Below the pieces are notes generated by a model. That model saw only the letters and a program-made list of their open reading frames with translations, was not told where the DNA came from and searched no databases. This document shows, piece after piece, positions 1-64,000 of a DNA stretch of 64,000 bases. The position numbers and the translations under genes were made by a program. Source of the DNA: Blastocatellia bacterium (GTDB lineage: Bacteria; Acidobacteriota; Blastocatellia; UBA7656); contig CAVXWP010000012.1 of the NCBI GenBank assembly GCA_963765495.1, positions 1-64,000 of the forward strand. The letters run 5' to 3'. How positions within the stretch are numbered: position 1 is the first letter of the stretch; each line of letters begins with the position of its first letter.

Positions 1-777
1 GAACTTGGAATGGGCTGGACGAACCTGCCCTTTGACATCGCAAATCTACGGGCTGAAAACGGCCCTGCCGAGCATCACATCCGCATAGGCTGGCTGCGTT
101 CGGTTGCTAATATTCAGCACGCCTTCGCCGTCCATTCTTTTCTGGATGAACTGGCCGATCTGGCTCGCCGCGACAGGGTAGAGTATTTGCTCGATGTGCT
201 TGGCAAATCGCGCACGGTTGATCTGAAAGACGGCGGGAGAATGTCAGACAAGTATCCGCTTGAGACGGGCCGCCTCCGCCGGGTGATAGAACTTGCGGCC
301 GAGCAATCAGGCTGGGCAAATAAAAAACCCGCGAAAGGGCGAGCCCTGGGCATCGCGGCTCATTACAGCTTTCTGAGCTATATCGCGGCGGTTGTCGAGG
401 TCGAAGTGGACGAGCGCGGCAAGATTCGGATTCCGCGCATAGACATAGCCGTAGACGCAGGTACTGTAATAAACCCTGATCGCGTGAAGGCGCAGTTTGA
501 AGGCGCGGGCGTCTTCGGAACAAGCATCGCTTTGATGGGTGAGATTACGGCAGCGGCGGGCGCGATCCAGCAATCGAACTTTCACGATTATCCCGTGGCT
601 CGAATGCCTGAGGCTCCGCTTAAAACTTACGTGCATATAGTGCCGAGCGAGGCTCCACCGGCAGGCGTAGGCGAGCCGGGCGTGCCGGTGATTGCGCCCG
701 CGATTTGCAATGCGATCTTTGCCGCTACGGGCAAGCGCATTCGGGAACTGCCTATCAAAAAACAGAAGCTCGTTTAG
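1..777 (+). CDS. Xanthine dehydrogenase-family molybdopterin-binding subunit (IorB-like), C-terminal part; begins upstream of the window
   Basis: Motifs [25 protein letters not shown] and [30 protein letters not shown] are typical of MoCo-binding large subunits. Confidence 0.9.
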
Positions 778-797
778 AGCAACTTGCACTTGGATTT

Positions 798-878
798 AGC
801 CACGAATCTGCACGAGTAACCACGAACAATTGGTGAAAATTCGTGTGATTCGTGGCTTCCTTAATCCTGTAAATCCTG
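798..878. repeat. Intergenic inverted repeat (AGCCACGAAT...ATTCGTGGCT) plus AATCCTGTAAATCCTG, between convergent genes
   Basis: 10-bp terminal arms at 798-807 and 848-857 with internal CACGA/TCGTG copies. Confidence 0.7.
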
Positions 879-897
879 GCTGAGTCTTCTCATCAAA

Positions 898-1668
898 TTA
901 CCCGCCGCCGATGGTCAGGCCGCCGTCAATGACTATCATCTGCCCGGTCATCCAGCTTGCCGACGGAGAGGCCAGAAAGACCGCCGCCCCGGCGATGTCT
1001 TCCGGTTCTCCGATTCGGCGCAACGGTGTTGTTGCTTCGGTTTTAGCCAGGATCTCAGGATTTTCCCAGAGGGCGCGGGCGAAATCGGTTTTTACTATTC
1101 CGGGCGCGATACAGTTGACCCGGATGTTGCGCGGCCCCCACTCGACGGCCAGATTGCGCGCCAGTTGAAAATCTGCCGCCTTCGAGATGGCATACATTCC
1201 AAGATGGATCGAGCCTTTCAGCCCGCCTATGCTTGAAACCATTATGACGCTGCCGTCTCGGCGCTCGGCCATCTCAGGGATCACAAGATTGCACAGCCAG
1301 ATGTTGCTGCGAACATTTGAGTCCATGATCTTTGCGAACGCATCGTCGGTCAGATTGATCATCGGGCCGAAATAAGGATTGACCGCTGCGTTACAGACCA
1401 GTATGTCAATCTGCCCGTAAAGCGCTCTGGTCTCTGAAACCAGCCGCTCCACGTCTTCACGATTGCCGATATGGCACGAAACGGGCGCGGCCTCAAACCC
1501 TTCGCTCTTTATCGCCTCCGCCACTTCCTGGCACATGTCGAGCTTGCGACTTGAGATGACCACTCTCGCGCCCGCGCGAGCAAGCGCCTCGGCAATCGCG
1601 CGGCCTATGCCTCTGGTCGAGCCCGTGACGACCGCCGTTTTTCCAGTTAGATCGAATAGTGATTTCAT
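898..1668 (-). CDS. SDR family oxidoreductase
   Basis: TGSTRGIG, CNAA, YAISK catalytic motif, NCIAPG; start trimmed to MKSLFDL. Confidence 0.92.
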   Translation of the reverse strand: MKSLFDLTGKTAVVTGSTRGIGRAIAEALARAGARVVISSRKLDMCQEVAEAIKSEGFEAAPVSCHIGNREDVERLVSETRALYGQIDILVCNAAVNPYFGPMINLTDDAFAKIMDSNVRSNIWLCNLVIPEMAERRDGSVIMVSSIGGLKGSIHLGMYAISKAADFQLARNLAVEWGPRNIRVNCIAPGIVKTDFARALWENPEILAKTEATTPLRRIGEPEDIAGAAVFLASPSASWMTGQMIVIDGGLTIGGG

Positions 1669-1696
1669 TTTCTTGCTCTCAGTCCATGCACAGAAG

Positions 1697-1725
1697 TTGA
1701 GACTTGAGATTTGAGACCTCAAATC
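1697..1725. repeat. Heptamer repeat (TTGAGAY)x3 with a short inverted arm
   Basis: TTGAGAC TTGAGAT TTGAGAC followed by CTCAAATC. Confidence 0.65.
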
Positions 1726-1728
1726 CAT

Positions 1729-2916
1729 TCAATTGCACGCTTCAAAAAGACCCGCCGCGCCCTGGCCTCCGCCCACACACATAGTCACAACGCCGTACTT
1801 CGCCTTGCGCCGCAGCATCTCGTTTGCAAGCGTACCTACCATGCGCGAGCCGGTCATACCAAACGGGTGGCCGATTGAGATCGAGCCGCCGTTTACGTTT
1901 AACCGCTCCTCGGGGATGCCTAGCTGGTCGCGGCAATAAAGCACCTGCACGGCGAATGCCTCGTTGAGTTCCCACACGTCAATATCATCCACCGTAAGGT
2001 TGTGTCGCTTGAGCAGTTTTGGCACGGCAAAGACCGGCCCGATCCCCATTTCGTCGGGCTCGCAGCCTGCTACGGCAAACCCTCGAAAGATGAGTTTCGG
2101 CTTGATGCCTAAAGCATCGGCCCGCTCGCGTGACATCACAAGCGTAGCCGACGCGCCGTCGGATAATTGAGACGAGTTTCCGGCCGTGACCGTTCCCTGC
2201 CCGCTAGTGGGATCGAAATAAGGATTCAAGCCCAGAAGCCCTTCAAGCGTGGTGTCGGGCCGGTTGCATTCGTCGCGGTCACACAGGACTTCTTCTTTGC
2301 CGACTATCTCTTTTGTCTTCTTATCGAGTATGCCGCGTGTGACGCGCATCGGTGCGATCTCTTCTTCAAAGAAACCTTCGGCCTGCGCCCGCGCCGTACG
2401 CTCCTGGCTCGATAGAGAGTATTCGTCCTGTGCTTCCCGGCTGATGTCATATCGTTTGGCCACGACCTCGGCCGTATCGCCCATGACCATGTAGATGCCG
2501 GGCTTGTGTTCCAGCACCCACTGATTGGGGTTGTAATCTCTCGACATCATGGTGATGCTTTCGACGCCGCCGCCAATTGCCGCTTCCGCGCCTTCGACCA
2601 TGATTTGATGCGCGGCCATAGCTATTGCCTGAAGCCCCGAAGAGCAAAAGCGATTGACGGTCGTTGCGGCAACCGAGACCGGCAACCCGGCAAGGACCGC
2701 AGCGACTCGCGCTACGTTGTTTCCCGCAGGCCCGTTTGGCTGCCCACAACCCAAAATCACATCCGTGATCTCTTCGGGCGCAAGCTCGGGCGCTTTGCTC
2801 AAAACGTCTTTAATGCAATGCGCGGCCAGTTCGTCGGGGCGCGTAAGGTTGAATGAACCGCGAAACGATTTCGCAAGCGGAGTGCGCGAGCTTGCTACGA
2901 TCACTGCTTCTTTCAT
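1729..2916 (-). CDS. fadA: Acetyl-CoA C-acyltransferase (thiolase)
   Basis: NRFCSSG, NEAF, GHPFG and CVGGGQG thiolase motifs. Confidence 0.95.
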   Translation of the reverse strand: MKEAVIVASSRTPLAKSFRGSFNLTRPDELAAHCIKDVLSKAPELAPEEITDVILGCGQPNGPAGNNVARVAAVLAGLPVSVAATTVNRFCSSGLQAIAMAAHQIMVEGAEAAIGGGVESITMMSRDYNPNQWVLEHKPGIYMVMGDTAEVVAKRYDISREAQDEYSLSSQERTARAQAEGFFEEEIAPMRVTRGILDKKTKEIVGKEEVLCDRDECNRPDTTLEGLLGLNPYFDPTSGQGTVTAGNSSQLSDGASATLVMSRERADALGIKPKLIFRGFAVAGCEPDEMGIGPVFAVPKLLKRHNLTVDDIDVWELNEAFAVQVLYCRDQLGIPEERLNVNGGSISIGHPFGMTGSRMVGTLANEMLRRKAKYGVVTMCVGGGQGAAGLFEACN

Positions 2917-2996
2917 GATGATTCCTTTCCAGAGAGCATTTCCAAAAAATAAGGTTTCCTTTACCTGCGCCGATCCGAGACTTAAAAATCTGAGAT

Positions 2997-3031
2997 CTCA
3001 AAACTCAAAACTCAAAATTCAAAACTCAAAT
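2997..3031. repeat. Heptamer tandem repeat (CTCAAAA)x5
   Basis: Read directly from the fadB-fadA spacer. Confidence 0.8.
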
Positions 3032-3038
3032 CCATTGG

Positions 3039-5171
3039 TCAGGCAGTGGCAGAAATCTTTCCCTTATCGAAGTCGGCGAATGTTTTGCCCTGTCTCACCA
3101 GTTGCTCAAGCAACGGAGCGGGCGTCCACAGACTCCCGTGCTCGGCGTGGAATTCGAGTATGCGGTTGTAGACTTTTTCCAACCCCACGGTATCGGCATA
3201 CCACATAGGCCCGCCGCGCCACGCCGGATAGCCATAGCCGTAGATGTATATGATGTCTATGTCTACGGCTCGCAAGGCAAAGCCTTCTTCCAGGATTTTC
3301 GCGCCTTCGTTTACGAGCGCATACATAGTTCGCTCGATGATCTCTTCATCGCTGATCTCGCGCCTTTGGATACCTGCCTCGGCGACCGTCTGCTCGATGA
3401 GCTTTTCAACTTCCGGGTCGGGCGAGGCCCGGCGATTCTCATCATAGCGATACCAGCCCGCGCCGGTCTTCTGACCGTAGCGACCCATTTCGCACAACCT
3501 GTCGGCAATCAACGGATGACGCACATTCGGGTCTTCCAGATGCTTGTATTCTTTGCGAATCCGCCAGCCTACATCGAGTCCGGCCAGATCGCCCATCGCC
3601 ATCGGCCCCATCGCCATCCCGAATTTATAAAGCGCCGCGTCCACGGCCTCCGGTCTCGCGCCCTCTTCGACCAGAAACTGAGCCTCGCGCCCGTAAGGCG
3701 CAAGCATACGATTGCCCACAAAACCCCGGCAATTGCCTACCAGGACGCCCACCTTTTTCAGCCTCTTTGCGAGCGCCATCGACGTAGCCACTACCTCTTT
3801 GCTTGTGGCCGCGCCCCGAACGATTTCAAGAAGACGCATGACATTGGCGGGGCTGAAGAAGTGATGGCCTATGACCATCTGCGGGCGCGAGGTTACAGAC
3901 GCAATCTCGTCGATGTCGAGCGTGGAAGTGTTGGAAGCAAGAATCGCTTCGGGCTTGCAGATTTTATCAAGCTCGGTGAAGACCTGTTTCTTCAGTTCCA
4001 TGCCTTCAAAGACGGCTTCGACCACGATGTCTACTTCGTCAAAACCGTCATAGGTGAGTGTGGGCTGCAAAAGCGACATCCGCCTATCCATCTCTTCCTG
4101 AGAGAAACGGCCTTTCCTTACCGAATTGGAATAATTTTTTTTGATGACCGCAAGCCCCCGGTCGAGAAATTCTTGCGAGGTTTCTTTGAGCAGAACCGGG
4201 ATGCCCGCGTTGGCATAATTCATTGCGATCCCGCCGCCCATCGTGCCTGCGCCTACAACGGCAGCTCTCTTGATTTCAATCTGTGGCGTATCTTTCGGGA
4301 TGTCTGGAATCCTCGTAATTTCGCGCTCGCCGAAGAAGACATGAATCAGCGCCTTTGACTGGTCTGAGAAGAGGCAATCTCGAAACAGTTGGGCCTCCCT
4401 CTGACAGCCTTCGTCAAATGAAAGAGTTGTCGCCGCCTCAACCGCGTCAATCGCCGCAAGCGGCGCAGTCTGTCCGCGTCTGATCTTTTTTGCCTTCTCG
4501 CGAGCGGCGGCAAAAATGGGTGTGTTCGTCTGCGTATCGCCGAGCTTTTCATTGCGCTCGCGCGATTTCGGTGACGGCTCGGCGCGGGCTATGACCTCAC
4601 GCGCAAAAGCGACTGCGCCCGCGAGCAAATCGCCTTCGACGATGCGGTCGATGATACCGTTTGCGAGGGCCTCACCCGCCTTGACCGGCTCGCCAAAGGC
4701 GCACATCTCAACCGCCTGAGCCACGCCCGCAAGTCGCGGGAGGCGTTGCGTGCCCGCTGCGCCCGGTATGATACCGAGTTTGACCTCCGGCTGGCCTACC
4801 AGGGCTGAGGGCGCGGCCACGCGATAGTGAAAGGCCATGGCCACTTCGAGCCCGCCGCCGAATGCCGTACCGTGGATTGCGGCTATCATAGGCTTGGGGC
4901 AGTCTTCTATCAGAAGCAGGAGCGGCAAGAGGCTGCCGCCTTTTCTATCCCCGGAAGTGACCTTGCCGAATTCCTTGATGTCGGCTCCGGCAATAAAGGT
5001 GCGGCCCCCACCTATGAGTACGGCGGCTTTTATATCGTCGTCTTCGGAGACAGCCTTCACGGCAGAAGCGATCCCTTCGGGCACTCCCGGGCTGAGCGCG
5101 TTTACAGGCGGGTTGTTGACCGTAATTATGGCGACCTCGCCATCTTTGCCGAGCGATATCAGTTCATTCAT
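3039..5171 (-). CDS. fadB: Enoyl-CoA hydratase / 3-hydroxyacyl-CoA dehydrogenase multifunctional enzyme
   Basis: [46 protein letters not shown]; start trimmed to MNELISL. Confidence 0.93.
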
Positions 5172-5254
5172 AAGCGATTCTTCCTCTCTCTCACAGAAAT
5201 GAATTATGACGGCCGGACAGGCGCAAAAGCCATCTGTCGGAAATCTCAATCGCG

Positions 5255-5301
5255 CTGACCGAGCGGTCAGAAAAGGTACATCGCGGTGAGTGGACTGTCA
5301 A
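5255..5301 (-). promoter_or_regulatory. Sigma70-type promoter of the fad operon with a palindromic operator at the predicted start site
   Basis: Minus strand TTGACA (5301-5296), 17 bp, TACCTT (5278-5273), then CTGACCG-N2-CGGTCAG (5255-5270). Confidence 0.75.
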
Positions 5302-5531
5302 GAAAGCGGCCTGTGAAACGGCCGGTTTGATGCTGTCGTTCTCTACCTGCTATCGACGAGGAAGAGACTATTAAAAGCGAGGCAGGCCGCCTGCTGGAAT
5401 GATGTCGGCAGGAAAGTCATCTGCGGCTAACGCTACATCATTTACAATCAGATTGGGCAGGTTGGTATTTATTGCGCCCCAGCTACTCCCTGCATTTCCG
5501 CTTGCGCGGCAAAGGCTACGGGGGCAGGCGA

Positions 5532-6158
5532 TTACGTGCGAAGCAGGCCGCCAAGCGCGATATTGGTTATCTCTTCGGCTATCTGCTCGGGTGTAAGTCG
5601 CCCGTCGGGATAGTACCAGCGAGAGAGCCACAGGATCATCCCGAGCAGGCTGAAGGTGGCCGTAGTCACATCAATATCTCTCAGCTTCCCTTCCTCTTTT
5701 AGCTCTTTGAGCGTTTCACGGATCAGGTCTACGTATACGCGCTTTCGCTGATCGATCTTGCGGCGATGGGCGCGGGTAAGCCCGGCGACTTCGTCTACGA
5801 CTATTGTGACCGGATTATTCCCCTGGGGCGTGCTTCGACTGGTGATAAGCCGCACGTGGTTTTGGATGATCGAGATCAGGCGGTCCTGGGCATCGGTGAT
5901 CTCGCGAGCCGGAACGATCACCCATTCATCCAGCATATCGAGCCCGAAATTCATTATTCGAAAGAGCAGGTCTTTTTTTCCGGGGATGTGGTGATAGATG
6001 CCGGCCTTTGTGATTCCGACGGCTTCGGCTATGTCGCTCATGGAGGTGGCGTCGTAGCCTTTTTCGCAGATGATCCTGGCCGCGACGCGGTATATCTCAC
6101 CCAGACGATCCGGTTTGATCGAAGCTGGCAATCCGAAAGGGTTTTTTGTTGCCCTCAT
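5532..6158 (-). CDS. TetR/AcrR family regulator (KstR2-like C-terminus)
   Basis: HTH region KGYDATSMSDIAEAVGITKAGIYHH; C-terminal WLSRWYYPDG. Confidence 0.92.
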   Translation of the reverse strand: MRATKNPFGLPASIKPDRLGEIYRVAARIICEKGYDATSMSDIAEAVGITKAGIYHHIPGKKDLLFRIMNFGLDMLDEWVIVPAREITDAQDRLISIIQNHVRLITSRSTPQGNNPVTIVVDEVAGLTRAHRRKIDQRKRVYVDLIRETLKELKEEGKLRDIDVTTATFSLLGMILWLSRWYYPDGRLTPEQIAEEITNIALGGLLRT

Positions 6159-6393
6159 ATTTCCGATGGCGGTAAAACCGGCGGGCGGAAAGACAGAATG
6201 ATAACCTGAATCCTTTATCCCGCTTCGCTTTGCGCGGTCAATGTTTTTCCTCTCCCCACGCCGCGCACATCCATTCCATTTGTCGGACGGCGTCTGGTTT
6301 CAGAATGCTAAAATACTCGCCCCGTATCGCTAGTGTCAAGATAAGTGTCAAGATAAAGGGGGTAAAGGATTTCTGCCTTATCATTTGAGTGAA

Positions 6394-6422
6394 TTGACTT
6401 ACGAGCGCCGAGGGTGTATTCT
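6394..6422 (+). promoter_or_regulatory. Sigma70-type promoter for the methionine block
   Basis: TTGACT, 17 bp, TATTCT directly before the riboswitch. Confidence 0.7.
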
Positions 6423-6437
6423 GACGGGGTTGAAAAT

Positions 6438-6488
6438 TTAAAGTGGCGATTTATGGTAATTGCTCCACTTAAAAAACTGCTAAACAGC
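6438..6488 (+). ncRNA. SAM-II (SAM-alpha) type riboswitch aptamer
   Basis: AAGTGG-CGATTT...TTGC-T-CCACTT-AAAAAA-CT-GCTAAA follows the SAM-II pattern GUGG.GAUUU..UUGC..CCAC..AAA..GCUAAA; lies upstream of methionine genes. Confidence 0.8.
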
Positions 6489-6492
6489 CCGG

Positions 6493-6530
6493 AGGCCCCG
6501 CGCAGTTTAGCGCGGGGCTTATTATTTTTT
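6493..6530 (+). terminator. Intrinsic terminator serving as riboswitch expression platform
   Basis: GCCCCGCGC-AGTTTA-GCGCGGGGC followed by TTATTATTTTTT. Confidence 0.85.
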
Positions 6531-6555
6531 ATAGCTCATAAGTCCTGGGGTTGAT

Positions 6556-8384
6556 ATGAAAGATTTTCGCGAAGCCGTGACAGACGATAGGGTCTATGTA
6601 TTCGACGGCGCGATGGGGACCATGCTCTATTCGCGCGGCGTATACATAAACCGATGTTACGACGAGTTAAACCTGACAGGCGGCGACCTTGTGATGGGCG
6701 TCCACCGCGAGTATGTAAAGGCCGGGGCCGATATAATCGAAACAAATACCTACGGCGCAAACCGCGTAAAGCTGACCACCTACGGGTTGGAAGACAGGAT
6801 TCGCGACATCAATACATCCGGGGCGAGACTTGCGCGGGAGGCCGCCGGCGACAGGGCATTCGTCGCGGGCGCAATCGGGCCGCTCGGCATCCGCATAGAG
6901 CCCTACGGGCCGACATCCATAGAAGACGCACAGGCAATCTTTCGCGAGCAGGCCGAAGGGTTGCTCGAAGGCGGCGTGGACCTCTTCATACTCGAAACCT
7001 TTTCCGATATAGCCGAAATCCATCAAGCCCTGATCGCCATTCGTTCGCTTTGCAATCTGCCGGTCATCGCTCAGGTGACCATTCAAAACGACGGCAATAC
7101 CAGTTACGGCACATCGCCCGAAATATTCACCCGTCGGCTCGACGAATGGGAGGCCGATGTGATCGGGCTGAATTGCTCTGTCGGGCCGCACACCATGCTT
7201 GAGGCCATCGAGAAGATGCATCGCGTCACACGGCGAAAGCTCTCGGCTCAGCCAAACGGAGGATTGCCGCGACAGGTCGACGGGCGCATGTTTACATGGC
7301 TTCGCCCGAGTACATGGCCAAGTATGCGAAGCGGCTCATACAGGCGGGCGCAAAGTTCGTGGGCGGGTGTTGCGGCACAGGCCCAAAACATATAAAACTG
7401 ATCGAAAACGCCGTGGCGGCGCTCTCGCCCGGTCGCTCGAGCGTGCGCGTATTCGTCCCCGAAGAGAAACCGGTTGATATAGAGATTACGCCGCGAGGGC
7501 AGAAGTCGGAATTCGCTCGAAAAATCTGCGCGGGCGAGTTCGTCACATCCGTAGAGATAGTCCCGCCCAAAGGATGCGATCCGGCGAAGATGATCGAAAG
7601 CGTCCGCCTGCTTAGTGAGGCGGGCGTTGACGCGGTAAATGTGCCGGACGGGCCTCGCGCTCAATCGCGCATGGGGGTGCTGGCCGTATCTACGCTCATC
7701 CAACAGCAGGTCGGTATAGAGTGCGTGATGCATTACTGTTGCCGGGACCGGAATCTGCTCGGGATGACGAGCGATCTGCTTGGGGCCGCGGCTCTCGGGT
7801 TGCGAAACCTTTTGATCATCACGGGCGACCCGCCAAAGATGGGGCCCTACCCCGAGGCAACCGCCGTCTTTGATATAGATTCGATAGGGCTTGTCAACAT
7901 GGTGAACCGCCTCAATAACGGACTCGACATAGGCGGAAACCCTATAGGGGAGCCTACATCGTTTTACATGGGAGTAGGAGTGAACCCCTGCGCGGTCGAT
8001 CTCGAATACGAGTTGAAAAGGTTCGAATACAAGGTCGAAGCGGGGGCAGAGTTTGCGATCACGCAGCCGACTTTTGACGTGAAGCAACTCGGAGATTTTC
8101 TGAAACGGATAGAGCATTTCCGCATCCCTGTGATCGCCGGAATATGGCCGCTTGTGAGCTATCGCAACGCCGAATTTCTGGCCAACGAAGTGCCGGGGGT
8201 GGTCGTGCCAAAATCGGTGCTGAAGCGCATGCAGCGCATCACAGACAAACAGGCCGCACGCTCGGAAGGTCTGGCAATCGCTCGCGAGACGCTTTTGGAA
8301 GTGCGCGACGCGGTGCAGGGCGTGCAGGTATCTGCGCCCTTTGGGAAGGTACAATATGCGCTGGATGTGTTTTCGGCGCTTTGA
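6556..8384 (+). pseudogene. yitJ: Bifunctional homocysteine S-methyltransferase / methylenetetrahydrofolate reductase, split by a 1-nt frameshift near 7291-7295 (real mutation or sequencing error)
   Basis: ORF 6556-7395 has DGAMGT, ETNTYGA and GLNCSVGP; ORF 7296-8384 continues MASPEY...GGCCG plus the MTHFR domain; one extra T restores GRMFYMASPEY. Confidence 0.85.
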
Positions 8385-8422
8385 TCAAGGTTTTCCAATC
8401 TGTTTAGAGGTGGAATGTATTT

Positions 8423-8482
8423 GCCACAGAGCCACAGAGCCACAGAGGTTTTTGTCTGAGCTTTTCTCTGTACCTCTGTGGC
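8423..8482. repeat. Inverted repeat built from an 8-bp unit: (GCCACAGA)x3 ... CTCTGTACCTCTGTGGC
   Basis: Read directly; related copy at 24737-24801. Confidence 0.8.
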
Positions 8483-8612
8483 TATCTGGATCACTCACAG
8501 TTTTTCGGGCGGCTTGAAACAAGGGCGGGCCGGGTGGTAGCCTTGATCGTTTGAGTAACAGGCGATCATGTTCTTTGAAAGGTCGCGAGATGATTACCCG
8601 GAGTTGATGTGA

Positions 8613-9116
8613 ATGAAGAGACGAATAGCAATGCCGATACTTGCAGGCGCCCTGCTTGCGCTCGCGCCAACCGATAATCCGCAACGTGAGTTGAGTATGG
8701 ATGTACTGCGCGGTTATCTCAATCGCATGTACGCTCAATACGTGCCCCATCCGAAAAGCGATAAGGTTTTCGTAGTCACCCGCGTCACAAACGAGCACGC
8801 GGGCCGTATCGATCTTTACGTCGAGATGCGCGATGATAAATCTCTGGTGCTGACGGCATACGCCAAAGAGAAGGACCATTATTTCAACGTAGCCCGCGCC
8901 CTCGATCGCGAGAAACTGTTTCAAAGATTGCTCCAGGCCAACTATCGCGCCTTCTCGACTTTCTTTGTTGACGATCAGGGAGACATAGGCGTGCGGTTCA
9001 CTTTCACGACCGAAGACGGCGTGGGCTATGAGCCCTTTCGCGTAGCAGCCACGCAGGTGATGCGCATAGCCGATGAATATTCGCCGATACTCGGCCAGTA
9101 TATGAGCAAAGAATGA
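8613..9116 (+). CDS. Exported YbjN-like protein
   Basis: Signal-peptide-like N-terminus; LLQANYR..FFVDDQGDI resembles the YbjN domain. Confidence 0.6.
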   Translation: MKRRIAMPILAGALLALAPTDNPQRELSMDVLRGYLNRMYAQYVPHPKSDKVFVVTRVTNEHAGRIDLYVEMRDDKSLVLTAYAKEKDHYFNVARALDREKLFQRLLQANYRAFSTFFVDDQGDIGVRFTFTTEDGVGYEPFRVAATQVMRIADEYSPILGQYMSKE

Positions 9117-9169
9117 GTAAGGACAAACGGCTATCTTTGAGCCGAGCATGCCGCCTGTGAGGTGATTTC

Positions 9170-9730
9170 ATGAGAAAGAATTTTGTTGCGACTGTACCCA
9201 TCACAATCGCACTCATTGTCGGGCAAATACTTGCTCAACAGGCCGACCCGCCGCAGCCCGTCTCGCCCAAACCTGTGCAATCGAAGGGCTCGCTGATAGA
9301 TTCCGTAAAGCGATATGTTCAACACGCTGGCGGTATTATTGACACAAGCAAAAGCACATCCAGCATGATCGTGTCGAACTACGCTTACGGCCGGAGCGAA
9401 AAGATCACCATCGTCATAGTCAACGACCAGCGCAAAAACATGCTTGGCTTCTACATATACAATTTCGGCAGCGTCAAGAATCTGACCAGCCGGGAAGAGG
9501 TTTACAAATTCCTTCTCGCGACCAACGACGCGATAACCATAGGGGGCTTCTTCGTCGATACGGAAGAAGACATCGGCTACAAGTACCTGCTGAGCACCGA
9601 ACAAACGCCTAATCTGGCCACGTTCGAATCCGTGTATCTGACAATGGCAGCCGTAGCCCGCGACCGCCGACCCGATATACGCAAGATACTCGATGCCTCG
9701 GGCGGCAAAGAAGAAGCGCCAAAGCAGTAA
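9170..9730 (+). CDS. Exported YbjN-like protein, paralog of the upstream gene
   Basis: Signal peptide ending ILA-QQ; LLATND..FFVDTEEDIG; GAGGT ribosome-binding site. Confidence 0.6.
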   Translation: MRKNFVATVPITIALIVGQILAQQADPPQPVSPKPVQSKGSLIDSVKRYVQHAGGIIDTSKSTSSMIVSNYAYGRSEKITIVIVNDQRKNMLGFYIYNFGSVKNLTSREEVYKFLLATNDAITIGGFFVDTEEDIGYKYLLSTEQTPNLATFESVYLTMAAVARDRRPDIRKILDASGGKEEAPKQ

Positions 9731-9731
9731 A

Positions 9732-9816
9732 GCGTGATGCGTGATGCGTGATTTCAGGTGGCAGAATTAGAACAACTTGCAAACCTCCTAAATCACGAAT
9801 CACGAATCACGAATCA
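9732..9816. repeat. Heptamer inverted-repeat element (GCGTGAT)x3 ... (AATCACG)x3.5
   Basis: Read directly between the upstream stop codon and the metH start. Confidence 0.85.
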
Positions 9817-9824
9817 GGTTTAAT

Positions 9825-12800
9825 ATGGACGAAAGACGACATCGCACACAGTTGCTCGAAGAGGTCCTGGCCGAGCGGATACTCGTGCTTGACGGCGCTA
9901 CGGGGACAGCCATTCAGGCACGCGACCTCAGGGCCGAAGATTTCGGCGGGCCGCATCTGGAAGGCTGTAATGAAAACCTTGTCATCACGCGTCCCGACGT
10001 AGTGCTCGACATTCACAGGCAATATCTGGAAGCCGGAGCCGACATCATCGAGACAAACACGTTTGGCGGGACCGGCATAGTTCTGGCCGAATACGGCCTT
10101 GAAGCTCAAGTTTATAAGCTCAATGAAACGGCGGCGCGTCTTGCCGGACAGGCCGCCCGGGAGTACTCGACTTCAAACAGACCGCGATTCGTTCTGGGCT
10201 CGATGGGGCCAACCACAAAGGCCATCACCGTCACGGGCGGAGTGACTTTCGATCAACTGATAGAAGCCTTTCACGATCAGGCGGCGGGGCTCGTCGCGGG
10301 AGGCGTCGATATTCTGATTCTGGAAACGGCGCAGGACACGCGCAACGTCAAGGCCGGGTTGATAGGCATCTGGCGGCTCTTTGATGAACTGGGGGTTCGC
10401 CTGCCCGTGATGGTCTCGGGAACAATCGAGGCTACGGGAACTATGCTCGCGGGCCAGTCGATTGAGGCCTTCGCGACCTCGCTGATGCACGTCGAACTGC
10501 TTTCAATAGGGCTCAACTGCGCGACCGGGCCCGAGTTTATGACCGATCACATACGCAGTCTGGCGGGGCTTGCCGAGACTCGCGTCTCCTGCGTTCCAAA
10601 CGCGGGGCTGCCAAACGAAGAGGGCTGTTATCTGGAAACGCCCGAAAGCCTCACCTCGACCCTTGAGCGGTTTGTAGATCACGGATGGATCAATCTACTC
10701 GGCGGATGCTGCGGCACGACTTCCGCGCACATCCGCGCGCTCTCTCAGATGGTTGAAGGCAAACGCCCGCGCATTCCTCAGAAACATCACCGGGCGCTCT
10801 TTTCAGGAATTGATTTTGTAGAGGCGAGCGAAGATCAACGTCCGCTCATCGTGGGCGAACGAACCAACGAAGTAGGCTCGCGCAAGTTCAAGCGGTTGAT
10901 CACCGAAGAGAAATACGAAGAGGCGAGCGAAGTCGGGCGTCAGCAGGTAAAAGGCGGCGCGCAAATAATTGATGTCAATCTGCAAAACGCCGACCGCGAC
11001 GAATTGATCGATATTGATCGCTTTTATGATCAACTCGTACGCAAGGTTCGCGTTCCCATAATGATCGACACAACCGATCCGGTGGCAATCGAGCGGTCGC
11101 TCTCATATTGCCAGGGCAAATCGATTATCAATTCGATCAACCTCGAAGACGGGCTTGAAAAATTCGACCGCGTCACGCCGCTTGCCCGCAAGTACGGCGC
11201 GGCGCTCATCGTCGGCTGCATAGACGAAGACAAGCAACAGGCACAGGCGATAACGCGCCAGCGAAAGCTTGAAATAGCGCTCAGGTCTTACAATCTGCTG
11301 ACCGAAGAGTACGCCATTCGCCCGGCAGACATCATCTTTGACCCGCTCGTGTTTCCCTGCGCCACCGGAGATCAGAATTATGTAGGCAGCGCAATCGAAA
11401 CAATCGAAGGCATCCGGCTGATCAAGGAAGCGATGCCCGACACAAAGACTATTCTTGGCATCAGCAACGTCTCGTTCGGGTTACCGGCGGCGGGCCGCGA
11501 GGTGCTCAACTCGGTCTTTCTCTATCATTGCACAAAGGCGGGTCTCGATCTTGCCATAGTGAATTCTGAAAAGCTGGAACGCTATGCTTCGATACCCGAA
11601 CAGGAGCGCCGCCTTGCCGAAGATTTATTATGGAATCGCGGCGCTGATCCGATAGCGGCCTTTGCGGCGCATTTCCGCGATGCTACCTCGCGCGTGAAAA
11701 AGAATGTGGCTGACCTCTCGCTCGACGAGCGGCTTTCAAACTACATTATCGAAGGGACAAAAGAAGGGCTGATCGCGGACCTGGAGCTGAAGCTTGCGGA
11801 ATCTGCGCCGCTCGACATCATAAACGGCCCGTTGATGACCGGGATGGCCGAAGTGGGACGCCTCTTCAACAACAACGAACTGATCGTAGCCGAAGTCCTC
11901 CAGAGCGCCGAGGCGATGAAGGCGGCCGTGTCTTACCTTGAGCAGTTCATGGAGAAAAGCGAAGACAATTCGCGGGGCCGCGTGTTGCTTGCAACCGTCA
12001 AGGGCGACGTTCACGACATAGGCAAAAATCTCGTAGACATAATCCTGTCAAACAACGGCTATACGGTAATAAACCTCGGCATCAAAGTGCCGCCCGAAAC
12101 CCTGATACAGGCAGCCCGCCAGCACAAGCCCGACGCGATAGGGCTTTCGGGGTTGCTTGTAAAATCGGCGCAGCAGATGGTGCTTACGGCGGGCGATTTG
12201 AAAGACGCAAACATCAACCTGCCTTTGATGGTAGGCGGGGCGGCGCTCTCGAATCGCTTTACGCGGGGCAAGATCGCGCCTTCCTACGGAGGCACGGTCG
12301 TTTACGCCAAAGATGCGATGAACGGGCTCGACATTTTGAATCGCCTGATGGACCCTGACGCGCGCTCAAGGCTCGAAGCGGGGTTGCGGGAAGAAGATCT
12401 CGGCGCGGCGGCTCCGGTCATTCAGGTGATAGAGGCGGAGACCGAGCGGCGCAGTTCAAAAATCTCGCTCGATGTTCCGATCCCGCCTGTGCCCGATCTT
12501 GATCGCCACGTAATCGAGGTCGAAGACCTGGATGAGGTATGGAGCTATATCAATCCGCAGATGCTTTACGGCAGGCACCTTGGACTCAGAGGGCGGTTCG
12601 CCGATTTGATAGCGGCGGGTGATCGCCGCGCCCTTGAACTGGAAGAAAAGATCGAGCGTGTGAAAGAGGAGTGCCGCCGGGGCAGCCTTCGGGCGCGAGC
12701 CGTGTGGCAGTTTTTTGAGGTCGAGCCCGAAGGTAATCGGCTTTGCATTTTCGCAGGTAGCGAATCAAGTTTGCCGATAGCCACTTTCCAGTTTCCGCGT

Positions 12801-13322
12801 CAGCGAAAACCGGATGGCGTGGCCTTGAGCGATCTTGCGCTGCCCGCCGAACGCGACCCTGAAACGCGAGCGATCAAGCGCGATCACATCGCCTTGTTTG
12901 TCACCACGGCCGGAGAGGGCATCCGCGAACTTGCCGAGCGGGCAAAACAGGAAGGCGAATATCTGAGGTCATACGCGCTACAGGCGCTGGCTCTTGAAAC
13001 GGCCGAAGCCACAGCCGAATGGCTCCACGCCCGGCTGCGCGCAGAGTGGGGATTTGCGGACCCGGAGGAATTGACGCGGCAGGAATTGTTCCAGGCTCGC
13101 TATCGCGGCAAGCGTTATTCGTTCGGCTATGCCGCGTGCCCCGACCTCGAATCACAGGCCGTATTGTTCGACCTGCTACGCCCCGAACAGATAGGCGTTC
13201 AATTGACCGAAGGCTTCATGATGGAACCCGAAGCGAGCGTATCGGCGCTTGTGTTTCATCACCCGGACGCAACTTACTTTTCCTCGGGCGCGCAAGAATT
13301 AGCCGAGGCCATAACACTGTAG
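9825..13322 (+). CDS. metH: Cobalamin-dependent methionine synthase
   Basis: GLNCATG, GGCCGT, VGERTN, cobalamin motif GDVHDIGKN, SGLL, RYSFGY and PEASVSA. Confidence 0.97.
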   Translation: MDERRHRTQLLEEVLAERILVLDGATGTAIQARDLRAEDFGGPHLEGCNENLVITRPDVVLDIHRQYLEAGADIIETNTFGGTGIVLAEYGLEAQVYKLNETAARLAGQAAREYSTSNRPRFVLGSMGPTTKAITVTGGVTFDQLIEAFHDQAAGLVAGGVDILILETAQDTRNVKAGLIGIWRLFDELGVRLPVMVSGTIEATGTMLAGQSIEAFATSLMHVELLSIGLNCATGPEFMTDHIRSLAGLAETRVSCVPNAGLPNEEGCYLETPESLTSTLERFVDHGWINLLGGCCGTTSAHIRALSQMVEGKRPRIPQKHHRALFSGIDFVEASEDQRPLIVGERTNEVGSRKFKRLITEEKYEEASEVGRQQVKGGAQIIDVNLQNADRDELIDIDRFYDQLVRKVRVPIMIDTTDPVAIERSLSYCQGKSIINSINLEDGLEKFDRVTPLARKYGAALIVGCIDEDKQQAQAITRQRKLEIALRSYNLLTEEYAIRPADIIFDPLVFPCATGDQNYVGSAIETIEGIRLIKEAMPDTKTILGISNVSFGLPAAGREVLNSVFLYHCTKAGLDLAIVNSEKLERYASIPEQERRLAEDLLWNRGADPIAAFAAHFRDATSRVKKNVADLSLDERLSNYIIEGTKEGLIADLELKLAESAPLDIINGPLMTGMAEVGRLFNNNELIVAEVLQSAEAMKAAVSYLEQFMEKSEDNSRGRVLLATVKGDVHDIGKNLVDIILSNNGYTVINLGIKVPPETLIQAARQHKPDAIGLSGLLVKSAQQMVLTAGDLKDANINLPLMVGGAALSNRFTRGKIAPSYGGTVVYAKDAMNGLDILNRLMDPDARSRLEAGLREEDLGAAAPVIQVIEAETERRSSKISLDVPIPPVPDLDRHVIEVEDLDEVWSYINPQMLYGRHLGLRGRFADLIAAGDRRALELEEKIERVKEECRRGSLRARAVWQFFEVEPEGNRLCIFAGSESSLPIATFQFPRQRKPDGVALSDLALPAERDPETRAIKRDHIALFVTTAGEGIRELAERAKQEGEYLRSYALQALALETAEATAEWLHARLRAEWGFADPEELTRQELFQARYRGKRYSFGYAACPDLESQAVLFDLLRPEQIGVQLTEGFMMEPEASVSALVFHHPDATYFSSGAQELAEAITL

Positions 13323-13464
13323 GCAGTGGTCAGTGATCAGTGGGCAGTGGTCAGCACGAATCAGATCCGCGTAAATCCGTCGAATCCGTGGCCTATTCCC
13401 ATTTACCAATTTGTAGGCTCCGGTTTAATCAGAATCCTTACTTGACTCGCCACTGACCACTGCC
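13322..13464. repeat. Composite element: (CAGTGRY)n heptamer arms enclosing a 9-mer-repeat half element ending GGCCTATT
   Basis: Arms at 13322-13354 and 13451-13464; inner element 13364-13397. Confidence 0.8.
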
Positions 13465-13553
13465 AGAAGTTCATCGCAAGCGGCTATGCTGCTTTCGTTC
13501 TAGCAGTGTCTAACGATAGTTATCCCAGCTAACCAAAACTCAGGAGGTTTGCC

Positions 13554-13676
13554 ATGCGTAGCCTGAGGATTATTATTGTCTGTTCCCTCTTGGCCTTGTT
13601 CTTTTGCGTTCAGTTTTCTAAAGCCAGCACCGGCCTGCGAGTCAATGATTTGTCATCACCGGTAGAGATTGACTGA
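13554..13676 (+). CDS. 40-aa ORF that is almost entirely signal peptide (MRSLRIIIVCSLLALFFCVQFSKA-STGLRVNDLSSPVEID); small exported peptide or gene remnant
   Basis: Strong AGGAGG site 6 nt before ATG; basic, hydrophobic, SKA pattern; translated by hand, below the ORF-track cutoff. Confidence 0.55.
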   Translation: MRSLRIIIVCSLLALFFCVQFSKASTGLRVNDLSSPVEID

Positions 13677-13681
13677 TCTGA

Positions 13682-14362
13682 TCATCTTGTCAATCCTTTC
13701 TGAATATCGGCGAGGTTTCGAGGCACGTGCTTGAGCCAGTAACTTAATAGCTCGGGTTGCGCTTTAAGCCTTGCCTGAATCGCGTCAATCTCTTCGGGCG
13801 AAAAATAATCTCGCCTCTTTTCCTTTAGGCTCTTTGCGGGTATGTGCCCGTAAAGCCACTCGCGATACTGTTTCAGCCCCTCCGCGTAACCGCGAGCGAT
13901 AGCCTGCAAATCGGTCGATCTTTCAAATCGCGCCGTGTAGCCTTTTGAAATCAGCCGCACCAGTCCAAAAAGTCGCAGGCGATTCCTCTTCTTGAAATAG
14001 AGCACGTGGTCAAGCTCGTGAGCGATGATCGCTCGCACGCCCTCTTCGGGCGGATCTGATTCAAACAACCGGGGGTTGATCTTGAGGATGTAATGCATTT
14101 TCCTGAACGAAACGAACCGGCAGGCGCTAAAGCTTGTGCGAAAATAATCCGATTCATTATCGAAGCTTTTTATTTCAACCTTCGCGTCTTTCAGTTCCGG
14201 GTAAGAAGCTGTTCTAATCTCCTCGACTATTTTGCGCGCCCGCTCGACGGCCTGTGCCTTTGCATCTTTTGCACTCGCAATCTGACCGCAGGCTCGATCA
14301 GCCTGCGCCAGTAGGCTAAACACAACCAGCAATATGTGAAACAGCAGGAACCGTCTAAGCAT
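13682..14362 (-). CDS. Exported HExxH putative zinc metallopeptidase
   Basis: Signal peptide; IIAHELDH and a downstream FERSTD (ExxxD) as in M48/M56-like enzymes. Confidence 0.7.
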   Translation of the reverse strand: MLRRFLLFHILLVVFSLLAQADRACGQIASAKDAKAQAVERARKIVEEIRTASYPELKDAKVEIKSFDNESDYFRTSFSACRFVSFRKMHYILKINPRLFESDPPEEGVRAIIAHELDHVLYFKKRNRLRLFGLVRLISKGYTARFERSTDLQAIARGYAEGLKQYREWLYGHIPAKSLKEKRRDYFSPEEIDAIQARLKAQPELLSYWLKHVPRNLADIQKGLTR

Positions 14363-14382
14363 TCTTATTCCTCTGACCCGTA

Positions 14383-17031
14383 TTAACTCTGACGTGAGCC
14401 GGATTGCTGGCGGTACTCGATCAGCGATTTTGCAAGCGCAACGAGCGACGCGGGCTTTATGCCGCGTGCGCGGTTTGCCTCGCCTATCTGGAAGGCGATT
14501 CGCCATTGCTCGAATAAAATCTTATACGCGCCAAAGAGGCTGATCTTGGGATCGTAAATGTGCGTGGCTTCCGATGTGACGCCGTTTAACTCGATCACCT
14601 TGAAATTCTTCCCCTGTTGAAATTCATCAATCGAAGGTGTCCTGATGTCAAACCTGCCGAAATAAAATCCGTCAAAGCTTTGACTGATGCGGTCCACGGC
14701 TTCTTCGATCTCGGCGGTATTTACCCAGCTTCCATCCAGAAAAATCGCGCCCCGGCAATGCGTGCCTAACTCCACAAGCTGCACACGCTCGCCTTTCGCG
14801 GGCACATCCCACAAACGGTCGCCCTGTTTGTTCAAATAAAACCGCGCCATGCAGACGGCTCGCTCATCTTTCAGAATCAGCCGCTCCAGTGTGCTTGCGC
14901 CGTCGCCTTCTACGACGGGGAATTGTTTTTCAGTGATGGAAAATATCCGGCCTCGCTCCTCATTGGGATAACGATAATAGAATACTCCAAATTCGCAGCC
15001 CGCTACGTGCTCTTGAATTATCGTCTCTTCTTCGGTGTTTCGCAGATAGGCTTCCAACTCGCTTTTCGTTCTGACGACAGCCACGCCCGAACCGCGCTGC
15101 CCCGCGTCTGGCTTGAGGACTACGGGGAGGCTCAAGTTGTTTTCAGCTATAAAATCCTCCGCCTGCTTTATTCGCTCATCCGCGCTGAGAGAAACGGATA
15201 TACATCGCCCCCTTGCGATGTATCCGTCGGCTCCGGCAAGCGATTTGAGTATTTCAGCCTTTGATTCGCCTATGAATCCGCCGCCCGGTATCGCCGGGTT
15301 TGCAGCCGTAAAGACCGATAAACTGTGATGCTTCAAGGCGAGAAAAGCTACATAAAATATCACAGGCGGATAAAAGGCCCACGGCGGCCAGAACTCCCAA
15401 TTGAATTTCCTGCGCCAGAACGAGACAAGCATTCGCCTGCCGCGATAGCTCGCCGTCATTATCACAAGCTTTGCCGCGACGAGCACGATTATCGCCGTGG
15501 CCGCGACCTTTATCAGAAAATTCTGCCCGGCAAACAGGGCCGATTGAATCACCTCGCCGCCAAGCACCGCCGATAAGCCTACGAGCAATGGAGTCCACAC
15601 GGCACCGGCTATAAAGAAATAGAGCGCGAACCACCAGAAGCTTGTATCGAGAAGCCCTGCGGCAAAATAGGTAGGCAGCCGCATCCCGGGCACGAAGCGG
15701 CTGGCCGCGATCACAGGGATGCCTTTGCGCGAAAACCACGTAGAGCTTCTTTCGACATCCTTCTCGCGGATAAACCACTTCAAGGGCGCGGTCCTCAGGG
15801 CCGGTCGCCCCAGATACCGCCCCGCGATGTAGAGCAATACGTCGCCTGCGAAGATGCCTACAAAACAGGCGAACGCGCCGAACAGGTAGGCGACTCTTCC
15901 CTGCGCGACCATCATGCCCACGCCAATCGAGGTCAGGTCTTCGCTCACAAGCGTGGCGGCTGCGATGAGCCCAAGCAGCACCACGGCCGTGATGCCGGTT
16001 GCCTTTGGCACGCTCGCCGGGTCAAAGGGACGCGCGGCTTCGGCGAGCCTCACGGGGTCGGCATTCGCTCGCGTGCGAGCCTCGTTGTGATCCACGCGGC
16101 TCAGAAATTCATTCATCGGGCGGCCAAGCAGTCCGGCGTTCATAAAGACCGTGAAGTGGTTTTCGTCTTCGTTTAAGATCAGATCGCTTTGCGCCACAAG
16201 CCTGTGATGTTCAATCGCCGCTTCGACGGGCACAAGCACATCCTTTCGCCCGTGAATTATCAGCATAGGCCCCTCGTAGCGCGAAAGTATCCCGCGCAAA
16301 GGCCGCTGATCCGAATCATAAAAATTGCGCGCATAAGGCACGCCCAGCATGGCCCCGTCGAGCCCTCCCATGTGCGGAAAGCCTTCGCGCATAAACCAGA
16401 GCCCCATCAATTGCAAACCGTGAATGGCGTGGTTTAAGTGATAATCGCCGAGCAACTCCATCTCCTGCACGCCGATGGCCGACAGCATCGTGAGCGATTC
16501 TACGCGGTCGGGCGCGAGGTCTGCGATGCTGAGCGCTACCCCGCCGCCCATGCTGAAGCCGACAATGTGAGCGCGGGCGATGCCGAGCCTGTCGAGCAAC
16601 TGAATCACATAACGAGCGTGAGCGCGAAATGAATAGTCGGGAATGTCGTGTGTAGAGTGCCCGAATCCCGGAAGGTCAGGAGCTATCACACGATAGCTCC
16701 TCGCAAGCATCGGAGCGAGCCTTGTGAAGTCGCCGCCTTCGCCCGGGCTCCCGTGTAAAAGCACAACCGTGGGAACCGCTTCAACGGAGGGGGGGCCGTA
16801 TTCTCTAAAAGCCACGCGCACCTGTTTATCGAGATATCGCTCGCCGTCAACCGCTTCGGTCATCACGGACTTTTCGCCTTCGGGCAGCGGGTCGTCGTGA
16901 GCGCGAACGGCGCGGACTATGTGCGACACGAGAAGCAGCGCCAGATAGACGACAAGCAAGCGCCACTTCCACCGGCTAAAAAGAGTTTGCCGCTTTTTGG
17001 GAGGGTCCGTGATTTTTTGGGAATCCTTCAT
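14383..17031 (-). CDS. Fusion of alpha/beta hydrolase, DedA (VTT) membrane domain and ATP-grasp ligase
   Basis: HGSPG, GFSMG, GRKDVLVP, NHF; GDVLLY..GR and SRFVPGMR; LKPDAGQRGSGV, QEHV, GRFDIR, IELNG; ATGA overlap with the NRDE gene stop. Confidence 0.88.
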   Translation of the reverse strand: MKDSQKITDPPKKRQTLFSRWKWRLLVVYLALLLVSHIVRAVRAHDDPLPEGEKSVMTEAVDGERYLDKQVRVAFREYGPPSVEAVPTVVLLHGSPGEGGDFTRLAPMLARSYRVIAPDLPGFGHSTHDIPDYSFRAHARYVIQLLDRLGIARAHIVGFSMGGGVALSIADLAPDRVESLTMLSAIGVQEMELLGDYHLNHAIHGLQLMGLWFMREGFPHMGGLDGAMLGVPYARNFYDSDQRPLRGILSRYEGPMLIIHGRKDVLVPVEAAIEHHRLVAQSDLILNEDENHFTVFMNAGLLGRPMNEFLSRVDHNEARTRANADPVRLAEAARPFDPASVPKATGITAVVLLGLIAAATLVSEDLTSIGVGMMVAQGRVAYLFGAFACFVGIFAGDVLLYIAGRYLGRPALRTAPLKWFIREKDVERSSTWFSRKGIPVIAASRFVPGMRLPTYFAAGLLDTSFWWFALYFFIAGAVWTPLLVGLSAVLGGEVIQSALFAGQNFLIKVAATAIIVLVAAKLVIMTASYRGRRMLVSFWRRKFNWEFWPPWAFYPPVIFYVAFLALKHHSLSVFTAANPAIPGGGFIGESKAEILKSLAGADGYIARGRCISVSLSADERIKQAEDFIAENNLSLPVVLKPDAGQRGSGVAVVRTKSELEAYLRNTEEETIIQEHVAGCEFGVFYYRYPNEERGRIFSITEKQFPVVEGDGASTLERLILKDERAVCMARFYLNKQGDRLWDVPAKGERVQLVELGTHCRGAIFLDGSWVNTAEIEEAVDRISQSFDGFYFGRFDIRTPSIDEFQQGKNFKVIELNGVTSEATHIYDPKISLFGAYKILFEQWRIAFQIGEANRARGIKPASLVALAKSLIEYRQQSGSRQS

Positions 17032-17765
17032 TGGCCGCAACCCGCTCGTTTCATCTCAACCGTTTCCATCGGTTTATCCGAGCACGGCGACGCCGCCTTA
17101 TAAAGAAATTCTATCTTTGAGCCTGTGACCTTGACCCAGCTGAAGCTTACCGTTTCGGCATCCGCTCTATGCATGCACGGAGAGTATGCATTTGCCTTAC
17201 CCGCGTGGCTCAGGTGAAAGCTCTGAAGGACTTCTGAATCCACCCGTTCATATGAATCTGACATGCGCTCGAAAAGATTCTTGCGAAAACGGTCTACTCC
17301 CCGCGTATCAAAAGAAGAAGAGACAAGAGGCATACGGGCCTCGCCGTTACTTTCAATCAACCGCTCACGCCCGGTCCAGTGAATTATCAGCGCCGTTTCG
17401 TTCGGTGCAAGCGAGACAAGCGTAAAGGGCTGAAATCGAGAAAGCTCCATATCAGCCGTGCGGCTGTCGAGGATGTCTTTCGAACGGGCGTCGAGCAAAT
17501 CCAGCACCAGCAACCCCCGGCTCGTGTAACCCTCCGGCGGACCTGTTGCCTCGTCTTCGTAACGGTTCAGCAAACACAGCGCCAGCCCGAATTCATTCAC
17601 GCCTATCCACGTTCCCCCGTGGTCCCCGTCGCTCGGGGCGATGGAGCGGACTCCCCCAAACTGCCCGACGGCAGGGGGGGCAGCGGGTTTGCGGGTTAAG
17701 CGTTCGTCTCGATTGCACAACAGATGATAACCGTCAGCGGTGTGGAGCCAGCTTACCGTGCACAT
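17028..17765 (-). CDS. NRDE / TANGO2 family protein (Ntn-hydrolase fold)
   Basis: N-terminal MCT, literal NRDE motif, GGTWIGVN, SRGLLV. Confidence 0.92.
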   Translation of the reverse strand: MCTVSWLHTADGYHLLCNRDERLTRKPAAPPAVGQFGGVRSIAPSDGDHGGTWIGVNEFGLALCLLNRYEDEATGPPEGYTSRGLLVLDLLDARSKDILDSRTADMELSRFQPFTLVSLAPNETALIIHWTGRERLIESNGEARMPLVSSSFDTRGVDRFRKNLFERMSDSYERVDSEVLQSFHLSHAGKANAYSPCMHRADAETVSFSWVKVTGSKIEFLYKAASPCSDKPMETVEMKRAGCGQ

Positions 17766-18286
17766 TGCGATACTTCTTTCCAGTGCTCAAGCGTAGAGGG
17801 CGCGACGCCGAACTGCTCGCCCGGCTCGAATCCCTGAATCCGCAACATCATCGCTATGATTGCGTAGTGATGTATCGTGTGGCTCATAAGGAAATTCATC
17901 TCGCGGAGCACCGATGAGTCCCCCCACGAATCGGGGTCAAGCGGCGCAGCGCACTCCATCTTTACGCGCAGGCGCGTTCCGCTATCGGCTGCGGAAAAGC
18001 TCTCAAGCCGGTTGATAATCCGTTCGATCTGCTCAAGCGCAATCGCGCGGTTCCGCTCGATAAGCTCGTTTCTTTCTCTGACATCGTAATCAATTTCCCC
18101 GGCCTCTAACCCCGCAAAAAAGCAATTGTAGGAATCGAGGCAATGGCGAAAATGCGTGCCTGCGCTGTAGTTAAAAAACGGACGTTTGACGCCTGTGTAC
18201 AGACCATCATCTAGGCGGGCGATCAACTCGCCGCCCTGCCTGAGCGCATATATATTATTGCCGGTTAAAAAATTCGCGCGCTGCAT
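17753..18286 (-). CDS. DinB family protein
   Basis: GTHFRHCLD, SHTIHHYA, FGVAPST; GGAGG site before MQRANF. Confidence 0.85.
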   Translation of the reverse strand: MQRANFLTGNNIYALRQGGELIARLDDGLYTGVKRPFFNYSAGTHFRHCLDSYNCFFAGLEAGEIDYDVRERNELIERNRAIALEQIERIINRLESFSAADSGTRLRVKMECAAPLDPDSWGDSSVLREMNFLMSHTIHHYAIIAMMLRIQGFEPGEQFGVAPSTLEHWKEVSQCAR

Positions 18287-19056
18287 TCTTCCTCCAATCC
18301 AACTACGGGAGTGAACTGCCCTTCTACGGCCAGTTGCAATCTCCGGGCCAGCGACTTGCGGTCGCCGTCGGAAATAGTCTCCTGACCAAAAACAAGCGTA
18401 GCGTAAAACCGAGGTATGCGAAATAGATCGAGCAGGTGGCTTACGAATGTCATATCGCCCCACCAGCACACAGACAAATTTGCCGGGACCTGTCCGGGCG
18501 GGGTGCGATAGCTGATGCTGGCATAAGAGACCGGGAAACCGGCTCTGGCAGCCGGTTCCAGAAGCGACGGGTTAAAAGGCAATACCCGGGCTCCCTCGGA
18601 GCTTGTCCCTTCGGCAAACAGCACGACCCCCTGACTGGTGCCCATAACTTTTTCGATTCTGTCGATGACCCTCGGTATATCCTTGCGTCGTGTGCGGTCA
18701 ATAAAAATCGTGTGCGCGGCCCGGGACAGAAGACCGATCACGGGCCAGCGCGCCACATCACCCCTGGCGATGAATACGCAATCACTTTGAGTGGCAAAGG
18801 CTATAACGTCTATGTAGCTCAGGTGATTCGATACGAGAAAAAAGGGCGTTTCGGGAGCGCGCCCGCGCGTAGTCAGCTTCATTCCGATAATAGAGGCGGT
18901 TGCCTTTGCCCATTTTCTGAACATGAATTTGCGCCACCACAAGGCCGCATCGCCAAACGGGAACAGGAAAGCCAGAACCAGCAGGTAGAGCGCATACATG
19001 CCAGCCGTCACGACTGAAAGCGTAATCACTCGAATTATAACGCGAAGCCGACTCAT
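18265..19056 (-). CDS. PlsC-family lysolipid acyltransferase (OlsA-like)
   Basis: SNHLSYID (HX4D), IFIDR, FAEGTS, CWWGDMTF. Confidence 0.9.
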   Translation of the reverse strand: MSRLRVIIRVITLSVVTAGMYALYLLVLAFLFPFGDAALWWRKFMFRKWAKATASIIGMKLTTRGRAPETPFFLVSNHLSYIDVIAFATQSDCVFIARGDVARWPVIGLLSRAAHTIFIDRTRRKDIPRVIDRIEKVMGTSQGVVLFAEGTSSEGARVLPFNPSLLEPAARAGFPVSYASISYRTPPGQVPANLSVCWWGDMTFVSHLLDLFRIPRFYATLVFGQETISDGDRKSLARRLQLAVEGQFTPVVGLEEECSARIF

Positions 19057-19077
19057 TTACCCTTTCCCTGCCTCGGT

Positions 19078-19890
19078 TCAAATCCCGAAAAAAACCTTGC
19101 GCGTGGCATCATCCATCTCGTCAAGATCGAAGAGAACGAAGTAGTCAATCGTCTTGAAAAGCCTGTCTATCGCGGGCGGGCCGCAGACCTTTGCCCCGTA
19201 TCGCAAATAGATTCTGAACAACTGCGGAATCTTTGCTTCCTCGGAAGGGAGCGCAACGAATCCATCGGGGTAACATTCCAGCTCTTTTCTCGGCGGCGCA
19301 AAAAAGCTCGCGTGCATGTACCCGCCTTCTTCGAGAAGATCAAAGACCAGCTTGCCCTCGTTTGGATCCTGGCTCGTAAGCGAACAGCAACCGAACAGGT
19401 ATCGCTTGCGGCACCGCAACAGGTAAGCGGCCAGCCCTTTCCAGAGCAGAAAGAGCACCTGAACATTTCTGTGCGTGCGACTGATGCAGGCCCGGCCCAG
19501 TTCGACCGACTCTTCGAGCACGCCCGAGGGAAGATGCGAGAGATCGAATTCGCCCGCCGAATAAAAGCCGCTTCCGCGCGCGGCCATCTCGCCCGTTTGA
19601 AGGCGATATGTGCCAACTATCTGGTCTGTCGCTTCCTCTACTACGATAAGGTGATGGCATACGGCATCAAACTCATCACAGTCGCGTCCGGTTTGAAAGG
19701 ATGAGTCCAGCCCTTCTCCGAGCTCAAGATTGAAGACCTCAAATCTGAGCTTAAGCACCTGATCAAGCTCTTGCCGGTTGCGGGCGAAGCGGGCTGTGTA
19801 GGCCCCTTCGGAGATCTCAATTTCAGGTATGGCAAGGGCGCTTGTCGGATAGGTTTCTGTCGCCGTGAGGGCGCTATGATCTATAAGCAT
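19078..19890 (-). CDS. GNAT N-acyltransferase of the OlsB (ornithine N-acyltransferase) type
   Basis: [56 protein letters not shown]; GGAGGAG site. Confidence 0.85.
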
Positions 19891-20137
19891 AGAAACTCCT
19901 CCAGGGTTCATTTTTCAGTTGTACCCTCTACGCCTTTTAGCTCTTACCAGAATCAACCGACGAGTCTTTCACCAGAATAATAGAGGCCCTGTAACAAAGT
20001 GAATATAGCTGTACTCTCATAAAACTACAATATCGCAAAGAGCAAAAAATTATTCCGCCAATCCGGGACCATTCAGTTTTGGCCCGAGCATTTGGCGGCA
20101 AAAACCTTAAGGTTAATTTGACCGAAGGGCTTGCGCT

Positions 20138-20239
20138 AATAGGCCACGGATTCGACGGATCGGACAGATTTTCACGGATTACACCCAATTAGGTCTGATC
20201 CGTGAAAATCCGCCGCATCCGCGTCCGTCCCGGCCTATT
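20138..20239. repeat. 9-mer inverted-repeat element with AATAGGCC...GGCCTATT termini
   Basis: Arms of about (NNNCGGATT)n; 23 bp are the exact reverse complement of 13375-13397. Confidence 0.85.
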
Positions 20240-20291
20240 TCAAATATTCTAACCTGCATTTTGAAAATCTTTATGATTCCACGAAATCGAA

Positions 20292-21629
20292 TCACTTCAA
20301 CCCGGCTATTACGGCTTTTGCCTGACGATCTTCGCGCTCTGTGTGCGAAACCGTAGGCGCGCGCGAGGTCATGAATTTAACCAGGTCTTTTGAAAACAGC
20401 AGGTCGAGCGTCCAATCTATTGCCACGCGCACCTTCTTTTCAAAGCGCGGCAGCTTGCTCAGATAGATAGTCCGCCACATCCACCACGCAATGAAGCCGG
20501 AAAAGTTGTACCCCATGATCGAAGCGACTCCCGACCTTCTTCCGATCGAAGCCAGTTGACCTATGGTAGAAAACTCGAATGGTCTCTTTCTGCCTCCTCC
20601 GATCGCAGCCGTGATGTTTTGCGCCACCACCTTGCCCTGCCGCAAGGCGTGCTGGGCCGTGGGCGGGAAGTAGGCTCCCGTCTTCGGGTCTGGAACCTGA
20701 GCGCAATCGCCGAGCGCCCAGACGCCGGGAAAGCCTTCGACTTCCATGAATTCGTTGACTCTTATGCGCCCGCGCTCCTTCATACAGGGCAGGGTCTCAA
20801 GCAGCGGATTAGGAGAAGTCCCCGCGGTCCAGATCAGCGTGTTTGTTGTGATCGTGGTCCCGTCGCTTAACTCTACTTCCCGGTCCGTCACGGCTTTGAC
20901 TCTGGTGCTTGTGAGTATCTCGATCTTGCGAGCAGCGAGCTTTTCCTGAGCATACCGGCCAAGCTTTGCGCCAAGCTCAGGCAATATCACATCTCCCGGA
21001 TGCACAAGCACCATGCGGAGCATGTCTTCATTCAGATGAGGATAAAACTTTACGGCTTCCCGAAGAAAATCGTTTATCGAGGCGATGGTTTCCACACCGG
21101 CAAATCCCCCACCCGCAACCACTACCGTAAGCAAAGGCTCGCGCACATAAGGGCAGCATTCGAAATCGGCCTCCTCCATGTTCTGAATCAGCCGATTGCG
21201 CAGGTAGAGAGCATCGCCGAGTGATTTCATCGTAAGCGCGCGATCTTCAAGCCCGGGAAGATTGAAGAAGTTTGTGATAGAGCCGAGCGTGATCAAAACG
21301 TGATCGTATTCAAGATCGTGATGATGATGTTGGTCGCCGTGCGAAACCCTCACAACCTTGTTGTGAAGATCAACCGCTTCAACGTCCCCGTCAAAGAATT
21401 TAACTCGCCCCAGGAGTTTGCGGATAGGGTTGACGATATGAGTTATATCCAGGTCGCTTGCGGCAACTTCGTGGAGCATCGGCGTGAAGAGAAAAAAGTT
21501 CTCCTTGTTTATGAGCGTGACCTCGACATTTGGATCGCGGGCCAGCGTCTTGTCAAATTGCATAGCCGCATACACCCCGCCAAATCCGCCCCCGACAATC
21601 AATACCTGTTTCTTTTTTGCAGTACTCAT
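20292..21629 (-). CDS. ndh: Type II NADH dehydrogenase family FAD oxidoreductase
   Basis: GGGFGG, FTPMLHEVA, GGGFAGVE, WTAG, ALGDCA, PPTAQHA. Confidence 0.9.
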   Translation of the reverse strand: MSTAKKKQVLIVGGGFGGVYAAMQFDKTLARDPNVEVTLINKENFFLFTPMLHEVAASDLDITHIVNPIRKLLGRVKFFDGDVEAVDLHNKVVRVSHGDQHHHHDLEYDHVLITLGSITNFFNLPGLEDRALTMKSLGDALYLRNRLIQNMEEADFECCPYVREPLLTVVVAGGGFAGVETIASINDFLREAVKFYPHLNEDMLRMVLVHPGDVILPELGAKLGRYAQEKLAARKIEILTSTRVKAVTDREVELSDGTTITTNTLIWTAGTSPNPLLETLPCMKERGRIRVNEFMEVEGFPGVWALGDCAQVPDPKTGAYFPPTAQHALRQGKVVAQNITAAIGGGRKRPFEFSTIGQLASIGRRSGVASIMGYNFSGFIAWWMWRTIYLSKLPRFEKKVRVAIDWTLDLLFSKDLVKFMTSRAPTVSHTEREDRQAKAVIAGLK

Positions 21630-21850
21630 TTGACTCCTCCTGACAGGCCCCGCTGAACGAGCATATTGTGGCGCGCCTGTCACTAGGTTACATCCATCTT
21701 CAACGGAGATTTATTCCAGAAAAAGTCGCGCAGGTTATCGGTGGAGACGAATTCGAATGATGAGCAGGCGGTAACAGACCACGGATGATGCGGTCTATTT
21801 CTAATTCTCTTACCCTGGCAATGCTTGCAGCTTCATCTGCGACGATCCTA

Positions 21851-22600
21851 TCAATCAAGCCCGGCAAACAGATCGTCTTCCAGATCGGGCAAAAGACCCG
21901 CTATCGATGCCGCCCGGTGATAAGTCTCCTCGCCGCCGTTTGCCTGTATCCATTCAAGCAATCTCGGCATCCACTCCTGCTGGCTGCGATGCAACCGGAA
22001 GGTCTCGATCTTTTTTTCAATAAACGCGGAGGTATCTATCACGGTAGTGATGGGCATAAAGGGTCTGCTCATTTCGCGCCAGGGTGTCGCGCGCCCGCTC
22101 ATATAATAAAACTTCCTGATAAGATGAGGCTCAAGACCCTCGCTCAAATGAAAAGAGAAGCTTGCCGGATCGCCCGCCGTCGAGACCGCTATAGTCGCGA
22201 TCTGCGAGATTGCTTTGTGGTCCCTGTGCTCGTTGCCCGCGCCTTCGGGGCCGAATGTCACCACCACAAGGGGGCGTTCCCGTCGTATGAGGCGGACCAC
22301 TTTTTCTTCCACTTCCAGTTCATCGGCCTGATCGAGTTTGCCATCCATGTAGTTAAGAAAATGTATCTCGGCGATGCCCAGAAAGCGGGCGGCGGCGCGA
22401 GCTTCCTCTTCGCGCACGCGGCCAAGCTCTTCGGGAGTCGAAGCAAACCCGCCCGCTCGGCCCGCCTGCCCGCTCGTGGCTATGACGGCGGTGATGCGCG
22501 CGCCTTCGCTTGCATATCTGGCTATAGTTCCGCCCGGCCCGAATGTTTCATCATCCGGGTGCGCCAGCACAAACATCAATTTTTTGCCAGTTGTTGCCAT
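21851..22600 (-). CDS. PIG-L family deacetylase (BshB/MshB-like)
   Basis: AHPDDE, HRDH, HRSQ. Confidence 0.9.
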   Translation of the reverse strand: MATTGKKLMFVLAHPDDETFGPGGTIARYASEGARITAVIATSGQAGRAGGFASTPEELGRVREEEARAAARFLGIAEIHFLNYMDGKLDQADELEVEEKVVRLIRRERPLVVVTFGPEGAGNEHRDHKAISQIATIAVSTAGDPASFSFHLSEGLEPHLIRKFYYMSGRATPWREMSRPFMPITTVIDTSAFIEKKIETFRLHRSQQEWMPRLLEWIQANGGEETYHRAASIAGLLPDLEDDLFAGLD

Positions 22601-22648
22601 TACGATCAACCTCAGATGCTTTGAAAGCAAGAGTCATCAGCACACGTT

Positions 22649-23464
22649 TCAATGATCTGCCGGGGCTATCTGGCTCGCGACCTCTTCTATGAAATTGATC
22701 AGTGCGTTATTAAACTCGGACGGGCGCTCCATGTTTGACAGGTGGCCCGCGCCTTCGATCACTTGCAGATTTGAGCCGGGTATCCCGTTGCGAAGGGCTT
22801 CGGCCTCGGCGGGCGGCGTAAGCGTATCTTCCGAGCCTACGAGTATGAGCGTGGGGCAGGAGACGCCCGCCAGAATATAAATAGAATCTGCGCGCGCGGC
22901 CATGCCATTTTGAGCGGCGGCTATCGCTTGCGGAGAGTTGGCTTCGATCATCTCGCGCACACGCCGAACCACATCCGGTCTATTTTCTACGGTTGCGCGC
23001 GCAAGCAATAAGGAAACCATGTCGTCGGCTATAGCGGCTGCGCCTTCGCGTTCGGCCTTTTCAGCAGATTTCATTCTACGCCCGCGCCCCTCTTCCGTAT
23101 CGGCGCTCGCTCGCGTATCGGCAAGCACCAGGGCGTGCACCGCATCAGGATAATTCCGATAAAAGGCGAGCGAAATGTAGCCTCCCATGGAAAGCCCCGC
23201 AATCACTGCCCGCTCAATAGAGAGCGCCGACATCAAAGCGCGTATGTCTGAGGCCATCTGATCCATAAGGTACGGGCCTGCCGGCACATCCGAACGGCCA
23301 AAGCCGCGCAGGTCGAGCGTAACCACCCGTAAACGCCCTCGCAGCGCCGAGACCTGCTCGTCCCACATCGTCTGGTTGAGCGGGAATGCGTGGATCAAAA
23401 TGACGGGCAGCCCCGCGCCTTCGTCTCGATAATCTATATTGATCCCGTTTATTTTTGCTTTCAT
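22649..23464 (-). CDS. Alpha/beta hydrolase (enol-lactonase-like)
   Basis: HAFP, GLSMGG, GSEDTLTP, GAGHLS. Confidence 0.9.
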   Translation of the reverse strand: MKAKINGINIDYRDEGAGLPVILIHAFPLNQTMWDEQVSALRGRLRVVTLDLRGFGRSDVPAGPYLMDQMASDIRALMSALSIERAVIAGLSMGGYISLAFYRNYPDAVHALVLADTRASADTEEGRGRRMKSAEKAEREGAAAIADDMVSLLLARATVENRPDVVRRVREMIEANSPQAIAAAQNGMAARADSIYILAGVSCPTLILVGSEDTLTPPAEAEALRNGIPGSNLQVIEGAGHLSNMERPSEFNNALINFIEEVASQIAPADH

Positions 23465-23470
23465 TGTTTT

Positions 23471-23534
23471 GCCTCTTAAATTATGGGCCTCTTAAATTAT
23501 GGGCCTCTTAAATTATGGGCCTCTTAAATTATGG
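23471..23534. repeat. Perfect tandem repeat (GCCTCTTAAATTATGG)x4, 16-bp unit
   Basis: Read directly; no spacers. Confidence 0.95.
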
Positions 23535-23955
23535 CGGCAAAACGACTCAATCGCCGCACCCGATTTGCATCAAAATGGAAATTCAGATGTTAGCAGAAAA
23601 CGATCCTGTGTTTCACGCCGGAGGGCAATTGCAGCATCTCACCAGCTCGAAAAACTGTCCGCCTGCGCCTCCGCAACCGAGAAAGACCACCATTTAGCCC
23701 TGTCATTCGACCCGCAACAAAATTGCAACAATTTGGCGCAAGCTTTTGTGCTGTAGCAAGTAAGGAAGGGGGTTGAGCATTCGGTGAGGCAAAAAGGGGC
23801 TTTTGGCTGGCAGATTCTTTGACTTCGCATGGTATACTCACCGTCTTTTGTGAAACGTGCCGTTTGGAGTTTTGAAGCGTAACGAGCAAGGTGGGATTCC
23901 TGGCATTGGTTACTCCCTGCGGCGCAAGTTGTTTACCAAATAATAGGAGGCACGA

Positions 23956-24600
23956 ATGAATCAGTTACCAGGCAGGAGATTCACCAAAGGCCTCTCCTCA
24001 GGCTTATCAATCCTGGCGATATTTGCAGTTGGATACTGCTTAAGTTCGAGCGTGAATTCGGTATATGCCGAAGACCCTCTCACCACTCAGGCTAAATCGC
24101 CAAACAATGATTTCAAAACCCCGCCAAAGCTTTCAGATGCTATTACCTCGAAAAAAGAGACCGGGCAGACAGATGTATCTGCTTCGAGCCAGTCGCCCTC
24201 AACTCCTCTCGCAATCGACGAGAGCAAAGGCGTGCCTGGCAGCGTCGCAAGTGAAAGCGATAATGGGGACAAAGGTGAATTGCAAGATTTTCAGGCAACC
24301 GCTTATTGCCTGAAAGGCCGCACGGCTTCGGGCACTTATACAGAGCCGGGCGTGATAGCGGCTGACCCGCGCGTTTTGCCGCTTGGCACCGTGGTCCACA
24401 TACGAGCAGGCAGGTATACGGGGACTTATACGGTTAAGGACACGGGAGGTCACATAAGAGGACGCAAAGTCGATATTTACGTCCCGAATTACAGAGAGGC
24501 CAAAGCATTCGGCAGACAGCGGATAAAGATAAAAGTCATCAGCGGCAAATCTAAGCGAAAAGCCGCTGATCCCGCGCGAAAGAATCGCACACAAGAATAA
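23956..24600 (+). CDS. Exported 3D-domain protein (peptidoglycan-active family)
   Basis: ATAYC, GRTASG, IAADPRVLPLGT, DTGGHI, VDIY; AGGAGG site. Confidence 0.9.
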   Translation: MNQLPGRRFTKGLSSGLSILAIFAVGYCLSSSVNSVYAEDPLTTQAKSPNNDFKTPPKLSDAITSKKETGQTDVSASSQSPSTPLAIDESKGVPGSVASESDNGDKGELQDFQATAYCLKGRTASGTYTEPGVIAADPRVLPLGTVVHIRAGRYTGTYTVKDTGGHIRGRKVDIYVPNYREAKAFGRQRIKIKVISGKSKRKAADPARKNRTQE

Positions 24601-24664
24601 AGCGGGCAATAATCTGTAAATTCGAGTTTATATCAGCCCCTCCAACTCGACAGATCGCAAAACA

Positions 24665-24709
24665 CGAAGAGCTTGCAGTCGCGCAAACGGCGCAACCGCA
24701 AGCTCTTCG
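24665..24709. terminator. Hairpin between convergent genes, possible terminator
   Basis: CGAAGAGCTTGC...GCAAGCTCTTCG 12-bp stem. Confidence 0.55.
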
Positions 24710-24736
24710 CGTTCTTTGGAAAAGATTAGAATAGCC

Positions 24737-24801
24737 GCCGCAGACACAGAAACACAGAGAAAAGATCACAAAAAATCTCTGTGCCTTTGTGTCTCTGTGG
24801 C
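24737..24801. repeat. 8-mer (CACAGA) inverted-repeat element
   Basis: GCCGCAGACACAGAAACACAGAGA ... TCTCTGTGCCTTTGTGTCTCTGTGGC. Confidence 0.8.
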
Positions 24802-24842
24802 AAATTTTCTCCCTTTCTGAACGGATTCGTTTTTTGAGCAAA

Positions 24843-26738
24843 CTACTCGGCGGCATCGAGCGAACTGTTGAGCGAACCGCGTCTTGCGGTGGCGAGCGAA
24901 AAATATCGCACAAGCGCGTCACGATAGCGATCAAGCTTGCTCACAGTCGAGCCCGGCGCATCTGACCCTTTCTGTGTCAGCAGGACAAAGGCGATGCGAA
25001 AATCCTTTGACGCGGTGTCGGCGTCGGGCACGCGCTGGCCCTCGCGCTCTGCGATCTGGGCTACGGATGTCTGTTTGCGTGTCGCGCTCATCGTCACACC
25101 CGCAAGCGGGGATTTTCCGCGCACAATGTCACGCAAGTCTTCGGGCACATCATAGTAAGTAATGCTTCCCACTTCATCTGCCCGACGAAGGCCCATCAGG
25201 TATTGATCGAGAGGGCTGAAATAGTTGACGGCCGATTCGGCCGTGGTGAAAGTGCCGTTGCCGTTATCGCGCCACGCATTGCCCTCCATCAAAGACGAAA
25301 AGCTGCCTTCGTCGTTGGTTCGCGTGTCGGCCAGAAAACTCCAGTGACTTCCATCGCGCCCGATCAAATCATCTTTGATGTCGTGGTCGGCGTCGAAGCG
25401 CACATAGACCAGCCATCTGTGCCCCTGTTCGTGACAAACTATGCTTATGGCGGTGTTGAGCCCTACGACATGAGACTGCGGGTCGGCAGGCCAGTTGTGC
25501 ACGACATCACCCATGACGATTATGGTAGACAATTTCGCGGCGCTGCCATAGATCGCTCCCCTGTCGAAAATATCCAGCCCGATTCCTTCGATGTCGTTAC
25601 GAACGTTGAACGAATGGGCATACCCCGGTCCGTTATCAAACGCAAAATCGGTCCACAGATACAGCGTGTCGAAATCGTCTCCGAACGAGCTGTAAAAGGC
25701 TCGCGCCAGAGCCGGAATATCCAATCGCTTCTGTTTGGTAAAGGTTTCGAATACAGGCGCGGAGATTGAATCTCCGGGCGGGGATGAAAAATCTATCTGG
25801 GCAGGCAGTTCGTCGTAACCGCCCGGCGAGATGCCTACGAGCGACGACCGGGCCTTGATCTTTTTGTAGACGAAGGCGATGTGTCCGTCATCATAAAGGA
25901 TGATCTGAAATGTGTTTGCGCCTGAGCTTTGATCGTCGCCCACTCCGTTCCAGGTGACGACGTGACCGTTTGCAAGGCGATTGTAATTAATAGTGCCGCG
26001 AAAGACTACGTCGAGATCGGACCATAGCGCGGCTATGCGAGGCACCGAGGTAGCGAAAGCCGACGATGACGGGCGCGCGCTGATGTCGCCTTGATCGAAT
26101 GTTATGTAGCCGTTGGTCCCTATATAGATCGTGTCATAGAGTTTTCCGTAGAAGGGGAACCGCGCGCCCGGAAGCGGTATCTTTCGGAACCCGTTGTCGG
26201 CCGACGCCTGGGCGGTCTCCTGCCCAAGAAATTCACCTATCTTGAAGCCAATATCTTTTACGAATTCCACAGAGTCGCGCGTAATCGTGTAACCGGCTCC
26301 TTCGGGCGTGAAGAGTATAGAGCTTTTTTTTAGATCGAACTTGTTTGACGAGATCAAAATCGAACCGTCGTCTTCGATCAAGGCGATATCGCCTGCGCGT
26401 TCGACTCGCGCGCTGCCTGATGCGGACGCAAGCGCATCAGTCCTCATATGGTTCATCCGCGCCGTATTCAGTCTTTGATTCAGCCAATCATCTTGAGCGC
26501 CCCGAGCATCATAGCCGCAGGTGTCTCTCTTGCCGGGCAACAGCTTGATATTCGATTGAAAACCCTCCTCAAATACATTCGCGCTGCTCGATATGGAGCC
26601 GACGCCCAGGGGGTAGGATACAAACGCAGCAACCAGAAAAATAGCGGCAAGCATAGACAGCCTCGGGCTTCGGACTTCGAATCTGCGGTCGGGATTAAAG
26701 GCGGTGGAATTTTTTTTCATAATTTTATACGGCAACAT
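24843..26738 (-). CDS. Exported protein with a nidogen-like domain and an HExxH metallopeptidase domain
   Basis: Hydrophobic leader; FPFYG, IGTNGYITF, IAALWSDL, NTFQIIL; CHEQGHRW and LDQYLMG; start uncertain. Confidence 0.75.
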   Translation of the reverse strand: MLPYKIMKKNSTAFNPDRRFEVRSPRLSMLAAIFLVAAFVSYPLGVGSISSSANVFEEGFQSNIKLLPGKRDTCGYDARGAQDDWLNQRLNTARMNHMRTDALASASGSARVERAGDIALIEDDGSILISSNKFDLKKSSILFTPEGAGYTITRDSVEFVKDIGFKIGEFLGQETAQASADNGFRKIPLPGARFPFYGKLYDTIYIGTNGYITFDQGDISARPSSSAFATSVPRIAALWSDLDVVFRGTINYNRLANGHVVTWNGVGDDQSSGANTFQIILYDDGHIAFVYKKIKARSSLVGISPGGYDELPAQIDFSSPPGDSISAPVFETFTKQKRLDIPALARAFYSSFGDDFDTLYLWTDFAFDNGPGYAHSFNVRNDIEGIGLDIFDRGAIYGSAAKLSTIIVMGDVVHNWPADPQSHVVGLNTAISIVCHEQGHRWLVYVRFDADHDIKDDLIGRDGSHWSFLADTRTNDEGSFSSLMEGNAWRDNGNGTFTTAESAVNYFSPLDQYLMGLRRADEVGSITYYDVPEDLRDIVRGKSPLAGVTMSATRKQTSVAQIAEREGQRVPDADTASKDFRIAFVLLTQKGSDAPGSTVSKLDRYRDALVRYFSLATARRGSLNSSLDAAE

Positions 26739-27102
26739 GGTTGAGGCGGTATCGTTCCCTCTTCGGCATTATATGGAAGTTTTGCGGTCGGCGACAACCT
26801 GTCCAAACAAGTGGCAGACTTGAAATATGAATTATCTGCTTGACAAACGATATGCATTGGCATAAAAGGGGGCAATCAGAGCTAAGCCCCATAGGTGCAG
26901 GACGCGAGTGCGTGACGAGCCGCACCAGGCGAGGTTATAATTTATCCAAGAGAACTTGTCCAACGTGCAAGGGTTGGATTTCATCTTAGAGCAGAATCGA
27001 CTGCTGTTTCTCAAACAGGATGGCCCGGCCTTTGTGGCTGTCAATGCGCCCGCAGGATTAACCCAGGCGTATGCCTTCTGTTTTAGCTTGGAGTAATTAG
27101 AA

Positions 27103-28299
27103 GTGGAACAAATGCAAGAACAAACACATAGCCATAATAGAATCCCCCTCAATCCCGATATGAAGAGTCCTCGCGCACAGGAGTTTGAAACCAAACTATC
27201 CGGCCTCATAGTAGGCCAGGAACGTGCGGTTCGCCGCATATCGGGTCTGTATCAAATATTCCTCGCAGGGATGCAAAACCCCGGCAGACCAATCGGGACG
27301 ATGTTGTTTCTCGGTCCTACCGGATCGGGCAAGACCCGTGTGGTCGAGGCCGCCGCCGAAGTCCTGTTTGGCGATGTCAACGCAGTCGTCAAAATCGATT
27401 GCGCTGAATTTCAGCACTCGCACGAGATTGCCAAGCTCATAGGCTCGCCTCCCGGCTATCTGGGCCATCGCGAGACCGCGCCTCTCCTCACCCAGGAAAA
27501 CCTCGATAAGTATCACACCGAACAGGACAAGCTTACCTTTGTTCTGTTCGATGAAATCGAGAAGGCGTCGGATGCGCTGTGGCAACTCTTACTGGGCATA
27601 CTCGACAAAGCGACGCTTACTTTAGGCGACAACCGAAAGGTCGATTTTTCGCGCTGCATGATTTTTCTCACCTCGAACCTCGGCGCGAAAGAGATGAGCG
27701 AGTTGATCACCGGCTCGATAGGTTTCGCTCCCGCGCGGGGCAAAAACATGATCGAAGACGAGGTCGATCAGAAGATATATCGCACGGCATCCGAGGCAGC
27801 CAAGCGAAAGTTTTCACCCGAATTCATGAACCGCATTGATAAGGTCGTAGTCTTTCGAAGCCTCAAAGAGCATCATCTCAAGCAGATACTCGAGCTTGAA
27901 CTCGGGCAGGTTCAGGACCGCATCATGAAGGGAAGCGGCGAAAAATTCGTCTTCACCTGCACGGAAGAGGCAAAGAAATTCCTGCTCGATGAAGGGATAG
28001 ACTTCAAATACGGCGCGCGCCATCTGAAACGCGCCATCGAACGCTTTCTGGTTTATCCGATCTCGAATCTGGTCGCCACGGGACAGGTAATGACAGGCGA
28101 TCTGGTCGTGATAGATTTCGACGGGGGCAGCGGCAAACTCGTCTTCAATAAGGAGGAGGGGGGCGCTCTGATCGGCGATTATCGGGAAAAGTATCAGGAG
28201 ATGTTCCAACCAGACACTAACGAGCAGGCGCTTGCCGCCGAGGCTACAGGCACGGACCTGGTCACCGCGCCGCTCACCGCGCTTGAAAAACAGGAGTGA
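27103..28299 (+). CDS. Single-module Clp/Hsp100 ATPase (ClpA/B/C second AAA+ domain only)
   Basis: GPTGSGKT, GSPPGYLG, LFDEIEKA, TSNLG, SIGF, PEFMNRID, GARHLKR; no N-domain or D1. Confidence 0.88.
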   Translation: MEQMQEQTHSHNRIPLNPDMKSPRAQEFETKLSGLIVGQERAVRRISGLYQIFLAGMQNPGRPIGTMLFLGPTGSGKTRVVEAAAEVLFGDVNAVVKIDCAEFQHSHEIAKLIGSPPGYLGHRETAPLLTQENLDKYHTEQDKLTFVLFDEIEKASDALWQLLLGILDKATLTLGDNRKVDFSRCMIFLTSNLGAKEMSELITGSIGFAPARGKNMIEDEVDQKIYRTASEAAKRKFSPEFMNRIDKVVVFRSLKEHHLKQILELELGQVQDRIMKGSGEKFVFTCTEEAKKFLLDEGIDFKYGARHLKRAIERFLVYPISNLVATGQVMTGDLVVIDFDGGSGKLVFNKEEGGALIGDYREKYQEMFQPDTNEQALAAEATGTDLVTAPLTALEKQE

Positions 28300-28428
28300 T
28301 TTCAACGATAATTTTGAGCGCGACAGGCCCGGCAGAAACTTTACTTGCCGGGCCTGTTCGTTTGCGCGGCAGGGGCAGTTTGCCCGGGCAAGTGCGCCGG
28401 ATACAACAATCGCTTTGAGCATCGGGAT

Positions 28429-29730
28429 ATGTCGAAAATCTTTCAATCAGCCGCCTTTTTCCTGCTCGTCCTAACACCTGCGGCTCGCGCCGATTCGGTG
28501 CGCATAGGGCTGTTTGGTCTTTTCAAACCGGACACTTTGCACATCCGTCTTGCCTCGGGGCAGACGGCTACCTTAGAGGCCGATGGCCTGGCAAACAGCG
28601 CAAACTTCACGGCCGGTGATTCGATCCGAGTGCGCGCCGTGGGCGCTCGCCTCAACATAGTCCTGGTTGATACTTACGGCAGAATCAAACGCGCTATCAA
28701 CGCGTCTGAGGCGCGAATCCTTTCAGCCGATACGGTGACGCTGGAATTGAGCCTGCCGGGAAAGATAAAGCGGATTGTGCGCGGCGAACTTATGCTCTCT
28801 GCTCAGAAAAGAAATCCTCGCGGCCAGTTGCAAATCGTGCTCGCGACCAGCCGTGAAGCGGTCGTCGCCTCGGTTGTAGCGGCCGAGATGGGCGGCGCGC
28901 GCGCAGGTGAAGCCATAAAGGCTCTGGCAATCGTCGTAAGAACGTTTATGCTTTCACACCCTATGCGACACAAAGAGGACGGCTTCGACTACTGCGATAC
29001 TACACACTGTCAGGTCTATCGCGGAGAGGACGATCTCGTTCGGGCGCAGCCCGTGATCGCTGAAAACGTGAGGGCGACCGAAGGCGAGGTCTTGAGCTTT
29101 AAGGGCCATTTGATCGAAGCCTATTACACGGCCGTCTGCGGGGGGCTCACGGCTACGCCGGAGATGGTCTGGGGCGGATCGACCGGTGACGGCTATACCT
29201 ACAGGCGGATCGAGTGCAGGTGGTGTCACGGCTCGCCTCATTTCGAGTGGCAGCGCTCGGCAGACGCGAGCGTGGTGCTTGGCGCGCTCTCTTCTTCAAC
29301 GGGTCTGCGGTTGTCTCAATCCTGCGAAGTCTTGGTTGAAAAAGATGTATCGAGCGATTTCGTCCGCTCTGTTATAATCCGCGACCGTGGCAGGGAGACC
29401 ATTTTGAGCGGTGATGAATTTCGCCGCAGCCTTGGACGCAGACTCGGATGGAATACGGTGCTGAGTCCTACTTTTATGATAGAGCGCCGCAGCAATACAT
29501 TCGTTTTTCGAGGCCGGGGATTCGGTTCTCAGGTAGGACTTTGTCTTGCGGGCGCGTTTCGACAGGCCGAAGCAGGGCGCGGCTACCGCGAGATACTTAG
29601 CTTCTATTTTCCCGAAACTGAAATGGAATTGCAGGCGGGCAGAGAAATTAACGATCAGGGGAGGATAGATCACCTTGCCTTGAATCAACCGGCGTTTGGA
29701 CGAAGAGGGGAAACGGGTTGGTCGGATTAA
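28429..29730 (+). CDS. SpoIID/LytB domain protein
   Basis: VVAAEM, EAIKALA, CDTTHCQVY, GRGFGSQVGLC, EILSFYFP; signal peptide. Confidence 0.88.
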   Translation: MSKIFQSAAFFLLVLTPAARADSVRIGLFGLFKPDTLHIRLASGQTATLEADGLANSANFTAGDSIRVRAVGARLNIVLVDTYGRIKRAINASEARILSADTVTLELSLPGKIKRIVRGELMLSAQKRNPRGQLQIVLATSREAVVASVVAAEMGGARAGEAIKALAIVVRTFMLSHPMRHKEDGFDYCDTTHCQVYRGEDDLVRAQPVIAENVRATEGEVLSFKGHLIEAYYTAVCGGLTATPEMVWGGSTGDGYTYRRIECRWCHGSPHFEWQRSADASVVLGALSSSTGLRLSQSCEVLVEKDVSSDFVRSVIIRDRGRETILSGDEFRRSLGRRLGWNTVLSPTFMIERRSNTFVFRGRGFGSQVGLCLAGAFRQAEAGRGYREILSFYFPETEMELQAGREINDQGRIDHLALNQPAFGRRGETGWSD

Positions 29731-30386
29731 TACTGCTGGGAATCAAGAGCAATCTGGCTCGGCTCGGGGCGTGGTTGATGGCCCTGGGCACTCTCGGGTT
29801 GTTTGCCATATCTTTGCTCGATTCGGCGTTCATACCTCTGCCGAGCGGGCCTGATCTGGTGATGATCACCTTGAGCGCCTTGCAACCCCGCTGGATGGTT
29901 GCCTACGCGATGGCTGCGACAGCGGGCTCGACAATCGGATGTGCGTTTTTGTACTTTGTGGCGCGCAGGGCGGGCATGCGGGCGCTTGCGCGTGTAAGCC
30001 CTGAGAGACGCGAGCAGATAGAGAACCTCCTGGGCCGTTACGATATGCTGGCGGTGATGGTGCCTGCGGTGCTGCCTCCGCCGTTTCCATTCAAGCCTTT
30101 TATACTTGCGGCCGGTGTGTTCAAGTTGAAGACCGCCAGGTTCATAACGGCCATATTCATAGGACGCGCCGCGCGCTTCCTTATCGAAGGCTGGCTTGCA
30201 ATCGAGTTTGGCGAAGATGCGAGCCGCCTGATAGCCAGACACGGCATAAAGGTGCTGATTGTGGTCGCCGTGATACTGGTCGTAAGCATTGCGTTCAAGC
30301 TTTATCGTTTGCGCTCGCAGCGCGCGATTCCGCTCGCAGTCGACGAGATCGTGCAGAGCGATCAGGCTGGAATTGAGCAGTCCTGA
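29718..30386 (+). CDS. YqaA/DedA (VTT domain) membrane protein
   Basis: LDSAFIPLPSGPD, LPPPFPFK, GRAARF. Confidence 0.85.
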   Translation: MVGLILLGIKSNLARLGAWLMALGTLGLFAISLLDSAFIPLPSGPDLVMITLSALQPRWMVAYAMAATAGSTIGCAFLYFVARRAGMRALARVSPERREQIENLLGRYDMLAVMVPAVLPPPFPFKPFILAAGVFKLKTARFITAIFIGRAARFLIEGWLAIEFGEDASRLIARHGIKVLIVVAVILVVSIAFKLYRLRSQRAIPLAVDEIVQSDQAGIEQS

Positions 30387-30540
30387 ACAACGGAATGCAA
30401 ACCTGCTTGCGCTCAAGGCATCAGAATAAATGAACCCTTTGGCCTCGGCGGAGTTTCATAATAGCGTAGAAAAGTGTCTTTTCCGCGCATATGAGCGTGT
30501 GGTAGCATTAACAGGTTCTAGAGGAATGGTTAAGTTATAC

Positions 30541-31095
30541 ATGAAAAAGTTTGTCTTCATAATCGCGCTACCCCTGATGATCTTGCCGGGGCTTGCACAA
30601 TCGCGCACCTGTCTGCGCATCATGCCTATGGATGAGTTGACCCGCAACTCTATCCTGATAGCCCGCGTAAAGGTCTATAAAGCCGACAAGGCAAATTATC
30701 GGGGCATGTTCGGTCAAATATCCATCCTTCGACCCGTAGACGTTATCGAAGGCGATTTCACGCTCAAAGAGATCAACGTGCTGTCGCGGTCAAATGTGCA
30801 ATGCGCCGAAGACAACTACACTCCCGGTCAGGAGATGCTGGTATTTCTTGAACAGGAAGACAGCCTGTTTCACACATTGAACTTTCAATATGGTCAGTTT
30901 CCGATAGCGGGTGAGATCGTCAAAGGCTGGCGCGACAAATCAAACAAGCCGGTTGATAAGCCATACGCGGAAGTGCGACAGGAAATCGAAGCCTACGTAA
31001 CCGCCGCGCACACGCGGCCCGGCCAGACCGAACCCGAACAGAAGCAACAGCCTAAACCGGAACAGCCAACCACGCCTCCTCCTCTTGAGCCCTGA
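30541..31095 (+). CDS. Exported hypothetical protein with a Pro/Gln-rich tail
   Basis: Signal peptide MKKFVFII; two Cys in the mature region; start inferred. Confidence 0.65.
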   Translation: MKKFVFIIALPLMILPGLAQSRTCLRIMPMDELTRNSILIARVKVYKADKANYRGMFGQISILRPVDVIEGDFTLKEINVLSRSNVQCAEDNYTPGQEMLVFLEQEDSLFHTLNFQYGQFPIAGEIVKGWRDKSNKPVDKPYAEVRQEIEAYVTAAHTRPGQTEPEQKQQPKPEQPTTPPPLEP

Positions 31096-31219
31096 AAGAG
31101 TGATGCGATCTCTGATCCGTGATCCGTGATCAAACTGGCTTAAAAATTGTCTTTTACAGGCAGGCTTCCTGAGAGTCACGAATCACGAATCACGAATCAC
31201 GGATCACGAATCACTCTTT
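31095..31219. repeat. Heptamer inverted-repeat element (CCGTGAT)n ... (AATCACG)x6
   Basis: Outer arms AAAGAGTGAT/ATCACTCTTT touch the stop codons of both convergent genes. Confidence 0.85.
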
Positions 31220-32447
31220 AGTCCGCAAGCCCGGCGAGCGCCACAACAAGCAACAACAATCGCTTGAGTCCAAGTTCTCGCCCCGTGGGTTCGTACCACT
31301 CGGTCAGACAGTGGCAATTACTCGACATACCACCCACTCCTATGGTGATGGCGGGGATGCCCATCGAGATGGGGATGTTTGAATCCGTCGAAGAGCAATC
31401 GAGCCTCGGCTCGATCCCCAAAACGCGCGAGCAATTGATGGCCGCCTGCACTATCTCATATTCCAGCGGCGTTTCACCCGAAGGCCGATCACCCACCTGC
31501 TCCAGATCATAAGCCAGATTTGTGCCGCTTGTGGCGCGCTGAGAATTCTCTTCGCGCACTGCTATCTCGACCACGCGACGAAGATAGGCTTCGAGCTTGT
31601 CTATCTCGATGCTTGAAACCGAGCGCATGTCTACGGTCATGCTTGCCCGTTCAGGTATGGCGTTGACCGAGCTTCCGCCTTCGATGATGCCTACGTTGTA
31701 GGAGGTGCGAGGGGCAAGCGGCGCAGGGTAGGCCGCAAATCTCGCGACGGCGCGTCCAAGGGCGTGCACAGGATTGACAACACCGAAATCTCCCCACGAA
31801 TGCCCGCCCGGCCCGCTCACGTTCACCCTGTAGCGGCGCGACCCCAATGCGCGGTGTGTGATCCGCTCGACACCCGGACCATCGAGAGAGATAAATGCTT
31901 CCACGCCGGAACGAAAATCGCCCTCGGTGAAGAGGTGGCGGACGCCGCGAAGATTCCCTTCGCCTTCTTCGCCGACCGTGGCTACAAAATAGATGGTTCC
32001 CTCCGTATGGATGCCTGCCCGATCCATAGCCGAGGCCAGCGCAACGAGGCTCACGACTCCACAGGTATTATCGGCTATGCCGGGCGCTAGCAACCGGCGG
32101 CCTTCTTGACGAACACGCACATCCGTACCCTCGGGAAAGACCGTGTCGAGATGCGCCGATACTATAATTCGCGGACTTGCAGCGTGGCCCTCTCGCTCGG
32201 CAATGATGTTTCCTTCCGCGTCTACGCGTGTGCGGGAAAGCCCCAGTTCTTCGAATCGTTTTCGGATGTAGCTGCCTCGCGCCTCTTCTTTGAACGGAGG
32301 CGCGGGTATCTCGCAAATACGGATAAGTTCTTCGGTGGTCTCCTCTCCGGTGTCGGCGATAAACTGAAAGGCTCGCTGGATTTCAGGCGCAGAGAGCATA
32401 TCTGGAATAGAAGACATCCTCTCCGCGCTCGGCGCGTAATTTTGCAT
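31218..32447 (-). CDS. M20/M25/M40 family metallopeptidase
   Basis: SAHLDTV, PGIADN, GEEG, GGHSW, SSTDSN. Confidence 0.9.
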   Translation of the reverse strand: MQNYAPSAERMSSIPDMLSAPEIQRAFQFIADTGEETTEELIRICEIPAPPFKEEARGSYIRKRFEELGLSRTRVDAEGNIIAEREGHAASPRIIVSAHLDTVFPEGTDVRVRQEGRRLLAPGIADNTCGVVSLVALASAMDRAGIHTEGTIYFVATVGEEGEGNLRGVRHLFTEGDFRSGVEAFISLDGPGVERITHRALGSRRYRVNVSGPGGHSWGDFGVVNPVHALGRAVARFAAYPAPLAPRTSYNVGIIEGGSSVNAIPERASMTVDMRSVSSIEIDKLEAYLRRVVEIAVREENSQRATSGTNLAYDLEQVGDRPSGETPLEYEIVQAAINCSRVLGIEPRLDCSSTDSNIPISMGIPAITIGVGGMSSNCHCLTEWYEPTGRELGLKRLLLLVVALAGLAD

Positions 32448-32530
32448 CTAACTCCTTCGGTCCCGGATTTTGATTTCAGGCAATCGGGCTCCTCGCCGTT
32501 TACCTTTGGGGAGTATACAAGTCAAACTAT

Positions 32531-33745
32531 TCAGATGAGCGCCATCACTTCTTCATCCGTAAGCACCGATGTGCACTGCTTGACGTGATTGAATATAAGT
32601 TCGACGCGCTCGTCTGTCACCTCTACTTCGTGGCGTTCGAGCCAGAACACGATATTGGATTTACCGCTCATCGGGCCTATCTCTATCAACTGCTCGCGAC
32701 CCAGCATACTTGCCGGAACGCCCGAATATACCATATCCGCAAGCCAGCTATCACCCTTGCGAAAAGCCTTGATGACCGCCGCCGCGTGCACACCCGTAGC
32801 CGTGCGAAAAGCATCGCGGCCCACCATCGGATAAGTGATCGGTATAGTCACGCCGGTTGCTTCGCTTACGAGTTCGCAATAGCGAGTCAGGTTTGATAGA
32901 TCGCGATGGATGTATCCCATCAATTGCAGGTTCACAAGCAACTGATCCATAGGGGCGTTGCCGACGCGCTCGCCTATGCCGAGCGCCGTGCCGTGCAGCC
33001 TGTCTGCTCCGGCCTCGAAGGCCGCAATCGAATTGATAACGCCAAGTCCTCGATCCTGATGACCGTGCCAGTCAATCTTTACGTCTTCGACGCCCGTTTC
33101 CTGAACCACCGAATGGATAAAGTTTATCAGCGCGGTCGCGCCTTCGGGCGTGGCGTGACCTACGGTATCGCATACGCACACGCGTCTGGCTCCGGCTTCG
33201 ATAGCCGTTTTGTAAAGGGCGCGAATCGTGTCGGGATGAGCGCGGGTGGTATCTTCGGTCACATACATCACCGGAAGCCCATGAGCGGCAGCGAACTTCA
33301 CGGCGTCTTCCGTAGCCGTGAGCATCATCTCAAGGGACCAGCCTTCGGCGTATTGCCGAATGGGACTTGATCCGATAAATGTGCAGGCTTCAATGGGGAT
33401 GCCTACCTTTTCAGAGATGTTTATGATCGGCTCGATGTCGGCGCGCACGGTGCGCGCGGCGCAATTAGGCTGGATGTCGAGTTTGCAATCGACTATTTCT
33501 CGAGCGAGTCTTGTAACATCGGCCACGGCACGCGGTCCCGCTCCGGGCAGCCCTATGTCGGCGCTGTCTATGCCGAGCGAATCCATGATATGGAGTATCT
33601 CGATCTTTTTCTCGACGGGCGGGTCAATGACCGAGGGCGATTGCAGCCCGTCTCTGAGCGATTCGTCGTCAAACTCCACAGGGCGGCTGGCCGTTATTTC
33701 ACGGCCTACGATGTTCCAGTCATATATAAGTTCGTTCTTATCCAA
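32531..33745 (-). CDS. LeuA-family DRE-TIM synthase (isopropylmalate or homocitrate synthase), short form without regulatory domain
   Basis: DESLRDGLQ, CDTVG, HGHQDRG, GIGERVGNA. Confidence 0.85.
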   Translation of the reverse strand: MDKNELIYDWNIVGREITASRPVEFDDESLRDGLQSPSVIDPPVEKKIEILHIMDSLGIDSADIGLPGAGPRAVADVTRLAREIVDCKLDIQPNCAARTVRADIEPIINISEKVGIPIEACTFIGSSPIRQYAEGWSLEMMLTATEDAVKFAAAHGLPVMYVTEDTTRAHPDTIRALYKTAIEAGARRVCVCDTVGHATPEGATALINFIHSVVQETGVEDVKIDWHGHQDRGLGVINSIAAFEAGADRLHGTALGIGERVGNAPMDQLLVNLQLMGYIHRDLSNLTRYCELVSEATGVTIPITYPMVGRDAFRTATGVHAAAVIKAFRKGDSWLADMVYSGVPASMLGREQLIEIGPMSGKSNIVFWLERHEVEVTDERVELIFNHVKQCTSVLTDEEVMALI

Positions 33746-33976
33746 ATTCTCACCTTCCTGAAAGATTAGAGCAAACCCGCGAGCCCACAGTCAAGTTAGC
33801 TGACAGGCGACAGAAGCGAGGAACCGCTCTTTGCCGGGGCCGTATAACTCTCAGATCGACCTGTCGAGATTGTAGGAAACAACCGGCCGCTATATGAAAA
33901 AGCTTTGCGGCTTTGCGAAAAATAGAACATCGCCCATTCGCAAAATAGGCCAAGTATGTGAAGTTTTTCCCGAGAA

Positions 33977-34720
33977 TTAAATGGTTTTGGGATAAAAGAC
34001 CGACAAATTATCTACGGGTACGAAACCGAGTTTGGCCGCGAGCCGCATTGAAGCCACATTTGCCACCTCCGCTCCCCACACGGGTTGCTTGCCCAGTTTG
34101 CGCATGTAATCAACCAGATAAGCCACGCACAGAGCGGCGTATCCGTGCTGTCTGTACTCGGCCAGAGTGTCAATCGAGATGTCCCACAGTGTTTCTGTCT
34201 CTGCCGCCACATAGCAAAACGATACGGGGCGGTCTTCGATAAACGCGGCTACCACAAGCGAGCATTTGGCGGCGGTCTCCAACTCTTTTTTCAAGTCGGG
34301 CGGCAAGTCGCCGATAACGTCTATCTCGAAGGCTTCAATCCCGCGGACCATTTTCTCGGGAGCGAGTGGAAGCTTCGCATTATCGTAGAGAAGATGTATC
34401 ACTGCCGGGCTGTTTTTCCAATCGGGCAGAGCCCGGGCGACGTAAGGGGTGTTTTCAGGAGGGGCGAGAACCGCGCCCTTGTTTTCATTGCGCGAAACTG
34501 CTTCCCTGATGGCTTCCGCTTCGGGGAGACCCACTACAGACACAAGCTCCCCCTCCGAGCAGCGAACTACGAAGCTGAGTTGATTTGTCTCATCCAGACC
34601 GAGGACTTCTCCCTGACCCGATAGCAGCATCGAGCGCGTCTCGATCCATCGCGGAATATCAGGCAACGCCATGGCCAGATCACCGGCCAGATCACCCGGC
34701 ATCGAATGCTGTTCCGACAT
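33977..34720 (-). CDS. GNAT family N-acetyltransferase
   Basis: TLAEYRQHGYA; NVASMRLAAKLGF. Confidence 0.8.
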   Translation of the reverse strand: MSEQHSMPGDLAGDLAMALPDIPRWIETRSMLLSGQGEVLGLDETNQLSFVVRCSEGELVSVVGLPEAEAIREAVSRNENKGAVLAPPENTPYVARALPDWKNSPAVIHLLYDNAKLPLAPEKMVRGIEAFEIDVIGDLPPDLKKELETAAKCSLVVAAFIEDRPVSFCYVAAETETLWDISIDTLAEYRQHGYAALCVAYLVDYMRKLGKQPVWGAEVANVASMRLAAKLGFVPVDNLSVFYPKTI

Positions 34721-34722
34721 AA

Positions 34723-35436
34723 TCACTCCGTTGCAGGCTCCAGGTTGCCCGAGGTCGGGGTTCTTGCGGCAAGCCATTCGTTTATGTGTGGCAGCGACTC
34801 GCGCGGAAAGACATGTCCTGCCCGGTAGCTCACATATTCGACCGAACGGGCGCGGCGCAAGAGCGCATCCTTAAATTTCATCGTGCGCTCCATAGGATAA
34901 AACTGATCCGTCTCGCCCGCGATAATAAGCACATCCGTCTCGCTATCGTGATATTTGTCCTGATCCCAATCGCCCGGTATGCCGCCACAAACCGCGACTA
35001 TGCCGCGCGCCAGATTCGGATGAGTAAAGGCGAAACGATAATTCAGAGCTACGGATTGAGAGAACGCAATAAGAAAGATCGCTCGCCGGTCTATCGGATA
35101 TTGGCGAGAAATCTCCTCGATGACCGAAAGCAGGGTCTCGTGATGGAGCCGTATGGTCTCTTCCGCCTTGTACTGCATCATCCAGCCAAAACCTATTCTG
35201 GGTCTGGCGGATTCGGCTTCGTCACGCACAAAAAACGCATTCGGCCCTTGAACAGAAGCTATCACATAATCCTGCGAATTGATCCTTTGGGCGAGGGCCA
35301 TCATCGATTCCTTGTTGCCCTCGTAGCCATGCAGCGCGATGATGAGCGGCATAGGAGGCGCTTCCGTCTCACGGTCAGGCACATAAAGGTCATAGTAGAG
35401 TTTTGTACGCTGTTCGATGGTTCTTTCGGTAATCAT
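34723..35436 (-). CDS. Phospholipase/carboxylesterase-type alpha/beta hydrolase
   Basis: ALHGY, AFSQS, GETDQF, AGH. Confidence 0.82.
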   Translation of the reverse strand: MITERTIEQRTKLYYDLYVPDRETEAPPMPLIIALHGYEGNKESMMALAQRINSQDYVIASVQGPNAFFVRDEAESARPRIGFGWMMQYKAEETIRLHHETLLSVIEEISRQYPIDRRAIFLIAFSQSVALNYRFAFTHPNLARGIVAVCGGIPGDWDQDKYHDSETDVLIIAGETDQFYPMERTMKFKDALLRRARSVEYVSYRAGHVFPRESLPHINEWLAARTPTSGNLEPATE

Positions 35437-35445
35437 AAGTGGAGC

Positions 35446-35529
35446 GATGCGTGATACGTGATGCGTGATCAGAAAACTTGTGAAGCTTGTCAAAAAGTCC
35501 GGCTCACGAATCGCGAATCACGAATCACG
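35446..35529. repeat. Heptamer inverted-repeat element (GCGTGAT)x3 ... (AATCACG)x4
   Basis: Same unit family as 9732-9816; lies between divergent genes. Confidence 0.85.
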
Positions 35530-35586
35530 TTCCCCTCCTCAGATGTGTTTGGCTTAATTGCGGCGCGTTCGATATTATCTGAAATT

Positions 35587-36660
35587 ATGGATATGGAAAA
35601 GCCGGTCCGGTATGTCATATTCGGCGCTGGGGCAATTGGCAGCGCGGTTGGCGGGCGTCTCGTTCACGCAGGGCTCTCTGTCGCATTCGTGGCGAGAGCG
35701 CCGCAGGTCGAGGCCTTGAAGCGAGGTATCCTCATCAAGCAGGCGGATACGGAGATTCGCGTGCAGGGCGAGGCCGCGACATCCATCAGCGAGCTTGAAC
35801 CTGACGGCAACGACGTGATTATGATCGTCACAAAATCGCAGGTTACCCGGTTGGTGGTCGAAGAACTCTTCGAGGTTTACGGTCGTCACGCAAATGTGAT
35901 CTGTCTGCAAAACGGCATCCGCAATGAAGAGGTTGCCGCTGAAAGGTTCGATAACGTCTATGCTGCGCTTGTGCTGTTGAGCGCGGTCCAACTGGAACCC
36001 GAAGTAATTACGATGCCGCGCGACAATACCATAGCCCTTTGTCGCTATCCTGACAGGGTTGACGATTTGACCCGCCGATGCGTGGAAGACCTTACCCGCT
36101 CAGGATTCAATGCGCTGGCCTCTGAGCACGTGATGGCAATGAAGTGGGGCAAGCTCGTGGCCAATCTCAACAACGCCACGCACGCCGTAACGGGTTACTG
36201 GCTGGAGCGAGGGCTTGGCGAGCCTGAGATGAGTTGTCTGATGCTGGCGATCCGCGAAGAAGGTTTGCGTGTGCTCGACCGGGCGGGCATCGGTGTCGAG
36301 CCTCCCCCGGATGAGCCTTCGCCTATCAGGATAAGAGAGAACACCGAGCGGCTAAGGCAGCTTTGCCTGAATCCCCGCCCGCAGAGAGATTTGCCGATTG
36401 AGGAACGGACATATCCTTCGATGTGGCAGGACCTTTACCTCGGTCGCAAATCGAACGAGGCTGAATTCTTGAACGGTGAGATAGTCGCCCTCGGAAAGAA
36501 ATACGGCGTTCCCACGCCCTATAATTCCACGCTTTTGGAATTGATCGACCGGATGACAGAAGCGGGAGAAAAGCCCGGAATTTACACGCCCGCCGAGCTT
36601 CACGCCCTGATAAAGTCTCGAACGAACGAGGAGACCGGGCAGGCAAATCAAGGCTGTTGA
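35587..36660 (+). CDS. panE: Ketopantoate reductase family protein
   Basis: GAGAIG, TKSQ, LQNG, KWGKL..N, PSMWQDL, EAEFLNG. Confidence 0.82.
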   Translation: MDMEKPVRYVIFGAGAIGSAVGGRLVHAGLSVAFVARAPQVEALKRGILIKQADTEIRVQGEAATSISELEPDGNDVIMIVTKSQVTRLVVEELFEVYGRHANVICLQNGIRNEEVAAERFDNVYAALVLLSAVQLEPEVITMPRDNTIALCRYPDRVDDLTRRCVEDLTRSGFNALASEHVMAMKWGKLVANLNNATHAVTGYWLERGLGEPEMSCLMLAIREEGLRVLDRAGIGVEPPPDEPSPIRIRENTERLRQLCLNPRPQRDLPIEERTYPSMWQDLYLGRKSNEAEFLNGEIVALGKKYGVPTPYNSTLLELIDRMTEAGEKPGIYTPAELHALIKSRTNEETGQANQGC

Positions 36661-36830
36661 CATCCGAGCGATTGGTGTTATATTACGTTTAAGACTGGCA
36701 CCCAGTCAGGCCCCTAATTGACGAAAATTTGATCTCGTTAGCCGGTGGTTGAAAGGCAAAGATAGTCAGTGTGTCTTTGACGAGATGGCTCCTCGGTTTT
36801 CGCCGCCGCTATGTATTTGAGAGGGTGGGA

Positions 36831-37451
36831 ATGATGTACAAAATGAACAGACTGGTCGCGGCAATTATCACTATGCTGATCGTCCTCACATCGCTTCCGG
36901 GCGCATATGCTCAGGCAAGCGCGCAGGACCCTAAAGTCAAAGAGGCGAGCGGCGATGACAACTTTGATCCTATCGAGTTTCTCAATCGATTCAAGCTTGG
37001 AATGAGTTACACAGAGGTGCAGAATCTGCTGCCCAAGAACTTTGACCAGGATATCCTCTCATATATCACGACCGACGAAGTCTTCCTGTTAAACGTAGAC
37101 ATACCGGGCCGGGCCGGCTGGAATGCCTCATTCAAATTCGACACGCTGGACGCGGCCATGCGCAGACCGGAGCAACTGGTCGAGGTAAGTTGCGGTGCGG
37201 CGCTTTCGAGCCGCAGTTCCTCTTTTGAATCCCTTGTCCGCCGAGTCGCAGATGTTTTCGGCGAGCCGGATAAGATGGACAAATCCGAAGATCAGATTCA
37301 GCAGGCTGGCTGGAGGGTTTCGGGCGGGTCTGTCCTGACGCTTGAATACTTCGTTGTGCCGAAGGGGCTGGACGGAAAAGATGTGAGCGTTGATTTCGTC
37401 GTAAAGAAAAACAAGCGGGCGAAATCTTCTCCATCAAAAGACATCGCCTGA
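36831..37451 (+). CDS. Exported hypothetical protein
   Basis: Signal peptide ending AYA-Q; no family recognised. Confidence 0.7.
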   Translation: MMYKMNRLVAAIITMLIVLTSLPGAYAQASAQDPKVKEASGDDNFDPIEFLNRFKLGMSYTEVQNLLPKNFDQDILSYITTDEVFLLNVDIPGRAGWNASFKFDTLDAAMRRPEQLVEVSCGAALSSRSSSFESLVRRVADVFGEPDKMDKSEDQIQQAGWRVSGGSVLTLEYFVVPKGLDGKDVSVDFVVKKNKRAKSSPSKDIA

Positions 37452-37525
37452 ACCGGATCAATTCTGAACCGGATCAATTCTGAACCGGATCAATTCTGAA
37501 CCGGATCAATTCTGAACCGGATCAA
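37448..37525. repeat. Perfect tandem repeat (CTGAACCGGATCAATT)x4.9, 16-bp unit
   Basis: Read directly; the first unit contains the upstream TGA stop. Confidence 0.95.
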
Positions 37526-37555
37526 CTCGATTATCTCAGGGAAATAGGTTCATGC

Positions 37556-39877
37556 TTACTGCGCGAGTCCGACACGGTCCGCGAGGTCTGCGAATCTCGC
37601 GTCTTTTCGCAGCGGGTCGAATACGGGGTCTACATTCAGAAAGGCAAGAAAACCGTATCTCTCCTCACAAGCCTTTTCAAGCCACGCAAAAGCCTTGTCT
37701 TTATCGCCGAGGCCGATGTGAATCCTGGCGATAAAGTAGGCGGGGATATATCTCTCTTTCGAAAGTTTGACGAGCGATTTAAGGACCTTTACGGCATCCT
37801 GTTTCCTGCCCGATACGGCATAGGTGTGACCAAGCGCCGCCACGGTTTCAGTATCTTCGCCTGAAAGCCCCACGGCTATTTGAAGATGTGATACGGCATC
37901 CTCATAGCGAGACTGCTGCTCGTATGCCTGCCCGAGGCGACGATGGGCGAGCGCAAATGACGGGTCGAGTTCAAGGGTGCGCCTGTATTGCTCGACGGCT
38001 TCCGGGTAACGTCTGGCCAGATAAAAAACCCATCCTGCGTTTGTGTTTATCGGCAGCGAGAGCGGGTCAATCAATTGCGCGCGTTCTATTTCCGCGAGGG
38101 CTTCATCGAACCTTCCCATTGCCGCCAGATCGAGCGCGTACCAGAGGTGAGCCGTCGCGTAGCCGGGGTTAAGTTTGAGCGCCAGTTGAAATTCCCGTTC
38201 CGCCGCTTTCCAGTCCCAGTCGTAGCCGAGCCGCACGAATGCAAGCGAGGTATGGGCCTCGGCCAGTTGCTCGTCAAGCTCAAGCGCCTTGATTGCCGAG
38301 GTCTTGGCGCGGGTGAAGGCTTCGTGAGGAGGCAGGGCGCTGTAGCTGGCCAGGATGTTATAAGAATCGGCGAGCCCCGCGTAGGCCAGCGCATAATTCG
38401 GGTCCGCTTCGATGGCCCGCTCGAAATACTCTATGCCCTTTTTCACCCCCTCAACCGTTCGCTTGTTCCACGAGTAACGGCCTTTGAGGTAAAGCTGATA
38501 GGCATCGGTCTTTTCGGTATATCGTCTGGTCAGCTTCTTCTTTTCCGCGCCGGTCAGTTTCAATCTCAGCTTGTCGGATATTTCCGTAGAGATCTCTTCT
38601 TCTATGGTAAAGATGTCTGTAAGTTTTCGGTTATACGTTCCGCCCCACAACTGAGAGCCGTCCGAGGTATCGACAAGTTCGGTCTTTATGACGAGCCCGT
38701 CCCCCCTGTGAAGAACCCTGCCTGTAAGGACTGCGCGTACGCCGAGCGAGCGCCCGGTTTCCATAGGATCGATCTCTTTGTCCTTGTAGCGAAAGACGGT
38801 GCTGCGCGCCATCACTCGCAACTCGGGCAATTGCGAGAGGGTGTTGATTATACTCTCCGTGATACCGTCGGAAAGATAATCCATGTCGGAGTCTTTGCTC
38901 GCGTTGATAAGCGGCAGTATGGCCAGAGAGTTTATCTTTTTGCTTGAGCGCTTTTTCTTAGGAGGCTTAATCTCTCCGGTAGCACTTGCGGGCACAAGGT
39001 CTGCCGTTATCGACGCTCGCTGGAGGTTGCGCAAGTCTGTTAAAAGCTCGCGTGCCGATTGATACCGGCGCTCTCGATCCTTCTCAAGACATTTGCGCGC
39101 TATGTGATCGAGATCGGCCGGAACCGAGTAATTAAATCGAGCTATCGCGGGCGGGTTCTTGTGTATGATTCCGTCGATGATTTCGGTGAAGCTCTCTCCA
39201 TCAAACGGCATACGCCCGGTGAGCATTTCATAGATAACCACGCCCAGACTGAACAGGTCCGAGCGGTGATCTACGGTGTGACCGAGCGCCTGCTCGGGCG
39301 ACATATAGGCGACGGTCCCGACGACGATTCCGGCAGAGGTCTGTTTGCTGAGCGGAACCGTGGGCGCATTCTCGTCTTCGAAATCTTCGGTCTCGCCCGG
39401 TGCCTGATCTATAAATTTAGCAAGCCCGAAATCGAGCACCTTTACAAGCCCGCGTTCGTTGATGATCAGGTTAGCGCTCTTGATGTCTCGATGTACGACT
39501 CCCTGCGAGTGGGCTTCGTCAAGCGCATCGGCAACCTGCGCGGCTATGCTCACGACTTCGCGCGCCGAGAGCAGTCCCCGCTCGATTCGCTGGGAGAGCA
39601 TTTCGCCTTCGACATACTCCATAACGATATAGCGCGAGCCTTGATGCTCGCCTATGTCATAGATGGCGGCGATTGAAGGAGAGCGAAGACCGGAAGCGGC
39701 ACGCGCCTCTTTCAGAAACCTCGCACTGCGAACGGGGTCATACTGGTAGGAGGCGGGCAAGAGTTTTAGAGCTATTTGTCGGCCGAGCCTGACGTCTTCG
39801 GCCAGAAAGACCTCTCCCATCCCACCTGCTCCGAGTTTTTTGATTATGCGGTAATGAGAGATAATTTCCGGCGTCAT
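37556..39877 (-). CDS. Hanks-type Ser/Thr kinase with TolB-like and TPR domains
   Basis: GAGGMGEV, ALK, HRDIKSAN, DFG, YMSPEQ; SLAILP..DGITE; TPR repeats. Confidence 0.95.
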   Translation of the reverse strand: MTPEIISHYRIIKKLGAGGMGEVFLAEDVRLGRQIALKLLPASYQYDPVRSARFLKEARAASGLRSPSIAAIYDIGEHQGSRYIVMEYVEGEMLSQRIERGLLSAREVVSIAAQVADALDEAHSQGVVHRDIKSANLIINERGLVKVLDFGLAKFIDQAPGETEDFEDENAPTVPLSKQTSAGIVVGTVAYMSPEQALGHTVDHRSDLFSLGVVIYEMLTGRMPFDGESFTEIIDGIIHKNPPAIARFNYSVPADLDHIARKCLEKDRERRYQSARELLTDLRNLQRASITADLVPASATGEIKPPKKKRSSKKINSLAILPLINASKDSDMDYLSDGITESIINTLSQLPELRVMARSTVFRYKDKEIDPMETGRSLGVRAVLTGRVLHRGDGLVIKTELVDTSDGSQLWGGTYNRKLTDIFTIEEEISTEISDKLRLKLTGAEKKKLTRRYTEKTDAYQLYLKGRYSWNKRTVEGVKKGIEYFERAIEADPNYALAYAGLADSYNILASYSALPPHEAFTRAKTSAIKALELDEQLAEAHTSLAFVRLGYDWDWKAAEREFQLALKLNPGYATAHLWYALDLAAMGRFDEALAEIERAQLIDPLSLPINTNAGWVFYLARRYPEAVEQYRRTLELDPSFALAHRRLGQAYEQQSRYEDAVSHLQIAVGLSGEDTETVAALGHTYAVSGRKQDAVKVLKSLVKLSKERYIPAYFIARIHIGLGDKDKAFAWLEKACEERYGFLAFLNVDPVFDPLRKDARFADLADRVGLAQ

Positions 39878-40030
39878 CGTATTTTGGCCTCTGGGCAGCA
39901 AACAGCCGTCAGACTGACGAGGAGTATAGCCGATTAAGCCCTGTGATTGCATGTCAACTCATGATACGCCGGTTCTTGCTATACCAGATGGGTGAAGACA
40001 ATCGTTGAATGTAAACACTCCGCAAAACTT

Positions 40031-40633
40031 TCAGGGCTTCTGCTCCTGCTCTTCTTCCTTCTCTGTACTGAAGAACTCCTGATCCTCTTCGATGACTCGT
40101 CGTTCAAAGCGGGTGATGATATAGACTGTGGCCAGTATGATAACGCCTATGAGAAGAATTATCTGGATGCGATGCAGGTCGCCGATCAGCTTCTCTATTC
40201 CGGTGGCGAAGGTGAATCCCGCCCCGGCCAGTATGCCTACCCAGAGAGCGCAACTTGCCAGCGTGAGCAAAGCGAATTTACCGAATCCGAATTGAGCAAG
40301 CCCCCAGAAGATCGCGCTCGTGGTTCTCAGCCCGTAGACATACTTGACGATAAAGACCGAAAGCACGCCGAATTTCCTCATCAATTTTTCTATGCGAGGA
40401 CGGGCGCGCACAAAAAATTGCAGGGTCCTGGCCCGCTCGCGAAAGCGCGCTCCTATCAGATAGCTCAACGAATCGCCTGCAAAACCGCCTATCGTGCCCA
40501 CAACTAACGCTTCTTCGAGTGAGAAGACACCGGCGCGGGCGAGCACGCCTGCAAGAAGCAGAGTCAAATCGCCTTCGATCATGGTTCCGAAAAATACTGC
40601 CCACAGCCCGTATCTTTGCAGCAGTTCGTACAT
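40031..40633 (-). CDS. DedA family membrane protein
   Basis: IEGD, GDSLSY.IG, KYVYGLR. Confidence 0.88.
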   Translation of the reverse strand: MYELLQRYGLWAVFFGTMIEGDLTLLLAGVLARAGVFSLEEALVVGTIGGFAGDSLSYLIGARFRERARTLQFFVRARPRIEKLMRKFGVLSVFIVKYVYGLRTTSAIFWGLAQFGFGKFALLTLASCALWVGILAGAGFTFATGIEKLIGDLHRIQIILLIGVIILATVYIITRFERRVIEEDQEFFSTEKEEEQEQKP

Positions 40634-40871
40634 AGAGACTCAGGACCCGCGAGACGGTTTTGGACCAGCGTCTCTTCGGGTCTGTGGATTGTAGCCTATT
40701 CTGGGCGAATTGACATGTGTTAAATCGAACTGCGCCAGAAAAGGCTTTGCCGGAATTCATAAGAATCCACCTGTATAAAGAGAGCATCCAGGTTGAATCT
40801 TGTCGGATCCTGTGAGTCCTTTCAAAAAAATCAGAGGCTACTGTACGGTCTATGGAGCGGCTGCGGCAAAA

Positions 40872-40901
40872 TTGACAGCCCTTTCTCGCCTTTGTTATTC
40901 T
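40872..40901 (+). promoter_or_regulatory. Sigma70-type promoter of the ROK gene
   Basis: TTGACA, 18 bp, extended -10 TGT-TATTCT. Confidence 0.6.
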
Positions 40902-40949
40902 GAAATATCGAGTTAGCTTTCGAAAGTCAGCCGTAAATAAGGACTGTTT

Positions 40950-41930
40950 ATGACAACCAGCCAGGAGAACGACCCTGTCTATATCGGCATTGATCTCGGC
41001 GGTACGACGCTAAAGGGAGCGCTAGTCAGTTCAGCCGGCGAGATAATACACGAAATCCGTTTCGGAACCGAGCAGCGAAACTCCGAGCAACTGCTCGCGC
41101 AAATTGTCGAAGCGGTGCGCACTCTCAGCCAGAACGAAAAGGCGGCGGGGCGGGCGCGCGCCGTCGGAATAGGAGTGCCCGGGCTTGTAAATCGAAAGAC
41201 GAATCGCATCGAAGTCATGCCCAATCTGCCCGAGCTTTCCAAAATTGATCTCAAGACCGAACTGACTCGCGAGACGAGCCTGCCGGTCATCCTCGATAAT
41301 GATGCCAACTCGGCCGCATACGGCGAGCTTATGGTGGGAGCCGCGCGCGACCGGCAGGATGTCTTCTTCATATCAATGGGAACGGGCATCGGGGCCGGGT
41401 TGATAATCAACGGACAGATATATCGAGGGGCCGCCGGGTTTGCGGGCGAGTTTGGTCACATGACGATTGACCCGGAAGGCATCGAATGCGCCTGCGGCAA
41501 TATAGGCTGTCTTGAAACCATCGCTTCGGGGCCAAACATCGTTCGCCGCACACGCGAGCGTCTCTATCGAGACCGAACCTCTTCGCTGTCGCGCCTTGCA
41601 ATTCCGCGAGACCGCGAATTCACAGCCGAAGACATAGCTCATGCCGCGCGCGAGGGCGACGAGATGGCTCAGGTGATGATGGAACGAACGGGAATGTTTC
41701 TGGGCATAGCCATCGCCGCGGTAATAAATCTTTTGAACGTCGAGATAGTGGTGATGGGCGGTGGAGTGATGGAAGCCGGAGATCTGATCTTGAAACCCAC
41801 GGTCAAAGAGACGCGGCGGCGAGCCTTTCCGCCTTCGTTTGGAAGCTGCGAAATCGTGATCGCGGAACTCGGCCCTTCGGCAGGGATGATAGGAGCAGCC
41901 CTGCTTGCGCGCGATCAAGCCACCGATTAA
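40950..41930 (+). CDS. ROK family sugar kinase (glucokinase-like)
   Basis: DLGGT, NDANSAA.GE, GTGIGAG, GEFGH, CACGNIGCLE. Confidence 0.92.
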   Translation: MTTSQENDPVYIGIDLGGTTLKGALVSSAGEIIHEIRFGTEQRNSEQLLAQIVEAVRTLSQNEKAAGRARAVGIGVPGLVNRKTNRIEVMPNLPELSKIDLKTELTRETSLPVILDNDANSAAYGELMVGAARDRQDVFFISMGTGIGAGLIINGQIYRGAAGFAGEFGHMTIDPEGIECACGNIGCLETIASGPNIVRRTRERLYRDRTSSLSRLAIPRDREFTAEDIAHAAREGDEMAQVMMERTGMFLGIAIAAVINLLNVEIVVMGGGVMEAGDLILKPTVKETRRRAFPPSFGSCEIVIAELGPSAGMIGAALLARDQATD

Positions 41931-41948
41931 TTTCAATCAGGATCAATT

Positions 41949-43121
41949 TCAAACGGTCTCGATCAACCTTGTGACGAGCGCGGCGCGGCGAGCTATATCG
42001 CTGATTCGAATGTGTTCGTGTTCGGCGTGCGCCCCCGCCCCGTCAACACCAAGCCCGTCGAGAACGGGCGTCCCCAGCGCCGCAATAAAATTCCCGTCCG
42101 ACCCTCCCCCGACTGTACCTTCCTGGAGATCGTAGCCGATCTCGGCACCAAGCGCCCTTGCGTGATCGAAGAGCGCGGCAATCGCTTCCGTGCGAACCAT
42201 CGGGGGGCGATTTATTCCACCGCGCAACTCAAGGCTCGCCCCTTCAAGAACGGGGCGAAGCGCGCTCATCGCCTCAGTGACGCGGTTGCCTTCTTCGATT
42301 GTCCTGAACCGCATATCAATAGTGGCTCGCGCCTCGGCCGCCACAACATTCGACAGCACCCCGCCGCGAACTACGCCTACGTTGAGCGTAGTGCCCCGGT
42401 CATAATCGCCAATACGATTTATAGCGAGTATCTGGTGCGCCATCTCTGTGATCGCGCTTACGCCCGAGCGCGGGTCATTGCCTGCGTGAGCGGGCTTGCC
42501 TCGCGCTATCAACTCGAACTCGCCTATGCCTTTGCGCCCCGTCTTGACCGCGCCGCCCGGAATTGGGGGTTCAAGAACGAGCGCGGCTCTTGCTGCCCGG
42601 CCTTCCTCTTCGATAATCTCGCGCGAAAAATGGCTGCCTGTCTCTTCGTCACAGGTCATCAGGAAGGTCACGGGTCGGCGAGCAGTTCGTCGGGTCTCTT
42701 TGAGGGCGCGCATCGCAAAGACTGCTATCGCCACGCCTGCCTTCATATCGAATATGCCCGGACCGTAGGCCCTATCCCCTTCAACGCGAAAGGGGCGCGA
42801 GGCGAGCGTACCAAGAGGCCAGACCGTGTCGAGGTGACCGACTATGAGCAGGTGGTTTCCGCCTCCGGCTCTGTCGTCGGATGAGTTACAGGCGAAGCGG
42901 GCTCTGAGTGTCGCGCCGTAGAGCGGGTCGGCGAGCAGTTCGACATCGGCCCCCACGAGAGAGAGACGATACGCAAGATTTTCAGCTATGCGGCGATTGG
43001 CTTCGGCCTCACGCGACATGGATTCCTGTTCGACCAGCCACCGGATGAATTCCAGCATCTCGGATTGACTATGCTCAAAGTAATTCAGCAACTTTGCCGC
43101 GTCGGGATTTGCGGTTTCCAT
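41949..43121 (-). CDS. M20 metallopeptidase (glutamate carboxypeptidase-like)
   Basis: GHLDTVW, DMKAG, DEETGS, AHAG, GGSDGN, GAHAEHE. Confidence 0.9.
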   Translation of the reverse strand: METANPDAAKLLNYFEHSQSEMLEFIRWLVEQESMSREAEANRRIAENLAYRLSLVGADVELLADPLYGATLRARFACNSSDDRAGGGNHLLIVGHLDTVWPLGTLASRPFRVEGDRAYGPGIFDMKAGVAIAVFAMRALKETRRTARRPVTFLMTCDEETGSHFSREIIEEEGRAARAALVLEPPIPGGAVKTGRKGIGEFELIARGKPAHAGNDPRSGVSAITEMAHQILAINRIGDYDRGTTLNVGVVRGGVLSNVVAAEARATIDMRFRTIEEGNRVTEAMSALRPVLEGASLELRGGINRPPMVRTEAIAALFDHARALGAEIGYDLQEGTVGGGSDGNFIAALGTPVLDGLGVDGAGAHAEHEHIRISDIARRAALVTRLIETV

Positions 43122-43171
43122 AAGACCAATATTTATCAGAGAGAGAAGCGCGAGCGCCAGCCCGCAAATCG

Positions 43172-43216
43172 AAGCGCCGGGTTTCTTTCATTAGTCTTGA
43201 AAGAAACCCGGCGCTT
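43172..43216. terminator. Perfect 19-bp hairpin, probable terminator or RNA-stabilising stem
   Basis: AAGCGCCGGGTTTCTTTCA-ttagtct-TGAAAGAAACCCGGCGCTT. Confidence 0.7.
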
Positions 43217-43242
43217 TGATCGAGCCTCGATAATGGGCGGAC

Positions 43243-43761
43243 TTATTTCTTGTTTAGCAGGCCGTCAATGATAGCCGACATATCGTTTACGAAATCCGAA
43301 TTGGGATTGAAGCCGCCACGAGGCTGGCCATACACCTGACCTTGCTGATTCACGACTACGATTGTAGGCATCACCTTGCCGCCATAGCTCTTAAATGCCG
43401 CCCGATTGGGATCGCGCAAAACGACTACCGAACCCGCGGGTCCGCACGGGCTGTTGAGCTTGGTGTTGCTCGCATCGGCTTCCGTGTCTATGCTGACCCA
43501 ATAGACCTGAACATCTTTGCCCTTGTATCTATCGGCCAGCGACGAAAGCGCTTTGAATTCGTCGCGGCATTGCGGGTCCTGTACCCCGCCGAACAGGAGA
43601 ACCACTACTTTCCCTTGCAGGCCGGATAAAGATACAGTCTGCCCATTCGGCATCATGAACTTGAGGTCCTGCTTCGCGCCCGCCGGTATAGCCAGGCAGG
43701 TTGCGATGACAAGTGAAAATATGATTGCCCTCAAGCTGCGAAATTTGTTTAACATCCTCAT
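43243..43761 (-). CDS. Exported TlpA/redoxin-fold protein without CxxC
   Basis: VSLSGLQGKVVVLLF...DPQC; WVSID; MPTIVVVNQQG. Confidence 0.75.
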   Translation of the reverse strand: MRMLNKFRSLRAIIFSLVIATCLAIPAGAKQDLKFMMPNGQTVSLSGLQGKVVVLLFGGVQDPQCRDEFKALSSLADRYKGKDVQVYWVSIDTEADASNTKLNSPCGPAGSVVVLRDPNRAAFKSYGGKVMPTIVVVNQQGQVYGQPRGGFNPNSDFVNDMSAIIDGLLNKK

Positions 43762-43959
43762 CCCCTTTTCAGTTGTATAGACCTGAACTGGTCTCAGCCC
43801 TTAGATGCAGCCCCGCGCTCCAAAGTTCGATGCCGCATTTATTTATCGGGGCGCTTACATTTACGGTCTGGTTCAAAAAATAACCTGTTGGGCGAACACT
43901 TCAATTCTAGCAGGTCAGACCCATCTGTGACCAGTTGCGGCTCCGCAGATCAAAATCCG

Positions 43960-44688
43960 TCACCTGACGTTATTGTGTGAGTGGACACGTCTGCCTCGCA
44001 ACAACAGATACCCCGCGCCGACGACGACGGCCAGCGCCATAATCCCTATCAAGGCTAAAAACAATGTGTGCGAAGAAGAGGTTTCGCCTGTGGGCGATTC
44101 ACCATTTGCGATTGGCGGTCGCGATACCTGAGCGGCAAATGAGTTGAGGGCGCTCTCTGCGGCCGATGACGATTCATCGAAGTGCCGCGCATCATCGCTG
44201 AAGGTGAACAGGTATGTGCGTTTGTGCTCCTGAATCGGCACGTATGCCTGACGCGACTGCACAAGAGCGTCTCCCTGTTTGTAGGTCAGGTCCATCTGCA
44301 ATGCGTCAAAGCCTGAAACCTTGATCTTCTTACGATCAACGACACGGGCTGAACTGAGCCCACGATCTTCAAAGCCCGCTGTCAAATCAGATTCAATGGC
44401 CTTGATCTGATCCTCATCCAGACTGATCGCGTTGTCTAAAGCGGTCAGATTGATGACGGGTCGGGTGTTGTCTTCGCGCTTTGGGCCGAGGTATTGAACC
44501 AGCACATCCGAGCGGACGCCTTTGTCTTCGACCCAATCGGGCGGCGGCTGAAAGGAGATGCCGTATCGTTTGTTGGAATAGCGGGTATCCTGCGCCGAGG
44601 CTGTCGAAATACATAATACGGCTACGGCTACGACTATAACTACTTTCACGCCCTTTTGTTTCGCTATTTCCTTTGTGTGGAATTTCAT
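43960..44688 (-). CDS. Exported PsbP/DcrB-like protein with a C-terminal membrane anchor
   Basis: Signal peptide ASA-Q; YGISFQPPPDW; C-terminal TM helix followed by RGRR. Confidence 0.6.
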   Translation of the reverse strand: MKFHTKEIAKQKGVKVVIVVAVAVLCISTASAQDTRYSNKRYGISFQPPPDWVEDKGVRSDVLVQYLGPKREDNTRPVINLTALDNAISLDEDQIKAIESDLTAGFEDRGLSSARVVDRKKIKVSGFDALQMDLTYKQGDALVQSRQAYVPIQEHKRTYLFTFSDDARHFDESSSAAESALNSFAAQVSRPPIANGESPTGETSSSHTLFLALIGIMALAVVVGAGYLLLRGRRVHSHNNVR

Positions 44689-44749
44689 TATTTATCTCTC
44701 CAGGCTCTTTCAGGTTGAAATGAGAGCGCGTTCGGCTTATACCAGAATT

Positions 44750-45331
44750 ATGATCTCAGCAGTGCTTCTGGCCGCGGGCCAGTCACGACGAATGGGCGAA
44801 TTCAAACAACTGCTCACCTTTGGCGGTAAGACTTTCGTCGAATGCTGCCTTGACAATCTGCTTCGATCTCGCGCGGGCGAGGTCATAGTCGTAACGGGTC
44901 ATCGCGCCGAGGATGTCCGCAAAGCCGCAGGCAATCGCCCCGTCAAATTCATTTACAATCCCGACTATCACGCTGGTATGAGCGCGTCTATCAAGCGAGG
45001 TATTGAGGCACTGGCAGACACGGCGGAGGCCGTGATGATTGCTCTTGTGGATCAGCCCCAGATCGGACCTGATGTCTGCAATCGGATCATCGAAGCATAC
45101 GAAAGACTGCGACCGCTCATTGTCGTACCTACTTTTAATGGTCGAAAAGGCCATCCCTTAATCCTGGATTTGAGTCTCAAAGCGCAAATCCTGGCTCTGG
45201 ACCCGGCGCAAGGATTGAGGCAGGTTGTCGAGGATCACAAGAGCCGGATTCATCATATTGAAGTTGCCACCGAAGATGTGTTGATAGACTGCGACTTTCC
45301 AGAAGATTATCGCCGCCTCTCCAATCGATGA
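44750..45331 (+). CDS. mocA: Molybdenum cofactor cytidylyltransferase-like nucleotidyltransferase
   Basis: LAAGQSRRMG..KQLL, NPDY..GMSAS, LVDQP, GHP, DCDFPEDY. Confidence 0.82.
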   Translation: MISAVLLAAGQSRRMGEFKQLLTFGGKTFVECCLDNLLRSRAGEVIVVTGHRAEDVRKAAGNRPVKFIYNPDYHAGMSASIKRGIEALADTAEAVMIALVDQPQIGPDVCNRIIEAYERLRPLIVVPTFNGRKGHPLILDLSLKAQILALDPAQGLRQVVEDHKSRIHHIEVATEDVLIDCDFPEDYRRLSNR

Positions 45332-45439
45332 TGATTACGCATCGCTGCAATTACAAAGCTACTTATTACCCAGCCTGATTACTTACTACCCGTTACTTAC
45401 TTCCCAACAGCAGAAAATGTACGCATCTTAAACGACGAA

Positions 45440-45463
45440 GAGGCCAAGACAAGTCTCGGCCTC
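45440..45463 (-). terminator. Hairpin downstream of the zinc-ribbon gene
   Basis: Minus strand GAGGCCGAGAC-TT-GTCTTGGCCTC with one G.U pair. Confidence 0.5.
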
Positions 45464-45492
45464 TCCATAAATCCACTATGTTCGTTCGGCCT

Positions 45493-45861
45493 TTAGACAG
45501 CGATCTTTTCGGCCCTGTTTGCGCGCGATGCCGGTGTTTCAAAGGCAAGGACTCTGCCATTGCCTGATGCGGCGGCATATGCAGCCACGCGCTCGGCTCT
45601 AAGTTGCAGCGCATTAAGGGCGAGGCTCGATGCCAGCATATAGCTGTGGCCTCCGCACTGATGACAGTTGCCCGATGCGTCAAGATATGTTTTAACGGGG
45701 AGTTCGTTATCGCCAGAACAGTCGCCGCAGATTATCTGCACACCAAGAGTTGGTATTGGCGCTCGGGGCTGGGTCAACTGTGCGGCATCCGTTTTCCGGG
45801 TCTTCATAAATATCAAACTCAAAACCAGAGTCGTCACTGTTGCCGCAATAATAATCGCCAT
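45493..45861 (-). CDS. Small membrane-anchored zinc-ribbon protein
   Basis: N-terminal TM helix; CGDC...CHQC; GGAG site. Confidence 0.75.
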   Translation of the reverse strand: MAIIIAATVTTLVLSLIFMKTRKTDAAQLTQPRAPIPTLGVQIICGDCSGDNELPVKTYLDASGNCHQCGGHSYMLASSLALNALQLRAERVAAYAAASGNGRVLAFETPASRANRAEKIAV

Positions 45862-46295
45862 ACTCTCTCCTTCTCTTTCTAATCCACCTTAACTTGCGAC
45901 CAACTGCTCGCCGCCTCTCTCCACTTTACGAACGAATCAACGACGAAGATTTGCTTTAATGAAATAAAATGCAAAGTATCGCCATATTTTCATATAGCAA
46001 TGAGTATGCCATTAATGCCTTCCAGCGCCTTTAAACTTATGATTGTTCGTAAATTAGACTTTAAGAGAAGAATCCATCGTCTAAGCGGGAAATTTGCAGT
46101 AAAAGATGGGATAAAAATGCAAGATAACAGTACAAAGCCGTACCATATTGCATCACTGGCTAACCGGCAACCCTCCGGTCAAAATTCAAGTATCAGACAA
46201 GTTTGAACGAAGAATATCATCCTTGCAGTCAACCTGACTCAAAGGGGGGTAGATTTCGCGATATAAAAGGTTTCCGCCAGAGCGGCGGATCAGAA

Positions 46296-46553
46296 CTATG
46301 TTCGCCCGCGTAATTGACGCCAGATCAGGAGCAATATGATTGCGCCGGCCAGCGAAAGCAGAAAGCCGGCGGGTCTGAACCCAGTGCCTTCGTTTCTCCA
46401 GATCAAAGATGCGATGAATCCACCCAGGAGTGAGCCTCCGATTCCAAGCAGGGCGGTCATAAAACAGCCCATCGGATCACGTCCGGGAACGAGAAGCCGC
46501 GCAAGCCCTCCAATGATTACTCCAACTATCAGGGACCAGATTATCCACATCAT
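46296..46553 (-). CDS. GlsB/YeaQ/YmgE (transglycosylase-associated) membrane protein
   Basis: GGLARLLVPG; LLGIGGSLLGG; GAIILL. Confidence 0.9.
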   Translation of the reverse strand: MMWIIWSLIVGVIIGGLARLLVPGRDPMGCFMTALLGIGGSLLGGFIASLIWRNEGTGFRPAGFLLSLAGAIILLLIWRQLRGRT

Positions 46554-46663
46554 ACAGATTTCTCCTTTAGGCAGGATATCCAAGCCGTCACAGGTACTGC
46601 TCGATATTAGCCAGCGTAGCCGAGGGTGTCAATTAAATTGGAGTGTTGCGCCGGGGCGAGTAT

Positions 46664-47956
46664 TTACATGCCGCCGCGTTTGTTGAAAAGGCGAAAGGCG
46701 GTCGTGCGAATTACATCGGGAATATTCTTGTTTTTAGAGAGTACGCGCAGGTCGCGCGTTTGAATACGATTGATGAAACCCAGGCTGATCGATATTGGAG
46801 TGCGCGGATTGCGGACCAGATTATGCACTACCACATAAGATCGGGTCCATGCGCGACTGTGACCTATCTGTCTCAGCACCTCTTCGGGAACCGTCCTGAT
46901 CGAAGCGATGCTTTCGACCTCGGTGTCGGTCAAACGCGGATTGCGCAGGACGGCGGAAGCTACTATGCGGTTCGGGTCACGGACCAGAATCAACCTGGCC
47001 TCTCGCGTTCCCTTTATCGCAAGCATTACGCGGTCCTTGATACTCATCAAAGCGATTCGTTGAAAGACGGGCATCCGCTCAGGCAAAGAGTATCCTTCTT
47101 CGCTCCCCATCTCTTTTATTATCTCATCTACGTTGAATTGCTCGTCGGGAGTGGGTGGGACCAGATTAAATGGACCAAACTCGGTTTCGTATTCGGAGAA
47201 GATTAAGGCATCCTGCTCTGCATCCAATCCTTCTTCGATCAGCCCGAGACGCATCAGGTCTTCTATGCCTTCGATAAGGACGCGGGGGCCTGTGTCTGCG
47301 CTGGCAACGCGTTCGGCCTCGGCCTGTGTGCGCGCCCGTTGTTCTTCGGCAACCATCTGCGCGCCAAATTCTTTCTCGAAGAATTCCTGACGGACCTCGT
47401 TTGCGCGGCGTTCGGCTTCGGGCGTCCGGCGCGGATTGGCGAGAATCGCTTCTATAATTTCGGGCGAGCGAATCAGGCTCTGCTGCTTGAGCGATATCGT
47501 TTCGATGATCTGAGGATCGGGGCTTGCGGCTGCGAGTTGGGCCAGGGCTCCGTCCGGCGTCGAATGATTGAAGATTACAGTCTCGACCAGTTGGCGATTA
47601 GCACGCGGCCACAGACACAGGAATCCGAGCACATCAGCGCTTGATTGCGGGTCTGCGGCAAGCTCGATAAAGGAATTGGGATCGAGCCCGTCAACCGTTG
47701 TGGCCGCGATGTCGCGAATCTCCTGGCTCTCATCCGAGAGAAGCGCCACGAGTGCCTGAAGCATCTCTTCGGTTGTAAGCGGAACTATCCCACGGGCAGC
47801 CGCCAGCTTCATCGTCTGCGGAGCCTTGCCCGATACTATTGCTTCTATGATCTTGCTGGAAATGACTATTACTCCCGGTCTGACTGGCGTTCGATTGCAA
47901 AAGGCTATTTGTCTGGCTTTAAGGCAAAGCAAGCTTACTATAATCCGGTTGGGCAT
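46664..47956 (-). CDS. Conserved hypothetical helical-repeat protein
   Basis: KLAAARG, ILANP..P, LILVRDPNRIV..AVLRNP, LVRNPRTP repeats; true start probably near 47870. Confidence 0.75.
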   Translation of the reverse strand: MPNRIIVSLLCLKARQIAFCNRTPVRPGVIVISSKIIEAIVSGKAPQTMKLAAARGIVPLTTEEMLQALVALLSDESQEIRDIAATTVDGLDPNSFIELAADPQSSADVLGFLCLWPRANRQLVETVIFNHSTPDGALAQLAAASPDPQIIETISLKQQSLIRSPEIIEAILANPRRTPEAERRANEVRQEFFEKEFGAQMVAEEQRARTQAEAERVASADTGPRVLIEGIEDLMRLGLIEEGLDAEQDALIFSEYETEFGPFNLVPPTPDEQFNVDEIIKEMGSEEGYSLPERMPVFQRIALMSIKDRVMLAIKGTREARLILVRDPNRIVASAVLRNPRLTDTEVESIASIRTVPEEVLRQIGHSRAWTRSYVVVHNLVRNPRTPISISLGFINRIQTRDLRVLSKNKNIPDVIRTTAFRLFNKRGGM

Positions 47957-48001
47957 TCAATTACTTTTCCTCGCCGCCCCGAACCTGACAAAAGCTAATT
48001 A

Positions 48002-48030
48002 TTGACAAGAAATACCCCTCATATTAGACT
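48002..48030 (+). promoter_or_regulatory. Sigma70-type promoter for the riboswitch-transglycosylase transcript
   Basis: TTGACA, 17 bp, TAGACT. Confidence 0.75.
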
Positions 48031-48061
48031 GTCAGGGTCGTAATAAGTTGTTTTGAACTGA

Positions 48062-48268
48062 TACCGATAAAGGCACACCAGGAGCGATCCTGGGTCGCAA
48101 AGCCAAGGCCTTTTGAGGGATGAGGGATGAGGGATGAGTGATGAAAAGGATTTTGAGGAAACATTCCAGTAATTGGTTCAACCCATTTACTGGCTCGCGT
48201 CTTTAGAGTCTTTTTCATCCCTCATCCCTCATCCCTCATCCCTCCGGAGGATGTCTGGCCGCCGAAGT
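48062..48268 (+). ncRNA. c-di-GMP-I (GEMM) riboswitch with a long insertion in P3
   Basis: CG-ATAAA-GGC-ACA-CCAGGA-GCGA-TCCTGG-GTC-GC-AAA-GCCA ... TGGC-CGCCGAA reproduces P1, P2 with GNRA loop, the AAA junction, P3 and the G20/C92 equivalents. Confidence 0.8.
48115..48244. repeat. Heptamer inverted-repeat element (GAGGGAT)x4 ... (ATCCCTC)x4
   Basis: 36-bp stem 48115-48150 / 48209-48244 with one mismatch and one G.U. Confidence 0.9.
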
Positions 48269-48426
48269 CGAGGTTGAAAACGGCTCCCTCCCGGGTTTTC
48301 AACTCCGCCTGGTTATAGTTCCCCGATGTAGCGAGTCTTGAAATTCGCTTTCAACAAACGGCATCGCAAGTCCCTGCTTTTGCGCTGCCTTTGGCTAAAC
48401 ATCTAGCCCCAAGTATCGGAGGAGAT

Positions 48427-49284
48427 ATGAGGACTCTTATAATCTTGCTCGCAGTGATTCTGGTTGGAGTCACGACGAGCGAAGCTCGCGCGCAGGAAGC
48501 GAGCGAATCTTTTAATGCCGAGGCTGCCGCAGTCCTGAAGCCCACGCCTATGATGGTCGCTTACGGTAACGCGGCTCCGGTTGAGAAAGAGAAAAACAAG
48601 TTACCCGCCACGCCGGACGGCAAAGCAGGATTGGCAAAGGATGGCGCGGGAAAAGATGTTGCCGGAAAAGTCGCCACGGGGAAACCCGATGAAGCAGGCA
48701 CTCAAGCTCCGACTGCTCCGCCGCAACAGCCGGTCATTTTGTCGGCCGCCCGCTCAAATACGCAATCATCGAATGTCCCGCTCCAATCTACGGGCAATCC
48801 CGCCTATGACGACCTGGTGATGAAGGCGGCGGCTCGCCACGGCGTAGACCCGAACCTCATCTTTTCGGTCATGCATCAGGAATCGGGATTTAATCCCCGC
48901 GCCCGTTCCTACAAAGGCGCGTCGGGGCTTATGCAGTTGATGCCGGCGACGGCGCGCCGCTTTGGCGTGACCAATATCTTCGACCCGGCACAAAACATTG
49001 ACGCGGGAGCCCGTTATCTTCGACTCCTGCTCGATATGTTCGACGACGATGTAGAGCTTGCGCTTGCGGGCTACAACGCGGGTGAAAACGCCGTGGTCAA
49101 ATCGGGATTCCGCGTTCCGCGTTATCGAGAGACTCAGGATTACGTGCGTATAATTTCATCCAGATACGGGTCGGATAAGCACAGGGGAAACAAGAAAACC
49201 CCGGCCGGTCCCGTAAAGCCTTCGGCCCCGGCAGCCGTCGCCTTTGGCGCGGGGGCAAGCAGTCGTCTTTCAAACAATTACTGA
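48427..49284 (+). CDS. Exported SLT-domain lytic transglycosylase
   Basis: HQESGFNP.A.S.KGA.GLMQLMP.TA; ALAGYNAG; ETQDYV; GGAGG site. Confidence 0.93.
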   Translation: MRTLIILLAVILVGVTTSEARAQEASESFNAEAAAVLKPTPMMVAYGNAAPVEKEKNKLPATPDGKAGLAKDGAGKDVAGKVATGKPDEAGTQAPTAPPQQPVILSAARSNTQSSNVPLQSTGNPAYDDLVMKAAARHGVDPNLIFSVMHQESGFNPRARSYKGASGLMQLMPATARRFGVTNIFDPAQNIDAGARYLRLLLDMFDDDVELALAGYNAGENAVVKSGFRVPRYRETQDYVRIISSRYGSDKHRGNKKTPAGPVKPSAPAAVAFGAGASSRLSNNY

Positions 49285-49465
49285 GCAACGTATGCTTCCC
49301 CCAAAAGGCGCGGAGAGAGCAGAGTCAAGGCCCGGCTCGTCTCCGCGCTTTCGCCGTCTGTCCTTCTCCCGGCCTCTTGATATAGACTGCAAAAAGCGTT
49401 ACGGCTATAATGCAGGCTTGAATTAGGGGTGGCCCTCTAAAAATCCCCCGCATCGGCTGATCGTT

Positions 49466-51526
49466 ATGCGCAAATCACCACGCAACAAATTAGTAGTAGG
49501 CGTGATTGTCACTGCGCTGGTTTTTTGTCTTTCGGCCCGGCCTACGCTAAACGCGGCTGACCCGGAAGCCTCATCCGCGCACAGCCCGCGTTCGCTTGCC
49601 GAAAACCTGTTCCAGTACGCGACCGGGCTCAAGAAGGCGCTACACGACCGACCGCTTGAAGAGCGGAGCGAAAGCGACTATCTTCGCGCCCTTGACGCAT
49701 ACGGACAGGTAATCAGGCTCAACACCGACTCATTTTTTTCCGCCGAATCGCTTGCGCGCCGCGCAGAACTTCAACGCGAGATCGCCGATGCTACGGGCGA
49801 TTCCGCTCTTTATCTGGAAGCCATAGAATCGTTTCGCAGAATCGTAAACGAACGCCCGCAGAGCACCTTCGTCGGAGACGCGCTGATCAACATCGCTCAA
49901 ATATATGAAGAGAATCTGCAGGACCTGGATGGCGCAGCGGCAGCCTACAAAGAGATGATCGCCCACTTCCCTTCCTCGGTGCTGGCGCGCGAGGCCAGCG
50001 CCGTGCTCGCAAGATTCGAAGCGCACCTCGGCGATCACCCCGTTGATGTTCTGGTCTCTGCCGATCAGACTCAACCAAACGCCAACAGGTTTGGGCCGGA
50101 ACGAGGGGCGCAGCTTACAAACGTGCGCAACTTCACCGGACCCGACTACGCCCGCGTGGTCATAGACCTGTCAAAGGGGGCCGAATACGCGGGCGGGCGC
50201 GCGGGCAACAATCACTTGAGCCTTCGATTGAGCGATGCTCGCATCTCGCCTTCACTCTATGGCCGCCGGTTCATCGTGAGCGAATCGAGTCTTTTGAGAA
50301 GAATAACCGTGGCCGAAGGCGCAAATAATCCTTCGACACACGCTCTCTCGGAAGGGGTGCAGATTGATTTAGAGGTCGCATCGCTTGCGGAGTATTCCAT
50401 CTTTCGGCTGTCAAACCCCGAACGCATAGTCATAGACATTCACGCCGAGGGCGCTGCCTCCGAGCCTCTTTATGTAGCGAGAGGAGGAGCGGCAAACCGA
50501 GGCGTCACCCGTCCTGCCGAAGATGCGGACGAAGAAAATTCCGCGCCCGATGCTTCATCCGGCAACGTGACGGCACGCGCGGGCAGTTCACGCGCGTGGC
50601 GCACGCAGAAACCTCTGTTTGCGCTGCCCGAAATCACCGAGCCTATATTGCCTTACGATCCATCGAGTTCGGCAAGCGGCGCAAGCGGCCAGTTAGAGGC
50701 TAAGATTGACGCAGACCTTTCGCAGACGCCCATCAAATGCATAGTGATTGATCCGGGTCACGGCGGCCACGATACGGGCACGATAAGCTCGAACGGCATG
50801 TGCGAGAAAGACCTTGTGCTCGATGTAGCGCGGCGATTAAAGGCTTATGTCAAACGGAAGTACCCGGATGTCGAAGTTATATTGACCCGCGACAGCGACC
50901 GCTTTGTAGCTCTTGAGCAGCGAACGGCGATAGCCAATTCGCGCCGGGCCGATCTGTTTATATCCATTCACGCAAACGCAAGCCCCTCGCGCGTGGCCTC
51001 CGGCGTAGAGACTTATTTCATGAGTCCCGACCGCGCGCCTGATGAAGACCTTGAGACGGCCAATCGCGAAAACACCAAAATGGCCGATGAGAAGACCGAA
51101 AAACGAGACACCAGCGTCAAGCCCATCGTCGCGAGCGTTTCGGCAGGCGGGCGCGTAGCCGCATCGCGAGAGCTTGCGCGATATATTCAAGCGGGGCTTG
51201 TTCGCGGCATAGGCGCGCAATCTCCGCGCACGGCGGCCAATCGCGGAGTGAAACACGCGCCTTTTGTCGTGCTGCTCGGAGCGGTGATGCCAAGCGTTCT
51301 TGCCGAAATCTCTTTCCTCTCAAATCCACGCGACGAAGAGTTGCTCAAGACATCCGCGTTCCGCGAGCGAATTGCGGCCTCTTTGTTTGCCGGATTGAAC
51401 TCTTACCTGAAGAAGAATCGCCCCGCCGAATCAAGAAACGACGCAAAGAATGACGCAAAGAGCGAGGCGAAAAAAGAGACGAAAAAACCTGACCCGGACA
51501 CAAAGAAAACGGGCAGCGAAGAATGA
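49466..51526 (+). CDS. N-acetylmuramoyl-L-alanine amidase (TPR + AMIN + Amidase_3)
   Basis: IDPGHGG, EKDLVL, SIHAN, LAEISF; LSNPERIVID AMIN-like strand. Confidence 0.92.
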   Translation: MRKSPRNKLVVGVIVTALVFCLSARPTLNAADPEASSAHSPRSLAENLFQYATGLKKALHDRPLEERSESDYLRALDAYGQVIRLNTDSFFSAESLARRAELQREIADATGDSALYLEAIESFRRIVNERPQSTFVGDALINIAQIYEENLQDLDGAAAAYKEMIAHFPSSVLAREASAVLARFEAHLGDHPVDVLVSADQTQPNANRFGPERGAQLTNVRNFTGPDYARVVIDLSKGAEYAGGRAGNNHLSLRLSDARISPSLYGRRFIVSESSLLRRITVAEGANNPSTHALSEGVQIDLEVASLAEYSIFRLSNPERIVIDIHAEGAASEPLYVARGGAANRGVTRPAEDADEENSAPDASSGNVTARAGSSRAWRTQKPLFALPEITEPILPYDPSSSASGASGQLEAKIDADLSQTPIKCIVIDPGHGGHDTGTISSNGMCEKDLVLDVARRLKAYVKRKYPDVEVILTRDSDRFVALEQRTAIANSRRADLFISIHANASPSRVASGVETYFMSPDRAPDEDLETANRENTKMADEKTEKRDTSVKPIVASVSAGGRVAASRELARYIQAGLVRGIGAQSPRTAANRGVKHAPFVVLLGAVMPSVLAEISFLSNPRDEELLKTSAFRERIAASLFAGLNSYLKKNRPAESRNDAKNDAKSEAKKETKKPDPDTKKTGSEE

Positions 51527-51570
51527 CGCTGATGATCGTTGTAGACTTGTGATCGTTATAGACTCGTCGC

Positions 51571-52107
51571 TCAACCGCCGAATTGGTCTTCCCTGTTTTT
51601 GAACAGCAGGTTGAAGGTGGTCATAGAGCCGTAACAGCGCGTGATGTACTGTTGCAATTCCACCTTGTCGGCTTCCGCCAGTTTATCGTAGCTGTTTATC
51701 TTCTGTTCGAGCACTCGCAGATTATTTCGCATCATCACGATCTTATGAAAGAAGACTTCGAGCGGCACCTCTTTGGCCTGAAGCGCAGCATCGGCGGGCT
51801 GTAAAATCATACGCCCGTCGTGCCAGCGCACTCCGAGTTCCTCGATCACAGAGTCGGGTTTTTCAAGTCCCAGCTCCGCGATGACCGCATCCGCCGTCTG
51901 CTTTATGAAGACCGCCAGCGGAACATCAAGCCCGTTTATGGCGGCGGTCGCCTCTGCCGGTTCGAGGTTACTCTTTTCAGGAGAAACCGATCTGACGCCT
52001 TCGTCGAAGTGTATGTCGGCGGCGTGCTCGGAGATGGCCTTTACCACTCCGAGACCGTAATGCGGATGCTCAACTTTCATGCCTATGTGTAGTGATTCGA
52101 TTTTCAT
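51571..52107 (-). CDS. Conserved hypothetical protein
   Basis: HPHYGLG; FFHKIVMMRNNLRVLEQKIN; YITRCYGSMTTFN; start MKIESL. Confidence 0.75.
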   Translation of the reverse strand: MKIESLHIGMKVEHPHYGLGVVKAISEHAADIHFDEGVRSVSPEKSNLEPAEATAAINGLDVPLAVFIKQTADAVIAELGLEKPDSVIEELGVRWHDGRMILQPADAALQAKEVPLEVFFHKIVMMRNNLRVLEQKINSYDKLAEADKVELQQYITRCYGSMTTFNLLFKNREDQFGG

Positions 52108-52140
52108 GACATCCTTCGAATGAGATATGACGCGCGCCTC

Positions 52141-52178
52141 GGGATTTGAGATCTGAGAAATTTCAAATCTCAAATCCC
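52141..52178. repeat. Short heptamer (GATTTGA) hairpin
   Basis: GGGATTTGAGATCTGAGA-AA-TTTCAAATCTCAAATCCC. Confidence 0.75.
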
Positions 52179-52182
52179 CCTG

Positions 52183-52380
52183 CTAATCGCCTTTGGAAAA
52201 TACATCTATTATCAAGGGAATGGTCGTTGCCGCGCCGACCAGAAAGAGCGCCCAGCCGGCGGCTCGCCTCTGATCCGTATTGAGCCTGTCGGCAAGCAAC
52301 AGGCCCACTCCCGCTCCAAACGCCGCTCGCGTGCCGGCGATCAGGGCTATCTCGGGCAATGTCATTAGTCTTTGTTTCAT
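52183..52380 (-). CDS. Small two-helix membrane protein (65 aa)
   Basis: GGAGG site before MKQRLM; IAGTRAAFGAGVGLLLA, GWALFLVG. Confidence 0.75.
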   Translation of the reverse strand: MKQRLMTLPEIALIAGTRAAFGAGVGLLLADRLNTDQRRAAGWALFLVGAATTIPLIIDVFSKGD

Positions 52381-52385
52381 AGTCG

Positions 52386-53519
52386 TCAACCTCCTTTTTT
52401 TTCGCTCGCCGTGACCGCTTTGCTGATGTCGCGCAGACTCACATATCCGACAATCAAGCCGTTGCCGTCCAGCACGACCGCCCGACCGAGCCCGTTGCCG
52501 GATAAGACCGTCCGCGCTTGCAGAAGGGGAGTGAGCGAGCTTATGAACATCGAAGTGTCTACGGGTCGCATACAATCGCGAGCAGTCAGGTCGGTCCATT
52601 TTTCTCTGGGAACAGATTTCAATTCTTCCAGCAGCAGCAGACCGTGCAGCCGCTTATCGCGCGCCACAGGAAAACTGGTATGGTGATTGTTCTTGAGCAC
52701 CTGATTGATAAAATCGCTGACTTTCATTTCAGGGGGAATCAGCACCACATCGCGGTTCATCACGTCTTCGATAGTGCCGCGTCTGACTCGCCACACGCCG
52801 TACTGACGACCGTCAGCCGTGCCAAGCATCAACGCGATTATCAATCCGATTATTATGCTCCATGTTCCGGTTATCCATTCGCCGTAAAGGAATACGTAAA
52901 CACCCGACAACACGAGCGCAATCGCTATCATTAGCCCTGCCCGTACTGCCGTCTGAGTCGCCGTCCGAAAATTCTTGTTGAGCTTCCAGAGTATGGCTCT
53001 CAGCACCCGCCCGCCGTCGAGCGGGAGGCCGGGCAGGATATTGAATCCGGCCAGAAACCAGTTTGCTATTCCCAGATGTCTGAGAACCTGCCCCGTTCCG
53101 CGAAAGGTTGTGCCACGAAGAAAAATCTCGTCGGCCAGAAAGAATATCATCCCAAGAATAAAGCTCGCGCCGGGGCCGACGACCGCGATCTTGAATTCCG
53201 ACGAAGGACGCGCGGGCTGGCCTTCGAGCGCAGCAAGCCCGCCAAAGATATAGAGCGTGATATTGGTTGTGCCTAGCCCTTCTACGCGAGCCATCAATGC
53301 GTGCGCAAGCTCGTGAGCGATGACGGAGACAAACAGCAGTATCGTCGTCAGCGACCCGAGCGCCCAGTACTCATAAAGCGGACGATTGGGCACAACGCCC
53401 GGCAGATAGGCCGCAATGATCCAGGCGTAAAGAGGAAAGACCGCAAGCCAGCTATAATGCGCCTGGATGGGTATGCCAAAAATACGCCCCAGCCGAAATG
53501 GTTTGGTATTGATCAACAT
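52386..53519 (-). CDS. Site-2 (M50) intramembrane protease with a CBS pair
   Basis: AHELAH, NILPGLPLDGG, C-terminal CBS repeats. Confidence 0.93.
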   Translation of the reverse strand: MLINTKPFRLGRIFGIPIQAHYSWLAVFPLYAWIIAAYLPGVVPNRPLYEYWALGSLTTILLFVSVIAHELAHALMARVEGLGTTNITLYIFGGLAALEGQPARPSSEFKIAVVGPGASFILGMIFFLADEIFLRGTTFRGTGQVLRHLGIANWFLAGFNILPGLPLDGGRVLRAILWKLNKNFRTATQTAVRAGLMIAIALVLSGVYVFLYGEWITGTWSIIIGLIIALMLGTADGRQYGVWRVRRGTIEDVMNRDVVLIPPEMKVSDFINQVLKNNHHTSFPVARDKRLHGLLLLEELKSVPREKWTDLTARDCMRPVDTSMFISSLTPLLQARTVLSGNGLGRAVVLDGNGLIVGYVSLRDISKAVTASEKKGG

Positions 53520-53600
53520 GATTTTCAGACTGCTTATCGCATGTTCGCGCTCAAATAGAGTTTACATACGGCAGCCCGCTATCTCAAGGAAGTGGCTGAC

Positions 53601-53768
<168 letters not shown>

Positions 53769-53770
<2 letters not shown>

Positions 53771-55412
53771 ACTGATTGGAGATGCTTACGGCTACGGGCG
53801 CTTTGTTGCGCGCTACTTTTAGCGAGACAGCGCCCTGAGTGGTGGAGAACAATGCCCTTAACTCGACAGAATTGACCGGCTCTTTTTCCTGAGCGCCAAC
53901 GATGACATCGCCCGCCTTAAGCCCGGCCTTTTCGGCCGCGCTGCCCGGCTTTACGAGCTTTACCAGTATTCCGCCCGTGGTTCCGAAATAAGCAGCCAGT
54001 TGCGGTGTCAGGTCTTTGCCGATAAATCCCGTGGAGAAGACTATATCCTGCGTTGGGGGATCGTTTCCCTGATTGTCGGCTTTTAATTCCTGTTGATCCG
54101 GTTTTTGTTGGTCGAGCCGCTGTTGATCGAGCGAGCGCATGTTGTCGTAAAGATGCCGAAGCTCTATCTCAAGCTCGCGGAGCGCTTCGTTGCGCTCCTT
54201 CGTTACGGGAACTTTGAGGTAGGCTCTATATTGAGTCCTGAGTTCTTCGATACGTTTTTCGACGTATTCGCGCTGAGTCAGGAAAACGTCGCCTGCCGGC
54301 AGATCGTAAATCATCGGTCCGTTGCAGTCACGAGCGCCAAGCACCACCCCTATATTCAGAAGCTGGTGATTGCGTATAGTCTTCAACGTCACATTGCGGC
54401 CCACGGGCGAGGATGAAAGCAAGGCGCTTAAATCCGTTGTGCCCACTACGTTGTAGTCGCCGAGGCCGACTATCACATCATTGGGCTGTATGCCGCTCGT
54501 CGCTGCGGGGCTATCGGCTATGACCTCGCGCACGATAACGCCTGACTTATCCGTAAGGCCAAGGGTCTCTATTTCCGTCGAAGGAAGTTGCGCCAGGCTG
54601 ACTCCAACAGCGCCGAGCCACCCCGACGGCACATTATCGTTTCTCTCTATGACCCGCTTTGCGATCTGATTGCGTATCAGATCAATCGGGAACAGGTAGG
54701 CGCGTCCAAATCCCGCGTATTGCGTCATGCCGACTATCTGATTTGCGGTATTGGTCACTATGCTGCTGTCGTTGCGCGAGAGCAAACCTTTGGAATAGAG
54801 CGTGAGCGCGCCACGCGCTTTCGAGTATATGCTGTCGGGTTCTATCTCTCCGCTTGTTATTTTGACCGAAGGGTCAAGATAAAACTGGTTGTTCTTTTCG
54901 GCCGGCGCTGCCTTGGGCACGAAATCCACGCTCAGTATCTTCACCTCTTCTTTGCCCGAAGCCACGGCAGTAAATGCATTATCCGGCAGATTCACCTTTA
55001 GCGAATCTGCTTCAAGCACGGCAAAGCCTGTGGCGCAATCAACCCCTACAAGTCGCGCCGCCCGCCTGTATCCGTCGTCGGTTGTGATTGAAATCTTCTG
55101 ATTTTTATCCTCGGGGTCAAGGTTGGTCAGGCGGGTTACAACATGGCCCTGATTATCTACAACCAGGCCCGTCACGACATTGATTATATTGTCGGGCGCA
55201 GACCCCGGCACGCCGAGTCGAACATCCTGCCGCGCGCGTATGCGCTCAAGCAGCTTGTGCAAATCCACGACGTGTACGACCGAAACGATGAGCGGCGATT
55301 TGCCGCTTGCGTAAGGAGGTGTCTGAGGCTGCTGGGCAAACATTGTCCCGGCCGCCTGCAAGATCAATAGATATACTGCTACTACCCTTTTCACCATAGA
55401 TGAAAAATTCAA
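53769..55412 (-). CDS. Exported HtrA-like protein: degenerate trypsin domain, PDZ, coiled coil, PDZ
   Basis: Signal peptide; GWLG, SPAATSGIQPNDVI, SAAEKAGLKAGDVI; catalytic motifs replaced. Confidence 0.8.
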
Positions 55413-55568
55413 ACTCCTACAACCTTAAAAATCGAGGTCAAAGACTCACTGGGGGTGAGAAATAAAAGATTCCAGGGCATGATTTACAAGACCAGCCGCG
55501 TCCGTTTCAAATCTCTTTTCTGTAAATCATGTCGCTCTGCTTCGTTGCCCCGCCTGGCGAGGTTTGTT

Positions 55569-56285
55569 TCAGAATGTGGTCTTGACATTCTGCGGCGTCT
55601 GCCGTCCCGCGTTAACATAAAGGAGCGGCTGCGCGCCTACGCTCACGGTAGGCATCGGCACTTCGATCTCTCCGTCCCTCGCCACAACGAGCACCACCGG
55701 CATATCTGCCTCGCTCAACCCTCGTTGGCCTGCCGTCCTTGGCTCAGGCTGCGCGTGTCTCGCATGTCTGGGCGGAGTCGTGTAATGCACAGGCAAACTG
55801 GCGCTCGCCGTCAACGGATGATTATTTTCCGAGGCAACGGCGGGACTGCCCGTTTCAGGTGGTGTGATCTCTTTGTTCGGCGCTGGTGCTGGTGCTTTTG
55901 GCGTAACAGTCGACCCGGCTGCCGCGATCTGATTTGAAGAAGAATTCTGATCCGAGCCTGTGAAAAAGCCCGCGTACTGCGCGCCTGCTACGACGACTAT
56001 AAGAGCCGCCGTGGCCGCGCCCGTTCTCCATAGAAAAGCCGCGTCAAACCACGAGAAAGTGCGTTTTGTGGTGCGCTCTTTGAGCCGCGCTCTGAGCATG
56101 GCATCGAAATTCGCGGGCACCGTGACCCTTGAATCGAGCGCGAGCAACTCTCTGAGCCTGGCCCGCTCGTCGGCAAATGCGCTGCAATCGCTGCACGAAG
56201 CGACGTGGGCATTCGCCTCAAAGGGGAGTATATCGGGGCGGTCGGCTTCGTCTATCTGTTTTTTTACCTGGTTACAACCAATCAT
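55569..56285 (-). CDS. Zinc-binding transmembrane anti-sigma factor
   Basis: HVASCSDC (HxxxCxxC), one TM helix, Pro-rich external region. Confidence 0.85.
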   Translation of the reverse strand: MIGCNQVKKQIDEADRPDILPFEANAHVASCSDCSAFADERARLRELLALDSRVTVPANFDAMLRARLKERTTKRTFSWFDAAFLWRTGAATAALIVVVAGAQYAGFFTGSDQNSSSNQIAAAGSTVTPKAPAPAPNKEITPPETGSPAVASENNHPLTASASLPVHYTTPPRHARHAQPEPRTAGQRGLSEADMPVVLVVARDGEIEVPMPTVSVGAQPLLYVNAGRQTPQNVKTTF

Positions 56286-56324
56286 AAGATTACTCGTTTC
56301 CTGCTTTCGCCACCCGGTGTGGCC

Positions 56325-56957
56325 TCAAATGTACGCGCTCAGCTTCTCTTTCAAGAGGTTGCGAGCGCGATTGATACGTGACTTGACAGTTCCTTCCGAG
56401 AGTTCAAGCACCTCCGCAATGCGGTCGTAGCTGAGTCCCTCTACATCGCGCAGCACAATGGCGGCGCGGTATTTTTCAGGCAAGGAGGTGATGGCGCGGG
56501 CCACGGCCTGGCGGCGCTCGGTTTCGATCATCGCCTCGTCTTGCAGGGGATTCAAATCCGGCGGGTCAATCTCGACCGGGTCCCCGTTGTCGTCGCTGAA
56601 CGGCGTAAAAAGCGAAACGACCTTGCGCCGTTTCCGCTTGCGAAGCTCGCTGATGGCAAGGTTCGTGGCTATACGGTATATGTAAGTCGAGAAGCTGTAG
56701 TTGGCCTGATAACGAGACGCGCTCGTATAAACACGGATAAAAGTTTCCTGCGCCAACTCGACAGACCTCTCGTAATCGTCAATCATCCGATAAACGAAAT
56801 TGGTAATCGGATTGCGATACCGCCGCACGATCTCCTGAAATGCAGCTTCGTCGCCATCGCGAATAGCGGCAACCAGTTCGTGATCGTTCGCTGTTTCAAC
56901 CGATCTGCTGCTGCCACCGAATCCTATTACTTGCGCCTGATGAGTAAGAGTTGCCAT
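56325..56957 (-). CDS. ECF sigma-70 factor
   Basis: LAQETFIR, FSTYIYRIATN, LPEKYR..LRDVEGLSY, GTVKSRINRAR. Confidence 0.95.
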   Translation of the reverse strand: MATLTHQAQVIGFGGSSRSVETANDHELVAAIRDGDEAAFQEIVRRYRNPITNFVYRMIDDYERSVELAQETFIRVYTSASRYQANYSFSTYIYRIATNLAISELRKRKRRKVVSLFTPFSDDNGDPVEIDPPDLNPLQDEAMIETERRQAVARAITSLPEKYRAAIVLRDVEGLSYDRIAEVLELSEGTVKSRINRARNLLKEKLSAYI

Positions 56958-57013
56958 TCGGCGTTGTCGCCTTCTCCAGTGGTTTTTGCCTCCATATATT
57001 ATACCCACATTAA

Positions 57014-57039
57014 TCACGCCCGCAAAAACATAAAGTTCC
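57014..57039 (-). promoter_or_regulatory. Candidate ECF autoregulatory promoter
   Basis: Minus strand GGAAC-N16-CGTGA about 60 nt upstream of the sigma start. Confidence 0.55.
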
Positions 57040-57090
57040 ATAATGTAAAAAGATGCGCCCGGTCGAAGGCAAGCAACGGGTTCCGGCTGG

Positions 57091-57118
57091 TTGACAAAAA
57101 GAACATCGCTTATATAAT
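57091..57118 (+). promoter_or_regulatory. Consensus sigma70 promoter of the yceD-rpmF-plsX-fab operon
   Basis: TTGACA, 16 bp, TATAAT. Confidence 0.75.
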
Positions 57119-57223
57119 CATATCTTTTGCGCTGAAGGGCTTTTTTGTGTGATTATAACTGTTAAGTCTGAACCACCAGTCGCGCATAGTCCGGGCCTGT
57201 TCGCCCGGCTGGAAAGCTTTGGG

Positions 57224-57751
57224 ATGAATATTAGCATCGGCCAGATAAGAGAGGATGACGGTCTTGAAGTCCATCATCTCTATCCGGAGGGAGAACCCCG
57301 ACTGGAGGACGAAGACAGCCGCATAACGGGGCGGTCGTCGCTTGATCTGCGCGCCGAGCGAAACGGCGACGAGGTGCAGATCGAAGGTACGCTAACCGCG
57401 ACGGTCGAAATTGACTGCGACCGTTGCCTGACGCCTTTATCGGTCCCCGTTAAACAAAGCTTCGACCTTCTTTATATACCTCCGCTTAAGACCACAGGCA
57501 CCGGGGATGAGCGGGAACTTGGTCGAGATGATCTTTCTATAGCCTTCTATCATGACCAGACGATTGATCTCGACGACCTCGTGCGAGAGCAGATCGAACT
57601 GACGTTCCCGATGGCGAGGCTGTGCAGCGAAGGGTGTCGCGGGTTGTGCCCGGAGTGCGGCGCTAACTTAAATGAGGGCCAGTGCGCCTGCCGTTTCGAG
57701 CAGATTGATCCGCGATGGGCCGCGCTGAAAGAGTTGAAATCTGGAAATTGA
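57224..57751 (+). CDS. yceD: YceD/DUF177 protein
   Basis: CDRCL, CSEGCRGLCPECGANLN, DPRWAAL; upstream of rpmF. Confidence 0.92.
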   Translation: MNISIGQIREDDGLEVHHLYPEGEPRLEDEDSRITGRSSLDLRAERNGDEVQIEGTLTATVEIDCDRCLTPLSVPVKQSFDLLYIPPLKTTGTGDERELGRDDLSIAFYHDQTIDLDDLVREQIELTFPMARLCSEGCRGLCPECGANLNEGQCACRFEQIDPRWAALKELKSGN

Positions 57752-57766
57752 AGGAGTAGTAAGACA

Positions 57767-57952
57767 ATGCCAAATCCTAAAAGGAAACATTCGAAATCTC
57801 GCACAGGAAAGCGCAGGGCGCACGATCACCTGCAACCCCCCGCCGTTGGAAATTGCCCTAACTGCGGCGAACCGAAGATGCCGCACCGCGTCTGTCCTAA
57901 TTGCGGGTTTTATCGGGGCCGCGTGGCCATCGAGATGAAAGAAGAAGAGTAA
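57767..57952 (+). CDS. rpmF: 50S ribosomal protein L32 (zinc-binding form)
   Basis: MPNPKRKHSKSR, CPNC..PHRVCPNCGFY. Confidence 0.97.
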   Translation: MPNPKRKHSKSRTGKRRAHDHLQPPAVGNCPNCGEPKMPHRVCPNCGFYRGRVAIEMKEEE

Positions 57953-58018
57953 GTCTCTTCGGCGGGCGCGCCTTTAAGGCTGCATCTTTAACCGCCTCTC
58001 TGACTTAGAGATTATTTA

Positions 58019-59056
58019 ATGCTTAGGATCGCTGTGGATGCAATGGGAGGCGATCACGCTCCCACAAGCGAGGTCGAAGGAGCCATCGAGGCCGTGCGTG
58101 ACCTCGGTGTTTCAGTAATCCTCGTGGGACGATCCGAAGAGATCAAGACGCAGCTTGAAAAGCACCGCGACGGCCGGGGCAAGAGGGAACACCTGTGGCG
58201 TGATTCGCAAATAGAGATTGTTGATGCGCGCGAGGTCATCACTATGGATGATCCGGTTGCAACAGCCGTCCGCCGCAAACGCAACAGTTCGATTCGCGTC
58301 GCGGCAAACCTCGTGCGTCACGGTGAGGCCGAGGCGCTTGTGAGCGCGGGAAACACGGGCGCGGTGATGATGACGGCAAAGCTTGTGATCGGCACGCTTC
58401 CAAAGGTCGACCGCCCGGCGCTTGCAGCCGTGTTGCCTACTATCACGGGACGAAGCACCGTGTTGCTCGACGTAGGGGCGAACGCCGAATGCAAGCCGTC
58501 GCACCTGCGCGATTTTGCCGTTATGGGATCGCTCTATTCGAGCGTGGTTGTAGGCATTCACAACCCTCGGGTAGGGCTTCTCTCGATTGGCGAAGAAGAG
58601 ATCAAGGGCAACGACCTGACAAAAGAAGCGTTCAAGCTGCTGAAGAGTTCGTCGCTGAATTTTATCGGCAACATCGAGGGCCGCGACATGTGTACGGGGC
58701 AGGCCGATGTGATCGTTTGTGATGGATTCACGGGCAATGTCGCGCTAAAAGTGAGCGAAGGCGTATTCGAATTCATTATGGGCCTGCTCAAACAGGAATT
58801 GAAATCGTCGCTCCAGACAAAGGCAGGCGCAGTGCTTACGCGGCCTGCCTTTCAGCGATTCAAGCAACGGCTGGATTACGCCGAATTCGGCGGCGCTCCG
58901 CTTTTGGGAATCAAAGGCGTCACGGTCATCTGCCACGGACGTTCAACTCCAAGAGCCATTCGAAACGCCATCGCCGTAGCCAGGGATTATTGTCTCGGAG
59001 ATGTCAACGAACGGATCGGACTTGAGATAGGCGTGCCGGTGATCAGTGGTCAGTGA
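58019..59056 (+). CDS. plsX: Phosphate acyltransferase
   Basis: IAVDAMGGD, SAGNTGA, DVGAN, CDGFTGN, GGAPLLG. Confidence 0.97.
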   Translation: MLRIAVDAMGGDHAPTSEVEGAIEAVRDLGVSVILVGRSEEIKTQLEKHRDGRGKREHLWRDSQIEIVDAREVITMDDPVATAVRRKRNSSIRVAANLVRHGEAEALVSAGNTGAVMMTAKLVIGTLPKVDRPALAAVLPTITGRSTVLLDVGANAECKPSHLRDFAVMGSLYSSVVVGIHNPRVGLLSIGEEEIKGNDLTKEAFKLLKSSSLNFIGNIEGRDMCTGQADVIVCDGFTGNVALKVSEGVFEFIMGLLKQELKSSLQTKAGAVLTRPAFQRFKQRLDYAEFGGAPLLGIKGVTVICHGRSTPRAIRNAIAVARDYCLGDVNERIGLEIGVPVISGQ

Positions 59057-59169
59057 TCGGTGGTCAGTGATCGGTGAAAAGACAGGGCGATTATGAAAAC
59101 GAAGAGGTTTAATTTGATGAGCCGGAAAGTTATTACACCTGGCTACCGGCCACCGGCCACCGATCACTG
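59037..59169. repeat. Heptamer inverted-repeat element (CRGTGRT)n ... (CACCGGC)n
   Basis: Left arm overlaps the last plsX codons; right arm ends 3 nt before the fabD ATG. Confidence 0.85.
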
Positions 59170-59172
59170 CTT

Positions 59173-60126
59173 ATGAAGACTGCGTTTCTATTTCCGGGGC
59201 AGGGCGCGCAGAAGGTGGGGATGGGCAGATCCCTGATCGAATCCGTCGAGCCGGCCCGACAGATATTTGAAGAGGCGGACGCCGTACTGGGCGCGAGACT
59301 TTCAAGCCTCTGCCTTGAAGGGCCGGAAGAAGAGTTGCGCCTGACGGCCAATACTCAGCCCGCGATCCTTACGGTCTCGATTGCCGCCCTGCGCGCGCTC
59401 GAAGCCAGAGGCGTGCGGGCGGATTTCGTAGCCGGTCACTCGCTTGGCGAATATTCGGCGCTTGTGGCGGCAGGCTCTTTGAAATTTGCCGACGCCCTTC
59501 GAGTAGTCAGAAAGCGCGGAGAGTTTATGCAGGAGGCTGTGCCCGAGGGCGAAGGCGCGATGGCTGCCCTGGTCGGCTGCGACGCTGAAACGGCAAACTC
59601 GATTTGCAGCGAGGCCGCAAGCCTCGGAGTCTGCGCCCCGGCCAATCTGAACGCACCTAATCAGATCGTGATCGCCGGTCATCGTTCAGCCGTAGAGCGC
59701 GCCGTAGAACTTGCTAAACAGAAGGGCGTACGCAAAGCAGTTCTGCTTGCCGTGAGCGCGCCGTTTCATTGCGAGTTGATGAAACCCGCGGCAGAACGGC
59801 TCGCCGAGGTGCTCGATGTGACCGAGTTTGCGGATTTGAATTTGCCCCTCGTAGGCAATGTAGACGCGGAGATAATACTGGCCGGGCGCGAGGCAAAAGA
59901 CGCATTGCTCAGACAGGTGGCATCACCCGTTCGATGGACTGAATCGGTTCAGCTCATGCTCGATCAGGGCGTGAGACGGTTTATAGAAGTGGGGCCGGGC
60001 AAAGTTTTATCGGGGCTGGTAAAGCAAATCAGCCGCGACAGCCAGATATCGGATGCCGTGTTATTGAATGTAGAAGATTCTGATTCGCTTGATCATACGC
60101 TTGCCGCTATAACACAAGTGAGTTGA
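59173..60126 (+). CDS. fabD: Malonyl-CoA:ACP transacylase
   Basis: FPGQG, TQPA, GHSLGEY, SAPFH, EVGPG. Confidence 0.97.
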   Translation: MKTAFLFPGQGAQKVGMGRSLIESVEPARQIFEEADAVLGARLSSLCLEGPEEELRLTANTQPAILTVSIAALRALEARGVRADFVAGHSLGEYSALVAAGSLKFADALRVVRKRGEFMQEAVPEGEGAMAALVGCDAETANSICSEAASLGVCAPANLNAPNQIVIAGHRSAVERAVELAKQKGVRKAVLLAVSAPFHCELMKPAAERLAEVLDVTEFADLNLPLVGNVDAEIILAGREAKDALLRQVASPVRWTESVQLMLDQGVRRFIEVGPGKVLSGLVKQISRDSQISDAVLLNVEDSDSLDHTLAAITQVS

Positions 60127-60209
60127 TTAGGGCGCGGTCTTCTTTCATGATTTAACCCGGCGCTGTAGTGATTTGACTAATTTTTTGGAAACGTTAGGAG
60201 GAGTTACAA

Positions 60210-60452
60210 ATGTCAGAAGGTTCCGTTGAGGCAAAGGTTACACAGATAATAATGGACGAGCTTGGGGTAGACGAGTCGGAAGTGACCGCCAATGCTCGTT
60301 TTATTGATGATCTAGGCGCTGATTCGCTCGATACGGTAGAACTCGTTATGCGGTTCGAAGAAGAGTTCAATATCGAAATACCGGATGAGGACGCTGAAAA
60401 GATAACCAGCGTGCGCGATGCGGTTGATTACATCGAGAAGCATTCCAAATAA
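60210..60452 (+). CDS. acpP: Acyl carrier protein
   Basis: [14 protein letters not shown]. Confidence 0.97.
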
Positions 60453-60490
60453 GCGATTCCCGAAGGGAAGCGTTTCTCTGGTTGGAGGTT

Positions 60491-61750
60491 ATGGCTTTGA
60501 ATCGTCGTGTTGTTATTACAGGTATAGGTCTCATTTGCGGCTCGGGCAATACCAAGGAAGAAGTCTGGTCGGATCTGCTTGCCGGGCGCAGTGAAATCTC
60601 TCACATCACCCGGTTCGACGTCAGCAACTTCCCCGTACGCATTGCCAGCGAAGTGAAAAATTTTGACCCCTTGAATTTCATAGAAAAGAAAGAGGTCAAG
60701 AAGATGGACGTCTTCATCCACTACGCGCTGGCAGCGGCGCAAGAAGCAATGGATGATTCCGGTTTGCGCGTCACGGATGAAAACGCGACGCGCATCGGAA
60801 CCTACATAGGTTCGGGCATAGGCGGATTTGGGGTGATCGAGCGCGAGCACGCGAAGTTCTTAAATCATGGGCCGGGCAAGATATCGCCCTTCTTTATCCC
60901 TGCCGCCATTGTAAACCTTGCGGCGGGCCAGGTCTCGATACGCTTTCGGGCCAAGGGGCCAAATTCAGCCACGTGCACAGCCTGCTCTACGGGGGCGCAC
61001 GCGGTCGGCGACAGCTTCAAGATCATTCAGCGCGGGGACGCGGACGCGATGATTTGCGGCGGGGCGGAGGCCGCCATCACTCCCATGGGAGTGGGTGGAT
61101 TCGCCGCTATGCGGGCGCTCTCTACGCGCAACGATGATCCCGAGCATTCCAGTCGTCCGTTTGACGCCGACCGCGACGGTTTCGTCATAGGCGAAGGCGC
61201 GGGCATACTGATCCTCGAAGAGCTAGAGCACGCCCGGGCGCGCGGGGCAAAGATTTACGCCGAGATGGCCGGCTACGGCATGTCGTCGGATGCGTTTCAC
61301 ATCACCCAGCCGTCGGAAGACGGGGATGGCGCCGTTCGGGTGATGCAAAACGCGATCAAGGACGCCGGCGTTGAGACGCACGAGGTTGATTACATCAACG
61401 CGCACGGCACCTCGACCCACTACAACGACAAGCTCGAAACGATGGCCATCAAGCGGGTCTTCGGCGATTCGGCGTACTCGATTCCGGTCAGTTCCACCAA
61501 ATCCATGATGGGGCATCTGCTGGGCGCTGCGGGCGGAGTCGAGGCGGGCGTGATTGCCCTGGCACTTCAGAATCAGGTTATACCGCCCACGGCGAATTAT
61601 GAAAAACCCGACCCTGATTGCGACCTAGATTATGTGCCGAACACCGCGAGGCGGGTCTCGATTCGTTACGCGCTTTCGAATTCGTTTGGGTTTGGCGGCA
61701 CAAACGCTGCCCTGCTGATGAAGCGATTCGAGCAGTCAAACGAAAGCTGA
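60491..61750 (+). CDS. fabF: Beta-ketoacyl-ACP synthase II
   Basis: TACSTG, NAHGTST, KSMMGHLLGA, SNSFGFGG. Confidence 0.97.
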   Translation: MALNRRVVITGIGLICGSGNTKEEVWSDLLAGRSEISHITRFDVSNFPVRIASEVKNFDPLNFIEKKEVKKMDVFIHYALAAAQEAMDDSGLRVTDENATRIGTYIGSGIGGFGVIEREHAKFLNHGPGKISPFFIPAAIVNLAAGQVSIRFRAKGPNSATCTACSTGAHAVGDSFKIIQRGDADAMICGGAEAAITPMGVGGFAAMRALSTRNDDPEHSSRPFDADRDGFVIGEGAGILILEELEHARARGAKIYAEMAGYGMSSDAFHITQPSEDGDGAVRVMQNAIKDAGVETHEVDYINAHGTSTHYNDKLETMAIKRVFGDSAYSIPVSSTKSMMGHLLGAAGGVEAGVIALALQNQVIPPTANYEKPDPDCDLDYVPNTARRVSIRYALSNSFGFGGTNAALLMKRFEQSNES

Positions 61751-61870
61751 AGCCGTCCGGGCTCTGAATCGGTTAACGCGCCGCAGCGATTATCTTTGCA
61801 GGCAGTCCGGGCGAGAAACGGTCTCGCCCGTGGATTTTTCTACGCCGGGGATTTATCGAAAAGGAAAGAC

Positions 61871-62653
61871 ATGAACATAGTCGTTTGTTTGAAGCAGGTG
61901 CCGAAAAAAGATTCGATCCTGAGGATCGCGCCCGATGGAAAATGGATTGACGAGCGCGACATCAGTTATGAAATGAGCGAGGCCGACGCCTACGCGCTCG
62001 AAGAGGCGCTCAGACAGAAAGAGAAACACGGGGGCGAAGTCATAGTGATCTCGTGCGGGCCTGAGCGGGTGAGGCAGTCAATCAAAGAAGCGCTCGCAAA
62101 GGGCGCGGACCGCGCCATCCACCTTCACGATCCCATCTTTGACACTGCTACGGATGCTCAAGCTTTAGGGCGGCTGCTTGCCGCCGCGCTCAAGGACGAG
62201 AAATTCGATCTGGTCTTTACCGGCCTGCAATCGGATGATTACGGTTACGCGCAGGTGGGTCTTATCATCGCCGAGCGACTCGGGATAGCCTCGGCTACAA
62301 TCGTCATGGAAGTACAGCCGGAGGCACCTTCGGTGCGGGTAAAGCGCGAGCTTGAGAGCGGATGGTTTCAGTGGGTTAAGGTGCCTATGCCTGCGCTGCT
62401 CACGATCCAATCCGGCATCAATCAGCTTCGATACGCCACACTCAAAGGCATCATGGCGGCGAAGAAAAAAGAGATACGAGAAGTCAAGGCGGCTGACCTC
62501 GGCTTGACGGCCGAAGACCTCAAACCCGGTCAGACAATCGAGCGCACATACCTGCCCGAAAAATCGAAACAGACCGAAATGATCGAAGGCAAGCCATCCG
62601 AGATCGCGGCCAAGCTGGTTGAGAAACTGCGCTTCGACGTGAGAGTCATCTGA
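61871..62653 (+). CDS. etfB: Electron transfer flavoprotein beta subunit
   Basis: VCLKQVP, DAYALEEAL, GADRA, RYATLKGIMAAKKK. Confidence 0.95.
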   Translation: MNIVVCLKQVPKKDSILRIAPDGKWIDERDISYEMSEADAYALEEALRQKEKHGGEVIVISCGPERVRQSIKEALAKGADRAIHLHDPIFDTATDAQALGRLLAAALKDEKFDLVFTGLQSDDYGYAQVGLIIAERLGIASATIVMEVQPEAPSVRVKRELESGWFQWVKVPMPALLTIQSGINQLRYATLKGIMAAKKKEIREVKAADLGLTAEDLKPGQTIERTYLPEKSKQTEMIEGKPSEIAAKLVEKLRFDVRVI

Positions 62654-62767
62654 TTTTGGATTTTGGATTTTGGATTGACGATGCGAAAGGCAGGTTTAGC
62701 TTCTGGTTATAAATCCAAAATCGCGCCGCGACGAAGTCGCATCATGCGCCACGAAAATCCAAAATCC
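62652..62767. repeat. Heptamer inverted-repeat element (GATTTTG)x3.5 ... (AAAATCC)n
   Basis: Starts inside the etfB stop codon; inverted copies at 62712-62722 and 62754-62767. Confidence 0.85.
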
Positions 62768-62781
62768 CAGAGGGGGGATTG

Positions 62782-63774
62782 ATGAGCGAAGGAATACTAC
62801 TTTTCATTGAGCAAAGAGACGGCGTGCTGAATCGCACTTCATTTGAAGCGATGGTTGCGGCTCAACGGATTGCAACGGAGACGGGCGATAAAGTATCTGC
62901 CGTCGTGCTTGGCAAAGGCATATCGAATGTCGCCCAGGAAGTGGCCGCAAAAAAGCTCGAAACCGTCTATACGGTCGAGGACGACAAGCTTGCCAGCTAC
63001 ACGCCTGACGGATATGTGGGCGCGCTCAGGCAGGTCGTTGAAAAACTCGATCCGCGATATGTCATCCTGAGCCACACTTATCGCGTGCGCGATTTCGCGC
63101 CGAGGCTTGCCGTGGCGCTTGGCAAATCGTTTGTGACCGACTGCATAGCCATTCGTGGTGAAGGTAGCGAAATGGTCTTTACGCGGCAGGTCTTTCAGGG
63201 CAAGATCAACACGGATGTTCGAGTCGAAGCCGCCCCGCCTGTGTTTGTATCATTTCAGGCTGGCTCATACAGAGCGGACCTTGCCGAAGCGGGAGACGCA
63301 ACCGCGCCCGTCAAATCGTTTGAGGTGAATATGGCCGATGTCAATATTCGCACCGAGAACGAAGAGCCGTTTCAGGAAGCCAAACAGGCGGTTGACCTCA
63401 CGCAGGCACCGCTCATCGTGGCCGTGGGCCGGGGTATCAAGAGCGAAGAGAACATCGCGATTGTCAAGGAACTGGCAGAAGCACTCGGAGCCGAGATTGC
63501 CGCCTCGCGCCCTATCTGCGATAACGAATGGCTGCCAATGGACCGCCAGATAGGAAGCTCCGGCCAGACCGTAGCGCCAAAACTCTACTTGGCCGTAGGC
63601 ATCTCAGGCGCGATTCAGCACGTGGTCGGCATGAAAAATTCTCAGACGATAGTCGCCATAAACAAAGACCCCGAAGCGCCTATCTTCGATCTGGCCGATT
63701 ACGGGATCGTGGGCGACCTGTTCGAAATAGTGCCCGCGCTCACAGCCGAGATTCGCCAGGCCAAAGGACAGTGA
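62782..63774 (+). CDS. etfA: Electron transfer flavoprotein alpha subunit
   Basis: VGRG, ASRP, QIGSSG, GISGAIQH, AINKD..APIF. Confidence 0.96.
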   Translation: MSEGILLFIEQRDGVLNRTSFEAMVAAQRIATETGDKVSAVVLGKGISNVAQEVAAKKLETVYTVEDDKLASYTPDGYVGALRQVVEKLDPRYVILSHTYRVRDFAPRLAVALGKSFVTDCIAIRGEGSEMVFTRQVFQGKINTDVRVEAAPPVFVSFQAGSYRADLAEAGDATAPVKSFEVNMADVNIRTENEEPFQEAKQAVDLTQAPLIVAVGRGIKSEENIAIVKELAEALGAEIAASRPICDNEWLPMDRQIGSSGQTVAPKLYLAVGISGAIQHVVGMKNSQTIVAINKDPEAPIFDLADYGIVGDLFEIVPALTAEIRQAKGQ

Positions 63775-63777
63775 TGG

Positions 63778-63910
63778 AGGGGGCCGGGGGTCGGGGGCCG
63801 GGGGCCGGTGATTACATATCGGCATATGGTCTAAAATTCTCCAGATGTATTTCAAAAACCGGCCACAGAAAAACAACTACCGGCCCCTGGCCCCCGACCC
63901 CCGGCCCCCT
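63778..63910. repeat. Heptamer inverted-repeat element (GGGCCGG)x4 ... (CCGGCCC)x4
   Basis: Read directly between etfA and the next gene. Confidence 0.85.
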
Positions 63911-63918
63911 TAAAGATT

Positions 63919-64000
63919 ATGGCAATTGAGAGAGAACAACTTGAAATGGATGTCCTGCTTGTGGGAGCAGGACCGGCTAATCTATCGTGCGCGCTCCATC
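63919..64000 (+). CDS. Probable ETF-ubiquinone oxidoreductase, N-terminus only
   Basis: MAIEREQLEMDVLLVGAGPANLSCALH directly after etfBA. Confidence 0.75.
   Translation, partial: MAIEREQLEMDVLLVGAGPANLSCALH

Follow-up and report, generated by a model that had tools for sequence, protein, structure and literature searches.

Positions 48063-48268 of the window, which is the whole stretch of 64,000 nucleotides analysed here from a Blastocatellia bacterium, a soil acidobacterium, quite likely encode a c-di-GMP-I (GEMM-I) aptamer that is interrupted at the tip of its P3 helix by a 128-nt hairpin (48116-48243). This hairpin is a copy of a repeat element found at many places in the same genome. The core of the aptamer is intact and probably still binds its ligand, with the repeat hairpin as a tolerated passenger. 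Table 1 gives the coordinates of the aptamer, the repeat, and the surrounding leader.

Table 1. Features of the riboswitch leader and of the genes that follow it (window coordinates).
Feature	Position	Strand	Details and basis
Promoter-like site	48002-48030	+	TTGACA 48002-48007, 17-nt spacer, TAGACT 48025-48030; 10/12 consensus matches
Aptamer 5' half	48063-48115	+	P1 5' strand; G-C clamp 48073-74; P2 hairpin 48078-48093 with GCGA loop; P3 5' strand 48101-48115; alignments to RF03167 and RF01051, core pattern, pair counts (n = 81)
Heptamer-armed hairpin repeat copy, 128 nt	48116-48243	.	blastn homology to other copies stops at these bounds
Repeat arms, including one flanking base per side	48115-48142; 48217-48244		GAGGGAT x3 + GAGTGAT; ATCCCTC x4
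Repeat centre	~48143-48216		imperfect hairpin
Aptamer 3' half	48244-48268 (48245-48268 without the repeat-arm base)	+	P3 3' strand; AUG bulge 48251-48253; C48260; C48262; P1 3' strand 48263-48268
Conserved platform hairpin	48266-48309	+	GUUGAAAAC 48273-48281 pairs with GUUUUCAAC 48295-48303, loop CUCCCUCCC
AGUUCCCC, local form of the (A)GUCCCC motif	48317-48324	+	alignment of 41 SLT leaders; type-B leaders
Ribosome-binding site and start codon	48418-48424; 48427-48429	+	GGAGGAG; ATG
SLT-domain lytic transglycosylase gene, 285 aa	48427-49284	+	PF01464, E 2.8e-30
N-acetylmuramoyl-L-alanine amidase gene	49466-51526	+	PF01520, E 3.4e-50; weak TPR and AMIN matches

A first-pass annotation of this DNA had described a GEMM aptamer split into two halves. 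Infernal bears this out: in a search of 501 nt, both halves (48063-48115 and 48245-48268) align end to end to the model RF03167 (model positions 1-80), the P3 loop taking up an insertion of 137 nt (36.9 bits, E 3.8e-7). The 35-nt core pattern is found with zero mismatches and is identical to the core of the relatives. The minimum free energy (MFE) fold of 48055-48310 contains P2, the downstream hairpin and a P3 helix that runs unbroken into the extension—the continuity of the two stems proposed in that annotation. Its energy amounts to -131.3 kcal/mol (z = -9.6), and 0/200 shuffles were as stable. Also the claimed equivalents of G20, A47, and C92 are present: the alignment columns place them at G48072, A48099, and C48262, which points to the c-di-GMP rather than the c-AMP-GMP type, as had been suggested. 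In the Vc2 riboswitch these are ligand-contacting residues, according to the accessible text of the source (PMC5888326).

The same architecture is found throughout a family of related leaders. Among the 53 genomes surveyed, 48/53 carry such aptamers (n = 83), which precede SLT, beta-helix, and PilM genes; pair, residue, and core-mismatch statistics refer to 81 of these. The A47 and C92 equivalents are invariant (A and C, each in 81/81), and at the G20 equivalent 80 aptamers have G and a single one (L119, genome G020) has A. Clamp pairs are formed in 81/81 aptamers. The same holds for each of the six P2 pairs, with AT/GC swaps present, while for the first P3 pair past the bulge 48 members have CG and 32 have TA (n = 81). 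The P2 loop reads GUGA in 55 family members, GCGA—as in the window copy—in 24, and GUAA in two.

On the level of the transcript, the aptamer is best explained as part of a ~390-nt leader of the SLT gene, transcribed from a conserved sigma-70-like promoter. The promoter-like site had been named before and can be read directly from the sequence; it is the sole one in 47700-48700, where shuffles give 0.5. For the 39/83 loci with at least 90 nt of upstream sequence, ATTATTGACA-17-TA(G/C)ACT recurs at a fixed distance in 19/39, all of them SLT-type leaders, and in 0/20 others. Past the aptamer follows a hairpin with the strands GTTGAAAAC (48273-48281) and GTTTTCAAC (48295-48303), whose base draws on AGU(C)G in the 3' strand of P1 and hence overlaps P1. 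Its consensus in 42 SLT-type leaders comprises 11 pairs, each formed in 37-41/42, and two leaders have CG in place of a UA pair. RNAalifold worked for this platform hairpin only and returned an empty structure for the whole SLT leader, whose variable spacer is poorly aligned. The earlier proposal of this hairpin as expression platform is thus upheld in its conservation and its overlap with P1, and is to be amended in that no terminator is involved: the hairpin is not followed by a U-tract, and an intrinsic terminator was rejected since the plus strand of 47700-48700 is devoid of terminator-like sites. Further downstream, the (A)GUCCCC motif is kept in both SLT-type and beta-helix-type leaders, and in the SLT leaders a GGAG(G) block lines up ahead of the start codon. 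As a side observation, the MFE fold pairs AGUUCCCC with the ribosome-binding region, and the whole-leader MFE partners of this site differ among orthologues; these folds were set aside as evidence. The lytic transglycosylase gene recognized at first pass holds up in the Pfam search, and a gene of the SLT family also lies downstream of 41 leaders of the same type in relatives. The 181-nt gap between the SLT and amidase genes bears a promoter-like TAGACT-17-TATAAT of its own at 49383-49411, which qualifies the possible tie of c-di-GMP to the amidase raised in the first-pass annotation.

How the switch acts on the SLT gene can be modeled tentatively. The platform hairpin just past P1 would share with it the AGUG that closes P1, and a P1 stabilized by the ligand would open the base of the platform hairpin. 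The freed 3' strand with its CUCC might then pair with the GGAGG of the ribosome-binding site, so that translation would fall when c-di-GMP is high. We regard this lowering of SLT translation as a possibility that falls somewhat short of an expectation; the anti-Shine–Dalgarno pairing of the model amounts to just 5 bp in the window copy, without clear covariation. An alternative is a Rho-dependent mechanism acting on the C-rich leader.

The inserted hairpin belongs to a repeat element with 78 loci in this genome as detected by blastn, of which 55 are 100-170 nt long. Matches to the heptamer pattern number 165 and 163, versus 0 for the reversed control. Arm polarity is always convergent, with 23 cases in which both arms are present and 0 of the opposite orientation. 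For the window copy, the first-pass annotation had described arms of four perfect units each. This is accurate for the 3' arm; the 5' arm consists of three perfect units and a deviating GAGTGAT. Since the arms are inverted heptamer arrays and the copies are many and dispersed, the element shows the terminal inverted repeats and the dispersal of a MITE (miniature inverted-repeat transposable element). A classical MITE was nevertheless rejected, as the 56 copies compared show no target-site duplication: their longest flank repeat has a mean of 0.82, versus 0.88 for mismatched flanks, and flank repeats of at least 4 nt occur in 2/56 copies, versus 3.7% of controls. Likewise rejected was an element that targets hairpin tips, as the 56 copies display no such preference and their flank complementarity (2.46 versus 2.50 of 8) is at chance.

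Three near-identical aptamers exist in this genome, and 3/3 carry the repeat element at the same spot. The earlier idea that a repeat element had landed in the P3 loop is therefore right in the repeat nature of the insert (78 loci) and in its site, and is to be revised regarding a single landing, given the three filled aptamers and the hypervariable tip in the family. More generally, the P3 fillings of one genome tend to resemble each other, with a median identity of 0.66 (n = 24), versus 0.47 between different genomes, where the 99th percentile lies at 0.73 (n = 2254). Tip lengths of paralogues are also alike in many genomes (165/165, 129/125, 124/126, and 93/95 nt). A further case is genome G009, in which the full 150-nt filling is present at two riboswitches only, with 100% and 99% identity, and the other 46 matches cover the arms only. 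Here, the evidence points to a filling that was copied between paralogous switches. The fillings probably turn over through heptamer-unit slippage, through recombination with other heptamer hairpins, and through gene conversion between paralogous aptamers via their near-identical halves.

For the three copies of the genome studied here, independent site-specific insertions into the P3 loop—in place of copying among paralogues—would be another explanation. It would draw on full-length copies of the element (arms and centre) that, unlike in G009, exist elsewhere in this genome, and on the C15 copy, whose centre differs and which does not group as sister with those of C12 and C10; C7:818605 and C15 are equally near to the C12 copy. 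However, in a tree of 54 copies the C12 and C10 copies are sisters, though their leaders differ in type. Neither a preference for hairpin tips nor a target-site duplication is seen among the 56 copies, and 78 copies in 7.3 Mb are not expected to land by chance on three loops of ~4 nt. Independent insertion is hence unlikely in our view.

In this family, the P3 tip is a hypervariable site. Its length ranges from 16 to 166 nt, with a median of 92 nt in SLT-type and beta-helix-type leaders alike, and within one genus the tip of SLT leaders alone spans 18-138 nt. Nearly all extensions form a clean hairpin. Often, the fillings are of heptamer hairpin types with further copies scattered over the genomes of the relatives tested. 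Within genus g14, the idea that the repeat load of a genome predicts its P3 length found no support: the P3 tip measures 18 nt in G013 and G057, although ATTTT-type heptamer hairpins are as numerous there as in G062 and G064. Core mismatches do not rise as P3 lengthens (Spearman -0.16, p 0.16, n = 81). Because the cores of long-P3 aptamers are as conserved as those of short-P3 aptamers, we take the hairpin to be a passenger that is tolerated and changes fast. In structural terms, it folds coaxially with P3 in the MFE fold and would prolong this helix by coaxial stacking, distal to the conserved P3 base with its AUG bulge, on which the P2 loop would dock. With the hairpin in this distal position, the aptamer should therefore still fold and bind c-di-GMP.

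Tips shorter than 50 nt are scarce (13/81), which the passenger reading alone does not explain. This scarcity, together with the shared median of the two leader types, the almost universal clean hairpin, and the similar lengths of paralogues, could speak for a long extension that is a selected working part—e.g., a near-perfect duplex cut in the manner of 23S rRNA intervening sequences by RNase III, which cleaves long perfect duplexes, or a handle for a binder of heptamer hairpins. A c-di-GMP regulon would then be coupled to mRNA processing or to a system that binds heptamer hairpins. Neither sequence nor length of the extension is conserved, though, and the core is intact in six aptamers whose tips measure 16-21 nt and which precede genes of the same types. 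The 18-nt tips of G013 and G057, in genomes with as many of these hairpins as G062 and G064, also argue against it, and we consider a working extension rather improbable. A further conceivable reading is that of a P3 tip maintained as docking place for heptamer hairpins, with paralogues kept alike by gene conversion. In that event, the long duplex may serve as an RNase III entry that sets leader or mRNA stability, or as a binding site common to hundreds of heptamer hairpins, and the whole c-di-GMP regulon (SLT, beta-helix protein, and the pilus protein PilM) would bear one handle. We give this little credence.

The length of the hairpin has consequences for the detection of the aptamer. The first-pass annotation had anticipated that standard covariance searches could overlook the switch, and Rfam indeed gives zero matches at gathering score in the window. 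On RF01051, the native sequence reaches 32.6 bits in a partial alignment (gathering score 35), a score that is confounded by the insert; its 36.9 bits on RF03167 compare with a gathering score of 59. Matches to microRNA families (mir-4788, MIR6027, MIR1507, and others), with 22-44 bits and in no case at gathering score, are due to the long hairpin only and were discarded. Orthologous leaders without the insert do exist and serve as a natural control: on RF01051, two SLT leaders that share the core but have a P3 tip of 18 nt reach 56.8 and 54.5 bits. Overall, short-P3 orthologues attain 52-57 bits on this model and are called RF01051 by clan competition. Sorted by tip length, 13/13 aptamers below 50 nt pass RF01051 (43.6-56.8 bits), as do 29/44 of those with 50-99 nt and 8/24 of those with at least 100 nt.

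The subthreshold score of the window copy might also be taken as a sign that insertion and drift have inactivated it, leaving a riboswitch relic and a constitutive SLT gene. Some local departures from the family would fit: the P3 closing pair is A.C (A48101 with C48260), where most relatives have U at 48260, and an extra C at 48269 along with a U for C in the outer P1 makes P1 weaker than the family consensus. On the other hand, A.C is common to 9/81 family members, and the 35-nt core without mismatch, the intact ligand positions, and the retained promoter, platform hairpin, and downstream motifs all speak against decay, as does the equal divergence of long-P3 and short-P3 aptamers. A relic is hence very improbable. 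Least credible is a different ligand—that of the c-AMP-GMP type or of the c-di-GMP-I-GGC variant, RF03167, which is the best-scoring Rfam model on the native sequence (36.9 versus 32.6 bits)—as column 37, G in the RF03167 consensus, is A in the window copy as in RF01051, the G20 equivalent is G and not A, and short-P3 orthologues are assigned to RF01051. Hereby, we take the name GGC to refer to a G at the A47-equivalent position and A in place of G20 to be the rule for c-AMP-GMP (GEMM-Ib). That a c-AMP-GMP variant class exists is stated in the accessible part of an earlier report (PMC7266159).

In Blastocatellia-type bacteria, an intact aptamer with a passenger hairpin would connect a lytic transglycosylase, a beta-helix protein, and PilM with c-di-GMP. 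Because RF01051 at its gathering score overlooks 32/83 family aptamers, which all have one conserved core in common, the c-di-GMP regulons of Acidobacteria are probably under-called, and searches that permit long P3 insertions would recover such switches. For RNA design and folding, the family indicates that GEMM-I accommodates a duplex of 16-166 nt at this position with the core still constrained. As an orthologous and datable insertion point, the P3 tip might furthermore serve as a gauge for the gain, loss, slippage, and paralogue copying of heptamer hairpins.

Compared with the canonical c-di-GMP-I riboswitch (RF01051, Vc2 of Vibrio cholerae), the aptamer of the window has in common the three-helix junction, the GNRA loop on P2, the G20/A47/C92 equivalents, and the position in a 5' leader with envelope or motility-type genes downstream, and its short-P3 orthologues pass the gathering score. 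It differs by the 128-nt repeat hairpin at the P3 tip, by a native sequence below the gathering score, and by a platform that is a non-terminator hairpin overlapping P1. Our search of the literature on riboswitches, on c-di-GMP-I in Acidobacteria, and on inserted repeats yielded no account of a repeat that lies within a helix of a riboswitch. There are several partial parallels. Intervening sequences of 23S rRNA are extra hairpins at helix tips of a conserved RNA whose function is kept. They are excised by RNase III; for the hairpin of the aptamer, no sign of processing is seen.

A regulatory parallel is the BOX element between two T-box riboswitches in the pneumococcal trp leader, where regulation is apparently retained, as far as the accessible text describes it (Croucher et al. 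2011, PMC3049150). Also here, a dispersed hairpin-forming repeat is co-transcribed within a riboswitch-controlled leader; however, it lies between two complete aptamers and not inside a helix, and it is a single locus instead of a family-wide hypervariable site. With regard to the repeat itself, heptamer arrays of Xanthomonas (GGGAATC) and Nostoc (GGGGA(T/C)T) are dispersed, mostly intergenic, often convergent, and capable of forming stem-loops (Rehm et al. 2015, PMC4692102). They resemble the elements described here in their tandem 7-nt arms, their dispersal, and their convergent polarity. The unit sequence is different, the focus of that work is on G-quadruplexes, and its accessible part does not report placement within a structured RNA.

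A similar case is the P6b element of the group I intron in Nostoc tRNA-Leu(UAA), a peripheral stem-loop made of complementary seven-base repeats on a conserved core (PMC4476775). Its length differs among strains by repeat number and extra insertions, and its heptamers are grouped into Class I (TDNGATT) and Class II (NNTGAGT), as given in the accessible part of that paper (PMC4476775). Two heptamers seen in relatives fit these motifs: TTGGATT (from GGATTTT) matches Class I and CCTGAGT matches Class II. In contrast, the host RNA there is a self-splicing cyanobacterial intron and not a ligand-sensing riboswitch, and the accessible text does not describe a link to dispersed genome copies or copying between paralogues (PMC4476775). 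The heptamer-filled P3 parallels the Nostoc P6b case in a different phylum.

To judge from its sequence, the stretch 48063–48268 is a real c-di-GMP-I riboswitch in front of the SLT gene. A reading of 47800–48700 bears out the anatomy proposed in the first-pass annotation—promoter, split aptamer, heptamer arms, and downstream SLT gene—with one correction: the four ATCCCTC units of the 3' arm stand, while the 5' arm ends its count at three perfect units plus one GAGTGAT, and not at four perfect ones. The stem continuous with P3 and the further hairpin 3' of the aptamer that had been proposed both appear in the MFE fold of 48055–48310, which consists of P2, one continuous P3 including the extension, and that hairpin (−131.3 kcal/mol, z = −9.6; none of 200 shuffles matches it).

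Features of the riboswitch leader and of the genes that follow it, in window coordinates
Feature	Position	Strand	Remark
Promoter-like TTGACA-17-TAGACT	48002–48030	+	Sole such site in 47700–48700; shuffles give 0.5
Aptamer start ACCGAUAAAGGCACACCAGGAGCGAUCCUGGGUCGCAAAGCCAAGGCC	48063	+	About 30 nt 3' of the promoter-like site
5' arm, GAGGGAT units	48115–48142		Three perfect, one GAGTGAT
Centre	between the two arms		74 nt, imperfect palindrome
3' arm, four ATCCCTC units	48217–48244		
Aptamer continuation CGGAGGAUGUCUGGCCGCCGAAG	after the 3' arm, to 48267		
SLT-domain gene	48427–49284	+	PF01464, 2.8e-30
Amidase_3 protein gene	49466–51526	+	Next after the SLT gene

It had been anticipated that covariance searches could miss this switch, and indeed the whole window returns no Rfam match at gathering scores. 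With an E-value threshold, an Infernal search of 47950–48450 aligns 48063–48267 over the whole length of RF03167, the c-di-GMP-I-GGC model (columns 1–80), with 137 nt inserted in the P3 loop and 36.9 bits (E 3.8e-7) versus a gathering score of 59. The c-di-GMP-I model RF01051 aligns partially, with 32.6 bits versus 35. The GGC identity is ruled out because the window aptamer bears an A, as RF01051 does, at the column where the RF03167 consensus is G. MicroRNA-family matches in the same search reflect the long hairpin only. Orthologous leaders without the insert were found in relatives: in two SLT leaders, L125 and L046, the core is the same, the P3 tip measures 18 nt, and RF01051 gives 56.8 and 54.5 bits, respectively.

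The genome (7.3 Mb, 17 contigs) holds four GEMM-I-like aptamers. Those of the window and of contigs C10 and C15 share about 87% identity, confined to the aptamer, and in all three the heptamer hairpin occupies an identical position in P3. The fourth, on contig C9 (L008, G000:C9:614725-614815), has a P3 that is plain and short, and its core diverges more (29.2 bits on RF01051). A 35-nt pattern of the aptamer 5' half, allowing at most two mismatches, retrieved all 83 sites of the family survey, in 48 of 53 genomes (reversed control 0). Tip length was taken as the distance from this conserved half to the conserved 3' half (AUGWCUGGYURCCGAAGUGA), which could be measured at 81 sites; the exceptions are L060, where part of the 3' motif is deleted, and L078, which stops at a contig end. 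The tips span 16–166 nt in a continuous range—146 nt in the window—and within one genus (g14) the tip of the SLT leader goes from 18 to 138 nt. By RNAfold, nearly all fillings are a single long hairpin. The arms of many are short tandem repeats differing by genome (GAGGGAT/GAAGGAT, GGATTTT, AAGGCAA/AAAGTAA, GATGAAT, or AGAAAAT-like), and some fillings are non-repetitive. The window tip with its dispersed heptamer-armed hairpin is one case of a family-wide, fast-changing P3 tip. Of the earlier proposal of a repeat hairpin inserted in P3, the site and the repeat nature hold; the lone landing does not, as C10 and C15 share the hairpin and the tip varies throughout the family.

The aptamer core is conserved. 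In the Vibrio cholerae type example Vc2, G20 pairs with one ligand guanine and C92 with the other, while A47 makes a backbone contact (PMC5888326, in excerpt). The equivalents named in the first-pass annotation are present by alignment columns as G48072, A48099, and C48262. Across 81 measured aptamers, these positions are G in 80 and A in one, A in 81, and C in 81, respectively. All 81 form the six P2 pairs, three of which show AT/GC swaps; past the AUG bulge, the first pair in P3 is CG in 48 aptamers and TA in 32; and the P2 loops read GUGA (55), GCGA (24), or GUAA (2). The single A at the G20 equivalent (1/81) belongs to L119 (G020:C628:5370-6764), upstream of an SLT gene, where AAAGCACACC replaces AAGGCACACC; the substitution may reflect a change in specificity of the c-AMP-GMP type, or else a mere mutation.

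Mismatches to the family consensus in the 3' half, which is independent of site finding, do not rise with P3 length (Spearman −0.16, p 0.16, n = 81), with means of 2.69, 2.27, and 2.08 for tips of <50, 50–99, and ≥100 nt. The blemishes of the window aptamer are an A·C at the P3 closing pair (common to 9/81), one additional C at 48269, and, in outer P1, U instead of C. We infer that the window switch still works. For annotation, RF01051 at its gathering score was run over all 83 sites: 51 pass and 32 are missed, with passes at 13/13 tips below 50 nt, 29/44 of 50–99 nt, and 8/24 of at least 100 nt (L060, a pass, and L078, missed, enter the totals only, their tips being unmeasurable). Alignments span both halves at 41/83 sites, and the remaining passes are partial, with 35–41 bits.

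By blastn with 48040–48320, homology elsewhere in the genome is limited to 48116–48243. This 128-nt element occurs at 78 loci, 55 of them 100–170 nt long, and a 17-nt pattern of two and a half units gives 165 + 163 matches (reversed control 0). In the C10 copy (G000:C10:136476-136590), the 5' arm has four heptamer units and the 3' arm two, which leaves an internal loop and looks like one-arm slippage of repeat units. Heptamer types from the P3 tips of relatives are likewise dispersed across their own genomes, in the types and genomes tested: GATTTTGGATTTTNGATTT has 22–149 matches per strand in five genomes (control 0–3), AAAGKY 89/80 in G009 and 122/123 in G046 (its control is uninformative in G067), and GARGGAT 94/89 in G015, 210/207 in G041, and 334/343 in G001, with just 7/8 in G005.

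Chance landing of 78 copies in 7.3 Mb cannot account for hits on three loops of a few nucleotides. The element is not a classical MITE, since the flanks of 56 full-length copies show no target-site duplication (0.82 vs 0.88 in the control). Flank complementarity at these copies is not above that of mismatched flanks (2.46 vs 2.50 of 8), and therefore the element is not generally drawn to hairpin tips; the riboswitch copies themselves hold ranks 1, 5, and 6. Nor is tip occupancy forced by the repeat load of a genome: G013 and G057 keep an 18-nt tip despite ATTTT-type arrays (59/56 and 83/103) as numerous as in G062 and G064 (50/53 and 46/52), where tips measure 120–127 nt, and G050 combines three short tips with almost no such arrays.

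Within a genome, paralogous switches of different leader type frequently hold the same filling. Filling identity for same-genome pairs has a median of 0.66 (n = 24; seven pairs ≥0.76), versus 0.47 between genomes (99th percentile 0.73, n = 2254). Across 25 genomes, tip lengths of SLT-type and beta-helix-type leaders show a weak correlation (Pearson 0.48, p 0.015; Spearman 0.39, p 0.053), with p values overstated by the relatedness of these genomes. In G009, the complete 150-nt filling occurs at two riboswitches only (L066, beta-helix, and L095, SLT; 100% and 99% identity); a further 46 matches are confined to the arms of about 40 nt, and the centre of about 70 nt is found nowhere else in that genome. 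Because the full filling, centre included, is so restricted, the sequences point to copying between the paralogous aptamers via their near-identical halves. In G041, the paralogues L103 and L075 agree in the outer GARGGAT element and in one side hairpin, and differ in the orientation of the innermost nested segment. A tree of 54 element copies has C12 (the window copy) and C10 as sisters and C15 elsewhere, but is weak because orientation is ambiguous for 25/54.

All SLT-type leaders have, right after P1, a hairpin AGUG-A-RGUUGAA ... UUCAACU-C-C-RCU, whose loop contains CUCCC. Each of the 11 consensus pairs is present in 37–41 of 42 leaders, with one UA-to-CG swap in two leaders. A U-tract after it is absent, and a plus-strand terminator scan of 47700–48700 finds none. 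Two motifs are also conserved across SLT leaders: (A)GUCCCC at 48317–48324, 3' of the hairpin and shared with beta-helix leaders, and AGCCCC at 48405–48410, just 5' of the ribosome-binding site. The four bottom hairpin pairs use the AGUG that also makes outer P1; hence, P1 and the hairpin base are mutually exclusive. The CUCCRCU strand is complementary to the ribosome-binding region over 7 bp in leaders reading AGUGGAGG and over 5 bp in the window (CUCCG/CGGAG). P1 formation would thus open the hairpin base and free CUCCRCU to pair there. As AGUG is contested and the freed strand fits, we tentatively favour translational repression at high c-di-GMP, as possible rather than probable. Rho-dependent control is a fair alternative, for which the C-rich, G-poor leader (CUCCC loop, GUCCCC, AGCCCC) speaks.

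One ORF was called downstream of each of 80 sites (Pfam, E ≤ 1e-5). At 41 it encodes SLT (PF01464), at 15 a right-handed beta-helix protein (PF13229; NosD/Pel9A-like matches in some), at five PilM (PF11104), and at one MoeA_N, this ORF being probably wrongly called; 18 lack a Pfam family, some also likely mis-called. The three gene types match three leader types, which diverge right after P1. Within the window's genome, the gene after the C10 switch encodes a beta-helix/GH28-like protein, that after C15 a protein without Pfam match, and that after the C9 aptamer a subtilase (PF00082, 1.2e-38). Among 39 loci with at least 90 nt upstream, ATTATTGACA-17-TA(G/C)ACT lies at a fixed distance in 19, all SLT-type, and in none of the other 20. 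Beta-helix-type leaders (e.g., L070, L084–L087, L098, and L099) conserve CTGTTAC(C/T)(A/G)AT about 45–60 nt 5' of the aptamer, where SLT leaders have the sigma-70-like promoter; it is possibly a different promoter type. Just 3' of the window's SLT stop codon lies an imperfect inverted repeat, GCGCGGAGA...TCTCCGCGC (about 49309–49349). The 181-nt SLT–amidase gap also contains a promoter-like TAGACT-17-TATAAT (10/12, 49383–49411), from which the amidase may be transcribed on its own.

C-di-GMP-I riboswitches are already well known, and a literature search covering few subscription journals returned nothing on repeats within the helix of a riboswitch and nothing on GEMM-I in Acidobacteria. The pneumococcal BOX repeat differs in that it sits between two T-boxes and not inside one, according to the portion of PMC3049150 consulted. 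Heptamer arrays in convergent pairs have been described (PMC4692102, in part): the convergent arrangement of the Xanthomonas GGGAATC arrays equals the polarity here, as all P3 fillings counted run from unit array to complement array (23 both-arm cases, opposite 0). Nearest to the present case is the P6b stem-loop of the Nostoc tRNA-Leu intron, which, in the extract of PMC4476775, is built of seven-base motifs (TDNGATT or NNTGAGT) and differs in length among strains—and two heptamers from relatives here fit these very motifs.
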